DNA of 63,643 nt, counting the filler, from Choristocarpus tenellus KU-1152 (Eukaryota; Protista; Phaeophyceae): assembly GCA_964200185.2 (NCBI GenBank). It is 13 parts of 13 records of this genome, joined end to end, with 100 filler letters (N's around TTAATTAATTAA, not from the genome) between each part and the next. Parts side by side here need not be neighbours in the genome. Positions count along the whole stretch, not along the records: positions 50,038 to 59,120 come from CAXNAD020004005.1; 12 more parts are not named here. One strand, written 5' to 3'. Every line of letters starts with the position of its first letter. Position 1 is the first letter of the stretch. Of this stretch, positions 1 through 63,643 are shown one piece after another. The notes beneath the pieces are model-generated. The model saw only the letters and a program-made list of their open reading frames with translations. It was not told where the DNA came from and made no database searches. A program made the translations under genes and the position numbers.

Positions 1-66
1 GTCGGCAGACGACGTTCGGGGGGGGCGGGAGGGGCGGGGTGTGCGCTTCCGATATAAAAGCCTCCT

Positions 67-247
67 GCCCCAAAGGGTGGGGGGGGGGGGGAGGGAATCT
101 ACACCATGGTGTCCGTTTTGGTCATAGCCAGGAAAATTGCACTTACACTATCCTTCCAACGTATGCAACCAAACCACCTAATAATCACGGCATAAAAACA
201 TTGGCCCCAAATGGACAGCTGCCAACCCCCCCCAGATACTTTGAGCC
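67..247. mobile_element. MITE family B, near-complete copy (TIR GG[G/C]TCAAAGTATCTGGGGGG)
   Basis: Ends CCCCCCAGATACTTTGAGCC; whole body is similar to 26836-27010; the left end is a degenerate inverted copy. Confidence 0.75.
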
Positions 248-2859
248 TTCCAAGAATTCCTCGACAGTGTCTTTTGTTGACGAAAGCAATCAATCTTTTC
301 TGCAGCAACCTTTGGTTGGGGTGGAAGTCCTCCTTAATGTCAATCACTTCTTTCACCCTTGAATTGGAATCCAAAAGCCTACTTCATCTCAGTTTCCCTA
401 CAAAGTTTACTTCTGGATGCACTAAATGCAGCAGGGGTGTAGACTTTAGTTTTCCAGAACCCCAAGGCCTCTATCCTTGTAGGGAAGGATTGTAAATCAT
501 TGCTACACCTGGTTAAGTCCCCGTTGTAGCATCCCATGGCCTTAGCCCCAGTTTCATTTCGAATGTTGAACGGGTGCATGGTACAAAATCAACAACCCCC
601 CTCCCCAGCTGTATCCACATCCCTTACCCCTATTCTGAACCATTCCCTATCCTTGCCCTAACCCTAGCCATAACCCGACCCAAGATGAACGGGGCAGGAA
701 GGACATCAGATATGTGTAAATCAGGCACACAAGTAAAACACTGCAGTCGAGCTGAGCCTGGGAAATTCAGCGCAAGTTCTGATGTCTGTAGTTTTAAAGG
801 CTTGACACCAGTAACAGAAGGGCCCCCCAATCCATCAAACTCTCTGCCGTCTGCAAGAGGAGGGGTATCCAGCGGTGGTGGAGTCGAGACTTATGAGGAG
901 GGAGGGATGAGTGAGGGACAGATTCCTTTGGAGAGGGAGGACTTTGTGGAAGACGGCCTTGTTCTGATGGAGCGAGATGTGAGGGCAGCGGAGTGGTGGT
1001 CGTGACATGCGTGCGTGAATGTATGCGTGAGTGTGTTGAGGAATTGTATGACTGCTGCTTTGTGATGTGTATGATATGATAGCATGTGAGTGGACATATG
1101 CATAGTTTTTGTTGGACATGCATATATTTTTGTCAGAGTTAATCTCAATCAGTGTGTATCATATCGAGCATTGCTTCAAATGGTCTGTTCTCAGTGTGTC
1201 CGTTAACTCTATCTTGCAAAGTAAGCTAATGCTGCAGTTCTCACCTTTATCTATGACCAATGCATGAGGGTGAAGGGGTGTGCGATTGGTACCAACATAC
1301 ACCTCCCTACTGTAATTCTTCCACTTCTTTTCCATGCCTGTTAGCCCTTTCTACCACCTTCTACCTCCACTACCGTGCTATTCATGTGTTGGTGCGGGCT
1401 TGATTGAGGATGGATCTCAAATTACGAATAGTCTGCTCAGTGTTTACGGTACACAGAGCAAGTGTGAAACCCAATACCCATATCTGACCTTCTCTGGACC
1501 TTACCTTTGGTGCATTTGGAGAGCTTCAGTATCCCTAGGACGCCAATACAATAGTAACCATAATCGAACTGTATAGTACACAATAAGTAGAATCTCTACA
1601 CAACCCAACAACCAACCCACGATCTGCTAACTCACTGTACATAGTACTATGTGCACACACTTATACACAGATGCGTTCACACTCAACCCTCACTCTAACA
1701 CATGTACGAACCCGGACACACACATGGCCTCTGCCTCTCAACAATGAAGGCTGTGGAGAGCCTGCAGTCCTGTCTGTCTTCAGCAGGGCAGCAATTACAC
1801 CAACTCAGACACCAAACTAAGTTTGAGCAGGAAAAGAAGATCATGGAGATGACAAAGCAGATTCTCACAATCAAGGACGCTCATGCCAAGGAGGTGAAGG
1901 GGTCAGGAGATAGGCGAAGGGGAAGGGGAAGGGGGAGGGAGCAGAAGACTTGCTCATGAGTTTCAGTGTGGGTTAATATGTACTCAATCATTCTACCTGC
2001 TCCTGATACATTATGAACAGCTCCTTTGCAAATTTTGGAGAAAGCTGAACATGAATAGTGACCAGCAGAGGATTATGGCAAAAAAATGTAGACTCATGTA
2101 GACTCAGGCAAATCTAGAAGATGACATATCTGATTACGTGCTTTCCTGCTACAGCTTCATAACTAAAGAGGCTGCGTTTTTGATCGCCCGAGAGGTATTG
2201 CTCTCGAAATGAATTCATATATAGTCAAGTGCTACTTCAACTGCAAAAAGTGTTAAAGCAAATGAGACTGACCAGTGCTTTGTTGATCTGATGATCCCAC
2301 ACTTTCTTCTAGCTTCTAGGTTCTAACATGTTCCAGTTGCCCACCTACATATCTTTCATTATGTACCCTGAACATGTATCTTTTACCAGCTCTTAATTTG
2401 CAACGACATTAGCCCCTGCTTCTGGCACATAAAGAATCTCTCTGTGTGTATATGTGCATGTGTGTGTGTGCTTGTGCGTGTACATGTTGTAATATGTGAG
2501 CAATGAGTAGTGTCTGGATTGAGGTGTTAAGGGATGGTGAAGGGGTGAAGACATCACGTTGGCTCAATGAGACATCAATGATGTGAAAATTATTACTGAG
2601 TACCTATTAGTAAAATGTTGCCTTCTGGATCATGTTGCCTATCACTCCAATATTTTTGTCAATATTTGCAAGACAAGAATTTCAAGTCAGAAAGTAGAAA
2701 AAGTCCTCAAGGATCAACACATTTTTTGCCATTTCACCTTTTACTCTAGAGTCAATGTTTGCCTGGTCCAGGTAGGGACAGCAAAATATCTTTTTTAGGC
2801 AATCGTACAAATTGCCGAACTGGTGAATGTAAACTACCTACAGCATTGATAGCTTTGAT

Positions 2860-2916
2860 CCTAAACCCAAACCTAACCCTAACCCTTAACCTTAACTCTA
2901 CCCCTAGCCCTAGCCC
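2860..2916 (-). repeat. Interstitial telomere-like (CCCTAA)n repeat, degenerate
   Basis: ctaaacccaaacctaaccctaacccttaacc...; similar short arrays at about 8664, 34765, 34879, 35775, 36825, 45252 and 54914. Confidence 0.7.
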
Positions 2917-3389
2917 GACAACTAACATAGCCCAAAAAAGTCGAATGTTTGACAAGAAAATGTTACTGCAAGGAGTGTTATCAGAGTAAACACAGTAGGA
3001 GTATCAAGCTCAACTGTGCAAGTAGAGGTACTTGTGTTAGCAAGACCATTCTGAAACTAGTTCACAACTAGTTCATCCCCTGGAACCTTTGCCAATGCTT
3101 CCTTGTGTGAAACACGCATGCATGGATGTGCGCGCACACAAATGTTTCTCAGCTTGCCCATGTTGAGGAGGAGAAGTCTAAGCTCGTGAAGGAAGTAGCC
3201 AGGGTGAAGCAGGAGCAGGAGGCAAAAGTACAGCAGTCATATTCACAGCACAAGAGGTAAGGGCACAAAGTCTGATGGCCCTCCTCATCCCAGATTGTAT
3301 AGCCCATACCTCCCCAGCCCCCACTTCAACCATTTGACTTTTTTCATTTGAGCATTGGTATGCACTTTCAACTTCCTATGAACCATCCA

Positions 3390-3650
3390 GAGTCAACGTA
3401 TCTTAGAGGGTAGAGCCGCGTCCGTTTGGGGGGCCAAATTCCAATGTTGCGATTTTGATGTAATTTTGACTATCGTGTTTGTTAGGAAGTGTCAATATCC
3501 TTGATCCAGACACACCTTTTCAGAACGTATACATTTTACCTGCTCCGAAACATTTCGGAGTAGGTAAAATGTCTTAGAAAAACCTGTGGGAAGTCAAGCC
3601 CCTAACGGACAAACAGGGCAAAACTCGTACCCTCTAAGATACTATCACTC
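3390..3650 (+). mobile_element. MITE family A (about 260 bp, Sola2-like), full copy
   Basis: About 23-bp TIR GAGTCAA.GTATCTTAGAGGGTA ... TACCCTCTAAGATACT.TCACTC; 4-bp TSD TCCA/TCCA; internal hairpin TTTTACCT.CTCCGAAA-CA-TTTCGGAGTAGGTAAAA. Confidence 0.9.
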
Positions 3651-4335
3651 TCCATCCATCTGTAGCTACTGGAACTCCACGGTTTGACCATCTACAAGAA
3701 AAATGGCCTTGATTGGATCTGTCTCCCTTCTACTTTTCCTCTGGATGACATTGAACCACAACGCCAAACCTATTGCACTTCGAAGAACCTATATTTAGGG
3801 GAACCAAGGTTGGCATCAGTACAGTGCCTGCTTCCAAGAACTTTGTTCATTTTTACTTCACAAAGAACGGGTGTACCAAAATGCAGCCTGGGTTCGTGAA
3901 CCAGTCTTGCAATGCTTTCCCCTTTCCCTCCCCTCCCTCCTCAAACTTACACTGCCAAGCTGTTCTCTTGTGTAGACTAGCTCATAGACGAAAGAGACTC
4001 CATGGTCTAGCCACAGTGGTACCAGTGGTTGATAAGGTTCTAGAGTGAGCCTGAAGTGAACTCACTTCTCACAATTGCAGCAAATAAGGGCTGGTTCTAA
4101 CGGGAAGGTTATTGTCATTATTGCCTTGTAGTGTCAAAAAATACAAGGAGCGATTTATGGATTGTGGTATTTCTCATTAACACTATACTCAGTAGCGTAT
4201 TGTAAGCTACAATTGCCGAAGATCAATCTGCTTGACACATGTCCGTTTAGTGTCGCTTTGCTCTCATTTTGTGTAAACTGTGAATTGCTGCATCGATGCC
4301 TTCTTCTTATGTTTGGATTAGGGTGATCGCTCTCT

Positions 4336-4589
4336 GAGTCAAAGTACCTTAGAGGGTAGAGCCGAATCCTTTTGAGGACCAAAATACAATGTTGCAATTT
4401 TGATGTAATTTTGACTATCGTGTTGTTAGGAAGCATCAATTATCCTTGTTGCAGGCATAACTTTTCATAATGTATCATTTTATCTACTCCGAAACATTTC
4501 AGAATAGGAAAATGTCATCAAAATATGAGAAGCCAAGCATCAAATGGACAAACAGGGCAAAACTCGTACCCTCTAAGATACGTTCGCTC
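4336..4589 (+). mobile_element. MITE family A, full copy
   Basis: Same TIRs and body as 3390-3650; TSD not preserved. Confidence 0.85.
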
Positions 4590-5249
4590 GCTGTAAAGTA
4601 AAACGGCATAACTTCTATTGGAAAAGGAGTGGCCACGAAAACGTTGGAATGTAGCTGTTGGTTGTCTAGAAAGACTGTTGGCAATCCTCATGCCACCTAA
4701 TTGTGGACTATTTTGTTGGCCCGCTTCACAGTTTTGCTATAAAAATAACATTTAAAAGAATCTTGGTTACGCTAAACCGAAGTCGAGAAAAATTTGATCG
4801 AGCTTCTGGTGAACGCCTTCAAAGCTTTGGACTATACGCTCCTTCCCATTACACTCGGCCTAGCGCATAACAAGAGGCAGTAAACGCACAGAAAACGGAC
4901 AACAGACACAACATTACGCAAGAGTCAACACTGAACCTTCAATCCTCAGCTTCAACATAACCAAAAAAACATTGTATGGTGGAGGAGGATGAACACAGCT
5001 GTGACCTATCCACCCAGTGGAGAGTAAACCAGGAAACCCTTTGCCGGAGAATGGTTTCAAAAATAAAATCGAAACTGTTTCAAACAAAGGTATACCCTGG
5101 AATTCTCATGTGGTTTAAGGTGGGGTAGAGTACACACATCATGAGCACCTTCTCTATGGTTCGGCAGACTCTCTTCCCTCTCCTATTGGGCTATCCACTA
5201 GCCTGCAAAATAACAGAAAAATGTGGCATGCACCAAGTGAACTCTAGCA

Positions 5250-5291
5250 GGCTCAAAGTATCTGGGAGGGAGTGGCAGCTGTCCATTTGGG
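5250..5291. mobile_element. MITE family B terminus, cut by contig end
   Basis: GGCTCAAAGTATCTGGGAGGGAGTGGCAGCTGTCCATTTGGG is a near-exact reverse complement of about 206-247. Confidence 0.8.
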
Positions 5292-5391
5292 NNNNNNNNN
5301 NNNNNNNNNNNNNNNNNNNNNNNNNNNNNNNNNNNTTAATTAATTAANNNNNNNNNNNNNNNNNNNNNNNNNNNNNNNNNNNNNNNNNNNN
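5292..5391. other. Artificial contig-joining linker (first of 12)
   Basis: 44 N + TTAATTAATTAA (stops in all six frames) + 44 N. Identical spacers at 8344, 11306, 16727, 19485, 26736, 30803, 35146, 41442, 44168, 49938 and 59121. Confidence 0.99.
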
Positions 5392-5586
5392 TTTGATGTA
5401 ATTTTGGCTATTGTGTCTGTTAGGAAGTGTCAATATCCTTCTTCTGGACACACCTTCTCATAACGTATACATTTTACCTACTCCGAAACATTTTGGAATA
5501 GGAAAATGTAATAAAAAACTCATGAGAATCCAAGCCCCAAATGGACAAACAGGGAAAAACTCATACCCTCTAAGATACTTTCACTC
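5392..5586 (+). mobile_element. MITE family A, 5'-truncated by contig start
   Basis: Matches the family A body and ends TACCCTCTAAGATACTTTCACTC. Confidence 0.85.
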
Positions 5587-6476
5587 AATCATACCACGGC
5601 AAGGCAACTACAGCTCTTCTGCAGAGAGTAACCACATATTTTGCAACACAAGTAATGCATTGACGGAAACTCAACCAGGGAAGTGTTTTTGTCCAACACT
5701 GGACCAGTCCTGGAACTTTACCAGAAGTCTCTAGCGTTATCAGGGATGTGAAAGGGTTGGAGTTTACTCAGGAGTGTCGAACAAATGTCACCGAAAAACT
5801 GATAGTGGTGTGATCTATTCATGGATTCGGCTAATATCGTAATTGACAGACCACATTCCATCATATCAACCCACCAACGATTCAATATTTGCCCAACCGG
5901 AGTCTCCTGTTTTTCGGAAAAATCAGAAGTCTATGCAGTTTTGGGCTACTTACCATTGCTAAGGGTTAAGCTTGATGGAAGAAGGGGCACGAGAAGATTG
6001 TCCCTCTTTGCTAGGTTCATACCCCTCTCTGTCTTATTCTACAACAGATAGTCAACATTAGTTTCGGAATGAGATTAAACAGTCAAAGTATCCATTTCTC
6101 TACTGCAAGTGGTTCGACTCTCTAAACTTAACACCAAGTAAGCTAATGCTTGTGGCATGTATGCCCTATTCAGGAATATACTGTGAAACAACCAAGTGTC
6201 ACGAAAGCTAACCCCCAAGCTTTCACCAAAGAACGTGTTTTTTTTCATCCTTTCCTCTCCACCCCAAAACACATAAAAGTGCACCACTACCAACAACAAT
6301 ACCTGCATACTAAAGACGCCCCAACTCTAGACACATACAATACTCCATACAACTTGCCAAAAACACACACTGGAGTAGATCTCTAATATAGTCCAGAAGA
6401 CCCCACCTTCTAAACTCGACCTGAACCATCTACCCTTGCCCTTTGTCAATAGTCCTCATGGAAGCGGTAGCCTCAC

Positions 6477-7100
6477 CTGAAAATCAGCCTTTCTAACCTC
6501 TTCCCCTAGCTGCCCGCCAGAGCTCTGGTTGCTGCTGCCCTGTCCCATTGACACGGTCCCTAACCCTGTTCTTCCTGTTACCTCCCCGCCCTGCCCAGCA
6601 TACACCTTGGTATGATTCGTCATCCCAGCCGTCACACTTGTCCCAACTATCCCAGTTACTCCTTCTGGTCCTTGCCACCCAACACTATTCCCAAGGACAG
6701 TAGCAGCAGCGGTAGCATCATCTGGGATGCTGGTATCCTGGCTGTTGCCACCTTTAGACAAAATGGTGCCCAAGGGTTTGTGGTCCTGTCCCTCCTCCTG
6801 AGTATCAAATGTTGAGGATTGTACAAGAGAAGCAGTCATTGGGGCAAAGTTCAAGGCTGACTCAACCTGACTCACCCCAACTGCTATGTTCGCCACTAAG
6901 GCAGAAGCTACATCTGTTGCAGGCCTAGCAGCAGTGTTGGAGGAGGAGTAAATGGAAGGTGAAGAACGTCGGAGATGGAGGTATTGGGTGTGGGAAGGAT
7001 CTCTGGGTAGGCCAGTGGGTAGCACCTTGTGAATGACCTGATCACCTAACTTTGGCATGAAGAAGGGAGAGGAGGGAGGGGGGTGGGGATATTGTACCAT
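6477..7100 (-). CDS. Probable internal exon of a low-complexity (S/T/G/A-rich) protein, unknown
   Basis: 214-aa open frame ending at a CAG|GTGAGG donor near 6476; acceptor unclear; no recognisable domain. Confidence 0.35.
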
Positions 7101-8807
7101 TCAGTGTTTCACCTGTTACATGTGGTGTTTAAGAGTCATGTCTACCCCCATTAATAGGCTTAAAAACATCAACTCCTGAATACTATCAAGGCCACTTGTA
7201 GTACAGAAAAGGGACTTGTCCCATCTAGTGCCCTACCTCTGTGTGTTACTGCCCTATCCTTGCACCGCCCAGTGAATAAGTGCTCTAAGGATATATGTAG
7301 GCCTGTCTTCTGGCTCGTCGTACAATATGTTACTTATGATTCCTATAAATCAGCAATCCCTCCTACATAATCCCTGCAAGAAGCTTGGACAATACTAAGA
7401 ATTGTGCTGCAAAATACGGATAATGGAGTTGGGGTTAGACTTAGGTTTAGGGTTTACCCCAAGCCCTCTGAAAATAAATATGGAGAGGAAGTTTTGTGTG
7501 CAGGTTTTGGACATTTCCAGGAGGGGTTAGGGGCTAGAGATAGGAAACATATTGGTGTTATCAAGAGTTATGATAATCTCAGCGAAGCAAATCAAGTAGA
7601 ACATATTAGTGACAATTTCAGTGGCAATTTCAAGTTCTGGTAGGACATCTCCTTACTACCACAGGCAATCCAAATAATGGACCCAAAATTCATATAGTAT
7701 CAATGCTACAGTATAGTACCAACATGAAGTATCTGTGTCATATTTGAGTACATCCTCATGCACATGTTTTCATAGCATGCTCTGATGAGTCTGATATCCA
7801 GTAGTGCGGCACATGCATGGTGCTACAATGATAATGCCCGTTTGTTGTTATCAACCTTTTGAGGGCAGAGAACAAATTCAGTGTGCAGTGATTGTTACAC
7901 TCAGTGGGGAGTTTTCATGTTCAACCCTTGTGATACCCATTAGATTCCTCTGCTGATAGACCAACATCCTGCATTCTGGATATGAGGTTGTGTTTAGTCC
8001 AAAATATCTCAGCCCACTTCAATGTACACACCACTAACCCTGTTTGGCTGTGCTGTACCATCTAAGAAGAATACAGATGGTTGATCCCACTACTCAAGAA
8101 CATACAGTATTCAAGTGAAGTTAGGTCCCTCAACAATGTTCTGAGTTTGTCAAAATTTAGGAAAACCAAGCAGCATCTGTGAATGGTCCCCAGTACAATT
8201 ATATTCAGTATGGCGTAATGAAGTATACGTATTTAGGGGCTATGACAAAACAGTTTACTTGTCATGAAACAGAGGATTACTATGGGGGGGGGGGGGGGGC
8301 ATGGGGGTGTGGGGGGGGGTGTTTGGTAACTTTCTAGTGGAAANNNNNNNNNNNNNNNNNNNNNNNNNNNNNNNNNNNNNNNNNNNNTTAATTAATTAAN
8401 NNNNNNNNNNNNNNNNNNNNNNNNNNNNNNNNNNNNNNNNNNNCCGATCCTCCCCCCTTCTCCCCCCGCCCCGCCCCCCCTCCCCCTTAATTTGAAAAAA
8501 TAAAAAACCCCCCCCCCCCCCCCCCCATTTACAATTGTGGATGCTTTGAATCTAACTCACGATATTTAAATTCGACTGTAGTGTTGTGTGAAGGGTAAAT
8601 AAATGATTTTGTACTAAGTGCTCGCATTTGATTTTTTTTAATTGAAATTTTGAATCAGTACTTTTAGGGTTAGGGTTAGGGTTTAGAGTTGCAACAGTAG
8701 TGCACAGCGTAATATTTATATATATATATATAATCACACTAGTGTGTAATGAGGATTTGTAACATAACATTATGATATAACACAACACAACACAACACAA
8801 CACACAG

Positions 8808-10678
8808 GGGCAAAAGCGGATCCTTCGACCATTACCCTACAAGTCCATCATGAGTCTGACCACAGCTGCTGACATTGTCAAGTTCAACCCAGATGGGCAG
8901 GTAAGTGGATTCCTTTCCACACTCAACTTCCTCTCTCAACTCCAAATTCTACCGCTTTGATGCATCATCAGTTGGCATGGTAGATCTCTTGGTGTTGGGA
9001 GGTTACTATTACTATTTTCATTACTATTACTACTACTACCACTACTGTTAATATTGCTGTGTATGGCCAAAGGTGCAGGGTAGGTTTGATGGTGAGGAAT
9101 ATATATATATATTAAACATTGATGGGCAATGGTACATTTTGATTTATTTATTTTCATGGTGGGAGTGTGTTTTTAGGTCTGTGAAAGAGGTTTTAAAATG
9201 TGTTGGTGTTGTTGTCGGGGAGGTCGTTGTTATTGGGGAGTTGCATGAACTTGCTTGGCTTTGGTGTGTGGGGGGTGAGCGCACCTTGTATTGTTCATAT
9301 ATATTATTATTTTAGAAGTTTTTTTTTTAAGTGTACCAGTTTTGCAGTTGCGTTCTGAGTTGTGGGGTACAATCGTTGGTGTAGATGCATACCCCCCCCC
9401 ACCCCTTCCTTGTCCACCCTCTGGAAGGTATGATTTGGTATTGTTAAGTGATATTGCCACCAGATTCCACTATTTTTTTTTCGAGTTGGAGGAGGAGGGA
9501 GTGTTGACTGCAACTACTTGCAAATTCTTATTTTTATTGTTGTCTAAATTTTTTTGGAAGGGCTTAAAAGAAAATAAAACAGAGATGAGGGTTTGGAGGA
9601 GCTGACCAGTTGTTTTTGAACTAAGGCTTATACTTTAAGTTAAAAAAAAAAAGGAGGGATCTCTCTCACTTGTTGGTTGCTACTCCAATGCTGTACCTTT
9701 AAAAAAAAATCTTGTAAGGTACATTGGAGTTTAAGATTTAAGAAAAAGAGAGTTAACAGTTATTTTTCATTGTGGCAGAATTGATGAACAGACTGATTGA
9801 TCAGTAAGCATTGAAAAAAAAATCAAAACACGTTTAAACTGTGGACCAGTTGTTGCTATTAAGAAAAAAAACAGAGATCTTGAATTTTTTTCCTCTTTAA
9901 GACCTGCAGAGTTTCCGCGCCAGGTCCACCCCCTCCCCCCCCTCCGATCACACACATTCTACTCCATTTGTTTCTATTAGGTGATGGCGATTGCTTCAAG
10001 TACGAAGAGGGATGCACTGAAGGTGGTTCACATGCCTACAGGGATGCTGTTCACCAACTGGCCCACCGAACGGACGCCGGTTCGATACCCGTTTGCAATT
10101 GACTTTTCACCCTCTAGTGGTTACCTTGCAGTGGGCAATGACAGAGGGCAAGCACTGTTATACCGGATCAGGTGAGCGATTGCTGGCAGGAGGTGTATAA
10201 ATGGAGGTTATGGGGGGGTGAAGAGATGTGTGGTGTGCTTGGTGTTACGGTTTTAGTCATGGTGCTGTCGCATTGTGTTTTTTTTTTGGTTGAGGGGGGG
10301 GGGGGGGGGGGTATTGATGTGTGCTTTGTGGGGAGGGGGGTAGGGTTGGGGTTTTGTGTTTGGGGGTACTGTGGGTTTGGTGTTTAGTGGTGCTGTTTTA
10401 GTATTCTATGTGTATTTTCAGGTGGAATGTGAGAGCGATGCTTCTATGGTGTGTTGTCATGCTGCAGGGTATATGTGAAGTTGTCACGGGCGCTATCGAT
10501 ATGATCCCCTCAGGAAATGGTGGACCTCTAATGATGGGTTGCCACAGAACCTCCTATTGTTCTATAGTCTCTGCTTGTAATCTTCTCCACTCTCACAGTG
10601 TGTCCCTCAGCCTCATCCCCCCCCTCCCTCACCCCTATGTCGCACTATGGTCTTCTCAGGCACTACGACAATGCATGA
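8808..10678 (+). CDS. UTP18: U3 snoRNA-associated protein 18 (WD40), last three exons
   Basis: Phase-consistent exons 8808-8900, 9981-10171 and 10660-10678 give ...KSIMSLTTAADIVKFNPDGQVMAIASSTKRDALKVVHMPTGMLFTNWPTERTP...DFSPSSGYLAVGNDRGQALLYRIRHYDNA*, the characteristic UTP18 C-terminus. Confidence 0.93.
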
Positions 10679-11232
10679 TGGTTATGTGCGTGATTGAAAA
10701 CATCCTCTGTGTTTTTTCCTTGGTTGTCAAAAGGACAAGGATAGGGTATATATGGGTGGGAGTGTAGCAAGAGGCGATCAAGCAGTCACTCTCAATAGAT
10801 TGTGTAAGCTTGGGGATGTCTGGTATTTGTGTGGGACTGGTGTGCAACGGCAGGGTGTTGGGTTATCTATAACTTCTGTGTGTACTGATAGGGGTGCTGC
10901 AATGTGCTAGTTTTTGCAAGGGCATCCTGTGGGTGCAAGTTCTTTGAGCAAGCTGGATGGGATGGTTGGAACCTGGAGTAATCAGATCCATTGGAAAGTG
11001 GTGTCTGTTTAGAGTGGGAATTCGGAGAGATGCCTAGACAGTCTGCTGCCATGGGACGGCCCAGTGGCCCCCAATGGCCCCCAAGCGATTATTACAGAGT
11101 GATTCCTGAAGAGCACTGTTGTGCGGATGTGCTGGATTGTTGTGTTTGTTTTTGGAGGTTCGTTTAATGCATTGAGTGATTTGCAATCATTGATGAGATG
11201 GGTGAGAGGTGCAGCAGAGGCTCAAATGGTCT

Positions 11233-11263
<31 letters not shown>

Positions 11264-13278
11264 GGGGGTGGGGGTTTTTTTTTTTTTTGTGTTTTTTTGT
11301 GTTTTNNNNNNNNNNNNNNNNNNNNNNNNNNNNNNNNNNNNNNNNNNNNTTAATTAATTAANNNNNNNNNNNNNNNNNNNNNNNNNNNNNNNNNNNNNNN
11401 NNNNNTGTTTTTTTTTTTTTTGATGGGGGTTGGTTGCGGGGGGGGGGGGGGTGTTGGTTTGGGTTGTGGGGGGGGGGGGGGGGGGGGGGGATTTTGTGTT
11501 TGTGTGTGTGTGTGTGTGTGTTATTTTTGTTTTGTGATGCAGGGGTAGTAATGCTAGTTGTGGACGGATATGGTTCTGTGCATACCTTGATAAATTGTTC
11601 CGTCTCCGAGAACACGTTTTCCTGTTTGGTGTTGCTTTTTTCCGGGTACATACAGTAGAAGCGTCGAAGAGGGCTCATGGGGGAGGACTTGCTTCCAGTA
11701 CGCATTGTGGAGCTTCTTGGGTGTAGTGCGTTTGTTGATGCGCGAGACGGCGAGCGCTTGTGTGCCTCTGAGTTTTTTTTTGTTTAAAAAAAGATCCCCC
11801 GAGTTTGTCGTTTTCTCTAGGTCCTGTGCCTTGTATTTCTTTTTTTTCTATGAAGTAACGCACGTCATGTACAAAAGCAAGAGTTAGGGTTTGACTGCAT
11901 TGCTCCTGGTTGTGGTAGGTGTTGTATATTTAACAGTGTCCCCGTACAGTTTTTATAACTACTTTTCAAGCCTCGACCTGGAAAGTGTGCCCTGTTGCTC
12001 TTGAAATGTTTTTTTTCCATTTAATGCCAAACGAAGATACTGCGCATGGAATCCTCGCGGTTTTTTTAATTTTATTTAATGTCGCGAACGGTAGCGATCG
12101 AATCCTTACGATCGGATTCAGTTCAGATGATTGATTGATGGTGTCGAAGATGGGAATGGTTAGATGTTAGATTCGATTGGCTGTTTCCTTGCACGTGTGT
12201 GTGTAGTCTGTTCTACAGTGGAATGTCCCCACTCTAGGCGCATCTTGTCCGTTGCCTCGTGCGCTGCTCACACAGCACGTTTTGATTCTGACTTGAATGA
12301 AGTACATGAAAAAATTCGACCCGATTTCATTTTTTTTACAAACCGTTGATTCATAACACCCATATTATTATTATTGAGTTATCTCCTTCAAAGAAGCTTA
12401 AATTGTTCTTTTTGGTTCTCTACAAAAATCCTAATTATGTTCAATGATTTCAAGTTATAGTAAGTCCTCCCGCAGGGAAGGGGGGGGGTCATTATTGCCA
12501 TTTCCAAATATATGTGTAAAGGTATGATCATGTCATAAAAACGTTGTCAATTATGAATGCAACTACACCGTTCCTCCTAAGCTGGCAAAGTTGAGGGTGA
12601 TGATCGGCAGCACCCTCCTTGTCAGGCACACAATGAAGGAACGCTCCCCTCGGTAAATGTGCCGCATGTTCGATCCAGTACAAACTGCAAAGTCCTCGAA
12701 TCCTTTTTTTTCTCGTCACTAGTCGTAGTGTGCCAGAAATTACCATCCAGTTTTGAGTCCGAAATTTTGTGTAATAGCTTGAGTCCCTTCCATCAAAAGA
12801 GTTCAAGTAAGCGAGAGGTACCCAGACTTGCATTATTTTAAGGATCTCGGCAAATATGTCCAAAGTTCGGCTTTTTTAACAAAACTGTGTAGGATATTTT
12901 CCCAATCATGTCGAAACCTTTCAAACAATAGAATTATTATCCCTTTGTGATTTAAGTTTACAACCATATGAAATTCGCTTTTTGTTTTTCCCATTTCTTC
13001 ACGAATACGAAGACTCTTTGGTGATATCTCAAGTTGAACCTATAAATATATTCGTTAAAAAAGATTTTCCTTTTTCATATTTTCTTCCTAAATACTTCTA
13101 ATAGTTCTGAATCTGTTAGAGAATTAGAACCAAAAAACGGTCCTTTTTCGATCGTCATTTTGGTCGTTCGCAGGTACAACCCGTCCGCATCGTTACACAA
13201 CATCTCAGCACCTCGCCAAAAGCGGTACGACTCTCGCCTAGACTCCAAACCATCTGCGACGTGAGTTCTATAGCCAAT

Positions 13279-13890
13279 ATGGCCCACTCTGGCGAGTCCG
13301 CTGTCTTTCGTCAGGACCCCATCGACCCAAGGTAAAAATTGTGAGTTGAGCGAGGAAGATCGAAACGCGCTGACCGTACACTACGCTTTGGAGCTACCTC
13401 CCCATAAGAAACGGCTTCCGAAAGGGTGGGCCAAGGAGGAAGGGGTGAGCGACCCCACAAACGGGAAAAGATAGACCACGGAAGCTCAACGAAGCTGGGA
13501 GGGAGGGGGAGTGGGACATCAAGCTCGTAACTCACCCTCCGCAGCCCCCTGATCTCAATACCAACGATTTTGGAGCTCTTTGCATCCCTAAAAACTCGAG
13601 TTTGGAGGGAGCGTTACGGAACGACAGACAACCTTGTGAAGGTTGTAAAGAGCATATACGGCGCATACGACACGGCTACTTCAGAGAGGGTGTGGCAGAG
13701 CCTCTTCAAGTGGTACAATGAAGTTTTGAAGACGCTAGGGGGAAAACATTTCGAGGTACAGCACACCAGAACCTTGAAAAGGCACCAGTAGGGAAGTCTG
13801 CCAAAATCGGTCAGAATCGACATAGGATCTTTCGACGCGGTGGTGGATTGATGGATTGATGAGCATGATGAGGAAAGCGACGAAGAATGA
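13279..13890 (+). mobile_element. Internally deleted, decayed mariner-type (plant-like DD39D) transposase
   Basis: PPQPPDLNTND...LFASLK...DNLVKVVKSIYGAYD...RVWQSLFKWYNEVLKTLGGKHFEVQH resembles the QPPNSPDLNVLDLGFF...GGN.YK.PH C-terminus. An N-terminal-like stretch (ELSEEDRNAL...RLPKG) lies directly upstream. Frameshifts and stops are present. Confidence 0.7.
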
Positions 13891-16675
13891 CTTTCACACA
13901 AGCACCAACTATTATTTCTATGATAACTTCATGATGGAGGCATAAATAAATATTATGTGACGTACCCACACCCAAGAAAGATATTATCTTGGAGGGGGAT
14001 ATTGAGTATTTGGAGGGTAATGAGCAGGGAAGCAAATATAAAATTGACGTAGTTGGTGGAACAGTATAACTGTGATATATACCAATAGTGGTATGGTACA
14101 TCGCTCGTACATTGTTAGTGGTATGTTTGTAGAAATGGCAGTGTGTGTGCTGTAGCGTCGTACCGATATGCTGATCTCCCCATACCTGTTCATGGATGGA
14201 AATTTCCGATTTATCCTCAGGCTATCACTGTGAAAGACGATTTGGTGCCTACATAATGCTTGGACACTTGTTTATCTTTTCTTCTACTACTGCAAAGAAC
14301 TTCTAAGACGGGTTAGCTGGGTTTCAGGCATGGGAACTGGAAGGGGTCAGGCAGAAGGTGGTCAAAGCCTAAATGCAGAAAGGGGATTAAATGAACCCCC
14401 TCTAAGATTGGGGTTGCTCCAAGACACACACTTCCTTGATTTAGGTTTTTTCTGGCACTATTGGTAGTTCAAAGGAGCGGGTGGTGGCTCATTGCAGGTA
14501 GCAGGCATTACATTGCTTCCTCCCCCGAAACTTGAAGAAACTCAACAGTTTCCGTCAGTGAGCAGGAGTACCTACAACAGTAAATCTTCAACACTCGTGA
14601 CCTCCATTTCCTTGCATGAAAACAAACATGTTGTTGACCCTGCCAACCACAATTTGCTTCCCACAACTCTCCATTATGCTTGCTTGTTGCCAGATGATTC
14701 GCCCAAGAATGTCTCTAGTCTTGAATCTCAACTACACTTACAATGACCAACAATGTTGAAATGAAGGGTTTTCACTTCTCACACACCACATACAACATGC
14801 CTTCATCTGGAGCGAGTAATGCCATCTAAGAGGGAGTGCAGTTGAGTTTCAAGGATCCCTACCACTGCCTTGTGATATACCGTGCATTTTTGAGCACTGT
14901 GGAGGGTGCTTTCAGCTAACGTTGTGTGCACAGATCATTTTTTTCTAGGACAGTCGCTCCCTTACAAGGAAGGTTAACTAACTGCATTTCAGTCATGGAT
15001 GGGCATGGTGTATATTGGACAAAACTGAAAAAAGCTTAAAACAAAAAACCGAGCATATATTCATTTATAGTTTTGTTTTTCGGAGTGTATGTTTGTTTGT
15101 GCTTATTATGCTGTTTGTACTCCTTCCACTCTCCTTAATTTCCATAATACTAGCGAAACTTACTCTGTATAAACTTGAAATGACCGTGTCTAACGCGGTG
15201 GTGTGCAACTGTGATCAAGAAGAGCACCCCACCGCAACACAGATGGGAAAGGATCGAAAGGAAGCAGTGCTCCTTGCAGGCACTTAGCAAAAGGAAAAAG
15301 GTTCTCCTATGGTGCTCAACTGTGTCAGAAGAACCCCTTCCTCCACCGTCCACCTTTCCTAGCCTTTGCCTTGTATATACTATACCATTACGCTGAATTA
15401 AAACTGGCAGACGAGCACACAATGTAGTCTAAAGTCCTCAAAACACAAAGCGAAAGATGCACATAAGCACAACACCATGCCAGATTGATCCTTATTCTAC
15501 CCTTGTCTCGCCAGGCTCCTCACCAGAAACAATCCTTAGTGCAGGACCTGGTGTAGAAGGGGCCGATTTTGTTCCTTAACAGACAGTTAAATGCCCTTCA
15601 ACATAGTTTTAAAGTTCGATATTTCAATTAGTTCCTATTTTACAAAGGTAGAACCTGATTTCGAATATTTTACGATATACACGGTACATAGTAGTGATGA
15701 TGACGCCTCGTTACTGTGGCGAATGCCAATGAATGCCAAGTTCAACATCCATCTTTCAAGTTCATCAACAAAGCACCGTCAGCTCATAAAAAAATAGACG
15801 TTACTTGTAAAATATGACCTTTAATTTGATGCCATTTTATTTCATACAAGTCCCCACACCAGAAACAACGCGCTTCGAAATATAGACGGTTTTTTCCTGC
15901 TGAACGCTAGAGTACTAATGTTCTTGCATACACGCCCGTGCTGGCTACCTCCCCAGCATATGAACGATTGAGATAGGGCACAAAGCTAGAAGGTGGCATG
16001 TTGGGGGAAATATGCACAGGATAGATCGTTCTGTTGCGTATCAGTAACTTCCTCAGCTCAGCATCAGTTCAACAGTGTGCAGGGTATAGGCTATAGATAC
16101 ACAAGACTGTATCAGGTTCCCTTTTTTTTGTGGTTACCCTAAAATGTTTGAGGAATCCAACTTAGTCTATCTACTCTATGCCGGTCACTATGAAGCCCCC
16201 CAAAAAGGCCTTCCCAACGAGTTTTTTTTTCTAATCCGCACACACTGTTCTAATTAGTGCTCGAACAGAGGGAATAGTTCAGCAGTAAAAATGGTAGCAT
16301 TGTTGGTACAGGGCAGAAGTGTAGCGGGTGACATTCTGTTGTCATACAGCAACATTTGTGGACTACAGGAAGGACAGCAGCGAGGTAGACTTCAAGGTCT
16401 GTGTTAGGCAACTAACAGGTCTTGTCCAACAAAAATGCACTGAATATTGTACATTCATCAATTCTATTCATTTACATATATGCAGGACAACATGCCATTT
16501 TTTCAGTTTTGCGAATCGCAACAGTTCAATCACCTTCGGTTCGATCAATTGGGATGAGCCAACAAATGAACTATGTGGCAAACCCACACATTCATCACAA
16601 CAAGGTGACACTACTCTCAACGCACTACACATACATTTCATTGCCTATGACTTGGGATCTGCCTGGTGAGGCCCT

Positions 16676-16700
16676 GGGTCAAGGTATCTGGGGGGGGTGG
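16676..16700. mobile_element. MITE family B-type terminus
   Basis: GGGTCAAGGTATCTGGGGGGGGTGG close to the contig end. Confidence 0.55.
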
Positions 16701-16826
16701 TTTGAAGGGGGAGTACGTTTCAGTCANNNNNNNNNNNNNNNNNNNNNNNNNNNNNNNNNNNNNNNNNNNNTTAATTAATTAANNNNNNNNNNNNNNNNNN
16801 NNNNNNNNNNNNNNNNNNNNNNNNNN

Positions 16827-19299
16827 GGTTCACAGCGGGCGGGGCTGTGATGGCGGCGGCGCAGAAGTTGAGAGCAACAACGGATCGGCATCAGATGGCC
16901 GTGAGAAAGAATACGAGGGAGGGCACGAACACCAAGGAGGGGATGGAGATGAGGGAGGGGACGAACACAAAGGAGGGGATGGAGATGAGGGAGGGGACGA
17001 ACACAAAGGAGGGGACGAACACAAAGGAGGGGACGAAGACGAGGGAGGGAACGGACTGCCAGACAGGGAGGATACGGGCGAAGGGGGTTCTGTCGGCAGT
17101 CTTCCTGGTGCGGAAGAAGAACAAATGGCCATGGAGGGTGGAACGCGGGCGTTTGCTGTACTGAATGCAATCCCCCACCTACGTCTCGGTGAGTAATGTA
17201 GTTGTAATGGTGCACACGAGGATGGAGTGTAATTAATAGCGTAAGATTAGTTTCCATCTAATCCCTCGAATGGATAGATACGTTGTATCTTTTCAGCGGC
17301 GCATGCCATTGAATCCATGGTATGTTGCGGGGTCCCTCTATGTGCGGCGCTGCGGTCGCTACCCCCACGTCTCATTATTTGCCACTGTCCGATTGTGTGT
17401 TAATGCATGTACATCACTGACTGTTGTATCTCACCTGTACTACTTCGTGCTGTTTTGTGCGGCCAATTTCGTGGTCCTTCGTAACCGTGGATCCTCACGT
17501 TGCGTTGTTGTGCCCAATTAATGATCTGGAAAAATTCTATACTGTCTGTTTAATGTTCTGATTCGATGACACGCGCGACAGGTATTCATGCCCAAAGTGC
17601 TCCATCACATATATGGGCGAATGTGCCTACGCGGAGATTATAGACGACGAGAGGCACAAGGATCGATTATGTATCAATTGCCCCATGGCACAGGAGGGCA
17701 GTGAAGGGTCTGGATCGGTGGGGAACGAAACGGCGGGTCAGAGCAGGGGCGGGGGCAAGGGTAAGGGTCATGCAAGGAGCGCAGGCGGGTCACCCACGAC
17801 GCAAAGCCTTTTACATCCCCCCTCACACAGCGAAACGGCCGACATGGAGAAGTGCATGTGGGTCTTGGCGTGGTTGCACATTATACGGACACACAAGTCG
17901 TCTCTGCGTGTTTGTTTTCACGTTGGTTTGCACATAGGTCTTGGCTGCTTGTACATCATGTGGATTTCTCGTCCTTTGTGCCTTGGATGTGTCGCTTTTT
18001 TGGAGGTTTCCATGGGCCATGGAACTTAGTGTTTTGACGTCTACCCTCCTTCCATGAGATGTATCTGATGAGTCTGGCGTTGTGGAGGGTACGGCTTGAC
18101 ATTTTGGAGATGCCGTGGAAATATTGTCAGGACCTCACTTAATGAAAAGATTGCCTGCACCGTAGCTTACTACGCTGTCCTTCTTGTCGTGCTGTCTACT
18201 GTGTCGTGTGTCATGATATCCAAGCAGGAGTGAGAACACTGCATTACACGACCTTTGCCCTCTCGACCCTACGGTACCCCTTAGACGACCTGAAAGAGTT
18301 CGCCTTCTGCAATGCGCCAAAGCTCGCCATAGTGTCCATTGCCGCCGAGCCAAGACTCCTCAACGACGAAGAGGCGACCAACACACACCTGCGCGAGGTG
18401 CTTCCGTGCTTGCGGCTGAAGATGCATCCTCAGGGCACCAACGCACTCATTGTGCCCCACCCGTGTAAAGCGCAATTACACCGCCTAGGCGGTGAGTTGC
18501 AGAGTTCGCCTGTGCTGGAATACGGGGTATATTGTGGAAGACTGATCGATGCGCCATGACCATTATCATTCCGTCCGTGTGCTGATCGAATATTGTGCGA
18601 CCGTTCAGGAGATGCGGATTAGGTTGTGTGTATTCCTTTTTCACTTTCCCCATGTTGTTTCATGTCCTTCGTACCTTCTACTTCTTTTTGTGTCTCTTGC
18701 TCTTTCCTCCGGGTCCTTCATAGTTCTTTGTTTCATTGTCCGCAAATCGCATGCTGGTGTTACTCGTCTTCACTACTTTATTTTTGCCATATTTACTTCT
18801 ATTATTACTTAATTTCCTATTGTTTGCATTTTTTGCATTGGTTATTTGCCTTGCGTTCCACACTCATTGTACTATTATAATGTTAGTGGTATGAGGTTTC
18901 ATGAATCCCTACGATAACTACTTGTGTGATGTCACTGTCAAGTTTGACGCATGCCGGACCCACACGCTCGCTCCCGCCTTCTATTCATTCTGAGGCTCTT
19001 ATGGCATCGAAGGTGGGCTTGATTGTGGAGGATCATCCCCTAACCCTAATATACAAGACGAGGGGGGGGGGGCGACCTCAATTAGGCACAGATAACCATC
19101 TCAGATGTTGTCAGGACATGATTATTCTCGTGCACAACGATGGGACAATGTTCACATGCAATAAGCGAGTAACCATCGACGACATCTTTGGCCACGGGCG
19201 TGATGCATCTCCTCCGGTACTCCAAACCATGTTGGACGTCGAGTACAAAGGTGCTGCAACGGACATCCCCATGAGGGCCCTCCACTTCCTCATTAACAG
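16827..19299 (+). pseudogene. Middle exons of a repeated gene: GGDE acidic repeat, PHD-like finger, N6A/N4C DNA-methyltransferase-like domain
   Basis: Exon 16827-17188 (EGGDEHKGGDGDEGGDEHK...). Exon from 17582 (YSCPKCSITYMGECA...LCINCP). Exon about 18229-18491 (LREVLPCLRLKMHPQGTNALIV). Exon about 18995-19299 (GLIVEDHPLTLIYK...DMIILVH...FTCN...IPMRALHFLINR|GT). The following intron is homologous to 47474-47589. Confidence 0.55.
16915..17050 (+). repeat. Coding minisatellite (GAGGGGACGAACACAAAG / GAGGGGATGGAGATGAGG units)
   Basis: 18-bp-based tandem units encoding GGDEHK and GGDGDE. Confidence 0.8.
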
Positions 19300-20094
19300 G
19301 TTCGTTAATAACGTCACACACATCCTTCTTCACAAAAGCAGCGATTTTTTTTAGTATAGGTGTAGGAGATCGTTAAACAGTAACAGAACGAGCTGGGTGA
19401 CGGTTCAGGGGCGTCAATCCATCCCACGAGTTTGTTTCCCGAATCGGTACGTTAGGCGTCAAAACGCATCAAGAGTGTGTTGCCNNNNNNNNNNNNNNNN
19501 NNNNNNNNNNNNNNNNNNNNNNNNNNNNTTAATTAATTAANNNNNNNNNNNNNNNNNNNNNNNNNNNNNNNNNNNNNNNNNNNNTTGATTGTTCCATTAC
19601 TCCATACATATTTTACCGTAACTGTCCGATAGAGTTGGAAGAGTCTAATCGAACAGCTGGCCTTGTAAGGGGTCATGAGGAACTTCCACTACTATGTTAT
19701 TTTTTGGGGAGGGGGCAGAGGGGATGTAGGAATGCGAATAACTTTCGCGCAAATCATACTTAAACATATGGTGTGGCTGAGCTGTCATATTAGCAGCTAC
19801 CTAACACTGTGCAGGACAGTGGCGACACTTTCACAAAAGCATCATAAGATGCATCTCGGTTCTCCGATATGCAATGCAAATATGGAAAAATATTATCTCC
19901 CCTTCGCTTGAAAGTCCAAAAGATGGTATCTATTACCTACATGCTTTGGGCGAGAATATTTCACAAACTAGTTGGCCATATCTGTATCCTCATAAATTTC
20001 CACGCAGCACCTGTGTGAATTAGGGTGAATAACCTCCAAAACATTCCTCACAAACAATGCGAACAAAGGGTTGACACCCACACGTACGGACCTG

Positions 20095-20735
20095 GTGGTA
20101 GTACCTCTGAAGGTGTATTCGTTCCCGTCTACCTCGAACAGGGTGTACTCCAAGTCTGCAAATCTCTTGTTCATCCGGACCTGGATAATGGTGATATTGT
20201 AGCGGACTATTGACTTGTCATTTCTTGCGCCTGGAAAGTCGCAAGTTGCCCCCTAAACACCCATGGAACGGTCGATGGTGAGCTCGTACACCAGAGTGGG
20301 GAAGCCTTTCTTTCCTTTGTACCAACTAGTGTTAATTACTGGACATTTTTCCCACCTTACGTGGTTCACATCGGTTGATCCCACTGCACCCTTGAACCCC
20401 AAACGATGGTACGCCTCCATAATCTGTTGCAGTTCCTTGTGACAATTGGGCAACCTGATCCAGCTTTCGAACGTGTGTTGACTGAAGAACTCGCAAAACG
20501 TGTCAACACTCTCCAAGTCGTACTCTCACTCATCCCGTCAAAAAAAGATATCTAGTACAGTTCCTCTCCCGAAGATGTGCAAGACAGATAACAAATTGCT
20601 TCTAAAGGGGGTCAGAGGCATCAATCCTGCCTCTGCGAAGCCAACCCTGCTGTCTTACTTCTTCTACGAGCTGCGTAAAGACAGGAGAGGGGACACGGAA
20701 CCGTCGACGAAAAATCTTCCCACCCGTAGACTCTA
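20095..20735 (-). mobile_element. PIF/Harbinger transposase pseudogene fragment
   Basis: YHRLGFKGAVGSTDVNHVRWEKCP...YKGKKGFPTLVYELTID...FPGARNDKSIVR, containing the first two catalytic Asp motifs of Harbinger transposases; stops present. Confidence 0.85.
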
Positions 20736-20739
20736 GGTC

Positions 20740-21650
20740 ACCGAGGCTCCCATCTCAGAGCATCAATATCCATCGTGACTACCTATAGTTGGGGCACAGA
20801 TAAACTTGGCGGTACCGCCTCTCCCTTACGGGCTTTTTCCTTATCCTCATTCTCCAGCAGAGTAAATTGTTCCGAAGGAATCTGTCGCGCAAGGTGTTCA
20901 GCGGTACCAAGCATGGAGAGCCTTGTGACCTTTTGGAGGGTCGCCTTCGTTATCAGTTACAAGAAAGTCACTCTTCTTCCCTATATCTAAGGCGTTTTGC
21001 TGAGATCTAGAGGTACTGGTCGACATTTCCATTTTCAGTTTTGTCCAAAACTTTTGGATGGAGCAAAATGGTTTCGACTTTCCTCCAGATCAAGGATCAG
21101 AAATTGCTGGATAAAAGGCAATATCTCATCTTTCTCCAATCACTCTATTTTAAGATGGATTTTGATTTTCGGATCAAAGAGGAATCCATTTTTCTGTAAG
21201 ACAACAAAAATGAGAATGTTTATAAACATATCCACCATCTAACCCATAAAGATACGAGACGTTTTGGAGTCTAATTCGTCGAAATTGTTCGATGTCATAC
21301 TGATCAGAAATACCTCCAACAACAAATTTGAATGACATTTGTTTACAAATTGTCGTGAGGTAGGGTCCAATCAGTCGTGGGGGGTGTTCAGAATCACCAG
21401 TTGTGTCATGGTGGGGTGCTTCCAGCAAACCCAAAGCTCTCTCAGCCATCAAATCTTAGGAGAAGTTTGAAGCGAATCCCAGATCCATCAGATGACGACG
21501 TTACATCTTGGTGTTCGTCAACGGTAAGAGGTCTGAGAATTCTCAAGAGTTCTCTGTGTTTGATGTTGGTGGGAACGTCACCAATGAAAAGAAATGTGCG
21601 CGCAATGCATTTGTGTGTGCGCGCGTGGGTGTATCTGGACTGAGATAGCT
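20740..21650 (-). mobile_element. Possible Ty3/gypsy gag remnant
   Basis: Fragmentary frames ending in TMDIDAL, like the PMDID gag linker; heavily decayed. Confidence 0.3.
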
Positions 21651-21694
21651 CCCAAAGGGACCTGTCCGTCGCGCAATATATATATATATTTATA

Positions 21695-21755
21695 TTATTA
21701 TGCCCTCTGACATTTTGCTGATATGTCAGGGGAAAACCAATGAAAACTATATAGA
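21695..21755 (-). mobile_element. LINE 3' tail (family C) fused to bacterial sequence
   Basis: Minus strand reads ...CCCCTGACATATCAGCAAAATGTCAGAGGGCATAATAAT, the same stem-loop + (TAA)n end as 25811, 41101 and 41188. Confidence 0.8.
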
Positions 21756-21919
21756 CCGAGCCAGTGAATATGTTTTATAGGATTAAGCGAAAATCTTTCA
21801 TCGTTTTTTGATGTTGGATCACCTAGATAATAAGCTACTCTTGCATGAGCATTTTCATGTATGACCAGCGAAAATATTAATATCACTATGTTTTGTATAA
21901 TCTCTAAATATTCAGTCAT
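21756..21919 (-). pseudogene. Bacterial-type site-2 protease (peptidase M50) N-terminal fragment
   Basis: MTEYLEIIQNIVILIFSLVIHENAHARVAYYLGDPTSKNDERFSLNPIKHI has HExxH plus the GDPT...R.SLNP..H motif. The ATG overlaps the upstream gene end and follows an AGAGG Shine-Dalgarno-like site. Truncated at the LINE tail. Confidence 0.88.
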
Positions 21920-22130
21920 TTTTAGCACCGCCTCTAATTCGCATAATGGTCTGCCTGCTAGTATTAAAATATCTAGCAATAGATGCTACACTTTTTCCTT
22001 TATCTAACATATCTTTTACTTCACTAGTATCCGAGCTTGATAAAACATTTGGTCTTCCAAGTTTTTTTCCGTTTGCTTTTGCTCTTGTAAGTCCAGAGTG
22101 CGTACGTTCAATTAACAAATCACGTTCAAA
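21912..22130 (-). pseudogene. Bacterial serine recombinase (resolvase/invertase, Hin/Pin-like) C-terminal fragment
   Basis: FERDLLIERTHSGLTRAKANGKKLGRP followed by the HTH GKSVASIARYFNTSRQTIMR; catalytic N-terminus missing; AT-rich and intronless. Confidence 0.92.
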
Positions 22131-22407
22131 CCATAATCTACTTCAGCACTTCAACAGCTTTGTAAAGGCAGGTATTGTTAATGATACACTAATCAGTGAT
22201 CTATGTAGCAAATATGCGGGTAAAATTAAATATGCTGATAGAATACTAGACTCCTTAGAGATTATGCAGTTAGATGGTAATATTTTACCAGAAGCAGCAG
22301 TTTCTTTTATTATAGGAATAGTATTAGAGAAGGATAAACTGTCCATAGAATCAATTGATACAGCAAAAGAGCATTATCCCTTCTTAAAGGATCAGTTGCC
22401 TCTTTAA
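22131..22407 (+). pseudogene. C-terminal fragment of an unknown AT-rich, probably bacterial, gene, inverted relative to the resolvase
   Basis: About 90 stop-free codons in AT-rich DNA (HNLLQHFNSFVKAG...KDQLPL*), starting exactly where resolvase similarity stops. Confidence 0.55.
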
Positions 22408-22747
22408 CAGAACAGAATATATCTGATTTAACAGTAATATTAGATAAAGCGTTATATACATACATATATTGTTATTGTCATATCTGTGGAGTAAGTAGAT
22501 GGTACTACTATTGGTTGTAGGAAACAATAATTTCAACAATAATAGAACTGATTGTTGAATATTTCAGTTTTTTAAGAAGTCTTTTGGAAGGAACCACTCT
22601 TCATATATCAAAAACTTTTCATACTCTCGATCTCGGTCTTTTCCCTCTGCTCACAACTATTCAAAATGTCAGTCAGTATCAAAATTAATACAACATACGA
22701 AGTACTGTATTAATTAGTCAGGAAGCGTTGCAGGTACACATAGATAG

Positions 22748-24978
22748 AAAGTGCAGACCGCCAATCGACTTGCCCCAACGTTGATACTGACGGACCAAGA
22801 GGTGTTGTTGAGAAGGAAAGTTTCAGGTATGTATGTAGACTTGTTTGTGGATATATATTATTACGCCGTATGACTATTTTGCAGATGTTTCAGGGGGGGT
22901 GGTAACAGAGACCAATACTTTTTGACAAGTACTATCCCACTACCACTACTACTTCTACGACTACTTCTACTACCACCACCTTGGACCTATTGTCCATCAT
23001 CAGAACAACAGTAGTAGGTGCACAAGGTTGACTAATCATAATATGGAAATTTCCTCTTCAATAACGCAGACTTGCACTTTGAAAAATACCCGGAGCGGTA
23101 TGACGCCCCATGTATTTCTTCTGGGATGGTAGGGAAGAAGGGACCTGTCAGATCCTTGGTATGCTTCCCTGGCTCCTCGTCCACTTTTTTCGTACGGCTA
23201 AGCTAGATTGGAGGCATAGCAGCAACATTGATACCAACCTTCAAGGGAACGTTGTAATATAGCTGGTATTCAAAAAGTAAATTGGCATTAGAAACATATA
23301 TTTCACATCTTGGATAATCCCTGACTCATCTGAAAAATGTCAGAGGGTGGAATAGTACTTACATGTGAATCGTGTATATATATCTGAGCGGGAACTATAC
23401 CAAACCTCAAGATAAACAAGAAAACTGGTTATTGGCTTTCACTGTTTTTTCCTGGACACATCTATCTGTAAAATTTCAGAGGGCAAAATATTATATTGAT
23501 CATAAAACAACAATGTCACCAGTGTAGTTGTCACTAGAACTGATAAATATTGAGAAGGTGCAAAATTCATTAATCATTTTAATTAATCGATGTGAAAGGG
23601 ATCGGTCATATTTCTGTGACAGTGATATTGTGAAAAATATGGATATAACATCTCCACGGAGATCAGTAATTTCTCGCTACCAAACCAAAAATTGAAATAA
23701 TTAATAGATGATTAGCTCTTCACCCCTGATTCAGAATTCAGGCTTATTAATGCCACTTTGTACACCCAATTTTTTGGAAGGTCGTATGCCACACAATTCT
23801 GACCATGAAAGTCTTGAATGATATATACACATTATTTCCATATATATACCTTATTTTCATACACACTGTACCTGGTAAGAGATGCAGTCTCGCTGTAGTT
23901 GTGACAAGCCGACCCTGACTAGGCACACGTGCATGAGGTACGGACAATGGTTAGCCACCCTGACCAATTTTGGTTGGCATATGCGCACCTCCTTGCATTG
24001 AATTTTGACCCAGAAGGTTGGAGGAAAGCGATAATGTATGTAATCCGTTGCCGTGTAGGATGATGCAATACCTACTTGCCCCATGTTTTAGGTTCTGCTT
24101 ACCTCACGAAGTGGTAGTACTTAGTAGTAGGTAGTGTGAATTTTATTACTTAACACTGAAGAATAGTACGAGCATATACAATCCACATGTACATTATTCT
24201 CACCATTTACTTCTGCTGCTGGTGCTGCTAGCAGGTGCAGTTTTCTTTATATTGCTCCTCACCCTGCCCTGCAATACAACTACAAAAAAAGAAACGTATT
24301 TCTCGATACCTTGCTTCGCGGAAGTAACCATTATGAACCGTGTGATCCTGATGCGGCGTGGTTCATTCAGACAATGCTAGTGGAGAGAATTGCCAGACGA
24401 GAAACGGACGAAGGTGGACCAAGATGGACCACAACTGAAAGGCTCAGGGTACGGTTGGACATGAATAGGTAGGTGTAGACTGAATGGCGCACTCCAGGCA
24501 GTTGGGCTCAATAAAAACCCTTGGTGATTGGTAGCTCTGGAGAGAGTCCACCTCTGAACCAGGATTGTTTTAAAGACCCCAGCATGTTAGCCTGTTCCTC
24601 TGAAGATACTGCAATCCACAAGCTCTTGACTGGTCCAAGTGGTATGACAAATGGATGGTACGGCAGTAGGTAGGGAGTCCTTGTGTATCAGTCGTCCATT
24701 GGACAACAGCGTGCCCTGCATGAATTTCGCCGTTTTGAACACCCTCACATCAGGTTTCTAAACATCAAAATCTGGTTTCATCGATTCAAAGTCAATATGG
24801 AAGGCACTTCGGAGTGTACACCTACCTGGACTACCTTTTCTGCCACCTTACATGGGAAAACTGAAACAAGGTAGTATAGCTTTATTTGTCAAATAGTGAC
24901 TCAGAGGGGTCCAAGACTGGATTAGACGGAGGAGGCAGAACGATGAGCAATAGGATGATGGCTGAACCCAACGCATGA
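22748..24978 (+). CDS. Putative small multi-exon gene, unknown product (start not located)
   Basis: Five exons (22748-22826, 23070-23158, 23888-23937, 24292-24468, 24897-24978) splice GT-AG with matching phases 1, 0, 2, 2 into one stop-free frame (...NVFLDTLLRGSNHYEPCDPDAAWFIQTMLVERIARR...). Confidence 0.45.
22859..22900 (-). mobile_element. Degenerate LINE 3' tail (family C)
   Basis: TATTACGCCGTATGACTATTTTGCAGATGTTTCAGGGGGGG; further worn copies on the + strand near 23325 and 23458. Confidence 0.55.
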
Positions 24979-25810
24979 GAAGGAAGGTATGGGTGGAGAC
25001 GGTCGCAGTTTTGAATTAAATTGGGCAACAGTTTAGGTATAGTAGGTGGTATGAAAAGTAAGTGCAGTGTGTAGTGCCTTTCACCACAGGTGGGGATAGT
25101 CCCCAGGCAAAAGCAATGAATGCAAACGTGATGGTGAAGAAGAAAAGGGGGGACCATGTATGGTGCGATAATAGATAACCCATCTTCTTAAAAACGTCAT
25201 CATTTATTGCAATAGATCAAGATAGATTATAAGCAGTAGGTGGAGTATCTACTACGTTTTTTTTTCAGCTATGTGCTTTCTGCAGTTCCTCTATGCACAG
25301 CAAGTGCTGTAGTTTCAAATGAGAGGAGGATATCTTGCGAACCCACCAACAAGACTGACGGTCGACTGACATAGTTCCTCATTTTTTCGATGTTCTACCA
25401 TCTTTCCTATATAATGATAGTGCCGTTCATTATTGCGAATCGAAAGGCTTTGGAAAAGAGTAGTATGGATAAATTGGATTGACTACAAAAATTTCAACAT
25501 CCTTTACTCGAATCCAAACATACAAAGTACTCGGAGTATATAGATTTGCTCATCATGAGGTGGGCGCATGAGGCCCTGCAAGGAAGGGGAAAAGGCCCAA
25601 TGCCTAGTGAAGTGCCCTGGCAGGGGCAATATTTTTCTGGGTACTCTCATCTGCATGTGTTCTTTTCGAACTACTGAACACACTATTAACAATATCTGAT
25701 CGAATTTGAGAGACCTCTGACCTTGTTTTACTGTTAAAAACCTGGTGAAAGAGGTGTCAAAGAAGAAAATTATTGTCTATTATTATGGAGTATTTTATCC
25801 AAGTATTATA

Positions 25811-26640
25811 TTATTATGCCCTTTGACATTTTACAGATGTGTCAGGGGGGAAACAAATGAAAAGTATACAGATTGACAGTATAAACCCTAGAGAAATAAA
25901 ATAAATAAATGTGAAAAACACTATAAAACAGTGTAAATGTGAAAAACACTAATCTATCTGTTACTTCACCACTATCAATATCATACTACTGACTTCCTGT
26001 GCTTCCCATCTACCTATTCCTGCGCCCGGGGGGGGGGGAGCTAGGGAGGCATCCCAATAATCCAACAAACCCCTCCGTGCCCATCTCCCTGGGGATTCTA
26101 GTTTAAAGCGCATGACACGTTTAGACAGTGCCTGCCATGCATCCACCTTTAGCTGGGGATAGTGCACAAAGACGATGGCCTGCATCATCTTCTGTGCTCA
26201 TTCTGTCCCATTAATGATGTGTAACGACATCCCCACTTAGTGGGAACACGTGCTTCGGTTGTGTGCGTGTGTAGCAGGAAAGACCAAAGCCAGAAAGGCA
26301 GGAAAGTTTGGTCAAACAAGGGCGGTAAGTTTGAATCCCTTTCCTACCACGACTTGAACGGGCGTTGTAACCTCCACTCTTTCCCACCACACGCTGTGAG
26401 CCCCGCTAACTTCCAGAAGACCTCCATCAACCAACCTCCGCATGGTATGCACCTGCCTGACGCATTTACATACCATGACGTTCAACACTCAACCGAGTGC
26501 AGCTACAAGTTCCCTTAATAGTGCACTCATCGCAGGCAAGGCCATAGTGAGCAACCTCTTCGTCTCTTCTTCTGGCAGGGTTACAACCTCTACACGTTGA
26601 TGGACAATGTGTACCCAAGCCTCTAGACGTCTACAACATT
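25811..26640 (-). mobile_element. 5'-truncated non-LTR retrotransposon (family C): 3' UTR plus possible ORF end
   Basis: 25811-26070 is homologous to 41188-41441 and ends in the CTGACA...TGTCA stem-loop + (TAA)n. The extent beyond 26070 is inferred. Confidence 0.65.
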
Positions 26641-26661
26641 TGCATGTGTTATGGAATGAAA

Positions 26662-26735
26662 CTTAGAGGGTAGAGCCGCGTCCATTTGGGGATCAAAATA
26701 CAATGTTGTGATTTTGATGTAATTTTGGCTATCGT
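26662..26735 (+). mobile_element. MITE family A, cut by contig end
   Basis: CTTAGAGGGTAGAGCCGCGTCCATTTGGGG... Confidence 0.8.
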
Positions 26736-26835
26736 NNNNNNNNNNNNNNNNNNNNNNNNNNNNNNNNNNNNNNNNNNNNTTAATTAATTAANNNNNNNNN
26801 NNNNNNNNNNNNNNNNNNNNNNNNNNNNNNNNNNN

Positions 26836-27010
26836 CCCAAAATATCGGGGGGGGGGGGGGGTATACACCAGGGTGTCCATTTGGGTCATAACCAGGAAAA
26901 GTGTAATTTCATTATCCATCCAATGTACGCAACCAAATCACCTAAAAATCGCGACATGAAAAAATTGACCCCAAATGGACAGCCGCTACCCCCCCCAGAT
27001 ACTTTGAGCC
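26836..27010. mobile_element. MITE family B, near-complete copy
   Basis: CCCAAAATATCGGGGGG ... CCCCCCAGATACTTTGAGCC; body homologous to 67-247. Confidence 0.85.
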
Positions 27011-29160
27011 TGAACAGACAACAAGTGTTGCCTATGTCTCCTTATTGATACACTAAGGAATGCACCCAGTGCACAGTTTCTGACTCTAGTGTTGTGCACC
27101 AATGAAAATGTATGATGCACAGGGCCGCTCTATGTCCTAGCATGGGGGCCACATGCAATTTTTCCCCTTGGCACCTGGGACTAGGAACTAGACCGCTAGG
27201 TTTGAAGCAAGTTTGTAAACTTGCAGACCCCGGAGGGTGTGCAGGAAACACAAATTGAACATTTCAGTGTTACACACGACAAAGGCGATGCCCAGACGGC
27301 ATGGGATATAGAGCAAGTCGGCAGGAATACTGTCATGGATACAGGACAACTACTGACTGAATAGACTCAAGGGTTTTTCGAAGAATGGATGTCATAGGGC
27401 AAATGGCCCATAGCACTGTCCTTGACAATAGACAAGATAGAGCAACTAGACCCAGATTGTTGTACAGGACAGCATATGCCACAGAGCAAATTGGTTAGAG
27501 CAGCACCTCAGACTTTGAAATGTAAAAATGGGTACCAGCGTTTCCTGTACAAAAAGGATGTTAGGGGCGAGTATTGTGAACTCTTTTTTTTTATGAATGA
27601 GATAGATATTGTACCATAATTTTTCGTTTCTTCTACCTGTTTCTTTTTCTTTTTCTTATGTGTACTTTTTAGAGGTAAACAAATGTGTGAAGGGTGAAAT
27701 AGCATGAGTGTGAGCCGCTTTCTTAGGGGAAAATGATATCTCGGTTGTTACGCGGGAGGACTAGAGGAAGAATCAAACGACCTACTTTTCGTGAATGTTT
27801 CAGTCAAGGACAGTGAGCGTTACAGCCCGAATATGACCTGGGTGTTGTGTTCGTAGGTCAAGGTAGCATTGATGTTTGTGTTTTCATAGGTATGCAAAAA
27901 AAAGTGGAAAGTGTGTGGAAAGAATTGCTGCACACATGAAATGTGCAATGCAGAACGACGGCACCAATGTAGGGCTCTACCCTCGGTTATATTTTGTAAT
28001 TATAGTAGGGACTACCCAGCCAGCTGCACAAATTGAGATACCCTGTGAATCATGCACCCAACAAGGTGTGCAAAATGTAGTCAGCGCTCTTCTTTTCTAA
28101 GGGGCAGGTTTTTGGGGGGGGGGTTCAGAAGCTCTGCTATATACTTTGCTAGCAATCTGTACAGTTGTACAATGAATGAATTAAGGTTTAAAAGTGTGTA
28201 TCAGCAATGGTGAGGAGTAAGGGATGTTGCAAGGGGGTGTCCTGTTGGCGTAGTGTTGTGCCAAGGCTAATGTGTTGGTGTAGCTGAAAATGTGCTCTGA
28301 GTACCACAAGAAATGTACTCATGATTGCTTGAAAATGTAGTATTTGACATGGGTAAAGAGGACAAGGCGTAGGCACTTGTCCTCCCAAAGTGTTTGGTTC
28401 TATCCATGCCCCTCAGTAATCGATGGGTCGGAGGGAGAGGCGCTGGTGGTGGTAGGCCTTTTTTGAGAGGGATTAGTTTAGGGCAAGGTGGCAATCTTGG
28501 ACTGTCACGGCATTTGTGTGTTGCTGCGGTGTGTCATGTTCTAGAGTACAGCTTGTCTTGGTCTTGCTTAGGAGATTGCTTACATGTATGTGGGTTTGGA
28601 ATGGGATGCCACCACGTAAAACATGTGTTACCTTTCTGATCTCATGTGCCTCTATGCTGTTTATATGTCAATATAGTGTTGATTATTGTCCCTAGTTGTG
28701 TCGTGCTGCAGAAGAACACATTTCTTACCATTTTTTGGTATTGTGTAGCGTGTTGTGTTATGTCCATCCCCTTGTATTGCAGGTTTGTTGTTTTCGCCTT
28801 ATAGCAGCATCAGAAGTGGTGAAATGAAACCTTTGAACTTTTTCTGTTTTATCTTGGTTTTGGAACATGACAGACCTCCTTGTGCACCGCCTTCTGCCCC
28901 CCCTCTCTTACAACATTTTCCTTCTGCACAGATACCTCCCAATCCATTTCAAAGCCCCCCTTACATCCCACATTTCCTGTGCCCTTGCTCCACTTCAGAT
29001 GGCCCCTCTGCTCCCCCAGCTTCTTATCCACTGCCCCCATGCCCCTCTCTTTGCTATGATACCCCACCCCCCCTTGCCCCCCTACCATCCCCACAATTCA
29101 CACCACTACAGACTCCACAGAGAGGGCCAAGCAAATGATCAATTGGAACCACCGGGGTAG

Positions 29161-30642
29161 GTTCGAACAGGATGATTCTGATACAGGAGCAGGAGGGAGG
29201 GCGAGACTGTCACTAATGCGCTTCAGCAGTTTCTCTCGCCACTCCAAGACAAGAGGCAGCTCTGGGGATGACTCCAGGGCCGACGGGGACGGTGATGGGG
29301 ATCGGAGGCTTGGAACCGGAGCAAGAGCAAAGGCCAAGGCAAAAGCTATTGCTAGATCGGCCTCGAGGAGTGTGGCCCTGGAGGGGGGCAGGTGGGAACC
29401 ACTGCGCACTCTGAGGATGCTGGTGTCGTTCTCGATGGAGGTGGTGCTGCTAATCCTGGCGATTCGGTGGATGCTTTGGTGAGAGAGACTGTGTGTGTGT
29501 GTGATGACATTAATCTCGTCCCTAGAGGAAATTTTCTGAATGAGGAGGGGTGTTGGCAGAATCTGGTACGTTCTGTGCTAATAACAGTCTTTTATACCTT
29601 TCACCCCAGCTTTTGTAATGAATTGGAGAGACTGGGGGGGGCTGGGGGGGTGCTTTAGGGATGGGGATAGGGTTAGGCGTGAGGTTATGCACCTCCCTGA
29701 TCTGTCCGTTTTGTCGAAAAAAAGCTGTGGTAAATGGCGTAATGAACTCCATTGGTGGATGATGTAACTGCTCCTGGGTCTGGCTTTTGAGGGTCTCGGG
29801 ATGAGGTGCTGAGGGAGAGTGAGATGGAAAGGGGGAAGGGATCAGGGCTCATAGAGGTAGAGTTTGAATCAAAATGTGAGAGAGATGGGATTTGAGTTTA
29901 TGGGAGCATATAAGACGTGGTTACGGGAGGGAATGGGGACTGTGGACTTTCCATTGTTCAGCTCGTGTGTTCCTTTCCACAATGCATCTGACATGTTTGA
30001 TCCTGTTTCCTTCCTGTGGCGTGGCGAAGGTTTGATTTTCTGGAGCAGCATGTGGAGTCAGTGTTCGGAAAGGGGTGTCTAGCAGAAGACGTGGTCAGGC
30101 AAGATGTTGTCATTGAATGGGAAGGGTTTGTTTCGGTGTTGGTCAGGTAACTTGTGAAGGAGGGAGAGAAAGATGTGAGGAAAGGTTTTCAGAAAGAAAT
30201 TACATGTGTGAGGATGCCTCTGAGAAAAAGATCTGCTGTTTAGAGAACAGTTTAGGGGTGAGTGTGTACAGGTATGGGGGGGGGGGGGAGGGATTGAAAT
30301 TATGTCTGTGAAATATGTTTGATAGAAAAACATTTGGAGGGTAGGGATGGACTCGTTTAGATGTAACTGTAGATGAGAGGCTAAAGTTACACCCACAGCC
30401 AGGTTTGAGCATACTGAACAAAGTAGAATTTGGTGTTTCTTTACCTGCTGTGGGTTGGGCAACCCTTGATTATTCTGTTTGTGACGATACCACCCTCCCC
30501 CCCTCCATCCCCCACAACCTGGTTTGGTCGTGAAAACCTTGTGCTGCTGTCCCTGCTATTGTGCTATGGTTGTGGTGTGTTTAGGGTTGCTTCAGTGATC
30601 CTGCCGCTAATGGTATTTGGCATCCATGGGAGGTGGGCCAAG
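29161..30642 (+). CDS. Two internal exons of an unknown membrane protein
   Basis: Exons 29161-29478 and 30585-30642 join in phase 2: ...WEPLRTLRMLVSFSMEVVLLILAIRWMLW-VASVILPLMVFGIHGRWAK; both end at GTGAGA donors. Confidence 0.55.
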
Positions 30643-33600
30643 GTGAGAGGTTGGTATATTGCAACACTGATATGTATAGATGCACTCACAAACATCTAGC
30701 CTCCCTGTATTCTCTCCTCGCCCAGCTCTCCCCCGCCCCCCACCCCCCACACTACTCACACTGCAGAAAGTGTAGACAGCGTATGATACAAAAGTTGTGC
30801 ACNNNNNNNNNNNNNNNNNNNNNNNNNNNNNNNNNNNNNNNNNNNNTTAATTAATTAANNNNNNNNNNNNNNNNNNNNNNNNNNNNNNNNNNNNNNNNNN
30901 NNCTCAACAAAAGAAGTCCATGCTCTGCGGAGAAGCTTGTTACCTTGACTGACAAGGGTTTCCGCGGATGGTTTTAACTCTGATTATATTACATCCATTT
31001 GTGCGTTTGGTACACAGTTTGCAGAGTGAGTGTTTGGTGCATTTTGAGGAATCAATGGCAGTCACGAAAGAAATAATGATCAACCATCAATATACAACTG
31101 TCCTCTTCTACTGATGAGGAGAAAGAGTGAAAGAAAAACAAACAAGAGAACAAGAGAACAAAATTGAACCACTATGTGATGCAACTCAAGTGACGCATGC
31201 TATACTATCCTATTCGTGCAATTCTGGATGAATGCTGGTGTCCCATATCGATGACGCTGGTGGGGCCTTTGTTGTTCATGTTACTACCCTTTCTGCATTA
31301 GTCCATTGGCGTTCTAGTCGTCGATTAGGCTTGGAATTGTAGCAGTCTATACCATTGCACCATTAAATGCCCATACCTGGCTTCACTAGCTTCGAAGGGT
31401 ATATCCACACGGTACTCAGATCTGAAACAGTGAAGTTTGACGCCCTATTTGCAGTATTGCATATATACCATCATCGGTATGTATGAATATTGGGAGTGTA
31501 CCTTATAACGTCATATCAATTGCCACATGCCACAGTCCCTCCAATATTTATGGTTGGCAGGAATGTCCGATCTGGTCCCAAAACCTGAATATATTTAGTC
31601 TGCAAGCTGAGGCGTATTCGCAAAACAACCAAAATGTATTCCACCGCTGTGGGCTAGATACTCTGGGCCAAAGACCACTAAAGTCTGACACTTCTAAGTA
31701 TTAATAATTATGGTAGGTCTAGAAAGTGTGAGTACAGCTCCGTTTGCTTGCAATCACTGCCTTTGTGGATCATTCATGGCAGTTGATATGTTGCTGGCAA
31801 CGTCAACATCCTGTGTGTGGCACTACATATTGGGGGAATTGGCCCCATCTCCTTAACGCTATCCGCTTCAGGATGCTCAGTTGATGTAGTTTGGTTGGCC
31901 TAAAAAGTTCTACTCAGCAGTAACTTTTACAGCAACTCAAACACAACGTGCCAGAAACTACAATAACACAAGAACAACACAGAAACCCTTGGAAGACACA
32001 AGAAATCTCAATACAATTCTCATATACCCATAAACAAGTAGTATTTCCCAGTAGATGCGCACTCAGCATCTTCCAAGTACTTATCTATCTTCAAACAAAC
32101 CACAGCGTAAGATGAGCAGACATGATGCAATAGTTTTCTGCGGAATACAATTTTACTGGCATCTGCGATGGCACTGCTCCTCCTTTATGTATCATTATTC
32201 TTAGTAGGTACCTCCTTCAGATTCCACTTCAAATCGTGTAAGAAATAAAATGTTGTATGTATCATTAGAAGGATCGACTTATGTCCCAACCACGCTCTCT
32301 CATCTCCACGATCGCCAGCACTACTACCACTAAATTTCATTGTGTTTCAACCACTAGTGAAGCTCGATTCAATTGCTAAAGCTACTGGACCTACTTATAT
32401 TTAAACGAGGAGAAAGAAGAAAGATCTGTGACCTCAATTGAGTGCACAAAATTGAGTTTTCCACAGAGATCAAGGACGGCAGAAGACTTGAGTACAAACA
32501 CTTGCGCTGGGGAAACGACACTAGCTTTTGCTGCCTCCTATGCGAACGTGACTTGTGCCCTATAATTCAAAAGGTGGACATGGAGAAATTCTAAAAAAAG
32601 TTGTACTACTCTTGACCTTCGTAAGAATCCAAGAAAAAATGGACACAATATATAGGAGTCTCTTGTAGTTTTTCGAGCACTCCAAAGGAGAAATAACAAA
32701 GATCTCTTCATCTACTCATTACCAACCTGCCTTATTGACCCTAACAGCAATAGCTACGTTGTAGGCAAGCGTAAGCATCCTACCAGAGTGTAATGCCTAC
32801 CGGGTAGGGCCGATATATCCATCCCCCTACGGTCGTGAAGAAAGTTTACCACCAGACCATGTGCGGGTATACACTCTGGTTGGCAGATCACCGCAATTGC
32901 CCTGCTCGGTAATAAATAAAGGGCGACCTTGTACAAAGAAAACCTTGACAACACACCTTCAACAAAACTCTCACTTTCTCATCCACTAGGTTCCTGCCGT
33001 GAGCCTAAACAGTTCATACCACTAAACAATGCTTACTACTGACACTAGAGGTTGATTAGTGCAGGGTACACCTGATGGGTTGACGGTTCTTTGTTGGAAT
33101 GGTGAGTAGAGTCTGTCCATTTCATATTGAATCCTTTTCGGGATATGCACACTCCGAATTACCCACAATTTTGTCTGCTAACAGATGACGTACATGTAAG
33201 ATGGTCAGGCATATTCACGGTAGACAGTGTCCTGCAAAGTGTTTAATGTTTGGCGTATATTTCCACCAGCGCTCCTACTAAACGTGACATTCCTGGATAT
33301 GCTCGATCTATGAGGGTCCAGTTTAAAGGTTTTTTGTAATGAATAGTCCATGTAATTGGGAGGTAGGCAGGTTTGAGTCCTTTTTCAATCTTAAGTCATA
33401 TTTATACCCCAGTGCAATACACCCCATGTGATCGCTGTATGGGAAAAGCAGTGCATGAAAAGGTCACAAACCCTCTTTCCACACACGAAGGGACACCACA
33501 CTTCAGCAAAGGCAGTTTCTCAATTGTACAAAATAGTGTCTTTTTGTCATTTACCGGGATCATTAGAATGCAACCTCTCCTACCTCTGAATTAATTTGAC

Positions 33601-35702
33601 TCAAAATCTAGCCAGTCATTCTCACCTCCATAAGAACCAGAAGTGTTGCTAACAAAGCTTGTTGTGCTTCCCTCAGTAGTGAAATTCGAGCTCACAACAT
33701 AAACTGCACCTGCATTGGCAAGGTGATGGGGAAGTAGAAAGAAACCTTGATGTTGGTGGATACAAGAAGTTGAGCTGTCACCGAGGTCACTTGCACATAT
33801 TATATGTGAGACGTTGAGGATTGAATCCTCGCTAGACCACTTGCCCAACTCCCTACGGTGTGAAGATAAACAGATAGAATGTGGTTCTGAGATGGACGAA
33901 AAGCGAGACGCGAAGATTGACATGGCCACTTCGGGGAGAGCACGCATTTCGTGGGGTTATGGCCCACGGATTGTGGTGGGTTAGCTTCCCAGTCTCAGAT
34001 TTTTGTCAGACAGTGGTATCTCAATGATTTAACAGCATATAGGAAAACAACCCCAGTTATTGTTGCCCTGTTCCATATAAACCTAATGCCTCGCCTGTTC
34101 TCCACAGGATGGTGATGAGGAGGTTTCACAGAACCATGATATCTGTAAATTCAAGGATCCCACCAGCGATTTACGGTCTCTAAACATTGAAATGGGTTTT
34201 CCTTGGCAGGCTAGTGTTGTTATTCATAGGCGCGTGAGGCACCTGCAGCATAGCGGTGCACCCTCGCCTTGCTTGCCTGGTCGGAGAGGGGATGGATTGC
34301 CCCGTTTTGGGTGGAAAAGATTATCCGACACTTGGTGATGGACCTCGACAGAGGGAAAGGTTTTGTGGTCATTTGTGGTGAAGGAGGTAACATTTTTGGC
34401 ATTATATGGAGCAGTTCCTTCCTCTACCAATCATATATATATCGCCATATAATGTCAAAAACGTTTTCTTCACTGTAGCAAAACAAGAGTTTGGACCCCC
34501 CCCCCCCCAGTAGACGGATGTGTTTGTGGGGGGTCATGGCCCAGGTTCTTATCAGTCAAGCTGTGTGTCAATGTTCCCGGTCTGGGCTATCCATTGCAGT
34601 ATATACTGGGACTAAATAGCGGTGTGTGATCATTGATGAGGGCTGTATCGGTCCAGCTGCAGTGTGGTGAAGTATGCGGTGTTCTGGGTCATTTGTTGTG
34701 TGACTTTTGTGTTTCGTTGGACAGGGTGTTTGGACCTAAGGCAGGTACAGTAAGCAGGTTCAGATTAGGGTTAGGGTTAGGGTTAGGGCGTCGGTTTTGA
34801 GTAAACACAGGTTTGTACGAACATGTCTGGAGATATGGCTATTGTGCTACCGTGTTTATTTTTTAATGTTTCTGTATGGGGTTAGGGTTAGGGTTAGGGG
34901 TTTATGTGTGTGTATTGTGCAGAGTTCAACAATCGGTTGCGCCAACTCATTTTCTTTATAGTATTTGTGAGTTAGTATATTTTTGTACACCAATGATGGG
35001 ATGGACACTTTTTTTTGTGCTAAGCCAAATGGGGTGTGTCAACAATTACTTGCACAAAATAGTATTCCGTTTTTTTTTGTCAATAGTGGGATGGACACAA
35101 TTTGTGTTCTGCCAAGGAGATGCATCAAGATATCCACCATGCAACNNNNNNNNNNNNNNNNNNNNNNNNNNNNNNNNNNNNNNNNNNNNTTAATTAATTA
35201 ANNNNNNNNNNNNNNNNNNNNNNNNNNNNNNNNNNNNNNNNNNNNAACACAAAATCAAAAAAAACAATCTACAATTCTTTTTTTCCCACAATAAACCCCC
35301 CCCCCCCCCCAACCCTCCCCCTCAATACCTCAATGGCATTGACAAAAAGCACATATAAAAACACATACTTCGCATACAGTGTTCACATACAGTGTTCACA
35401 TAAACCCATCAGCCCATCCATCCATGTCTTCCTTTCACCTCATCAGTGTCGACTCCACTCAACACCTTAGCCTCATCATCTACAGTGATAGCAGCCAACA
35501 CAGCAGCAATTTCTACTGTCACCTCAAGGAGGCCACAATGACACCCATGGAAGGCGTGAACACCAACAGTCTAGAGGATACAGGCGTGTGAACTACATCA
35601 TGAACACATAGCATCAACTCAAATTTCGAATAACCCCAACACCCACACCAAATTCATCTCCTTGACTTTAACCACCACATACACAGGATATTATTTATAT
35701 AT

Positions 35703-35704
<2 letters not shown>

Positions 35705-35737
<33 letters not shown>
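35705..35737. repeat. (CT)n microsatellite
   Basis: Perfect dinucleotide run. Confidence 0.9.
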
Positions 35738-35742
<5 letters not shown>

Positions 35743-36521
35743 GTAGACACTCCCCTTGCTAACATCCCAACATACCCTAACCCTAACCCTGATTCACTCA
35801 CTTGAATACTGACCCAAATAACTTCTCTATGGCAATTTATGATAGGAGCACACACATACCACTTGAGTACAACAAGTAAAAACCTTTCATACCTCGGCCT
35901 CGTTTTGCTCCAGTTTAATCAAAAGTGCCCCCCCCCCCCTCCCTCCCCCTCCCCCCACCATGCTCAGCCGCAGATTCCGCTCCAGATCCAGCGACCTTTC
36001 TCTCCCGCACTCCCTCCCCTTCCTCTCATGGCCCCTGCCAACCGGCAACATTTGTTTCTGTCAATACACCCACCCCTCTCTTAATGGGCAATGGACCCCC
36101 CCTCCCCATTCCCCTAACCTCCTCCCTTCTCCAGTCTCCGTTGTTGACTGTGCTTCAAGATGTTCCATACTCCTCCTGCCTACTATCTAGAAAAGAAAAA
36201 TCAGAGCCAAATATCAACCCCAGTATACATTACCAAAAGCAAAGTTCGAAGTCAAACAACAGGGTCAGGGATCAATATATCTTTACTTGTTGTCCATTCC
36301 CATCATGGCCATCAGCACTTGGAGGTGTATGAAAAAGGTATTGATGTGACCGTTGGCAATGGTTCTGGTACACCTCTCTATCATATTCGAAGACTGGCTA
36401 AGGTCATCCCAGCACATGTGCTGAAGGCAACTACATGAGTACCACCACTGGGGCATACTGTAGATAGGAATACAGTTAGTACTTTAGATAGAATCATAGT
36501 TAGGACTAAAATCAGGCCCAC

Positions 36522-36782
36522 GAGTGAAAGTATCTTAGAGGGTACGAGTTCTTCCCTGTTTGTCCATTCGAGGCTTGGCTTCCCACGGGATCTTTTTATC
36601 AAGTCTTACCTACTCCAAAGGGGTTCGGAGTAGGTAAAATGTGTACGTTATGAAATGGAGTGTACGGAACAAGGATATTGACACCTCCTAACAAACATCA
36701 TAGCCAAAATTACATCAAAATTACAACATTGGATTTTGGCCCCGAAATGGACACGGCTCTACCCTCTTACATACTTTGACTC
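36522..36782 (-). mobile_element. MITE family A, full copy
   Basis: GAGTGAAAGTATCTTAGAGGGTA ... TACCCTCTTACATACTTTGACTC; flanks CCAC/CCAT. Confidence 0.9.
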
Positions 36783-39133
36783 CCATAGTTAGTACCATAG
36801 TTAGGACTACCATTAGAACCGTAGCTAGGGTTAGGGTTACGGTTAGGGTTAGTAGTATAGTTAGGACTGCAGTACTTGATTCCATGCTAAGACCACATTG
36901 TGGAAAATACACTATGTACCACATAATTGATCATGTACCTAGGCCCCGACCGTAGGAATATACACATGACAAGAAAGGAGCATACTAGTACCTTCCAAAA
37001 GATCAAAACCACCACCACCACAGGAAGAGTCATATTAAGATATAGGGGTCCCATGTGACAATTGAACATTTAGACCAATAGAATCACCTGCACTCCACAC
37101 CATCCCAATAGGAGTCACCCCCACGGGAACATTCTCACCACCCCATTTCTCTAATCCTTACTAGGGTTAGGGCTGGACTTAACTCTAACCTTTCACCTCG
37201 CAATCTCAGAAAAATAAATCATATACTTCTACCTTCAACATCTCTATCCCCAACTGAACTGTACTCCAGCCTCATTCCCCCCCCCTACAACACCCACATC
37301 AGCTTAGACAAGGTTAGGGTTTGACATGTATCACCTGTGTGAGGCGTATGAGGTTGCTGAGTTGTTGTTCGTGCCTGTTGGCTAGCTATGATGTTGGTGG
37401 CCGTCCCCCCAGTATCAGATCTAGGGCAAGTGGGTGTCTCAGCAGGATAGTCTCATACTTAGGAAGAACCATCAACTTCTCTTGCTGAGGTGTATAGTGC
37501 GGAAATAAAAAATTGAAAACATCAGAAAGAGAATTGTACAATACATAAAGCATTGGCGTTGACATTGGAGTGTAGGGCTAAGTTTATACTCCGAGTATAT
37601 TTTATTATTTATTGTGCTTGGCCAATCACCACCCAACCCCATAGTTGTAGGACGTAACCTCAAGTGTACACTGTGATCCTTGTAGGAGGAGAGAGTCCAC
37701 ACGTGGTAGAATGTCCATGGTCTGCAATCTATAGTGCCTACACTGAGAGTAGATGACTGACTCTCCCAATAGCTTTTCCAATAAGTATACTTTGCATATT
37801 TTTCGTATTATTGAATAAACTAGTCAGCTTCTATGATGACATGAAGTATGGAATGGTGATGTTTCTTCATGTAGTACTCCGTACATGTGGGACTCCAAAA
37901 ACTCTGTCTGGGTTGAAGAGAAGATGTATGCAATGATGGTTTGCACAAGTTTGTGCATGATACTTTTGAGCTATCACTTAGTTTTGGCACTCTGATTCGT
38001 ACATATTTTCATGATTCTTCAGCCGTTTCACCATAAATAATTCTGCATTGGAGTTACACCTACCACTATTATCGTTTTTTCTTTCCCTTTTCTTAATCTA
38101 TTTCGACTCATTGCTTACAAGGAACTCTGTCGGTTTTCACTCTCACCCACTTAGTTCAATCTCGCTGGAACTTTATGGTAATAATGTTGCGAACCAGACG
38201 AGTCTGCATTATGTCTGGGATATTAGATCAACACCACCTACTTCATCTAATCTAACTAACGTTCTGTAGTCAAACAGCGACCGCCTGGCCCTATCTATAT
38301 CAGATGTGTAATATCAGATGTTTTTGAGTGTGTGTAGATAAATTAAGTACAGTGTATGCGGTTCGAAATGTAACAGGGAAACTATTCCCTTCATCTTACT
38401 TTCCATGTATGCGCCTATAATTGTTCGTATTTATCGTGTATATATGTATGTATTTTTATGTATATATGTATGTATTTTTTATGTGTGTATGCTTACATGT
38501 GTTTGTGTGTAGGTACATACGGACAATTAAGTATTTTACTTTTGAAATGTTAGCACACTGCACAGCGACACGCATGGGGCATATATGAGAATAAACTGGG
38601 GAGTAGGGTCCAACCTGCTCCATCTGGGCAGATTCCATGTCGGCTAATCCTAACAAGTGTATCATCTCCTGGAGGTTCGACCCTGTCCACTTTATACGGT
38701 GATTTTAGGGAAAGGCAGCATTACCAAGACATGGACACGTCAAATGTTGAGCTCATAGGAACCTATCGGAACAGCTCTTCTTGTACTACTGCGCTTGTTT
38801 TAGACTATTATTGGAGAAATAGTCTTACTCTAGGCGCTATTCACACCAAACAGGGTATACAGTGATGATAGAAAAAAGGGGGTGATTGGATGGAATATTG
38901 TTGCTCTCGCTACTCTTCTCTTCCCGTAGTCTCATGCGTGTACTGAGTTACGCTCCATAAAGAAATATGTTTTCCTCCCTGTTTTTATTATCGCTTGCAC
39001 CAGCTTTGGTCGTATAGTCGTCATTTGAAGTACAGTACACGAACATTATATCCCAAACTTGATGCGTCTAGAATTGATGAATAATTCAACAATTTTATAT
39101 ACCTTCATGTCGTCTGATGAGTCTAGCGGGTAT

Positions 39134-39408
39134 GAGCCAAAGTATCTTTTAGAGGGTAGAGCCGCGTCCATTTGGGGGCAAAATTCAATGTTGCGATTTT
39201 GATTTAATTTTGGCTATCGTGTTTGTTAGGAAGTGTCAAATATCCATATTTCCCGACACTCCTATATATAACATAAACATAACATATACACTTTATACCT
39301 ACTCCTAAACATTTTGGAGTAGGAAAAGGCCATAAAAGAACCCACGGGAAGCCAAGCCCCAAATGGACAAACACGGCAAAACTCGTACTCTCTAAGATAC
39401 TTTCACTC
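39134..39408 (+). mobile_element. MITE family A, full copy
   Basis: Both TIRs present; perfect 4-bp TSD GTAT/GTAT. Confidence 0.92.
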
Positions 39409-39944
39409 GTATCGCTGATTGAGGTCTTCGAATCGCTTTCGAAAATCCAACAAACATCCTTGGAATGTAACTCATGCGAAAGTGGGAAATGTAGTTTGAT
39501 AGATCGAGACCTACTCTTTTGTAATAGGCAACCCAGCATAGTTTAATACAGTGTTGGCAGTCGCCTCCTGCATCAACTTTGTCATGCCATAACTTTCGAT
39601 CAACAATGGATTTTTTCATGAAAATTCGTTTGTTGTAATTTCATAATCAAGTTTAACCTTATTTGTTGGGTCTCGGTTGGTCAACTTGCAGTAATCCTGA
39701 GAAATACAGGATCACATTAAAATCAAGTCGTCCGCGCGCGGTTCACACATGGAGCCACGCGGCGCGCGCACCGTGCATTTAAGGACGATTCTTAGGCCAG
39801 AAGAAGCCATCTTCACCTGGAGAATATGCGTGTTGTTGTCTCTCCATTCTTTTTCCATTATTTCCTGTTTATGCTATGTTGTCACCTGCTGACTAAGGCT
39901 CGCTCAGGGGGCCTGGGCCTCTGAATCAGACAATCAATACCAAG

Positions 39945-40790
39945 TCAAATGAGGTATTCTGACGGTGCAGGCCTCCTGTGAGACTTAAATATCTTGTACA
40001 CCCTGTCCAATTTGGTGCACTCCATGCCTTTCTCGTTGGAATATATCAGTTGATAAGCAATACTCATCATGAAGAACCTCTCCACAATTATTCTGGACAG
40101 CCCCCCTTCCTCCTTAAGACTCGGTTCTACCACCTTGAAATCCGGCTGCTCCCCAAGAACATACGTCATGCCCATGCTCTTATTCCTGTCCTTGCCCCCG
40201 CCCTTGGTCATCCCTGGGATACACAAACTCTCAATTACAAAATATGTCTTATCCCCTAAACCTGTCCAACATACTCCTCGGGACACATGTTGAGCTGGTC
40301 GAATGGGGGTGGATCACCCTGAGCGAACGTGAGCGTCTGAATATCACAGCTTTCATGCGAGGTGTATCTGCCAACAGCCTAGTGGGTACAAGTGGCGGAA
40401 ACTTCACCCCCTTCCTCTGACCACCTTCTCCAACAATCATTCTGGAGAGAGATGCTGCACCCTCTTCGTGGCAAGAAGACCGATCAAAAAAGAACACCGG
40501 CCTGTACTTCTTCTCTAGGATCACTTCGAGCAAATCCATTACATCTGCATTGTGGTCCAACATCTTCTCGGTAGTATCCTTCTCGATTCTTACCATATTC
40601 GAGCACGTAGTAAAGCCACTACACACGGTCCTTGTCATTGTATATCATGTTGAGGTCTCAATACTTCTTCGCTCCCTCCAGATCCTACGAGTCTCCTCGA
40701 CCTGTTGTTCCGTCGCGCACAGGAAACCATCGTCAGGTGACAACTCGGAGCTCATTGGGCGCCACAGTGTCCTGTGAGGGGCTAAAACAG
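39945..40790 (-). mobile_element. IS630/Tc1-like DDE transposase pseudogene, C-terminal part with deletions
   Basis: MSSELSPDDGFL, VFFFDRSSCH, MIVGEGGQ, VLGEQPDF and YKIFKSHRR match successive motifs of the fungal/stramenopile Tc1-like clade; frameshifted. Confidence 0.75.
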
Positions 40791-40832
40791 TATTTAGCCG
40801 AGGCCCGCCGTCCACGTGCCGTTTCAGCGGTT

Positions 40833-41078
40833 ACCAATCTTGATTTTTGAAAAGGTTGTCCAACTCGTTAATCGACGATCATATCGAACAAAAGCTGTTG
40901 GTCGTGATAGTTTATTCCGAAACATTTTCAAGATTGTGCCTAAAAAATTCGGTTGAAATTTAACATTGCCAAAATGACTTGCCCACAAATTCTTTGCAGA
41001 AATCGATAGCTTAGACCAATAGCATTTATTCGTTGGTTAACTAGTTGGGCAACCTTTAAAATAAAAATCAAGATTGGT
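40833..41078. mobile_element. MITE with about 45-bp imperfect TIRs (possibly Tourist/Harbinger type)
   Basis: ACCAATCTTGATTTTT..AAAGGTTGTCCAACTCGTTAATCGACGA is mirrored by TCGTTGGTTAACTAGTTGGGCAACCTTT...AAAAATCAAGATTGGT. Confidence 0.7.
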
Positions 41079-41090
41079 CTAATCCTTCAC

Positions 41091-41147
41091 AATATATCTT
41101 AGACACATCTGCAAAATGTCAGAGGGCATAATAATAATAATATATCT
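41091..41147 (+). mobile_element. Extremely truncated LINE 3' tail (family C) with target-site duplication
   Basis: GACACATCTGCAAAATGTCAGAGGGCA(TAA)4 flanked by a direct repeat AATATATCT at 41091-41099 and 41139-41147. Confidence 0.85.
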
Positions 41148-41187
41148 AACCAACACTACATGGTGTAGATGTAATTTTTCTATTTTT

Positions 41188-41441
41188 TTATTATGCCCTC
41201 TGACATTTTGCAGATGTGTCAGGGGGGAAACCAATAAAAACTATACATATGTCGTTATTTTCCCTAAAGAAATATAATATCCTAAATATAAGAACGCTAT
41301 AAAACATTGTGTGGAAACCACTAATCTATCAGTTATTTCACCACTATCAAATATTGTACTACTGTCTTCCTTTGCTTCCCATCTACCTACTCCTGTGCCT
41401 CGGGGGGGGAGCTAGGAAGGCATCCCAAGAATCCAACAGAC
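41188..41441 (-). mobile_element. LINE 3' end (family C), cut by contig end
   Basis: Homologous to 25811-26070. Confidence 0.8.
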
Positions 41442-41541
41442 NNNNNNNNNNNNNNNNNNNNNNNNNNNNNNNNNNNNNNNNNNNNTTAATTAATTAANNN
41501 NNNNNNNNNNNNNNNNNNNNNNNNNNNNNNNNNNNNNNNNN

Positions 41542-41561
41542 CCCCCCAGATACTTTGACCC
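41542..41561. mobile_element. MITE family B terminus at contig start
   Basis: CCCCCCAGATACTTTGACCC. Confidence 0.7.
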
Positions 41562-42129
41562 CATAACACGACATCAAATAAAATAAAGTACATGTTTTAT
41601 ATTCAAGTATCCCTCGTAACATGGAGATCATGCAGTTCTAAATAAGTGATGCAAAAAAAGATCGAACAGGTGTTAAAACCTGCCTCTTACACATCTGAGA
41701 GCGAACAAATTGTTGGTGGGTACTGCCCTGGGGTTGCATACGCTCACAGACATCTACTCTCATGCTCCTCCTAATCATAAAAGAAAACATAGAGAGGCCT
41801 GCCCTCTTCATGCTCCTTTGTCCAACACAGGTTACCTAAACATCTGCCTCCCGCAGCCCTTTAAACTCTCCACAAACTTGAAGGAGTGTTGTTTAACGCA
41901 CTCTCCACCCACATCTCTTGATACTTACTTGGGTTCACTTGTACCCCCAAACACACTTTCTCAACCCCACCCCAACTTTCAATGCATTGACCACATTTCA
42001 ACCTTCAGCTGGTGCCCTTCGTTCCTTTCTATGCTATGTCAGATGTATCCCAATTGTATCACAATATACCCAAAGGGCTGACAAGGGTACACTGCTACTG
42101 CATAGGCATGATAGGCATGGAAGGCTCAC

Positions 42130-43406
42130 CTTGGGGACCTCTGCCAAGCAGCGAACATAGGTGTCCTCATTGAAGAGCACCTGGTTGGCAACCTTCTCCC
42201 TCACCTTTCCCTTAGACCACTTCTGCTCAAGGAAAAACAGAGGTTGTGCGAGTGTGAGCGCTTGTGTGTTGGGAGTGCAAAAGGAGTCAGACGTAGCAAG
42301 TGCAGATATTGTTTTGAACAACGATAAGAAGAAAGAGAGGAGTAATTTTATCCTGAAGGTAGTTAGAGCAGAGGCATGGTGTCAGCAGAGTAGGTCATGA
42401 GTGGTGCTGCAGGGGAAAAGTGCCCCACTAAACCTAACGCAGATGATACCTACGGGATCGTAGATTAGAAAGACCAAGTTGACTTTGTCAATTTTCCTTA
42501 GGCTTGGCCTGCCTTTTAAAGGCATCATTTCTTTCATTCGGCAGGCATTAGAAATTTAACACCCAACTCTAATGCTTCTTACGATCAAAGTTTCCAGAAT
42601 GCTCGGAAAGGAGACTGGATAGCCAAGACAGCCAAGACCCAACAAGCTGCCAACCTTGCGTCACAACGTTTTACTTTAAGAATTGTGTTGATATAGAGTC
42701 TGAATTGGAATGAGACCAACCGCAGGGAGATATATTGATCTGACCTTTTTGCGGCCCTTGCCACCGGCCATGGCGGCGGCCATCTTTTGCTCCTTCGACT
42801 TCTGCTGCGTTTTGGGCGGCTGCAGTGCAAAACGTGGGGGTGATGAGAAGGCTTCGGGATGAGAAGGCATGCATCGACAAGTGTGCAGCATGAATCAGAA
42901 AAGTTGACTAGCTGGGGGCCTAGACCAGCATTGCAGTCTGCAAAGGACCACAATAACAACCGGGACCCAAAAATCACACTACCGAATCTCATGTTGACAG
43001 CCATGAAAAATTCATTAAGACAGGGGAAACTTGATGGGATTTTGGAATAGATCTGTGCTAGAAAACCTTTCTTCGCCACAATCCCCTCGCCCTTTACAAG
43101 TGATTAATGCTTCCAAGGCTTTGCGACTGCTTTGTCCTCCGCTCAAACCAAAGATAGCCAACTACACAACATATTGACGCACACCAGTGTCCAAATCCAC
43201 TGGTCCATGGGTATTCCATGCCTATAGCATGTTCGTATGACCAACAAAGAAACTGCATCAACCGCTCCTCAGCTCTCCCTCGTTGCGTTCTCCCTCTTGC
43301 AACTTCGTCCTTGTGTCCTTGTGCAACTCACTAGGCACACCCCATCCTCATAGACCACAAAACAGGGATAAAACAAGGGGAGGAATGAGACTTGCGCACT
43401 CACCAT
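42130..43406 (-). CDS. RPS25: 40S ribosomal protein S25 (eS25), first three exons
   Basis: ATG|GTGAGT at 43404-43406, exon 42745-42819 (PPKTQQKSKEQKMAAAMAGGKGRKK) and exon 42130-42222 (KWSKGKVREKVANQVLFNEDTYVRCLAEVPK). All phase 0; the remaining exon(s) were not found in this contig. Confidence 0.95.
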
Positions 43407-43794
43407 GGTTGCGGGTGCGGATTGTCACCGACTAAAGATAGGTGGGGGGAAGGTCCAGCGAGTGCCTCGCTGTGTGTCCTTCTCCTAGCCACAGCCACGA
43501 CAAAAACTAACACCACCCAGAAGATGTGTAAATGTTAATATATTAACGATAAGTTAATATGATACACAAGACGCCTCCCTTATTCCAGTAACCGTTCAAG
43601 ACACGTTCAATACATGATGCGAGTTGGTAGAGATGGACCAACAACAGGGAACCAAGGCGAGGATCCATGCTGGGATACTACAGCCATGAGAAGTGATCAA
43701 CAAGGTTGTACGGATTAGAGTATCTGATAAGCTCTACTAAGCCCAACTAGCGTGAGCATCCTAGGCTACCGAGACGCCTGAGGTTGAGGCAAAC
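43407..43794. promoter_or_regulatory. Putative bidirectional promoter / 5' UTR region between RPS25 and BBS9
   Basis: Only 388 bp separate the divergent start codons. Confidence 0.6.
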
Positions 43795-44045
43795 ATGTCC
43801 TTGTTTCAGGCGAGGGAGTGGTGGTCCGTCAAGCTCGGTCATAGGGAAGAGTTTGACAGGGGATCTATGACCCTTGGTAACGTGGACAATGATCCAGGGG
43901 GAGAGGCCAAGGTTGTGACTGGTAGCTTTCAAGGTGTACTGCGCGTGCATCATCCAAAGCAATCAGAATTTCGGATCGAGAATCTTCTCCTCGAGGAGAA
44001 CTTAGGAGCTCCAATATTACAGGTCTCCATCGGGCGATTCATACC
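43795..44045 (+). CDS. BBS9: Bardet-Biedl syndrome 9 / PTHB1 (BBSome subunit), first coding exon
   Basis: MSLFQAREWWSVKLGHREEFDRGSMTLGNVDN...KVVTGSFQGVLRVHHP...LLLEENLGAPILQVSIGRF is the diagnostic PTHB1 N-terminus; GTAAGT donor at 44046. Confidence 0.95.
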
Positions 44046-44111
44046 GTAAGTTGAGAGTCTGTACTAGTTTCTAGGTTTATCTCTTACTCCCTTTTTGGTT
44101 ACTCTCTATAT

Positions 44112-44167
44112 GACTCAAAGTATCTGGGAGGGGGTGGCGGCTGTCCATTTGGGGTCAATTTTTTCAT
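44112..44167. mobile_element. MITE family B terminus, cut by contig end (in BBS9 intron 1)
   Basis: GACTCAAAGTATCTGGGAGGGG.TGGCGGCTGTCCATTTGGGGTCAATTTTTTCAT. Confidence 0.8.
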
Positions 44168-44267
44168 NNNNNNNNNNNNNNNNNNNNNNNNNNNNNNNNN
44201 NNNNNNNNNNNTTAATTAATTAANNNNNNNNNNNNNNNNNNNNNNNNNNNNNNNNNNNNNNNNNNNN

Positions 44268-44320
44268 CCCACAAATGGACAAACAGGGAAAAATTCGTAC
44301 CCTCTAAGATAGTTTCACTC
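44268..44320 (+). mobile_element. MITE family A right end at contig start
   Basis: ...CGTACCCTCTAAGATAGTTTCACTC. Confidence 0.8.
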
Positions 44321-45444
44321 AGCATCCCAAGAAGGTTAGGACATCAGGTCATTCCGAAGGACAGATGAGGTGCCCACTAGTTCCATCAGCAAAAAATCAA
44401 CACACCCATAAAACAGGAACAAGATGAAAGTGATGCTTGTCACCTTCTCCGAAAGGCAGAGACAAGACATCAATACCTCAACTGTCATAAAATGGTGTTA
44501 ATGTATGTTTGCTAGATGCATCCAATCCAATAAAAGTAGAGGTCATTAACTACTTAGTCCTCCGCCATTCACCGCTACAAAACTTGATCTCTAAGGGACC
44601 ACAAATCAGATACCAAAACACAAAACTAACCTGACGATTCAGTAAGGAAACGTTTGTTGAGGGGGTTAATGTGCAGTAGATCAAAGAATTGGCACTGTGG
44701 TTCTGAATCAAACACCAATCACTACTGGCAGTCCCACACAAGTCAATGAACCTACCTCAGTACCTCCACATGATAACCGTAACACAAAGCCAACAAATAT
44801 GACCCACAGGGTGGAGCGTCTTGAAAATCGGGTTTAAAGTCATAGTCTCTCCCAGTCAACAAAACAAAGCGCAGGAGACCATGCTCACACAACCATAGGG
44901 CTTCAAAGGACACCTCTACAAAAACCCTTGCCATTCTAACCTTCCCTCTTTCCTCTACTAGTAACAATCTCTTAGGGGCTCTCTGGACACTCACCGTCAG
45001 TCCCTCCTGCTCCGCAATGTAGGTGTAAACCAGACCCAGCGTGAGATCCCTGGTGGTACTAGCCCTCAAAACCTCTACATACTTCTCGAAGTTCTGGTTT
45101 CACACCAACAACCATATACCCCCCCGTCCCCCGTCCCCGCTCCCGCCCCCATGCAGAGCCCATGCGGTGTTCATGAAGCAAGAGAGCAAGAGCAGGTGAA
45201 AAAAAGAGGGTCAAAAATGAAGAAATAAATATGTCGATATTTTTTAATAGCTAACCCTAACCCTAACCCTAACAACACCGTTCCAGTCATCCTTTAATAG
45301 TGGTGGTATGTATGGACATTTTTTTTACATGCAAGTTGATGTATAGTCAATGAACTTAATTTCACATCCTCCTTGCTTGTCGCATGCATCTAAAATATTT
45401 CCCACCGCCTGTTGAAGAAATAAAGAACACCAGTCGATGCCAAT

Positions 45445-45703
45445 GAGTCAAAGTATCTTAGAGGGTAGAGCCTTGTCCATTTGGGGGCCAATATCCAATG
45501 TTGCGATTTTGATGTAATTTTGGCTAATGTGTTTGTTAGGAAGTGTCAATATCCATATTCCGGACACACCTTTTCATAACATATACACTTTACCTACTTC
45601 TAAACATTTTCGAGTAGGAAAATGCCATAAAAGAGCCCATGGGAAGCCAAGCCCCAAATGGACAAACAGGGCAAAATTCTTACCCTCTAAGATACTTTCA
45701 CTC
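45445..45703 (+). mobile_element. MITE family A, full copy
   Basis: Both TIRs intact; perfect 4-bp TSD CAAT/CAAT. Confidence 0.93.
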
Positions 45704-47206
45704 CAATACGAACACCATACAAACATAAATAACAAAAGCATATACTATGACAAAACTCTACTCATGAAAAAGCATCAACAAAGTAACCACGCCGCAAAAT
45801 ATTTACAAAACCTGAGAGGTGCACCTTACACAGCACAACAGGTCATACCTGCAAATCGGAGCATGGGAAAACACTCCAGTCACTCTAAGATAAAATCAAT
45901 AACCGACCGTTACACTAGAATTCAAGACAAAATCTTACATCCAACAAAGCAAACCCAACACCAACCAATAACTCACAACTCATACCCAAACAAAACCAAA
46001 GCAATTTCCAATACAAGAGTGCCTATCACATGGCAATCCAGAATATATTTTTTTAAGTTCCTCAGGAGTAAAACAAATCAACAGTATACACACCAGTCCA
46101 AAATAAAAAATATTCCTCAGGCGTGAAATTAAAATGAAGTAGGATAGTACACCCCCCCCCCCTGAAAGAACGAGCGCCTCCCTCACCTCCTTGTTGACCG
46201 TGCTGCTGATCTTTGAGTCCACGCAGGGAGGTCATTTCCGCCGACTCTGTAGTCTTTCTCTTCAATCGGGAATAAGGCCATTTCAGGAGGATTCGAGGAC
46301 GAGCTTGCACGCTGCTGCGTATTGTGGAAGACAAAGACGGCGATTCATGAATGTTCGTGATTTGGAGGTTATATCGTCCGAAGAAGGTGGTGCAAAAACG
46401 ACAACCTTATTGTGGCAAAAGGTTGAACGCACTACCGATGCAATACTTACCTGTAAGGCCCATAGTTATCTACGCGACGTAATTGGGTGCCGCATTAGGT
46501 AGGTTAGGACTAGGGAATAAAAAAAATAGTATTTTCTGCGTGCCGGTAACTAAACTCTGCCATTCGTTCTTCACAAAATACGTAAGTTAGCGCATTCTAT
46601 ACCACATTCACCTCGACCTGGTAGCTGAAGTCCGTCGCCACCATCTTCGCAACGAAAAAAAATGGTCGCATCATCACGTCCCATTGCCTTTCCCTCAGGA
46701 TTGACGGCCTCATTAAAAAATCGCGTAGTCTCTGTTGGGACGAGGGTCTACCCCAAGGCTTCCGGCAGGCAGGAAGGGCCTATCACGCGTTCTCAAACAA
46801 GAGACGTGGATACCTGGAACATCATTTGCGTACATGTGACAGCCTAACAATGTGGCAGTGAAGTGGGTTAGCCATGCGATTTGAATTTGTCACATATGTA
46901 TGGGTTATTCTGGCGTTGGTTAAAGATGTTGTGGTGTACTGCAACACGTTTGTTTTTTGTTCGTGCCGTGAAGGAGGACATTATGAAGTACCGACAATCA
47001 CACCAAAGTCTTGGGGACTTGCGATTTCCAGCGGTGGTGGGGGTGACTGCGTGCACCCTGTTAGCAACGTGTAAACATCAACAAGGAAACATCACTAGTA
47101 CAATTGTACGCCCGAGACCTATCCATAGGGAACGAAGAACAGACAACAAGTTGGAAAGCAATGGAAAAAAAAAAGCCAGCACACCCTTCTTACCTTCTAC
47201 TTGCCG

Positions 47207-47375
47207 TCATTGTAGGCTTTGGCCGAAGGACATGTCCATCTTCTCTTTCACCTCGTCCTTTGACGCCGCGTTGGACACGAACACCTCCACCCTCCTGCTC
47301 CGTTCAAGGGCCGCCTCCATCACGTTGTGCCTCTCTGCACTGTAGGAGACGACGGTGTCCCCAGCATTCGTGTAC
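47207..47375 (-). pseudogene. Last exon of the repeated gene: C-terminus of a beta-class DNA-methyltransferase-like fold
   Basis: AG acceptor, then RYTNAGDTVVSYSAERHNVMEAALERSRRVEVFVSN, which parallels the YTNPGDTVLDPFAGSGTT..AA...GR..IG.E region but has lost FxGxG. Confidence 0.6.
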
Positions 47376-47670
47376 CTATCATAGGAGGGCAGTTCGTCAT
47401 TTATCCCTATGGAGTATATTGTATTGCGCACGGATTCATCGTGTCGCAATGTATGAGTAACGTTCGGATACAGGGCAACACACTCTTGGTGCGGTTTGAC
47501 GCTTAACATAACGATTCGGGCAACAAACTGGGATGGATTGACGTCCCTGAACCGTCACCCAGCTCGGACAATTACTGTTTAACGATCTCTAAAACACTCA
47601 ACTTATTTATTGCTTAGTTGATCAGAACGGTCAGGGGATTATGAAAAAATGAAAACACTCCATCACCCAC

Positions 47671-48129
47671 CGTTGGCAATTAGTCTCACTTCTGCTTGAT
47701 TGAATTCCATGTAGGTCCGCATGGTGAAAGCGCATTCGGGATCAACCTCTCTCTTCAGCACCGTTACTCTATGGTTTCCGTCCAGTACGCGCCCTTCAAT
47801 GGCAAGCGCAGTCTCGGCGTCGAGCTGATCGACATTGTCTAAACAGTCTCTCTGGATGACAACACTTGGAGCAAACTGTTCCAGCCAGCCTTTCTCCTTT
47901 ATAGACTTGCTCACTCGCGCAAGGCCACGCTCACTTGCGCAAGGCCACGCTCACTTAATGGACGCACCACCTCTGTGCATGTGATGTTTGTGATTTTCAT
48001 CTTGCACAGACCTAGGTAGTGATGTTCTAGGAGCTTGGCCATGCCCTTGTGATTGCTGTCCAACGTTCTCGCTCTATGGGCAGCGTCATCGGCGAGCGGG
48101 TGGGTTGTTGTGGAGGGAATGTTGGACAT
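47671..48129 (-). pseudogene. First exon encoding a ParB/Sulfiredoxin-like N-terminal domain, frameshifted
   Basis: VRPLSERGLARVSKSIKEKGW...PSVV...VLDGNHRVTVLK...RLIANG|GT. A 20-bp tandem duplication (GCGCAAGGCCACGCTCACTT at 47917-47956) breaks the frame; removing one unit restores it. Confidence 0.75.
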
Positions 48130-48476
48130 GGCGAAGATTGGGAGGGTGTGATGGGGATGAACAATTAAGAGGTCTGTGTGGTATCTATGGAAAGGAATGA
48201 ATTGAAATGAGGACTGAGGGATGGGAGGTGCATTTTTATTTCATCTGGTATGTAGATCCTCAAAACTCAGAATTCTCAAAAAAAAATTGAGGATTCTCCT
48301 TTAAAAAATATGAATATCAAACAGTGTACGATTTATTATTGCACCGAGAGAGAGAGTACCTGTGTTTTTTGTGACCTCTTCGTTTCGTATGTTTTAAACG
48401 TATTAGATCAATGAAGGATGTGGTTTGTATCTGTATTTATTGATGTAAAGACTACAATATCATTCTAATTTTGTAA

Positions 48477-48846
48477 AAACCCTAGAGACCACGTTTCGCG
48501 CGTTCAACAGTATTCGCGGTCCGCGCGGATCACGAATACTATTGAACGCGCGAAACGTGGTCTCTAGAGTTTATTCAAGTACTAAAGAATACTAAAGATG
48601 TCAAAAAAGTGGATTTAGTATTTAAGTAAATAGTGAGTACCAGCTGGAAATGTCCTTTTAGTTTCTGAAAATTGGAAACGTGTGAGACCCATAAAGTGCG
48701 TTCTTGGTATTTTAAAAAACCCTAAGAACGGTTATAACCGGTTTTAGGGTTTATTTCTAAAACTGTGTAAAGTGGTTCTTAGAGTATTCGCGATCCGCGC
48801 GGACCGCGAAAACTCTTGAACGCGTCAAGCGTGGTCTCTAGGGTTT
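48477..48846. repeat. Nested-palindrome element with about 65-bp terminal inverted repeats
   Basis: 48482-48567 is a near-perfect 86-bp palindrome; 48781-48846 is an inverted copy of its first about 65 bp; an internal 36-bp palindrome lies at 48717-48752. Confidence 0.85.
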
Positions 48847-48931
48847 ATGAAATCCATATGTCCGATTTGGTAAGATTTTGTGCTACAGATATATAGAGAG
48901 GGTTAGAGTTGTTTTTGACGTTCTGGTTACT

Positions 48932-49397
48932 GAACGTTGGAAACATACAATGTCATTTGAGTATGTGATTGGTATCTAAAAAAATACAGATAACTGATAT
49001 TATTGGATTTTTTTATAAATAGAAATCACGGATATGATCTGACATACATCTTCCAAAAAATGTAATGCATGGATTTTCAGGATCGGTGGGATCTCAGGGT
49101 GGCCCCACCGATCGCCCGAGGATCAAACAAAGTTGATTTCAGAACATTGGAAATGTACAATATCAATTAAGTATGTGATTGGTATCTAAAAAAATACAAA
49201 TCACTGATATTACTGGATTTTTTTATAAATAGAAATCACGGATACAATCTGACATACAACTTCCAAAAAATGTAATGCATGGATTTTCAGGATCGGTGGG
49301 ATCTCAGGGTGGCCCCACCGATCGCCCGAGGATCAAACAAAGTTGATTTCGGAACATTGGAAATGTACAATATCAATCAAGTATGTGATTGGTATCT
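48932..49397. repeat. 210-bp tandem repeat, about 2.2 units
   Basis: Units start at 48932, 49142 and 49352; each full unit has the hairpin GATCGGTGGG-N13-CCCACCGATC. Confidence 0.92.
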
Positions 49398-49405
49398 TAA
49401 AATAT

Positions 49406-49669
49406 GCGTGAAAGTATCTTAGAGGGTATGAGATTTGCCCTGTTTGTCCATTATTTGGGGCTTGACTTCACATGGGCTTCTTATAACATTTTCCTTGTCC
49501 AAAATGTTTTGGAGTAGGTAAAATGTATATGTTATTAAAATGTGTGTCCAGAACATCGATATTGACACCTCCTAACACACACAGTAGTAGCCGAAATTAC
49601 ATCAAAATTGCAACATTGAACTTTGGCCCCCAAATGGACGCGGCTCTACCCTCTAAGACGCTTTGGCTC
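49406..49669 (-). mobile_element. MITE family A, full copy
   Basis: GCGTGAAAGTATCTTAGAGGGTA ... TACCCTCTAAGACGCTTTGGCTC; no TSD match. Confidence 0.88.
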
Positions 49670-49914
49670 AGGTGGCCATCATCCTCATGCGGAAATACCC
49701 TAGCCCTTTCCCCATCAGCCATCACATAAAGCCAGGTTTCAGTCCCATGCATCATGTTCGCCATGGAGGCGTACACACTACGTTTCCGGTCCACTTGATC
49801 GCAAACAAAGTTCATTCCCCATACCTTTTGCCACGATTTATGCTTGAGTTTGATCCAGCAGCGATTCAGCATGGCTCCAATATCATCCAACCACCTGGTT
49901 ATGGTGCTTGTGTT

Positions 49915-49937
49915 GGACCCAAAGTATCTGCAGGGGG
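49915..49937. mobile_element. MITE family B-type terminus at contig end
   Basis: GGACCCAAAGTATCTGCAGGGGG. Confidence 0.55.
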
Positions 49938-50299
49938 NNNNNNNNNNNNNNNNNNNNNNNNNNNNNNNNNNNNNNNNNNNNTTAATTAATTAANNNNNNN
50001 NNNNNNNNNNNNNNNNNNNNNNNNNNNNNNNNNNNNNGTGGTGAACTTCAAAGTCCATTTCTTTTTCTCATGACCCCCCCCCCGCCACTACCTAGAACAG
50101 AGATAAAAGAGCTTTTACTCTCATGAATCTATCGCACACTTCTAAATGTGGTTAATTGTGCGTTCAAGCCCCTCCACACCCCTGGGTTGTAGCCCTCAGA
50201 TTTTTTTTGTCAGAAGTGACTTGGAGTCGTCCTCCCTAGAAGCATTGCAATTGTTTTGGTTTCAAGTCTTCTCGCAACTCTGCTTCCCTACCTTTTCAG

Positions 50300-51160
50300 C
50301 ATCAAAAAACGGCCATTACTTGGCCTGACATGACGCGTCTTATTGAAGTGCATGGACGGCTGGGGCTCTACAAGTGTGTGGCAGAGGAAAGTGGCTGCCC
50401 CTATGCCTATGACTGTGAGATACTGCCCTCAGCCTTCCCAACAAAGCTGGAGAAAGCCCTGGAGGGAGGAGAGAATGTCCACCTCGAGGAAATACCGAGG
50501 TGAATTCCGTCTGCAAGCAAATGCCTGCCTTCCCTCAAATATTTTCTCAGTTGCCCCAACTGCAGAGGTCTGCCCACCTCACATGACCTGCAATGCAACA
50601 AACTCAAAGACAGTCACTCACCACCCCTCCATCCAACCATGATATCAGGTGCCCCAACTGCGGCAGCCCATCCTCCCCGATGGCCCTCCTCTTTGATGAA
50701 GACTACGATAGCCACAGCTTCTACAACTTTGACAACGCCCAAATTTGGATGTCAGAGGCAGACGCCATTGTGTTTGTGGGGACATCCTTTGCGGTGACCC
50801 TCACTTGTAAGAAATGTAGGGAGTATTTAGTTTTGAGTGGCCTCTGTGGGCTGTCAAGTCTCTCCCCATTAAGTGAACCTCAGCCCCAAGTTATGGTTGT
50901 CTTCGTTTTCTTACACTTATGTGCTTTCCACTCAACACCCAACAACCCCTTTGATACTACCCTCCTATTCCTGCCATGTTGTGTGTGTCCCCTGCTTTCA
51001 ATACTGTACCGAAAAGCCTTAGCTGTAAAGGAGGCCAAGCGAAGGAAGATACCAGTTTTTGACTTCAATATATCTGCCTCCTTATCTTCCTCAAAGACCC
51101 TGCTTGCCAAGACTGTTGTTGGCCCTGCAGAGGAAACACTGCCAGAGCTTGCGGCTCGGG
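50300..51160 (+). CDS. Sir2/sirtuin NAD-dependent deacylase domain (N-terminal half of a fusion gene; 5' exons missing)
   Basis: Exons 50300-50499 (HQKT...RLIEVHGRLGLYKC...GC...EIPR), 50649-50806 (CPNCG..PMALLFDE...ADAIVFVGTSFAV) and from 51017 (LAVKEAKRRKIPVFDFN...GPAEETLPEL). The catalytic HG, four zinc Cys, LFxE and GTS motifs are all in the expected order. Confidence 0.9.
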
Positions 51161-51534
51161 CGGGGTCAACAGTGAGCCCCTTCAAAGGGGGAAAAGCAAC
51201 AGAGTCAGTGATGACAGCATCAGTATCTGTCTGCACTAAATCAGTCGGTGGGGTGGGGTGTGGTGAGGATGGAATGGAAGGGACTCGTACTGTCAGTGAG
51301 AATGGAGAAAGGAATTGTATCAGTGAGTCAGAGGGAGAGGGTGCGGGCAAGAGGCCCGGAAAAACATGTGTGGATAAATTGTTGCCAGGATCCACCAAGT
51401 TCATGAGAACCTCAGACTGGAGTGCTGTTCCAGAGGTCATTGAGCCCATGGAGCACAGTGGCACAGATGGAGGTGATTCAGAGGGAGAAATAGGGCAGGA
51501 GGCAGGAGGAGGAAGAACTGCAGGAAATGAGGGG

Positions 51535-54500
51535 ATGGGATTCACACTGGACCCCATCCTGACTTGCCCTTTGAGCCAGACGCAGGTGCAAGTGGAGCTC
51601 TCTGAGGCGTTCCTACGAAAGATATACCCAGATGGGCAGGTGCAGTGGAATGGACTTCTCCAAACGTTGTAGGAAGAGGTTGGGTGAAAATGAAATCTTG
51701 AGGGTGATGCAGTGAGCACATTTTTCATGAGGAACTGGGAAATCGCCGCCTCACACACTGATTCGTCTTGTGGAAGAGCCTCCTCAGTTTACTAAAGGCG
51801 TGTATTGGCTCATGCATGATAGGTTTTTGGTTATCAACCGTTGTGAATTTCATTCTTGTTCATATTGGTATAATATCCAGTCTGTGGATACGTCCACACA
51901 CACACACACACACACACACAACCATCAAGAATAGGTACCTGTGTCATTAACCCCACCCCCACTTCAACAATTTTGCTTCTCATCACCACACCCCATCACC
52001 ATTACCATTTCCAGGCCTTGCCTTCCTTAACCCTGGCTGCTGCTCTACATCAACCTGCTAATTCCTCAACCAACCATCCTGTCAGGTTGAGGACCAAATT
52101 GAAACCCTGTGGCAGGAACAGCTCTCCAAAAACCCCTCCATATTCAATGCCTCCAAGTTCCGACTTGCGGGATACTCCTACTCCGCAGTGAGAACCGCCG
52201 CTCCCACTTCCACCCCTGCCCCCGCTTCAGTTCTGGCATCCGATTGCAATGATCAGGACACTCCAGTCCTTTCCCATCCCGAGGGACACTTCCCTCCTGA
52301 AACAGAAAAGGGCAGCGGCAATGCTCATGAGGGGTCTAGCTTGCTGACACTTCATCTCGGTCTCACAGACTACCGATCCTTCCGTGGAACGAACTGGTCC
52401 CCCAATGGTCACCAACTTGCTCTCGATGGAACTCGGGACTACTCGGACCCCGGAGCGTACCTGTCAAACAAACTGGGGGTCTCAGCCCTGGTGGAGACTG
52501 CTGACAGGTTCTTGCTGGCACTGAGAAGGAGTGGGATGGTAGCAGAGGGGCAAGGGCTGATTGGAGCACCAGGTGGCCACCCAGAACCCGAGGCAAGAGG
52601 GACTTTTCCTTGGGGAGGAGAGGGGAAAGATTGTAAGAGCCAAAGCGTGTAAAAGGGTAGGTTTCTTGCGTTAAAACAGTTGTCTGTAGTGTATATGACT
52701 GTGAAACATGTGTCCGGAGCAAGGATATTGACACTTGGTAATGAGCACCGTAGCCAAAATTCATCAAAATCGCATCGTTGGATTTTGGATCCCAAATGGA
52801 CTGGACCCTACCCTCTTAAATGCTTTGGGTCTAACCTGGTCATGGGCGACACAGTAAAAGGGGGGGAGGGGAAGGGCTTTTGTGGAAAGGGGAGCAATCA
52901 TGCACCTAGTGCCTATTTAATTTTTTCCGCAATTTTTTTTCTTTGTAATATTTTCCTTTTCCTGCCCAGCTCTGTTCTTCCTGTTGCCAGCCCGGATTGC
53001 TACTATTGGAGGGCCTGAGTGAGGATGGTTTTGTGTGGGAGTGGTATAGTGTCACTGCTGGTGTAGATTGCAGCGAGTAGCACTTTTTTAGATTGGATCA
53101 ACACACCAGTGTGCTGTGCCAAACCTCCTTGCCATGTTGCTGGCTGCTCATGTACCGTAAAAGCACTGCCTCTACTTCAGTAAAGTGTAGCTGCTCGACT
53201 GTACCCACCCTCTCCTAACCCCTTACCATAATTTGTGATGCCTCCCTCGTCATTGACAAAGACACTTAAGCTCCAAGTGTAGTTAGACTAAGGATCCTCC
53301 CCGCCCGTTCTCTTAACCCTTGTGTATTGAAAAACTGTCGTCATGAGAAGAACATCCTCCCCTCCCCCCACCCCCCTACCTACCCATCGTTCCATTGGTA
53401 ATGCATGTCCTATTATTAATGTTGTATGTACATACATCTGCTTGTGAAATAAATGACCTGAAGAACAGAAGCTAGGATTGTCCCCTTCAATCCTTAGAGG
53501 ACTGTCAAGAAAAGAGGGTGAGGGGGGAGAGGACCGCCGTCGCCTGGAGGCAGAGGCGGTAAGGGAACTGTTTGAAAGTGCCAGGCAGGAGGCAGTTGAT
53601 GAGACCAACGTGACCCCTTCTGAACTCTCAGAGCCACTGCTGATGGGGATCACCCGTCAATGCAATAGCAATGGAACTCCGACTGCAGGTGACACAGTGC
53701 GGGGAGGAGGGGAAGGGAACAGGAGGATACCTGTCACTTGAGGCTGTTTTTGCGTTCAAGGGTCCAAGTTTAGGCACCAGAAACACTAAACTTGTCTTGT
53801 GTGCACCCAGTCCCTCTGGAAGGTTTCAGGTTAGGAATGTTGCCCAAGGGTTGTGAAATGTCGATGTTATGTGGTTGAGCAGGTGGCCGAGATAGAGGTT
53901 GTAGAGACGTTTGGATGTTCAAGCATCTGAAGGTAATCTAGGGTTTGTGAACAATGCCTGTTTGTGAGGATCGGAGGGAGTTTAGTTCGATTTTGACCAA
54001 AATGGCCCCAGCCTTAGTTTGTTTTGACTAGTCCTGTCCTTCATCGCTGTTGAATATTGCAATACACCTGTACCACTGGACCCCCTTTCCTCTCACTCTT
54101 CCTTTTTCCTGCCGCTGCAGGGAGTCAGCTAAGAGGTTCTTTCAGGATTTGAACCCACAAACCTCTGATCTTGTCAAATATTTAGATACCACCCCACAGC
54201 GCAAGACAATCTTTTTGCATGATGAACCACCCCAGTGGTGGAGCAGTATCTCGACATTTGATACTCGCCTTCTGATCAATATCACGGTCCAATGATGACT
54301 GAGCCCTCGGACAACCTACTCTACCGAACAACCTGCTTTTCAGTCTGAGACGGGTTAGCACCAACCCCATCGTAACATCACACAAAAACGCCACTCCAAG
54401 GCGTGTGCGATGACTCTTCCAGCTACCAGTGGCAAAAAGCCCCCAACATTGCCTTCATTCTATCTGCCCCCCAAAATCTCAACCATCTTACCCTGTGGCA

Positions 54501-54879
54501 CTCTCCCTTGAGCCTCCCAGAAAGTTGTGTGCCGTGCCAATGCTCATCTCTGGCGCTTTGATTACATTTTTTTGCTGCATCCTCTGCCGTTGTCTCAGCT
54601 TTCCTCATGCAGTGCTCGCTGGGATCTGTCGAGGTGCATGGTCTGTACAAGCGTGGTGCCAAGGAAGCCTTTGAGAGCACTTCACTCCACACCCTTCCCA
54701 GCTCCGAGCTCCTAGCCGAGGGACTGGCGTGGTTCACCCGTCAAAATGTGGAAGCCACCCCAGCACTGAAGGGTGCTGTGGAGCTATGGAGGAGGCACTG
54801 CCTGGAGCCGGTGCAGCCTGCTCTCCAACCAAATTGCGTTGCGGGAGGAGCCAACGGAATGGGACTGAGGCAAAACTAG
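51535..54879 (+). CDS. NUDT22: NUDT22-like Nudix hydrolase domain (C-terminal half of the same fusion gene)
   Basis: End of exon 51017-51639, then exons 52086-52592 (IETLWQEQLSKNPSIFNASKFRL...LHLGLTDYRSFRGTNW...LGVSALVETAD...LRRS...PGGHPEPE), 53469-53688 (RELFESARQEAVDETNV...LSEPLLMGI) and 54599-54879 (AFLMQCS...LY...EAFESTSL...TPALKGAVEL...stop). All phases match. Confidence 0.9.
52637..52831 (-). mobile_element. Shorter, diverged family A-related MITE inside a Nudix intron
   Basis: GAGCCAAAGCGTGTAAAAGGGTAG ... CTACCCTCTTAAATGCTTTGGGTC; shares the CAAGGATATTGACAC and GCCAAAATT.CATCAAAATCGCA body motifs. Confidence 0.7.
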
Positions 54880-57552
54880 TGTCTTTACTTCTTCTTCTTG
54901 TCTGTAGTAGACTTAGGGTTAGGGTTGGTGGCTGTGTATGTTCCTGTGCTGTGAAGTAGGGGGGGGAGGGGCTTGTTTGTTTGTGGAAAGGTGGGTAATG
55001 GCTAGAGGAGGAAATATATGTGAGTGAGTGCTTCTTATATGTACCACTGTAGCAGTAGGAAAATGCTGCGAAGGTGTATTATCATGGTGCTCTTTGCAGC
55101 GCAATCGTTTTTTTTATGTTTTTGGTGTCAGATTGTTTCTTCCTGTGTCGTTTTTTTAAGAACATAAAAACACTTTTTGCTGTATTTATTGAAGGCGGTT
55201 TTTGATAGGGAGGAGAGAACACATGTAGCCATATAGTTTGGTCTGCGTTTGTTTTGCTTGTTTTGTTTTTAATGGAGGTAGGGAAAGCTGAAGAGTGGCA
55301 CTTGTTCGTGTCAAAATAGTACAAATAAATTGGATGTCTGTGTAGCTTGTTTTGGGGGTGTGTGTGTTGCGTGTGTGTCATTTAGTGATCATGTAAGAGA
55401 GCCCATTTTACTCAAGCGAAGAGGTGAAGTGCTGGAGATGGTGAAGTAGGCTGTCCAATAGTTGCAGGTTTGTGGGTGATTGAAGAGTCGAATAGTGGGG
55501 ATGGTGAAAGGAAGTTTGGGTTTGGGTTACCTATGTGTTTCCTGTCTGTATTTCCCCTTTGGTAGGATGGGATAGGTTTTTTGTTAGGTTGATAAGGGAA
55601 TCTCAGTCTGTGGATTCTGAAATCCGATCACTCGGATGTTTGAGCCTTGAGTAACCTTTTGTGTTTTGCTTTGGGGCAGGGAGAGGAGGAGGTGGCATTT
55701 CAGATCCGTGTGTGTTGTTATGTGTCATAGCTGACAACGCAGCAGGAGCCTGAAATGCGTGAAAGTGTCTCTCACTGTCACTGTTTGAAAACTGTTGATG
55801 GGTGGGGTATGCTTGACCAACAGTTGGTGAATCCGGGCGGGAAGGTCATCTTGCTGTTGCAAGTGTCAACAGGTACTCATATTTTTGCATTGCTTTTGTT
55901 GGTGTATTAAATAAGTTTGGTTATTTCCGGGGAGATACACGTTTGAGAGAAGCAACTAGCTGGCAGAAGACGCCTGTGCTGTGGCGTGTGCAGTTGTGGA
56001 TAGATGTATGGATGAGTGAGATGGTTAAAAACCGGAAGGTAGTTAAGTTGGTCGTTAGTACAGAGCTCTTGCTCCAGGTGATATGTTTTTCCTCTTGTGG
56101 GAGAGTGATGTTGTTGATGTGCCGGAGTGGTTCATTGATAGATAGGAATATAAAAACGAAATGAGATGCAGGGGAACCTGAAGCTGGATGGTGTTACAAT
56201 ATCATTCCTTCCTCTGTTTTTGCTTGTTCAGTTTTCTCTCCTCTCGCTGTAGCCTCCACCCCCTTGCCCACTCAGTCCAATGCACTGACTAAGATAAAAA
56301 GTAAACTTCGTGCACACCGGCTCACAATCTTCTGAAGCATTTTTCACTAGTGTTACTCAAAGACGTATACTTATTGGGTATAAAGCAGCTACGTTGGCAT
56401 GGACTCCCTCTTTCATTGCTGAGGTAGTCAAATGTAGCTGGTTGGTGCGAGGTTTAAATTGTTCTTTGCTCTCTTAGGCTGTGAGCAACGTTAGACTATT
56501 CTCCTCCATCTAATCTGTTTCGTCCACAAACAAACAGCTTCCTATCCCTCTCAGATCTCCACTTTTCAAGCAATGGTGCCTTGGCTTTTTTTGCGTGAGT
56601 GTGCTTTTCCCACATAAGGTTTGTGGGTGTGACCGTGTTTAGGTTTTTATCACTTTGCAGCAGGGAGTAGTATGTCCCTAATTTGAGCTCTTTCTGCCAG
56701 CCAGAGGAGTGAAGGGGATGATGATCCAATATATTGTACAGTGCTGCGTATACTAACTCTGTTAAGAAAACCTGGACATTTTATTACAGCATAGGAGCGC
56801 TAACGTACAGTACACAACAACAATAATATCTTGAGGAGGGAGCAGGTCCCACTGAAAATAGGCCAGCACTGAACCTATGCCCTGTTAACGATGTAGGAGA
56901 TGAGCCTTGGTTGGGGGTCATCTCTTGTTCCATCAGAGTGCATTGCGATACACTCCAGGATATGTAGCAATGGTCAATCGAACCTCCTACTACACTTCCT
57001 CACTATCCTTTTGTCAAGAGAGGCTGACCGCCTCGTCCTGCACTTTGTTGTACGTCATTGAATGTAGCAAGAATTTGCAAGTATAAAAAATACACTGTAT
57101 AGTTCAGATTAGTAGTAGTAGTAGTGGCAGTCATGTGTTCCGATACCGTTTACAGTTTTGTTCTCGTGGGGGTGCACTCTACCTTCTATGCCCAAATTAT
57201 TATTGGGTCAGGAGAGGTATGCAATAATATCAATATGAAATGAACGCTTATGCCAAGGAGGGTTGAAGCTTTGTATGCAAGGATGTACTAACTCCAGTGA
57301 ACGGGAAATATATCCCGATCAAAGAAAAAAACGCAGGGGAATAACTCCGTCGCAATTTTGATGGTCACAACCTCAAAAGGTACAAAAATGAAGTGGTTGA
57401 CTGAATTCCCCGCAAAAAACTGGTCTGCGGTAGGCCCTGCCAATATACGGTGCGTTTGGTCCTACCGAAAAAAAATGCAAGATTCTCGGACATCTTTTTA
57501 ACGCCTTTTGTAGACTTTCTGTGAACACACACACAGGTGACCCACACAGCAA

Positions 57553-58260
57553 TATGGACCACAACGGTGAGAAAAGGAAAGCCACCGAGGCCACTCCACC
57601 CCCTGGATCTACCCTCGGCACCTTCTCTGTCGAGAGGCGACAGAAAAATAAGTACCGTGTGAGACTCAGTGCGATGTTAGGTGACGAAAAAGTGCGTGTA
57701 ATGTGGCGCAGCAGCATGATCAAATCGCGAAATGGACCACGCAACCGCGACATTGACGCTGAGAGAAGATGCATTGAAATCATTACCACATAAACGTGGT
57801 TGGATCTTCAACCGACACGGAGCACTACTGGGCAGTCTCTGCCACCTCAGGAGAGCAGGAAGAGAGCGGCAGGTGCATCATCAGGTGCTATAGTGACGAA
57901 GTCTGTGGGGAAGCCTGGTCCTGGCGGGCGAAGGGAGAACCAGGGTGGCCGGCCGAAGGGAAGATTGGGGAGGAGAGCAGTGCGACTGTGTGCCATTGCG
58001 CTCAGGAAACGCCTAAGCCAGAACCCGGGGGTAGAATATCGTAGTAATTGACGAAAAAGATACGCGATGGTCACAGAGAAAACTGTGAATAGATGGGAGC
58101 GAAAACTATGGGTAGATGGGAAAAAGACTTCCTAGCTAAGGACCACATCAAGGTGTCGGAGCAAGGGCGCTATGAGAGGCGTTTCGTTCTGGGCCTCGAC
58201 GAGGACATCCTTGCCGAGGTCAAAGAGTGGGTGCGCTAACACACAGGATGAAAGAAAGGG
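57553..58260 (+). mobile_element. N-terminal part of a Tc1-like transposase pseudogene
   Basis: Broken frame ending TVNRWE...SEQGRYERRFVLGLDEDILAEVKEWVR, like the S..G.H....L.DED......WLR motif upstream of the DDE core in the clade seen at 39945-40790. Confidence 0.55.
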
Positions 58261-59084
58261 TGTGCAGGCTTTTTTCCCACCTAAACCCTATACTTCAGTC
58301 AAGTAATAGTGCATCTGTTGCGACTCTTGGTGACCAACAATCCAGGGTTCGAACCCCAATGTGAGCGCTCTTTCTGCAAAAAAAGAAAAAAATGGCGAAA
58401 GAAAAACGAAACCCGTAATCTGGGCGGCCTTGTGACGGTCATCACAATTATGCTTTTATTTTTTAAATCCGATTTCTTCATGAAAGTTACGATGGGACAA
58501 CCCCATGTACCACTATAACCAAGGAGTCAGTTGCTTGACCACAGGGTCCCCATGTCATTTTTTTTTACAACTTTTTTTTGGTGATAAGCAAATACAGTCT
58601 TCATATATATGTAGTAGGAATATTTTCTGACTCTTAATTACAATACTTTTGCTTACCACCTTGGATTTTTCCAAGTAAATAATGAGATACCACGATGATA
58701 TTCGTTCTATCAATGGGAGACTTGGCTCAAGGAGAAAGGGGAAGATTGAGATGGCCACTTGGGAAGTGGATGCGACTACTACTTCCGAAAACATTATTAG
58801 TAGTAGTGGGACGATGACCCATGTTGCTCCACATGAACGAGCTAATATTTGACAAAATAGAGCCAACAGTGTTACCCAGCTTAATCTGTGACCGATCATC
58901 ACACAAGTCATGGAACTTACATGTATGTCCTGGTGGAACGGTCTCAATACTTGACACTTTCTTTGTGCCAGTACATGTTCACTATTACAACTATTTTTGC
59001 TTTCTATGCAGTAGTAGTAGTAGTAATGGTCAAGCTCGCGCTAAGCGTGTCATAGCGCACATTTTCTTGAAGAGGGATCAAGGT

Positions 59085-59120
59085 GGGTCAAAGTATCTGG
59101 GGGGGGGGGGGGGGGGGGGG
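59085..59120. mobile_element. MITE family B terminus at contig end
   Basis: GGGTCAAAGTATCT followed by a poly-G run. Confidence 0.75.
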
Positions 59121-59320
59121 NNNNNNNNNNNNNNNNNNNNNNNNNNNNNNNNNNNNNNNNNNNNTTAATTAATTAANNNNNNNNNNNNNNNNNNNNNNNN
59201 NNNNNNNNNNNNNNNNNNNNAAAAAACACACGCAAGCCTCCAGCAATATATGAACATCCTACTTCCATCCCCCCCCCTTGCCCCCCCCCCCGTCCCTCTA
59301 CCCCTCCATGGCATTCCCAC

Positions 59321-59468
59321 CTGGAAAAACCCACTGGATCCCGGAGCCAGCGCCTCCACCTCAAAGGAAGCTGGGTGAAACTGCTGATTGTCCGAGGTCA
59401 CCGAAAATACTTCCACCCATCCGGTTTCATGTCCTTTCTCCCCCTCAGGGAAATTATGGGGATCATTC
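59321..59468 (-). CDS. Internal exon, possibly fibronectin type III-like
   Basis: Polypyrimidine-CAG acceptor and GTGGGA donor; GWVEVFSVTSD...FEVEALAPGSSGFFQ resembles the FN3 V..L.PG..Y.F.V segment. Confidence 0.45.
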
Positions 59469-62400
59469 CTGAAAAAAACAAAACACACACACACACATAC
59501 ACAGAGGTACACAAATATTTTTGAAAAGGCATATATATATATGTATGTTGTAAACATTTGAACATGTTTTGATCAAGAATATACTGATAAATTGATTGAA
59601 CACAATGAATGGGCGGATGGATGGAGGGTGGGAGAAGAGATACACCATGACAAAGGCAGCATAATACAGTGGACAAAGACTACACACACTGCTGTAGAGA
59701 TAGAAAAGGTCACAGGAACACCAAGGGATCCAAAACATTAAACTTAAGTGTACATTGGGATGTAGCCCCTATGAAGCACGATACCATCAGCAAAAAAAAG
59801 AAAACCTTTTTTTTGTTTTATTTCCTTTTGAATTGTCGCCGTTTCAATCAGTTGTACAACAAGGAGAGGATTGACCTAACACTTCCCCTAGTATACATAG
59901 AAACATATATATATATATATACTACCAAATATTTCTATTGTAGATACAGCAACTGAAACAACAAATACCATAATTTATGGGCAGTGTACAAAGGCCCTTT
60001 TGCAATCGGAGCGAATCTCTATCTAGTCCCCCACAAGATCTGCACCACACGTAAAGAGCACAGGGACGACTCGGGAGCATTTGAAATAGCACCCAAACTC
60101 ACACAATGCAACGGTGGTTAGTTAATGCAAAGCACAACCCTTCGATATCTTTTGAGCTGCTAATCAATAAACAACCGAAGTCAAACAAAAACCAGTCCAA
60201 GCTTACTTAGGGTACGCACAAATATGTTGGACCTTTACAACATGGTGCAAAAAAAAGTAGAACCCGCGTACACCGTGTTGGTGCAGCACGTTAATCCACA
60301 AAGAAGGAACATGCGTGGCTTGATTGGAGGAATATGATGCCCACCGCTGAGGATACAAGTTCAGGATTAACAAAGGCCTTTGTTGTCCACTTTGAGTAAG
60401 GTTTTCAGGCGAGTGGACGGGAACCAACATATACTTGAGGGAAAATAATACCGTGACGCAGAGAGCAGAAGCCCAGCAAAGCAAGGCGTAAGTTAATGCC
60501 ACATTAATAGGAGATGCTCACCTTCCAAGGTTTCTATGCACTGGTAATAAAAAAAAGGCAAAAACAAGCGTTGTATCTGACCAGCTGGCTGGTGTCTGCT
60601 GGCAGCACAACCCTGTTTGCACCACAAAAGCTTGGAACTAGCAGAGACATTTTCGCCAGATTTCTACTTTGAGGTCATGTTGGGAAAGACAACTATTGCA
60701 CGACAGAGATAACCGACTCTTGTACAAGTGGTACTTCAATTGTAATGTGTTGCAAGGCAATGGAGCAAACAAAATTTAGAAAGTGTTCGCACGGCTTGGT
60801 TCCATCCTATCACTTTCTCTCCCCACCAAAGATCCCACTTTATGACCAATGCAACAAATGCATTGTGTGTTAAAAGAGTCCAAAGTGTGTGCATGAGGTG
60901 TGTGGACAAGAGGGGGGGGGGAGGGGGCTCTTGTCCACGTCCACCAAGAATCCTTCCCATGCTCTCCTCAACGGTTGACAAACTCTTTCAGTAGCTTCCC
61001 CCATCAAGGAATTTCTTCAGAACTCAGAATTAAAACACGAGAGACTCTCTCAATTAAAAATACGAAAATTAAAAAGACAATACTCCAGTGTCCAGACAGG
61101 ATTGGTTGGTTTTTCAGGTGCGCACCTGTTGTGGATAATCACCGACTGCACCTGCGCTGTGCATACAGGCCTATCCTTGAAAACCAGCATCCGGGGCTCC
61201 AGCGAAACCGTGTGAACCGGGCATTGCACAGATGATCCAACTTGGCCTGCACCCTCGTGTCCAGGTGTCCCCATCAGCGAGTCTACCTGTAGAGGACATT
61301 GGTGGGAAGCGACCCTACTTACACTGCACTGTCCTTGCCGAGGTTGCACCCCAAAATCAGTTTCAGAACATTTATCATTCTCGTGGTATTGGACCTGTGA
61401 TGGTGTTCGGTGCGCACGCGCCTTGGCACTGCTGTCTACAACAAGTGCGTTCGGGGAAGAACTGGGGTCGCCCACCAGCTCTGTGACTTTCCGGTCGGAG
61501 GTCTCGGCCAGAAGAAAGGCAGGCTTCACCGAGAGTTCTCCTTGAAACCCCTCCTCCCTGGGAATTTCGCTCGGTGTAAGGGGAGGATCCCTGGTGTCCA
61601 CCACCTCAGCCTGCAACACCAGGACATCGGGAATTGGGCCGAGAGTTCATCTAAATGGTAACAAGGCATAGTCATACCACTGTGATTGTATCAAAAGCTT
61701 ACACCATTGATAGAAGCAAGTAGATTGAGCACACATTGCTTTCCAGATCAACCTTGAGATCATGAGATGTCCGACCCTATCCACCTAACCAAGGAAAGAT
61801 TTCCAGGTGCCTCTAGAGAATTGCTGGAACGCTATCGCAGTAAACTATCCACATAGAAGGCCTCCCCACATCTTTAGGTCACCTTCAGGAAGTCCACAAA
61901 AGGTTCTAGTCTGTTCACCCGCTCGATGTCGGGAACGAAAGGCTGACCATTTCCAGACCTTGACGTCTCCACTAACGAGGCTGACCATAGGAACAAGGTC
62001 ACCCCAAAACGAAGACATCTAGAGGATTCTGGCCACCACCAGTTTGATATTGAACTACTCTTCGCCATGGAAACTTGTCAAACAGAGTTACGAGACAACT
62101 CTGAGCAACCTCCCACCTACACCCAACCAAAAAAATCAGCTCTCACGTCGTATGTTTGACACTTGCAAGATGAGAGGCAGTTGGAAACCGAGATCAAAGT
62201 ATGTAAAGGTTTCTCTAGCGTGCTAATAGCAGATGCAAGGTACACTACAATAGATGAGGAAAGGGTTCGGCCCCTCCCTCCCCCGCCCCTGGTCTGACCT
62301 ATCTCTTATCTTTGATTTATAAGAGGAGGTGGCCGCACTTATTGGGGCCCTAATGCTTTAGGGTTATGGCTCGGACTGTTTTTTTGATTAGATAATCATA

Positions 62401-63515
62401 TTTCAGATTTGGATCCTCCCGTTTCGTTTCTGAAGTTCTGGTTTGGTGTGATAGATAGACTATCCCAAAGCATCGGCATTGAATTCTAGTGTCGGCAATC
62501 ATCTTTTTGACGTTGAGTGGGGATTTCTTTTCAGGTGAATTACGGGTCGGTGGAGAGAAATTTATCTACTATTATTCCATCGTCTATATTGAGGAGGCCG
62601 AGGGGAGTCGACAGAACCCAGACCCTGTCGTGTATCTTTCGCCCAAACGAAAGATACAATCCATCGCCCGAAAAATTGAATCACCTCAGTGAAGGAAGGG
62701 TGACGAGGATAAGAAGAGGTCAATGAAGCTCAAGCGGTTCTTGCTGAGGTACTACCCACCAGGCAAGCATTTGGTCCTGATATGTGTAAATTGCCAAAAT
62801 GCGAAAACTTTAATCTTGGTGGCTACCTTTTTGCTCACACTAATGTCAGTGGTGACAGACTCAAGTAACTACAAATATTACCCTTGTTTTTGATAGCCCA
62901 GAGGATACCCAACCCTCGGGCATAGCTGCCCGACCCAATTCATCATCGTAAGGTGGAGGGGGTAAGTACTGCTCGCTGACATGGATCATCGTAGCGTGGA
63001 ACACAAACAAATGCTTACATCAACCAACTCGTTACATCGATTGTGTTACTCCACATCAGGTATCATTCTCGAGTATGAGCTGCGAGATAAGACTCGGGAG
63101 ATGAAGGAGATAGATCTCCTACACCTCACACCTGAGTGAGTAGTTGATAGCTCTATTTCGTTATCTTGTTGCTAAAACACAAAGTCGAGATTAGTTCTGG
63201 GGTACACCAGATCAACCAAGTATCATGCAGGACTTGGAAAATCCTTCCTTTCAGAGCCAATATTGATCAAAGGCCAGAGCTTAATCCAGGGTAGGAGAAC
63301 GAGCCCTACCTAGCTGTTATCAACTTTTTGCTATTCAATCAAAGGAGCTACACCTTCTCCGTTTTTTGTGCCCTGGTAGATACACCCCAACCTGAAGAGA
63401 GATAACTCTTCCTTAGGGATAGTGGACAGCAGGAATCCCTAAGGTCAGCAATATCTGAAATCATAGCAACTGTCACATATCAATTTTCCTCCCACGATTC
63501 CTGGGGGAAACACAG

Positions 63516-63643
63516 GAGCGATGTGGACGTGCTCGTGAACCAGATCGTGTATGAGGAGCCCCTGATATCGAGCAACCGTAAACCCCAGCTGCGCCGCCTG
63601 GTGTACAAGCTCATTGAGAAGCTGGAGACCAACGAGCACAACG
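63516..63643 (+). CDS. Exon of an unidentified gene, truncated by window end
   Basis: CAG acceptor, then GC3-rich codons: SDVDVLVNQIVYEEPLISSNRKPQLRRLVYKLIEKLETNEHN. Confidence 0.55.

Follow-up and report, generated by a model that had tools for sequence, protein, structure and literature searches.

Does one gene of the brown alga Choristocarpus tenellus encode a sirtuin joined in frame to a NUDT22-type Nudix hydrolase, and what might such a protein do? The gene lies on a 9,083-bp contig (CAXNAD020004005.1), which occupies positions 50038–59120 of the window, the whole 63,643-nucleotide stretch of joined contig parts that was analysed and along which all positions are counted. A reading of the sequence alone had proposed the fusion.

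Gene structure

The contig carries six exons of this gene, all on the plus strand, which we call A through F. When they are concatenated to count stops and check phases they give a single open frame, 662 codons long, that ends at 54879, and the six exons, the intron phases (2, 1, 0, 0, 1) and the stop codon at 54877–54879 were all found in the sequence as the sequence-only reading had claimed. Exon A (50299–50499) is the first on the piece, with its acceptor at 50298/50299, and encodes the sirtuin catalytic histidine and first zinc-site cysteine; its junction with exon B (50499>50649) is present in RNA contig record 17. Intron 1 (50500–50648, GT-AG, phase 2) is 149 nt long, and the joint in RNA run X3 skips exactly 149 nt. 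Exon B (50649–50806), supported by RNA contig and translation, encodes the sirtuin zinc ribbon. Intron 2 (50807–51016, GT-AG, phase 1) is 210 nt long, again the length skipped by the RNA joint; this is a multiple of three without an in-frame stop, and an open frame is continuous from 50587 to 51669, so that retention of the intron would keep the frame. Exon C (51017–51639) is in three parts, the sirtuin C-terminus (51017–51165), a 125-amino acid low-complexity linker (51166–51540) and the NUDT22 N-terminus (51541–51639). It is followed by intron 3 (51640–52085, 446 nt, GT-AG, phase 0), which contains a (CA)n microsatellite near 51897–51922. Exon D (52086–52592) encodes the N-terminal domain of NUDT22 and the beginning of its Nudix domain. 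Intron 4 (52593–53468, 876 nt, phase 0) is GC-AG, and its X3 joint is 52590>53467 with 2 nt of slack; it holds a high-copy repeat at about 52688–52833, and no internal repeats that explain this element were found within the intron. Exon E (53469–53688) encodes the Nudix-box helix, intron 5 (53689–54598, GT-AG, phase 1) is 910 nt long with an X3 joint at 53685>54596 (cut +3), and exon F (54599–54879) encodes the C-terminal part of NUDT22, including EAFEST at 54664–54681, and the stop codon. The 3' UTR (54880–55400, plus strand) goes past 55400, the end of the compared stretch; RNA contig record 21 (1,676 nt) covers 54596–55400 and runs on.

The public protein CAM9470057.1 (P0001, 652 amino acids) is built from exactly the same six exons and starts at the ATG at 50330; the exon A translation corresponds to its residues 1–56, and exon D matches its residues 318–486 at 100%. 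The 5' end of the gene is cut by the contig edge, beyond which lie the N-terminal half of the sirtuin and the upstream exons. A further 342 nt upstream of 50299 are present in the RNA contig but not on the piece. The public Choristocarpus protein model, too, is cut short N-terminally by this edge. Downstream of the gene, Pfam searches of the open reading frames between 55085 and 58947 gave nothing significant. No tRNAs were found on the piece, and an Rfam scan of it returned only SCARNA7 at 23.5 bits, below the threshold of 65, which we take as a chance match.

The fusion is one transcript

The proposal had rested on exon C being open from the sirtuin C-terminal motifs, through a linker of about 125 amino acids, into the NUDT22 N-terminus. 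This is what we find: none of its 207 codons is a stop in the coding frame, whereas the alternative frames contain 9 and 10, and the linker's 125 codons (composition G25, E15, S13, T11) likewise have none, against 5 and 8, the chance of such an open linker being about 0.002. Three public runs, X1, X2 and X3, were compared as assembled contigs. A spliced X3 RNA contig of 1,831 nt aligns to 50299–50497, 50647–50806, 51017–51636 and 52083–52592 with no mismatches and no gaps, so the RNA check proposed for the linker region came out in favour of the fusion: the contig spans exons A through D with all introns removed and with exon C identical to the genome. Separate X3 RNA contigs show the D–E and E–F junctions. 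Unspliced contigs of the DNA-like runs X1 and X2 span the linker without a difference from the genome, and there is thus no sign of the linker misassembly that might have undone the claim.

The fusion is almost certainly real. The gene's mRNA specifies, from N- to C-terminus, a SIR2-family sirtuin, a disordered linker and a complete NUDT22-type Nudix hydrolase. That there is instead no true fusion, only two adjacent genes or a misassembled linker merged by gene prediction or read-through, is hardly credible and we reject it: all three runs derive from one study, assembled RNA contigs cannot prove single molecules spanning the whole gene, and an ATG at 51535 sits four codons ahead of the NUDT22 N-terminal motif, but the frame has no stop from the sirtuin C-terminus to the exon C–D splice, the spliced contig crosses both sides of exon C without differences, the DNA contigs are identical across the linker, uninterrupted fused frames occur in unrelated assemblies and the internal methionine is not conserved. 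This alternative is already largely refuted. An additional internal transcription start may give a stand-alone NUDT22 alongside the fusion transcript, with which the assembled contigs are compatible.

The sirtuin half

Exon A encodes EVHG, the catalytic histidine motif (50345–50356), and YKC, with the first zinc-site cysteine (50369–50377); exon B encodes CPNCG (50650–50664), LLFDEDYDSH (50686–50715), which replaces the usual FGE loop, and VGTS (50776–50787); and the sirtuin part of exon C encodes PVFDFN (51052–51069) and GPAEETLPEL. The catalytic HG and the four-cysteine zinc module (YKC, GC, CPNC) are thus present, and these and the exon B motifs are invariant in an alignment of nine fused proteins. 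The GAGxS and (T/S)QNID motifs of the Choristocarpus gene lie beyond the contig, upstream of 50038; both are present in orthologues P0005, P0152, P0031, P0155 and P0156, and in the alignment of fused proteins the catalytic histidine, QNID, GAGxS and the four cysteines are all conserved.

Exon translations were searched one by one, and P0001 was used for whole-protein work. Pfam found nothing with the six exon translations singly, each being too short or too divergent a query, and P0001 scores 18.7 bits against Pfam SIR2 (PF02146), below the cut-off of 24, because only profile positions 97–178 lie on the piece. A PDB sequence search with the 361-amino acid frame at 50587–51669 found no sirtuin, and identity was therefore set through full-length orthologues. 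Residues 3–161 of P0001 align with the P0005 sirtuin half at 3e-44, the full-length orthologues P0005, P0006 and P0031 score 71.7–88.8 bits over SIR2 positions 1–179, and the P0005 sirtuin half matches human SIRT5 (E 1e-16); via P0005, the sirtuin part of exon C aligns with the C-terminal NAD-binding segment of SIRT5. The sirtuin assignment of the sequence-only reading thus stands on motifs and orthologues, with only the C-terminal half of the domain on this piece.

The class III sirtuins (human SIRT5, bacterial CobB, archaeal Sir2Af) are the best solved-structure and family matches of the orthologous sirtuin half, and share with the fused sirtuins GAGxSxxSGIPxFRG, QNID, the catalytic HG and the four-cysteine zinc site. 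The fused proteins differ from them in a first cysteine pair of CX4-6C rather than CXXC and in LLFDExYxSH in place of the FGE loop. Tyr102 and Arg105 of SIRT5, the acyl-pocket pair for acidic acyl groups, align with Phe and Pro of P0005 in a gapped region of the HMMER alignment, where the pair is not recognisable. NCBIfam CobB-type deacylase models are the top family matches, at 90–130 bits against cut-offs of 243–320, and in a tree the clade sits on a long stramenopile-specific stem. The sirtuin half belongs to a stramenopile clade nearest to SIRT5/CobB, which we do not file as a class III member.

The NUDT22 half

Similarity to human NUDT22 begins at about human residue 11, where exon C encodes DPILTCPL (51550–51573) followed by QVQVELS, and the two proteins have the whole two-domain fold from there to the C-terminus in common (PDB 5LOR, 5LF9, 5LOU). 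The NUDT22 half matches the human protein with E 1.8e-45 over 5lor chain residues 37–99 and 105–321 (chain numbering that includes the N-terminal tag), and exon D alone does so with E 2.4e-23. Exon D ends in PGGHPEPE (52569–52592), and the acidic residues of the exon E helix ELFESARQEAVDETN (53565–53609) align with human QEICDE. The columns of GGHPEP and of the E..S...E...E helix that follows it do not vary among the nine fused proteins and reach at least 92% conservation in 65 unfused NUDT22s; more broadly, of 27 columns that are at least 85% conserved in the unfused proteins, 24, including GGHPEP and the three helix glutamates, are kept in at least eight of the nine. Neither P0001, the other fused proteins nor the exons match Pfam NUDIX (PF00293, box GX5EX7REUXEEXGU) at E ≤0.01, and human NUDT22, which shares the atypical box GGHPEP ... 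ELF..QE..DE, gives no such match either; it has been described as one that "lacks a conventional NUDIX box" (PMC5688067). Unlike the human protein, the fused half is covalently joined behind a sirtuin and has low-complexity inserts, for example at about residues 350–395 of P0001. Hydrolysis of UDP-glucose and UDP-galactose is known for the human enzyme only (PMC10101856).

Distribution and architecture

The search of stramenopiles for the same architecture found the sirtuin–linker–NUDT22 order in Ectocarpus, Phaeothamnion, Chrysoparadoxa, Nannochloropsis and several environmental algae, and in L001, L002 and L004 the fusion is a continuous intronless frame. Linkers vary from 7 to 187 amino acids among orthologues, and catalytic residues are kept in both halves. 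The fusion is thus conserved across several ochrophyte classes, with linker length free to vary. In a bolidophyte and a MAST-4-like stramenopile the sirtuin is present but no NUDT22 lies nearby. On the question of a single origin of the fused NUDT22 domains, a quick tree needs three changes, although its well-supported branches force only one. As to the novelty that had been suggested, our literature search found no paper describing a sirtuin–NUDT22 fusion, but the fusion is not unique to Choristocarpus, since public databases already contain fused proteins of at least eight other organisms, as unnamed or "sir2 family" entries.

The AlphaFold model of P0005 has a pLDDT of 91.9 and a pTM of 0.71, a value that does not fix the relative position of the domains. 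Its NUDT22 half is 35–36% identical to human NUDT22 and superimposes on it with TM 0.86–0.88 (5LOR/5LF9), and its sirtuin half gives TM 0.72–0.82 to Sir2Af2/SIRT5. Contact predictions between residues 1–290 and 299–605 of P0005 scored 0.49, 0.01 and 0.01, values that we count neither for nor against binding of the two halves. Pfam found no macrodomain families in any fused protein.

Possible functions of the fused protein

Both halves keep their catalytic signatures, so a bifunctional enzyme, as originally proposed, is the natural reading. We tentatively favour, at a little less than even chances, a tethered two-enzyme unit in which the NUDT22 half clears the sirtuin product O-acyl-ADP-ribose or ADP-ribose. 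The sirtuin half would use NAD+ to strip an acyl group from lysine, giving nicotinamide and O-acyl-ADP-ribose, and the NUDT22 half, kept close by at 1:1 stoichiometry, would cut the pyrophosphate bond of this product or of ADP-ribose to give AMP and a ribose-5-phosphate derivative; an inhibitory, reactive or signalling by-product would then be taken away at its source. The closest analogy in logic is that of fungal Mfs1 (macrodomain–SirTM) and the bacterial SirTM–macrodomain operons, where a sirtuin is likewise in one polypeptide with a processor of ADP-ribose derivatives (PMC4518038). In those the partner is a macrodomain, which comes first, and the SirTMs are ADP-ribosyltransferases of another sirtuin class. 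The proposed chemistry is that of Nudix ADP-ribose pyrophosphatases acting on sirtuin products in trans (yeast Ysa1, NUDT5), a Nudix enzyme such as Ysa1 controlling O-acetyl-ADP-ribose and ADP-ribose levels (PMC4004948); these pyrophosphatases are separate proteins of another Nudix subfamily with a canonical box and no reported sirtuin fusion. Against clearance are the human NUDT22 substrate data: it is reported to be a UDP-glucose hydrolase, giving UMP and glucose-1-phosphate (PMC10101856), and a screen of 52 compounds, among them ADP-ribose, which NUDT5 and NUDT14 hydrolysed, gave no clear substrate for it (PMC5688067). The conserved family core of the fused NUDT22 also argues for the usual family substrate and against a new one, and linkers of such length and variability speak against a rigid channel.

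It is somewhat unlikely, but a serious alternative, that the NUDT22 half is an ordinary UDP-glucose/UDP-galactose hydrolase, so that the fusion couples NAD+-dependent deacylation to UDP-sugar turnover, a link that could operate through shared regulation, a shared location or auto-deacylation of the hydrolase. In these algae such turnover would feed β-1,3-glucan storage, cell-wall synthesis and pyrimidine salvage. The human reaction, the retained family columns, the identity and fold shared with human NUDT22 and the flexible linkers all fit this reading. On the other side, our literature search gave no connection between sirtuin chemistry and UDP-sugars, and we know of none. Sirtuin fusions, moreover, usually carry ADP-ribose-processing modules (PMC4518038).

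A broader "Rosetta stone" interpretation, which we consider quite unlikely, is that NUDT22-family enzymes generally, the unfused animal enzyme included, are dedicated partners of SIRT5/CobB-like sirtuins and act on O-acyl-ADP-ribose or on a related nucleotide-sugar derived from NAD; hydrolysis of UDP-glucose would then be a side activity or only part of what they do.

It is improbable that the sirtuin half is mainly a protein ADP-ribosyltransferase whose Nudix partner trims or reverses protein-linked ADP-ribose to phosphoribose, a writer and eraser like macrodomain–SirTM. The sirtuin–eraser precedent (PMC4518038), the unusual substrate-binding loops (FDE for FGE, GTSFAVT for GTSxxVxP) and the lack of an evident SIRT5 Tyr/Arg pair point that way, but the canonical catalytic histidine and the CobB/SIRT5-like core are kept and NUDT22 has no reported activity on protein ADP-ribose. 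Comparable sensors are DBC1's inactive Nudix domain, in the case of SIRT1, and NUDT9H in TRPM2, and a Nudix-like sirtuin regulator was proposed by Anantharaman and Aravind 2008 (cited in PMC5389931). A non-catalytic NUDT22 ligand sensor that regulates the sirtuin is nevertheless very doubtful here, since metal-binding acidic residues and a GGHPEP that are invariant in all nine fused proteins are not expected of a degenerate sensor domain.

Significance

Human sirtuins and human NUDT22 are each the subject of intensive study, and a functional link between them has not been reported; NUDT22 is the outlier of the human Nudix family, and its biological role is just starting to emerge. That the fusion has persisted in several algal classes while both active sites stay intact argues strongly, at the genomic level, for the two activities belonging together in at least one lineage. 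For algal biology, it points to a regulator tied to NAD+ in organisms that depend centrally on protein acylation and on storage glucans made from UDP-glucose.

Structure of the fusion gene

The fusion gene lies on the plus strand of a 9,083-bp piece (50038-59120 of the window). Three-frame translation and splice-site inspection place its exons, A through F, at 50299-50499, 50649-50806, 51017-51639, 52086-52592, 53469-53688 and 54599-54879, and recover the six exons proposed in the sequence-only reading, with the phases given there (2, 1, 0, 0 and 1). Introns 1 through 5 are 149, 210, 446, 876 and 910 nt long, and four of the five are GT-AG; intron 4 (52593-53468) is GC-AG (GAG/GCAAGA ... ACAG/AAG), a joint that is seen in RNA of the public sequencing run X3. 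By a scripted stop count the concatenated exons form a single open frame of 662 codons up to the stop at 54877-54879. All six exon translations are present, in the same order, in the public Choristocarpus protein model CAM9470057.1 (P0001, 652 aa), to which exon D is a 100% match. Profile and sequence searches were performed with the exons one at a time, and P0001 was used in whole-protein comparisons.

The 5'-end of the gene is outside the piece; an RNA contig has 342 nt upstream of 50299, and a genomic contig of run X1 reaches about 3.4 kb beyond 50038. Because the contig edge cuts the gene, the public model starts artificially at an internal ATG (50330), eight residues ahead of the catalytic histidine, and is without the Rossmann (NAD-binding) half of the sirtuin. 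The absence of this half accounts for the P0001 score of 18.7 bits against Pfam SIR2 (cut-off 24), and for the lack of any sirtuin match from single exons (Pfam) or from the 361-aa open frame. The 342 nt and the 17 exon A codons before the histidine would together encode about 131 residues, near the 132 that precede it in the full-length orthologue P0005.

Intron 2 (50807-51016) is a multiple of three (210 nt) with zero in-frame stops, so its retention in a transcript would leave the fusion intact and add 70 aa to the sirtuin domain; some contig depth lies within this intron in X3. Intron 3 contains a (CA)n microsatellite (51897-51922) at which DNA contigs end, and 51886-51931 was passed over as repeat when contigs were mapped. 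Intron 4 contains a high-copy element (52688-52833), with a summed contig depth of ~15,000-18,000 in X1 vs ~16 for flanking DNA and similar depth in runs X2 and X3. Most of its copies are 90-95% alike and many are without ~52737-52805. It matches no Rfam family and no tRNA and contains no inverted repeat, and a SINE- or MITE-like dispersed short repeat is its probable identity. At the other end of the gene, a 1,676-nt RNA contig runs from exon F beyond 55400, which suggests a 3' UTR of >0.5 kb, possibly ~1.4 kb. Open reading frames downstream of the fusion gene (55085-58947) gave zero Pfam matches.

Evidence for a single transcript

Exon C, which had been read as open from the end of the sirtuin through a linker into NUDT22, does have 0 stops in its 207 codons, against 9 and 10 in the other two frames. 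The linker itself (51166-51540; 125 codons, G25 E15 S13 T11) has 0 stops, the other frames having 5 and 8, and the expectation for such an open linker by chance is ~0.002. The fusion-gene stretch is present in three public runs, all from one study; X1 and X2 are DNA-like, with unspliced contigs of up to 245 kb, and X3 is RNA-like. One X3 contig of 1,831 nt (depth 44.8) aligns with zero mismatches or gaps to 50299-50497, 50647-50806, 51017-51636 and 52083-52592, so that introns 1 through 3 are exactly absent within the slack at each joint. The joints of introns 4 (52590 to 53467, a 2-nt slack giving GC..AG) and 5 (53685 to 54596, cut +3) are found in separate X3 contigs. RNA with exon C spliced at both ends thus exists, which, within assembled contigs of one study, counters the possibility that the sirtuin is spliced out before 51500, and the identity of the linker sequence in RNA and DNA contigs speaks against a misassembly there. 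Since assembled contigs are without transcript ends, an additional internal transcription start may exist; the candidate start ATG at 51535 is not conserved among orthologues.

The sirtuin half

Over residues 3-161, P0001 matches the P0005 sirtuin half at 3e-44, and full-length orthologues score 72-89 bits against Pfam SIR2. Their nearest solved structures are SIRT5 (E 1e-16) and then archaeal Sir2Af proteins; the top NCBIfam models are CobB-type deacylases, with scores far under those models' cut-offs. The motifs GAGxSxxSGIPxFRG, QNID, catalytic HG, four cysteines, GTS and FDFN are kept, and FDE stands where an FGE loop is usual; unlike in SIRT5, the Tyr/Arg acyl pocket is not recognisable. 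In the AlphaFold model of P0005 (pLDDT 91.9, pTM 0.71) the N-terminal half aligns with Sir2Af2 and SIRT5 at TM 0.72-0.82. Sirtuins more distantly related to this clade carry other partners, PF06094 (GGACT/AIG2-like) in P0186 and P0187 and PF03253 (urea transporter) in P0191.

The NUDT22 half

Human NUDT22 is hit at E 2.4e-23 by exon D on its own and at E 1.8e-45 by P0001 residues 290-652, in the latter case from about human residue 11 to the C-terminus. The GGHPEP motif and acidic helix are present (ELFESARQEAVDE in Choristocarpus vs ELFSSVLQEICDE in human NUDT22). In 65 unfused NUDT22s, 27 columns reach 85% conservation or more; 24 of these columns are each retained in 8 or all 9 of the fused proteins, every glutamate position among them. 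The C-terminal half of the P0005 model aligns with human NUDT22 at TM 0.86-0.88. Other arrangements of the module also occur; P0067, P0153 and P0143 (618-690 aa) have a tandem pair of NUDT22 modules and no sirtuin, and the 1,059-aa P0116, in which a C-terminal NUDT22 match is combined with ALS2CR8 and Asparaginase_2, is likely to be a merged gene model from an animal genome.

Orthologues in other algae

Several long proteins among the 150 best NUDT22 relatives have SIR2 ahead of NUDT22. This search, a further one and the local mapping of domains found the shared architecture in other stramenopiles, namely Phaeothamnion confervicola (P0004), Chrysoparadoxa australica (P0031), Ectocarpus sp. (P0157) and Nannochloropsis/Microchloropsis (P0155, P0156 and P0199; UniProt A0A4D9CSB5, W7U2V3), and in other assemblies and metagenomes (P0005, P0152, P0154, P0161/P0162 and P0180). 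At loci L001, L002/L003 and L004/L005 the entire fusion is in a single unbroken ORF, and is there independent of any splice; P0005, P0152 and the Nannochloropsis protein W7U2V3 are among the intronless orthologues. Orthologue linkers are low-complexity and range from 7 to 187 aa. In an environmental alga (L009, 4505-6810) the halves are called as two genes, and the NUDT22 N-terminal motif is inside the upstream "sirtuin" ORF; a putative 146-nt phase 0 GT-AG intron (5528-5673) would unite both ORFs, and this is likely a fusion masked by prokaryote-style gene calling. No NUDT22 is found within 10 kb of the orthologous sirtuin in Triparma (a bolidophyte) or a MAST-4-like stramenopile, and diatom orthologues of the sirtuin have no NUDT22 domain within the same protein.

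A quick sirtuin-domain tree puts the whole group into a single stramenopile clade, well separated and on a long stem (SH-aLRT 99), in which the fused forms are mostly in a subclade with 97% support, plus the Nannochloropsis pair and P0152. The fused domains group together on the NUDT22-domain tree, which may be compatible with their single origin.

Possible functions

One mRNA encodes two enzyme folds that are complete in the orthologues, with catalytic residues kept in both halves. The proposal of a bifunctional fused enzyme is thus borne out for the fusion and supported as far as sequence goes; the coupling of the two activities is a proposal only. Domain order is kept and tether length is free, which suggests selection for co-expression and proximity, not for a rigid interface; domain-domain contact prediction gave no verdict and was left out of this argument.

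Formation of O-acyl-ADP-ribose from NAD+ is established sirtuin chemistry. We tentatively prefer product clearance, in which the O-acyl-ADP-ribose made by the sirtuin half, or else ADP-ribose, would be hydrolysed by the Nudix half tethered to it. Precedents are the sirtuin-macrodomain fusions (PMC4518038) and control of O-acetyl-ADP-ribose in trans by Nudix enzymes (PMC4004948). The main rival, which we think possible if rather unlikely, has the NUDT22 half retaining the UDP-glucose/galactose specificity of the human enzyme (PMC10101856); the fusion would then link UDP-sugar turnover to NAD+ status. This rival is favoured by the conserved NUDT22 core of the fused proteins, and also by a screen of 52 compounds in which ADP-ribose was cleaved by NUDT5 and NUDT14 and human NUDT22 had no clear substrate (PMC5688067). 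A writer-eraser pair for protein ADP-ribosylation is improbable, and a non-catalytic sensor role for the NUDT22 half is even more so, given its invariant acidic residues; an artefactual fusion, against which the RNA contigs stand, is very improbable indeed.

The fusion had also been thought undescribed. No description of the architecture was found in the full-text literature searched, which included surveys of how sirtuins evolved and of acetylation enzymes in algae and had most subscription journals outside its coverage; the proteins themselves are already public, either without a name or as "transcriptional sir2 family". The sirtuin-NUDT22 protein is, then, not a new kind of system but an undescribed yet conserved pairing of two known enzyme families.
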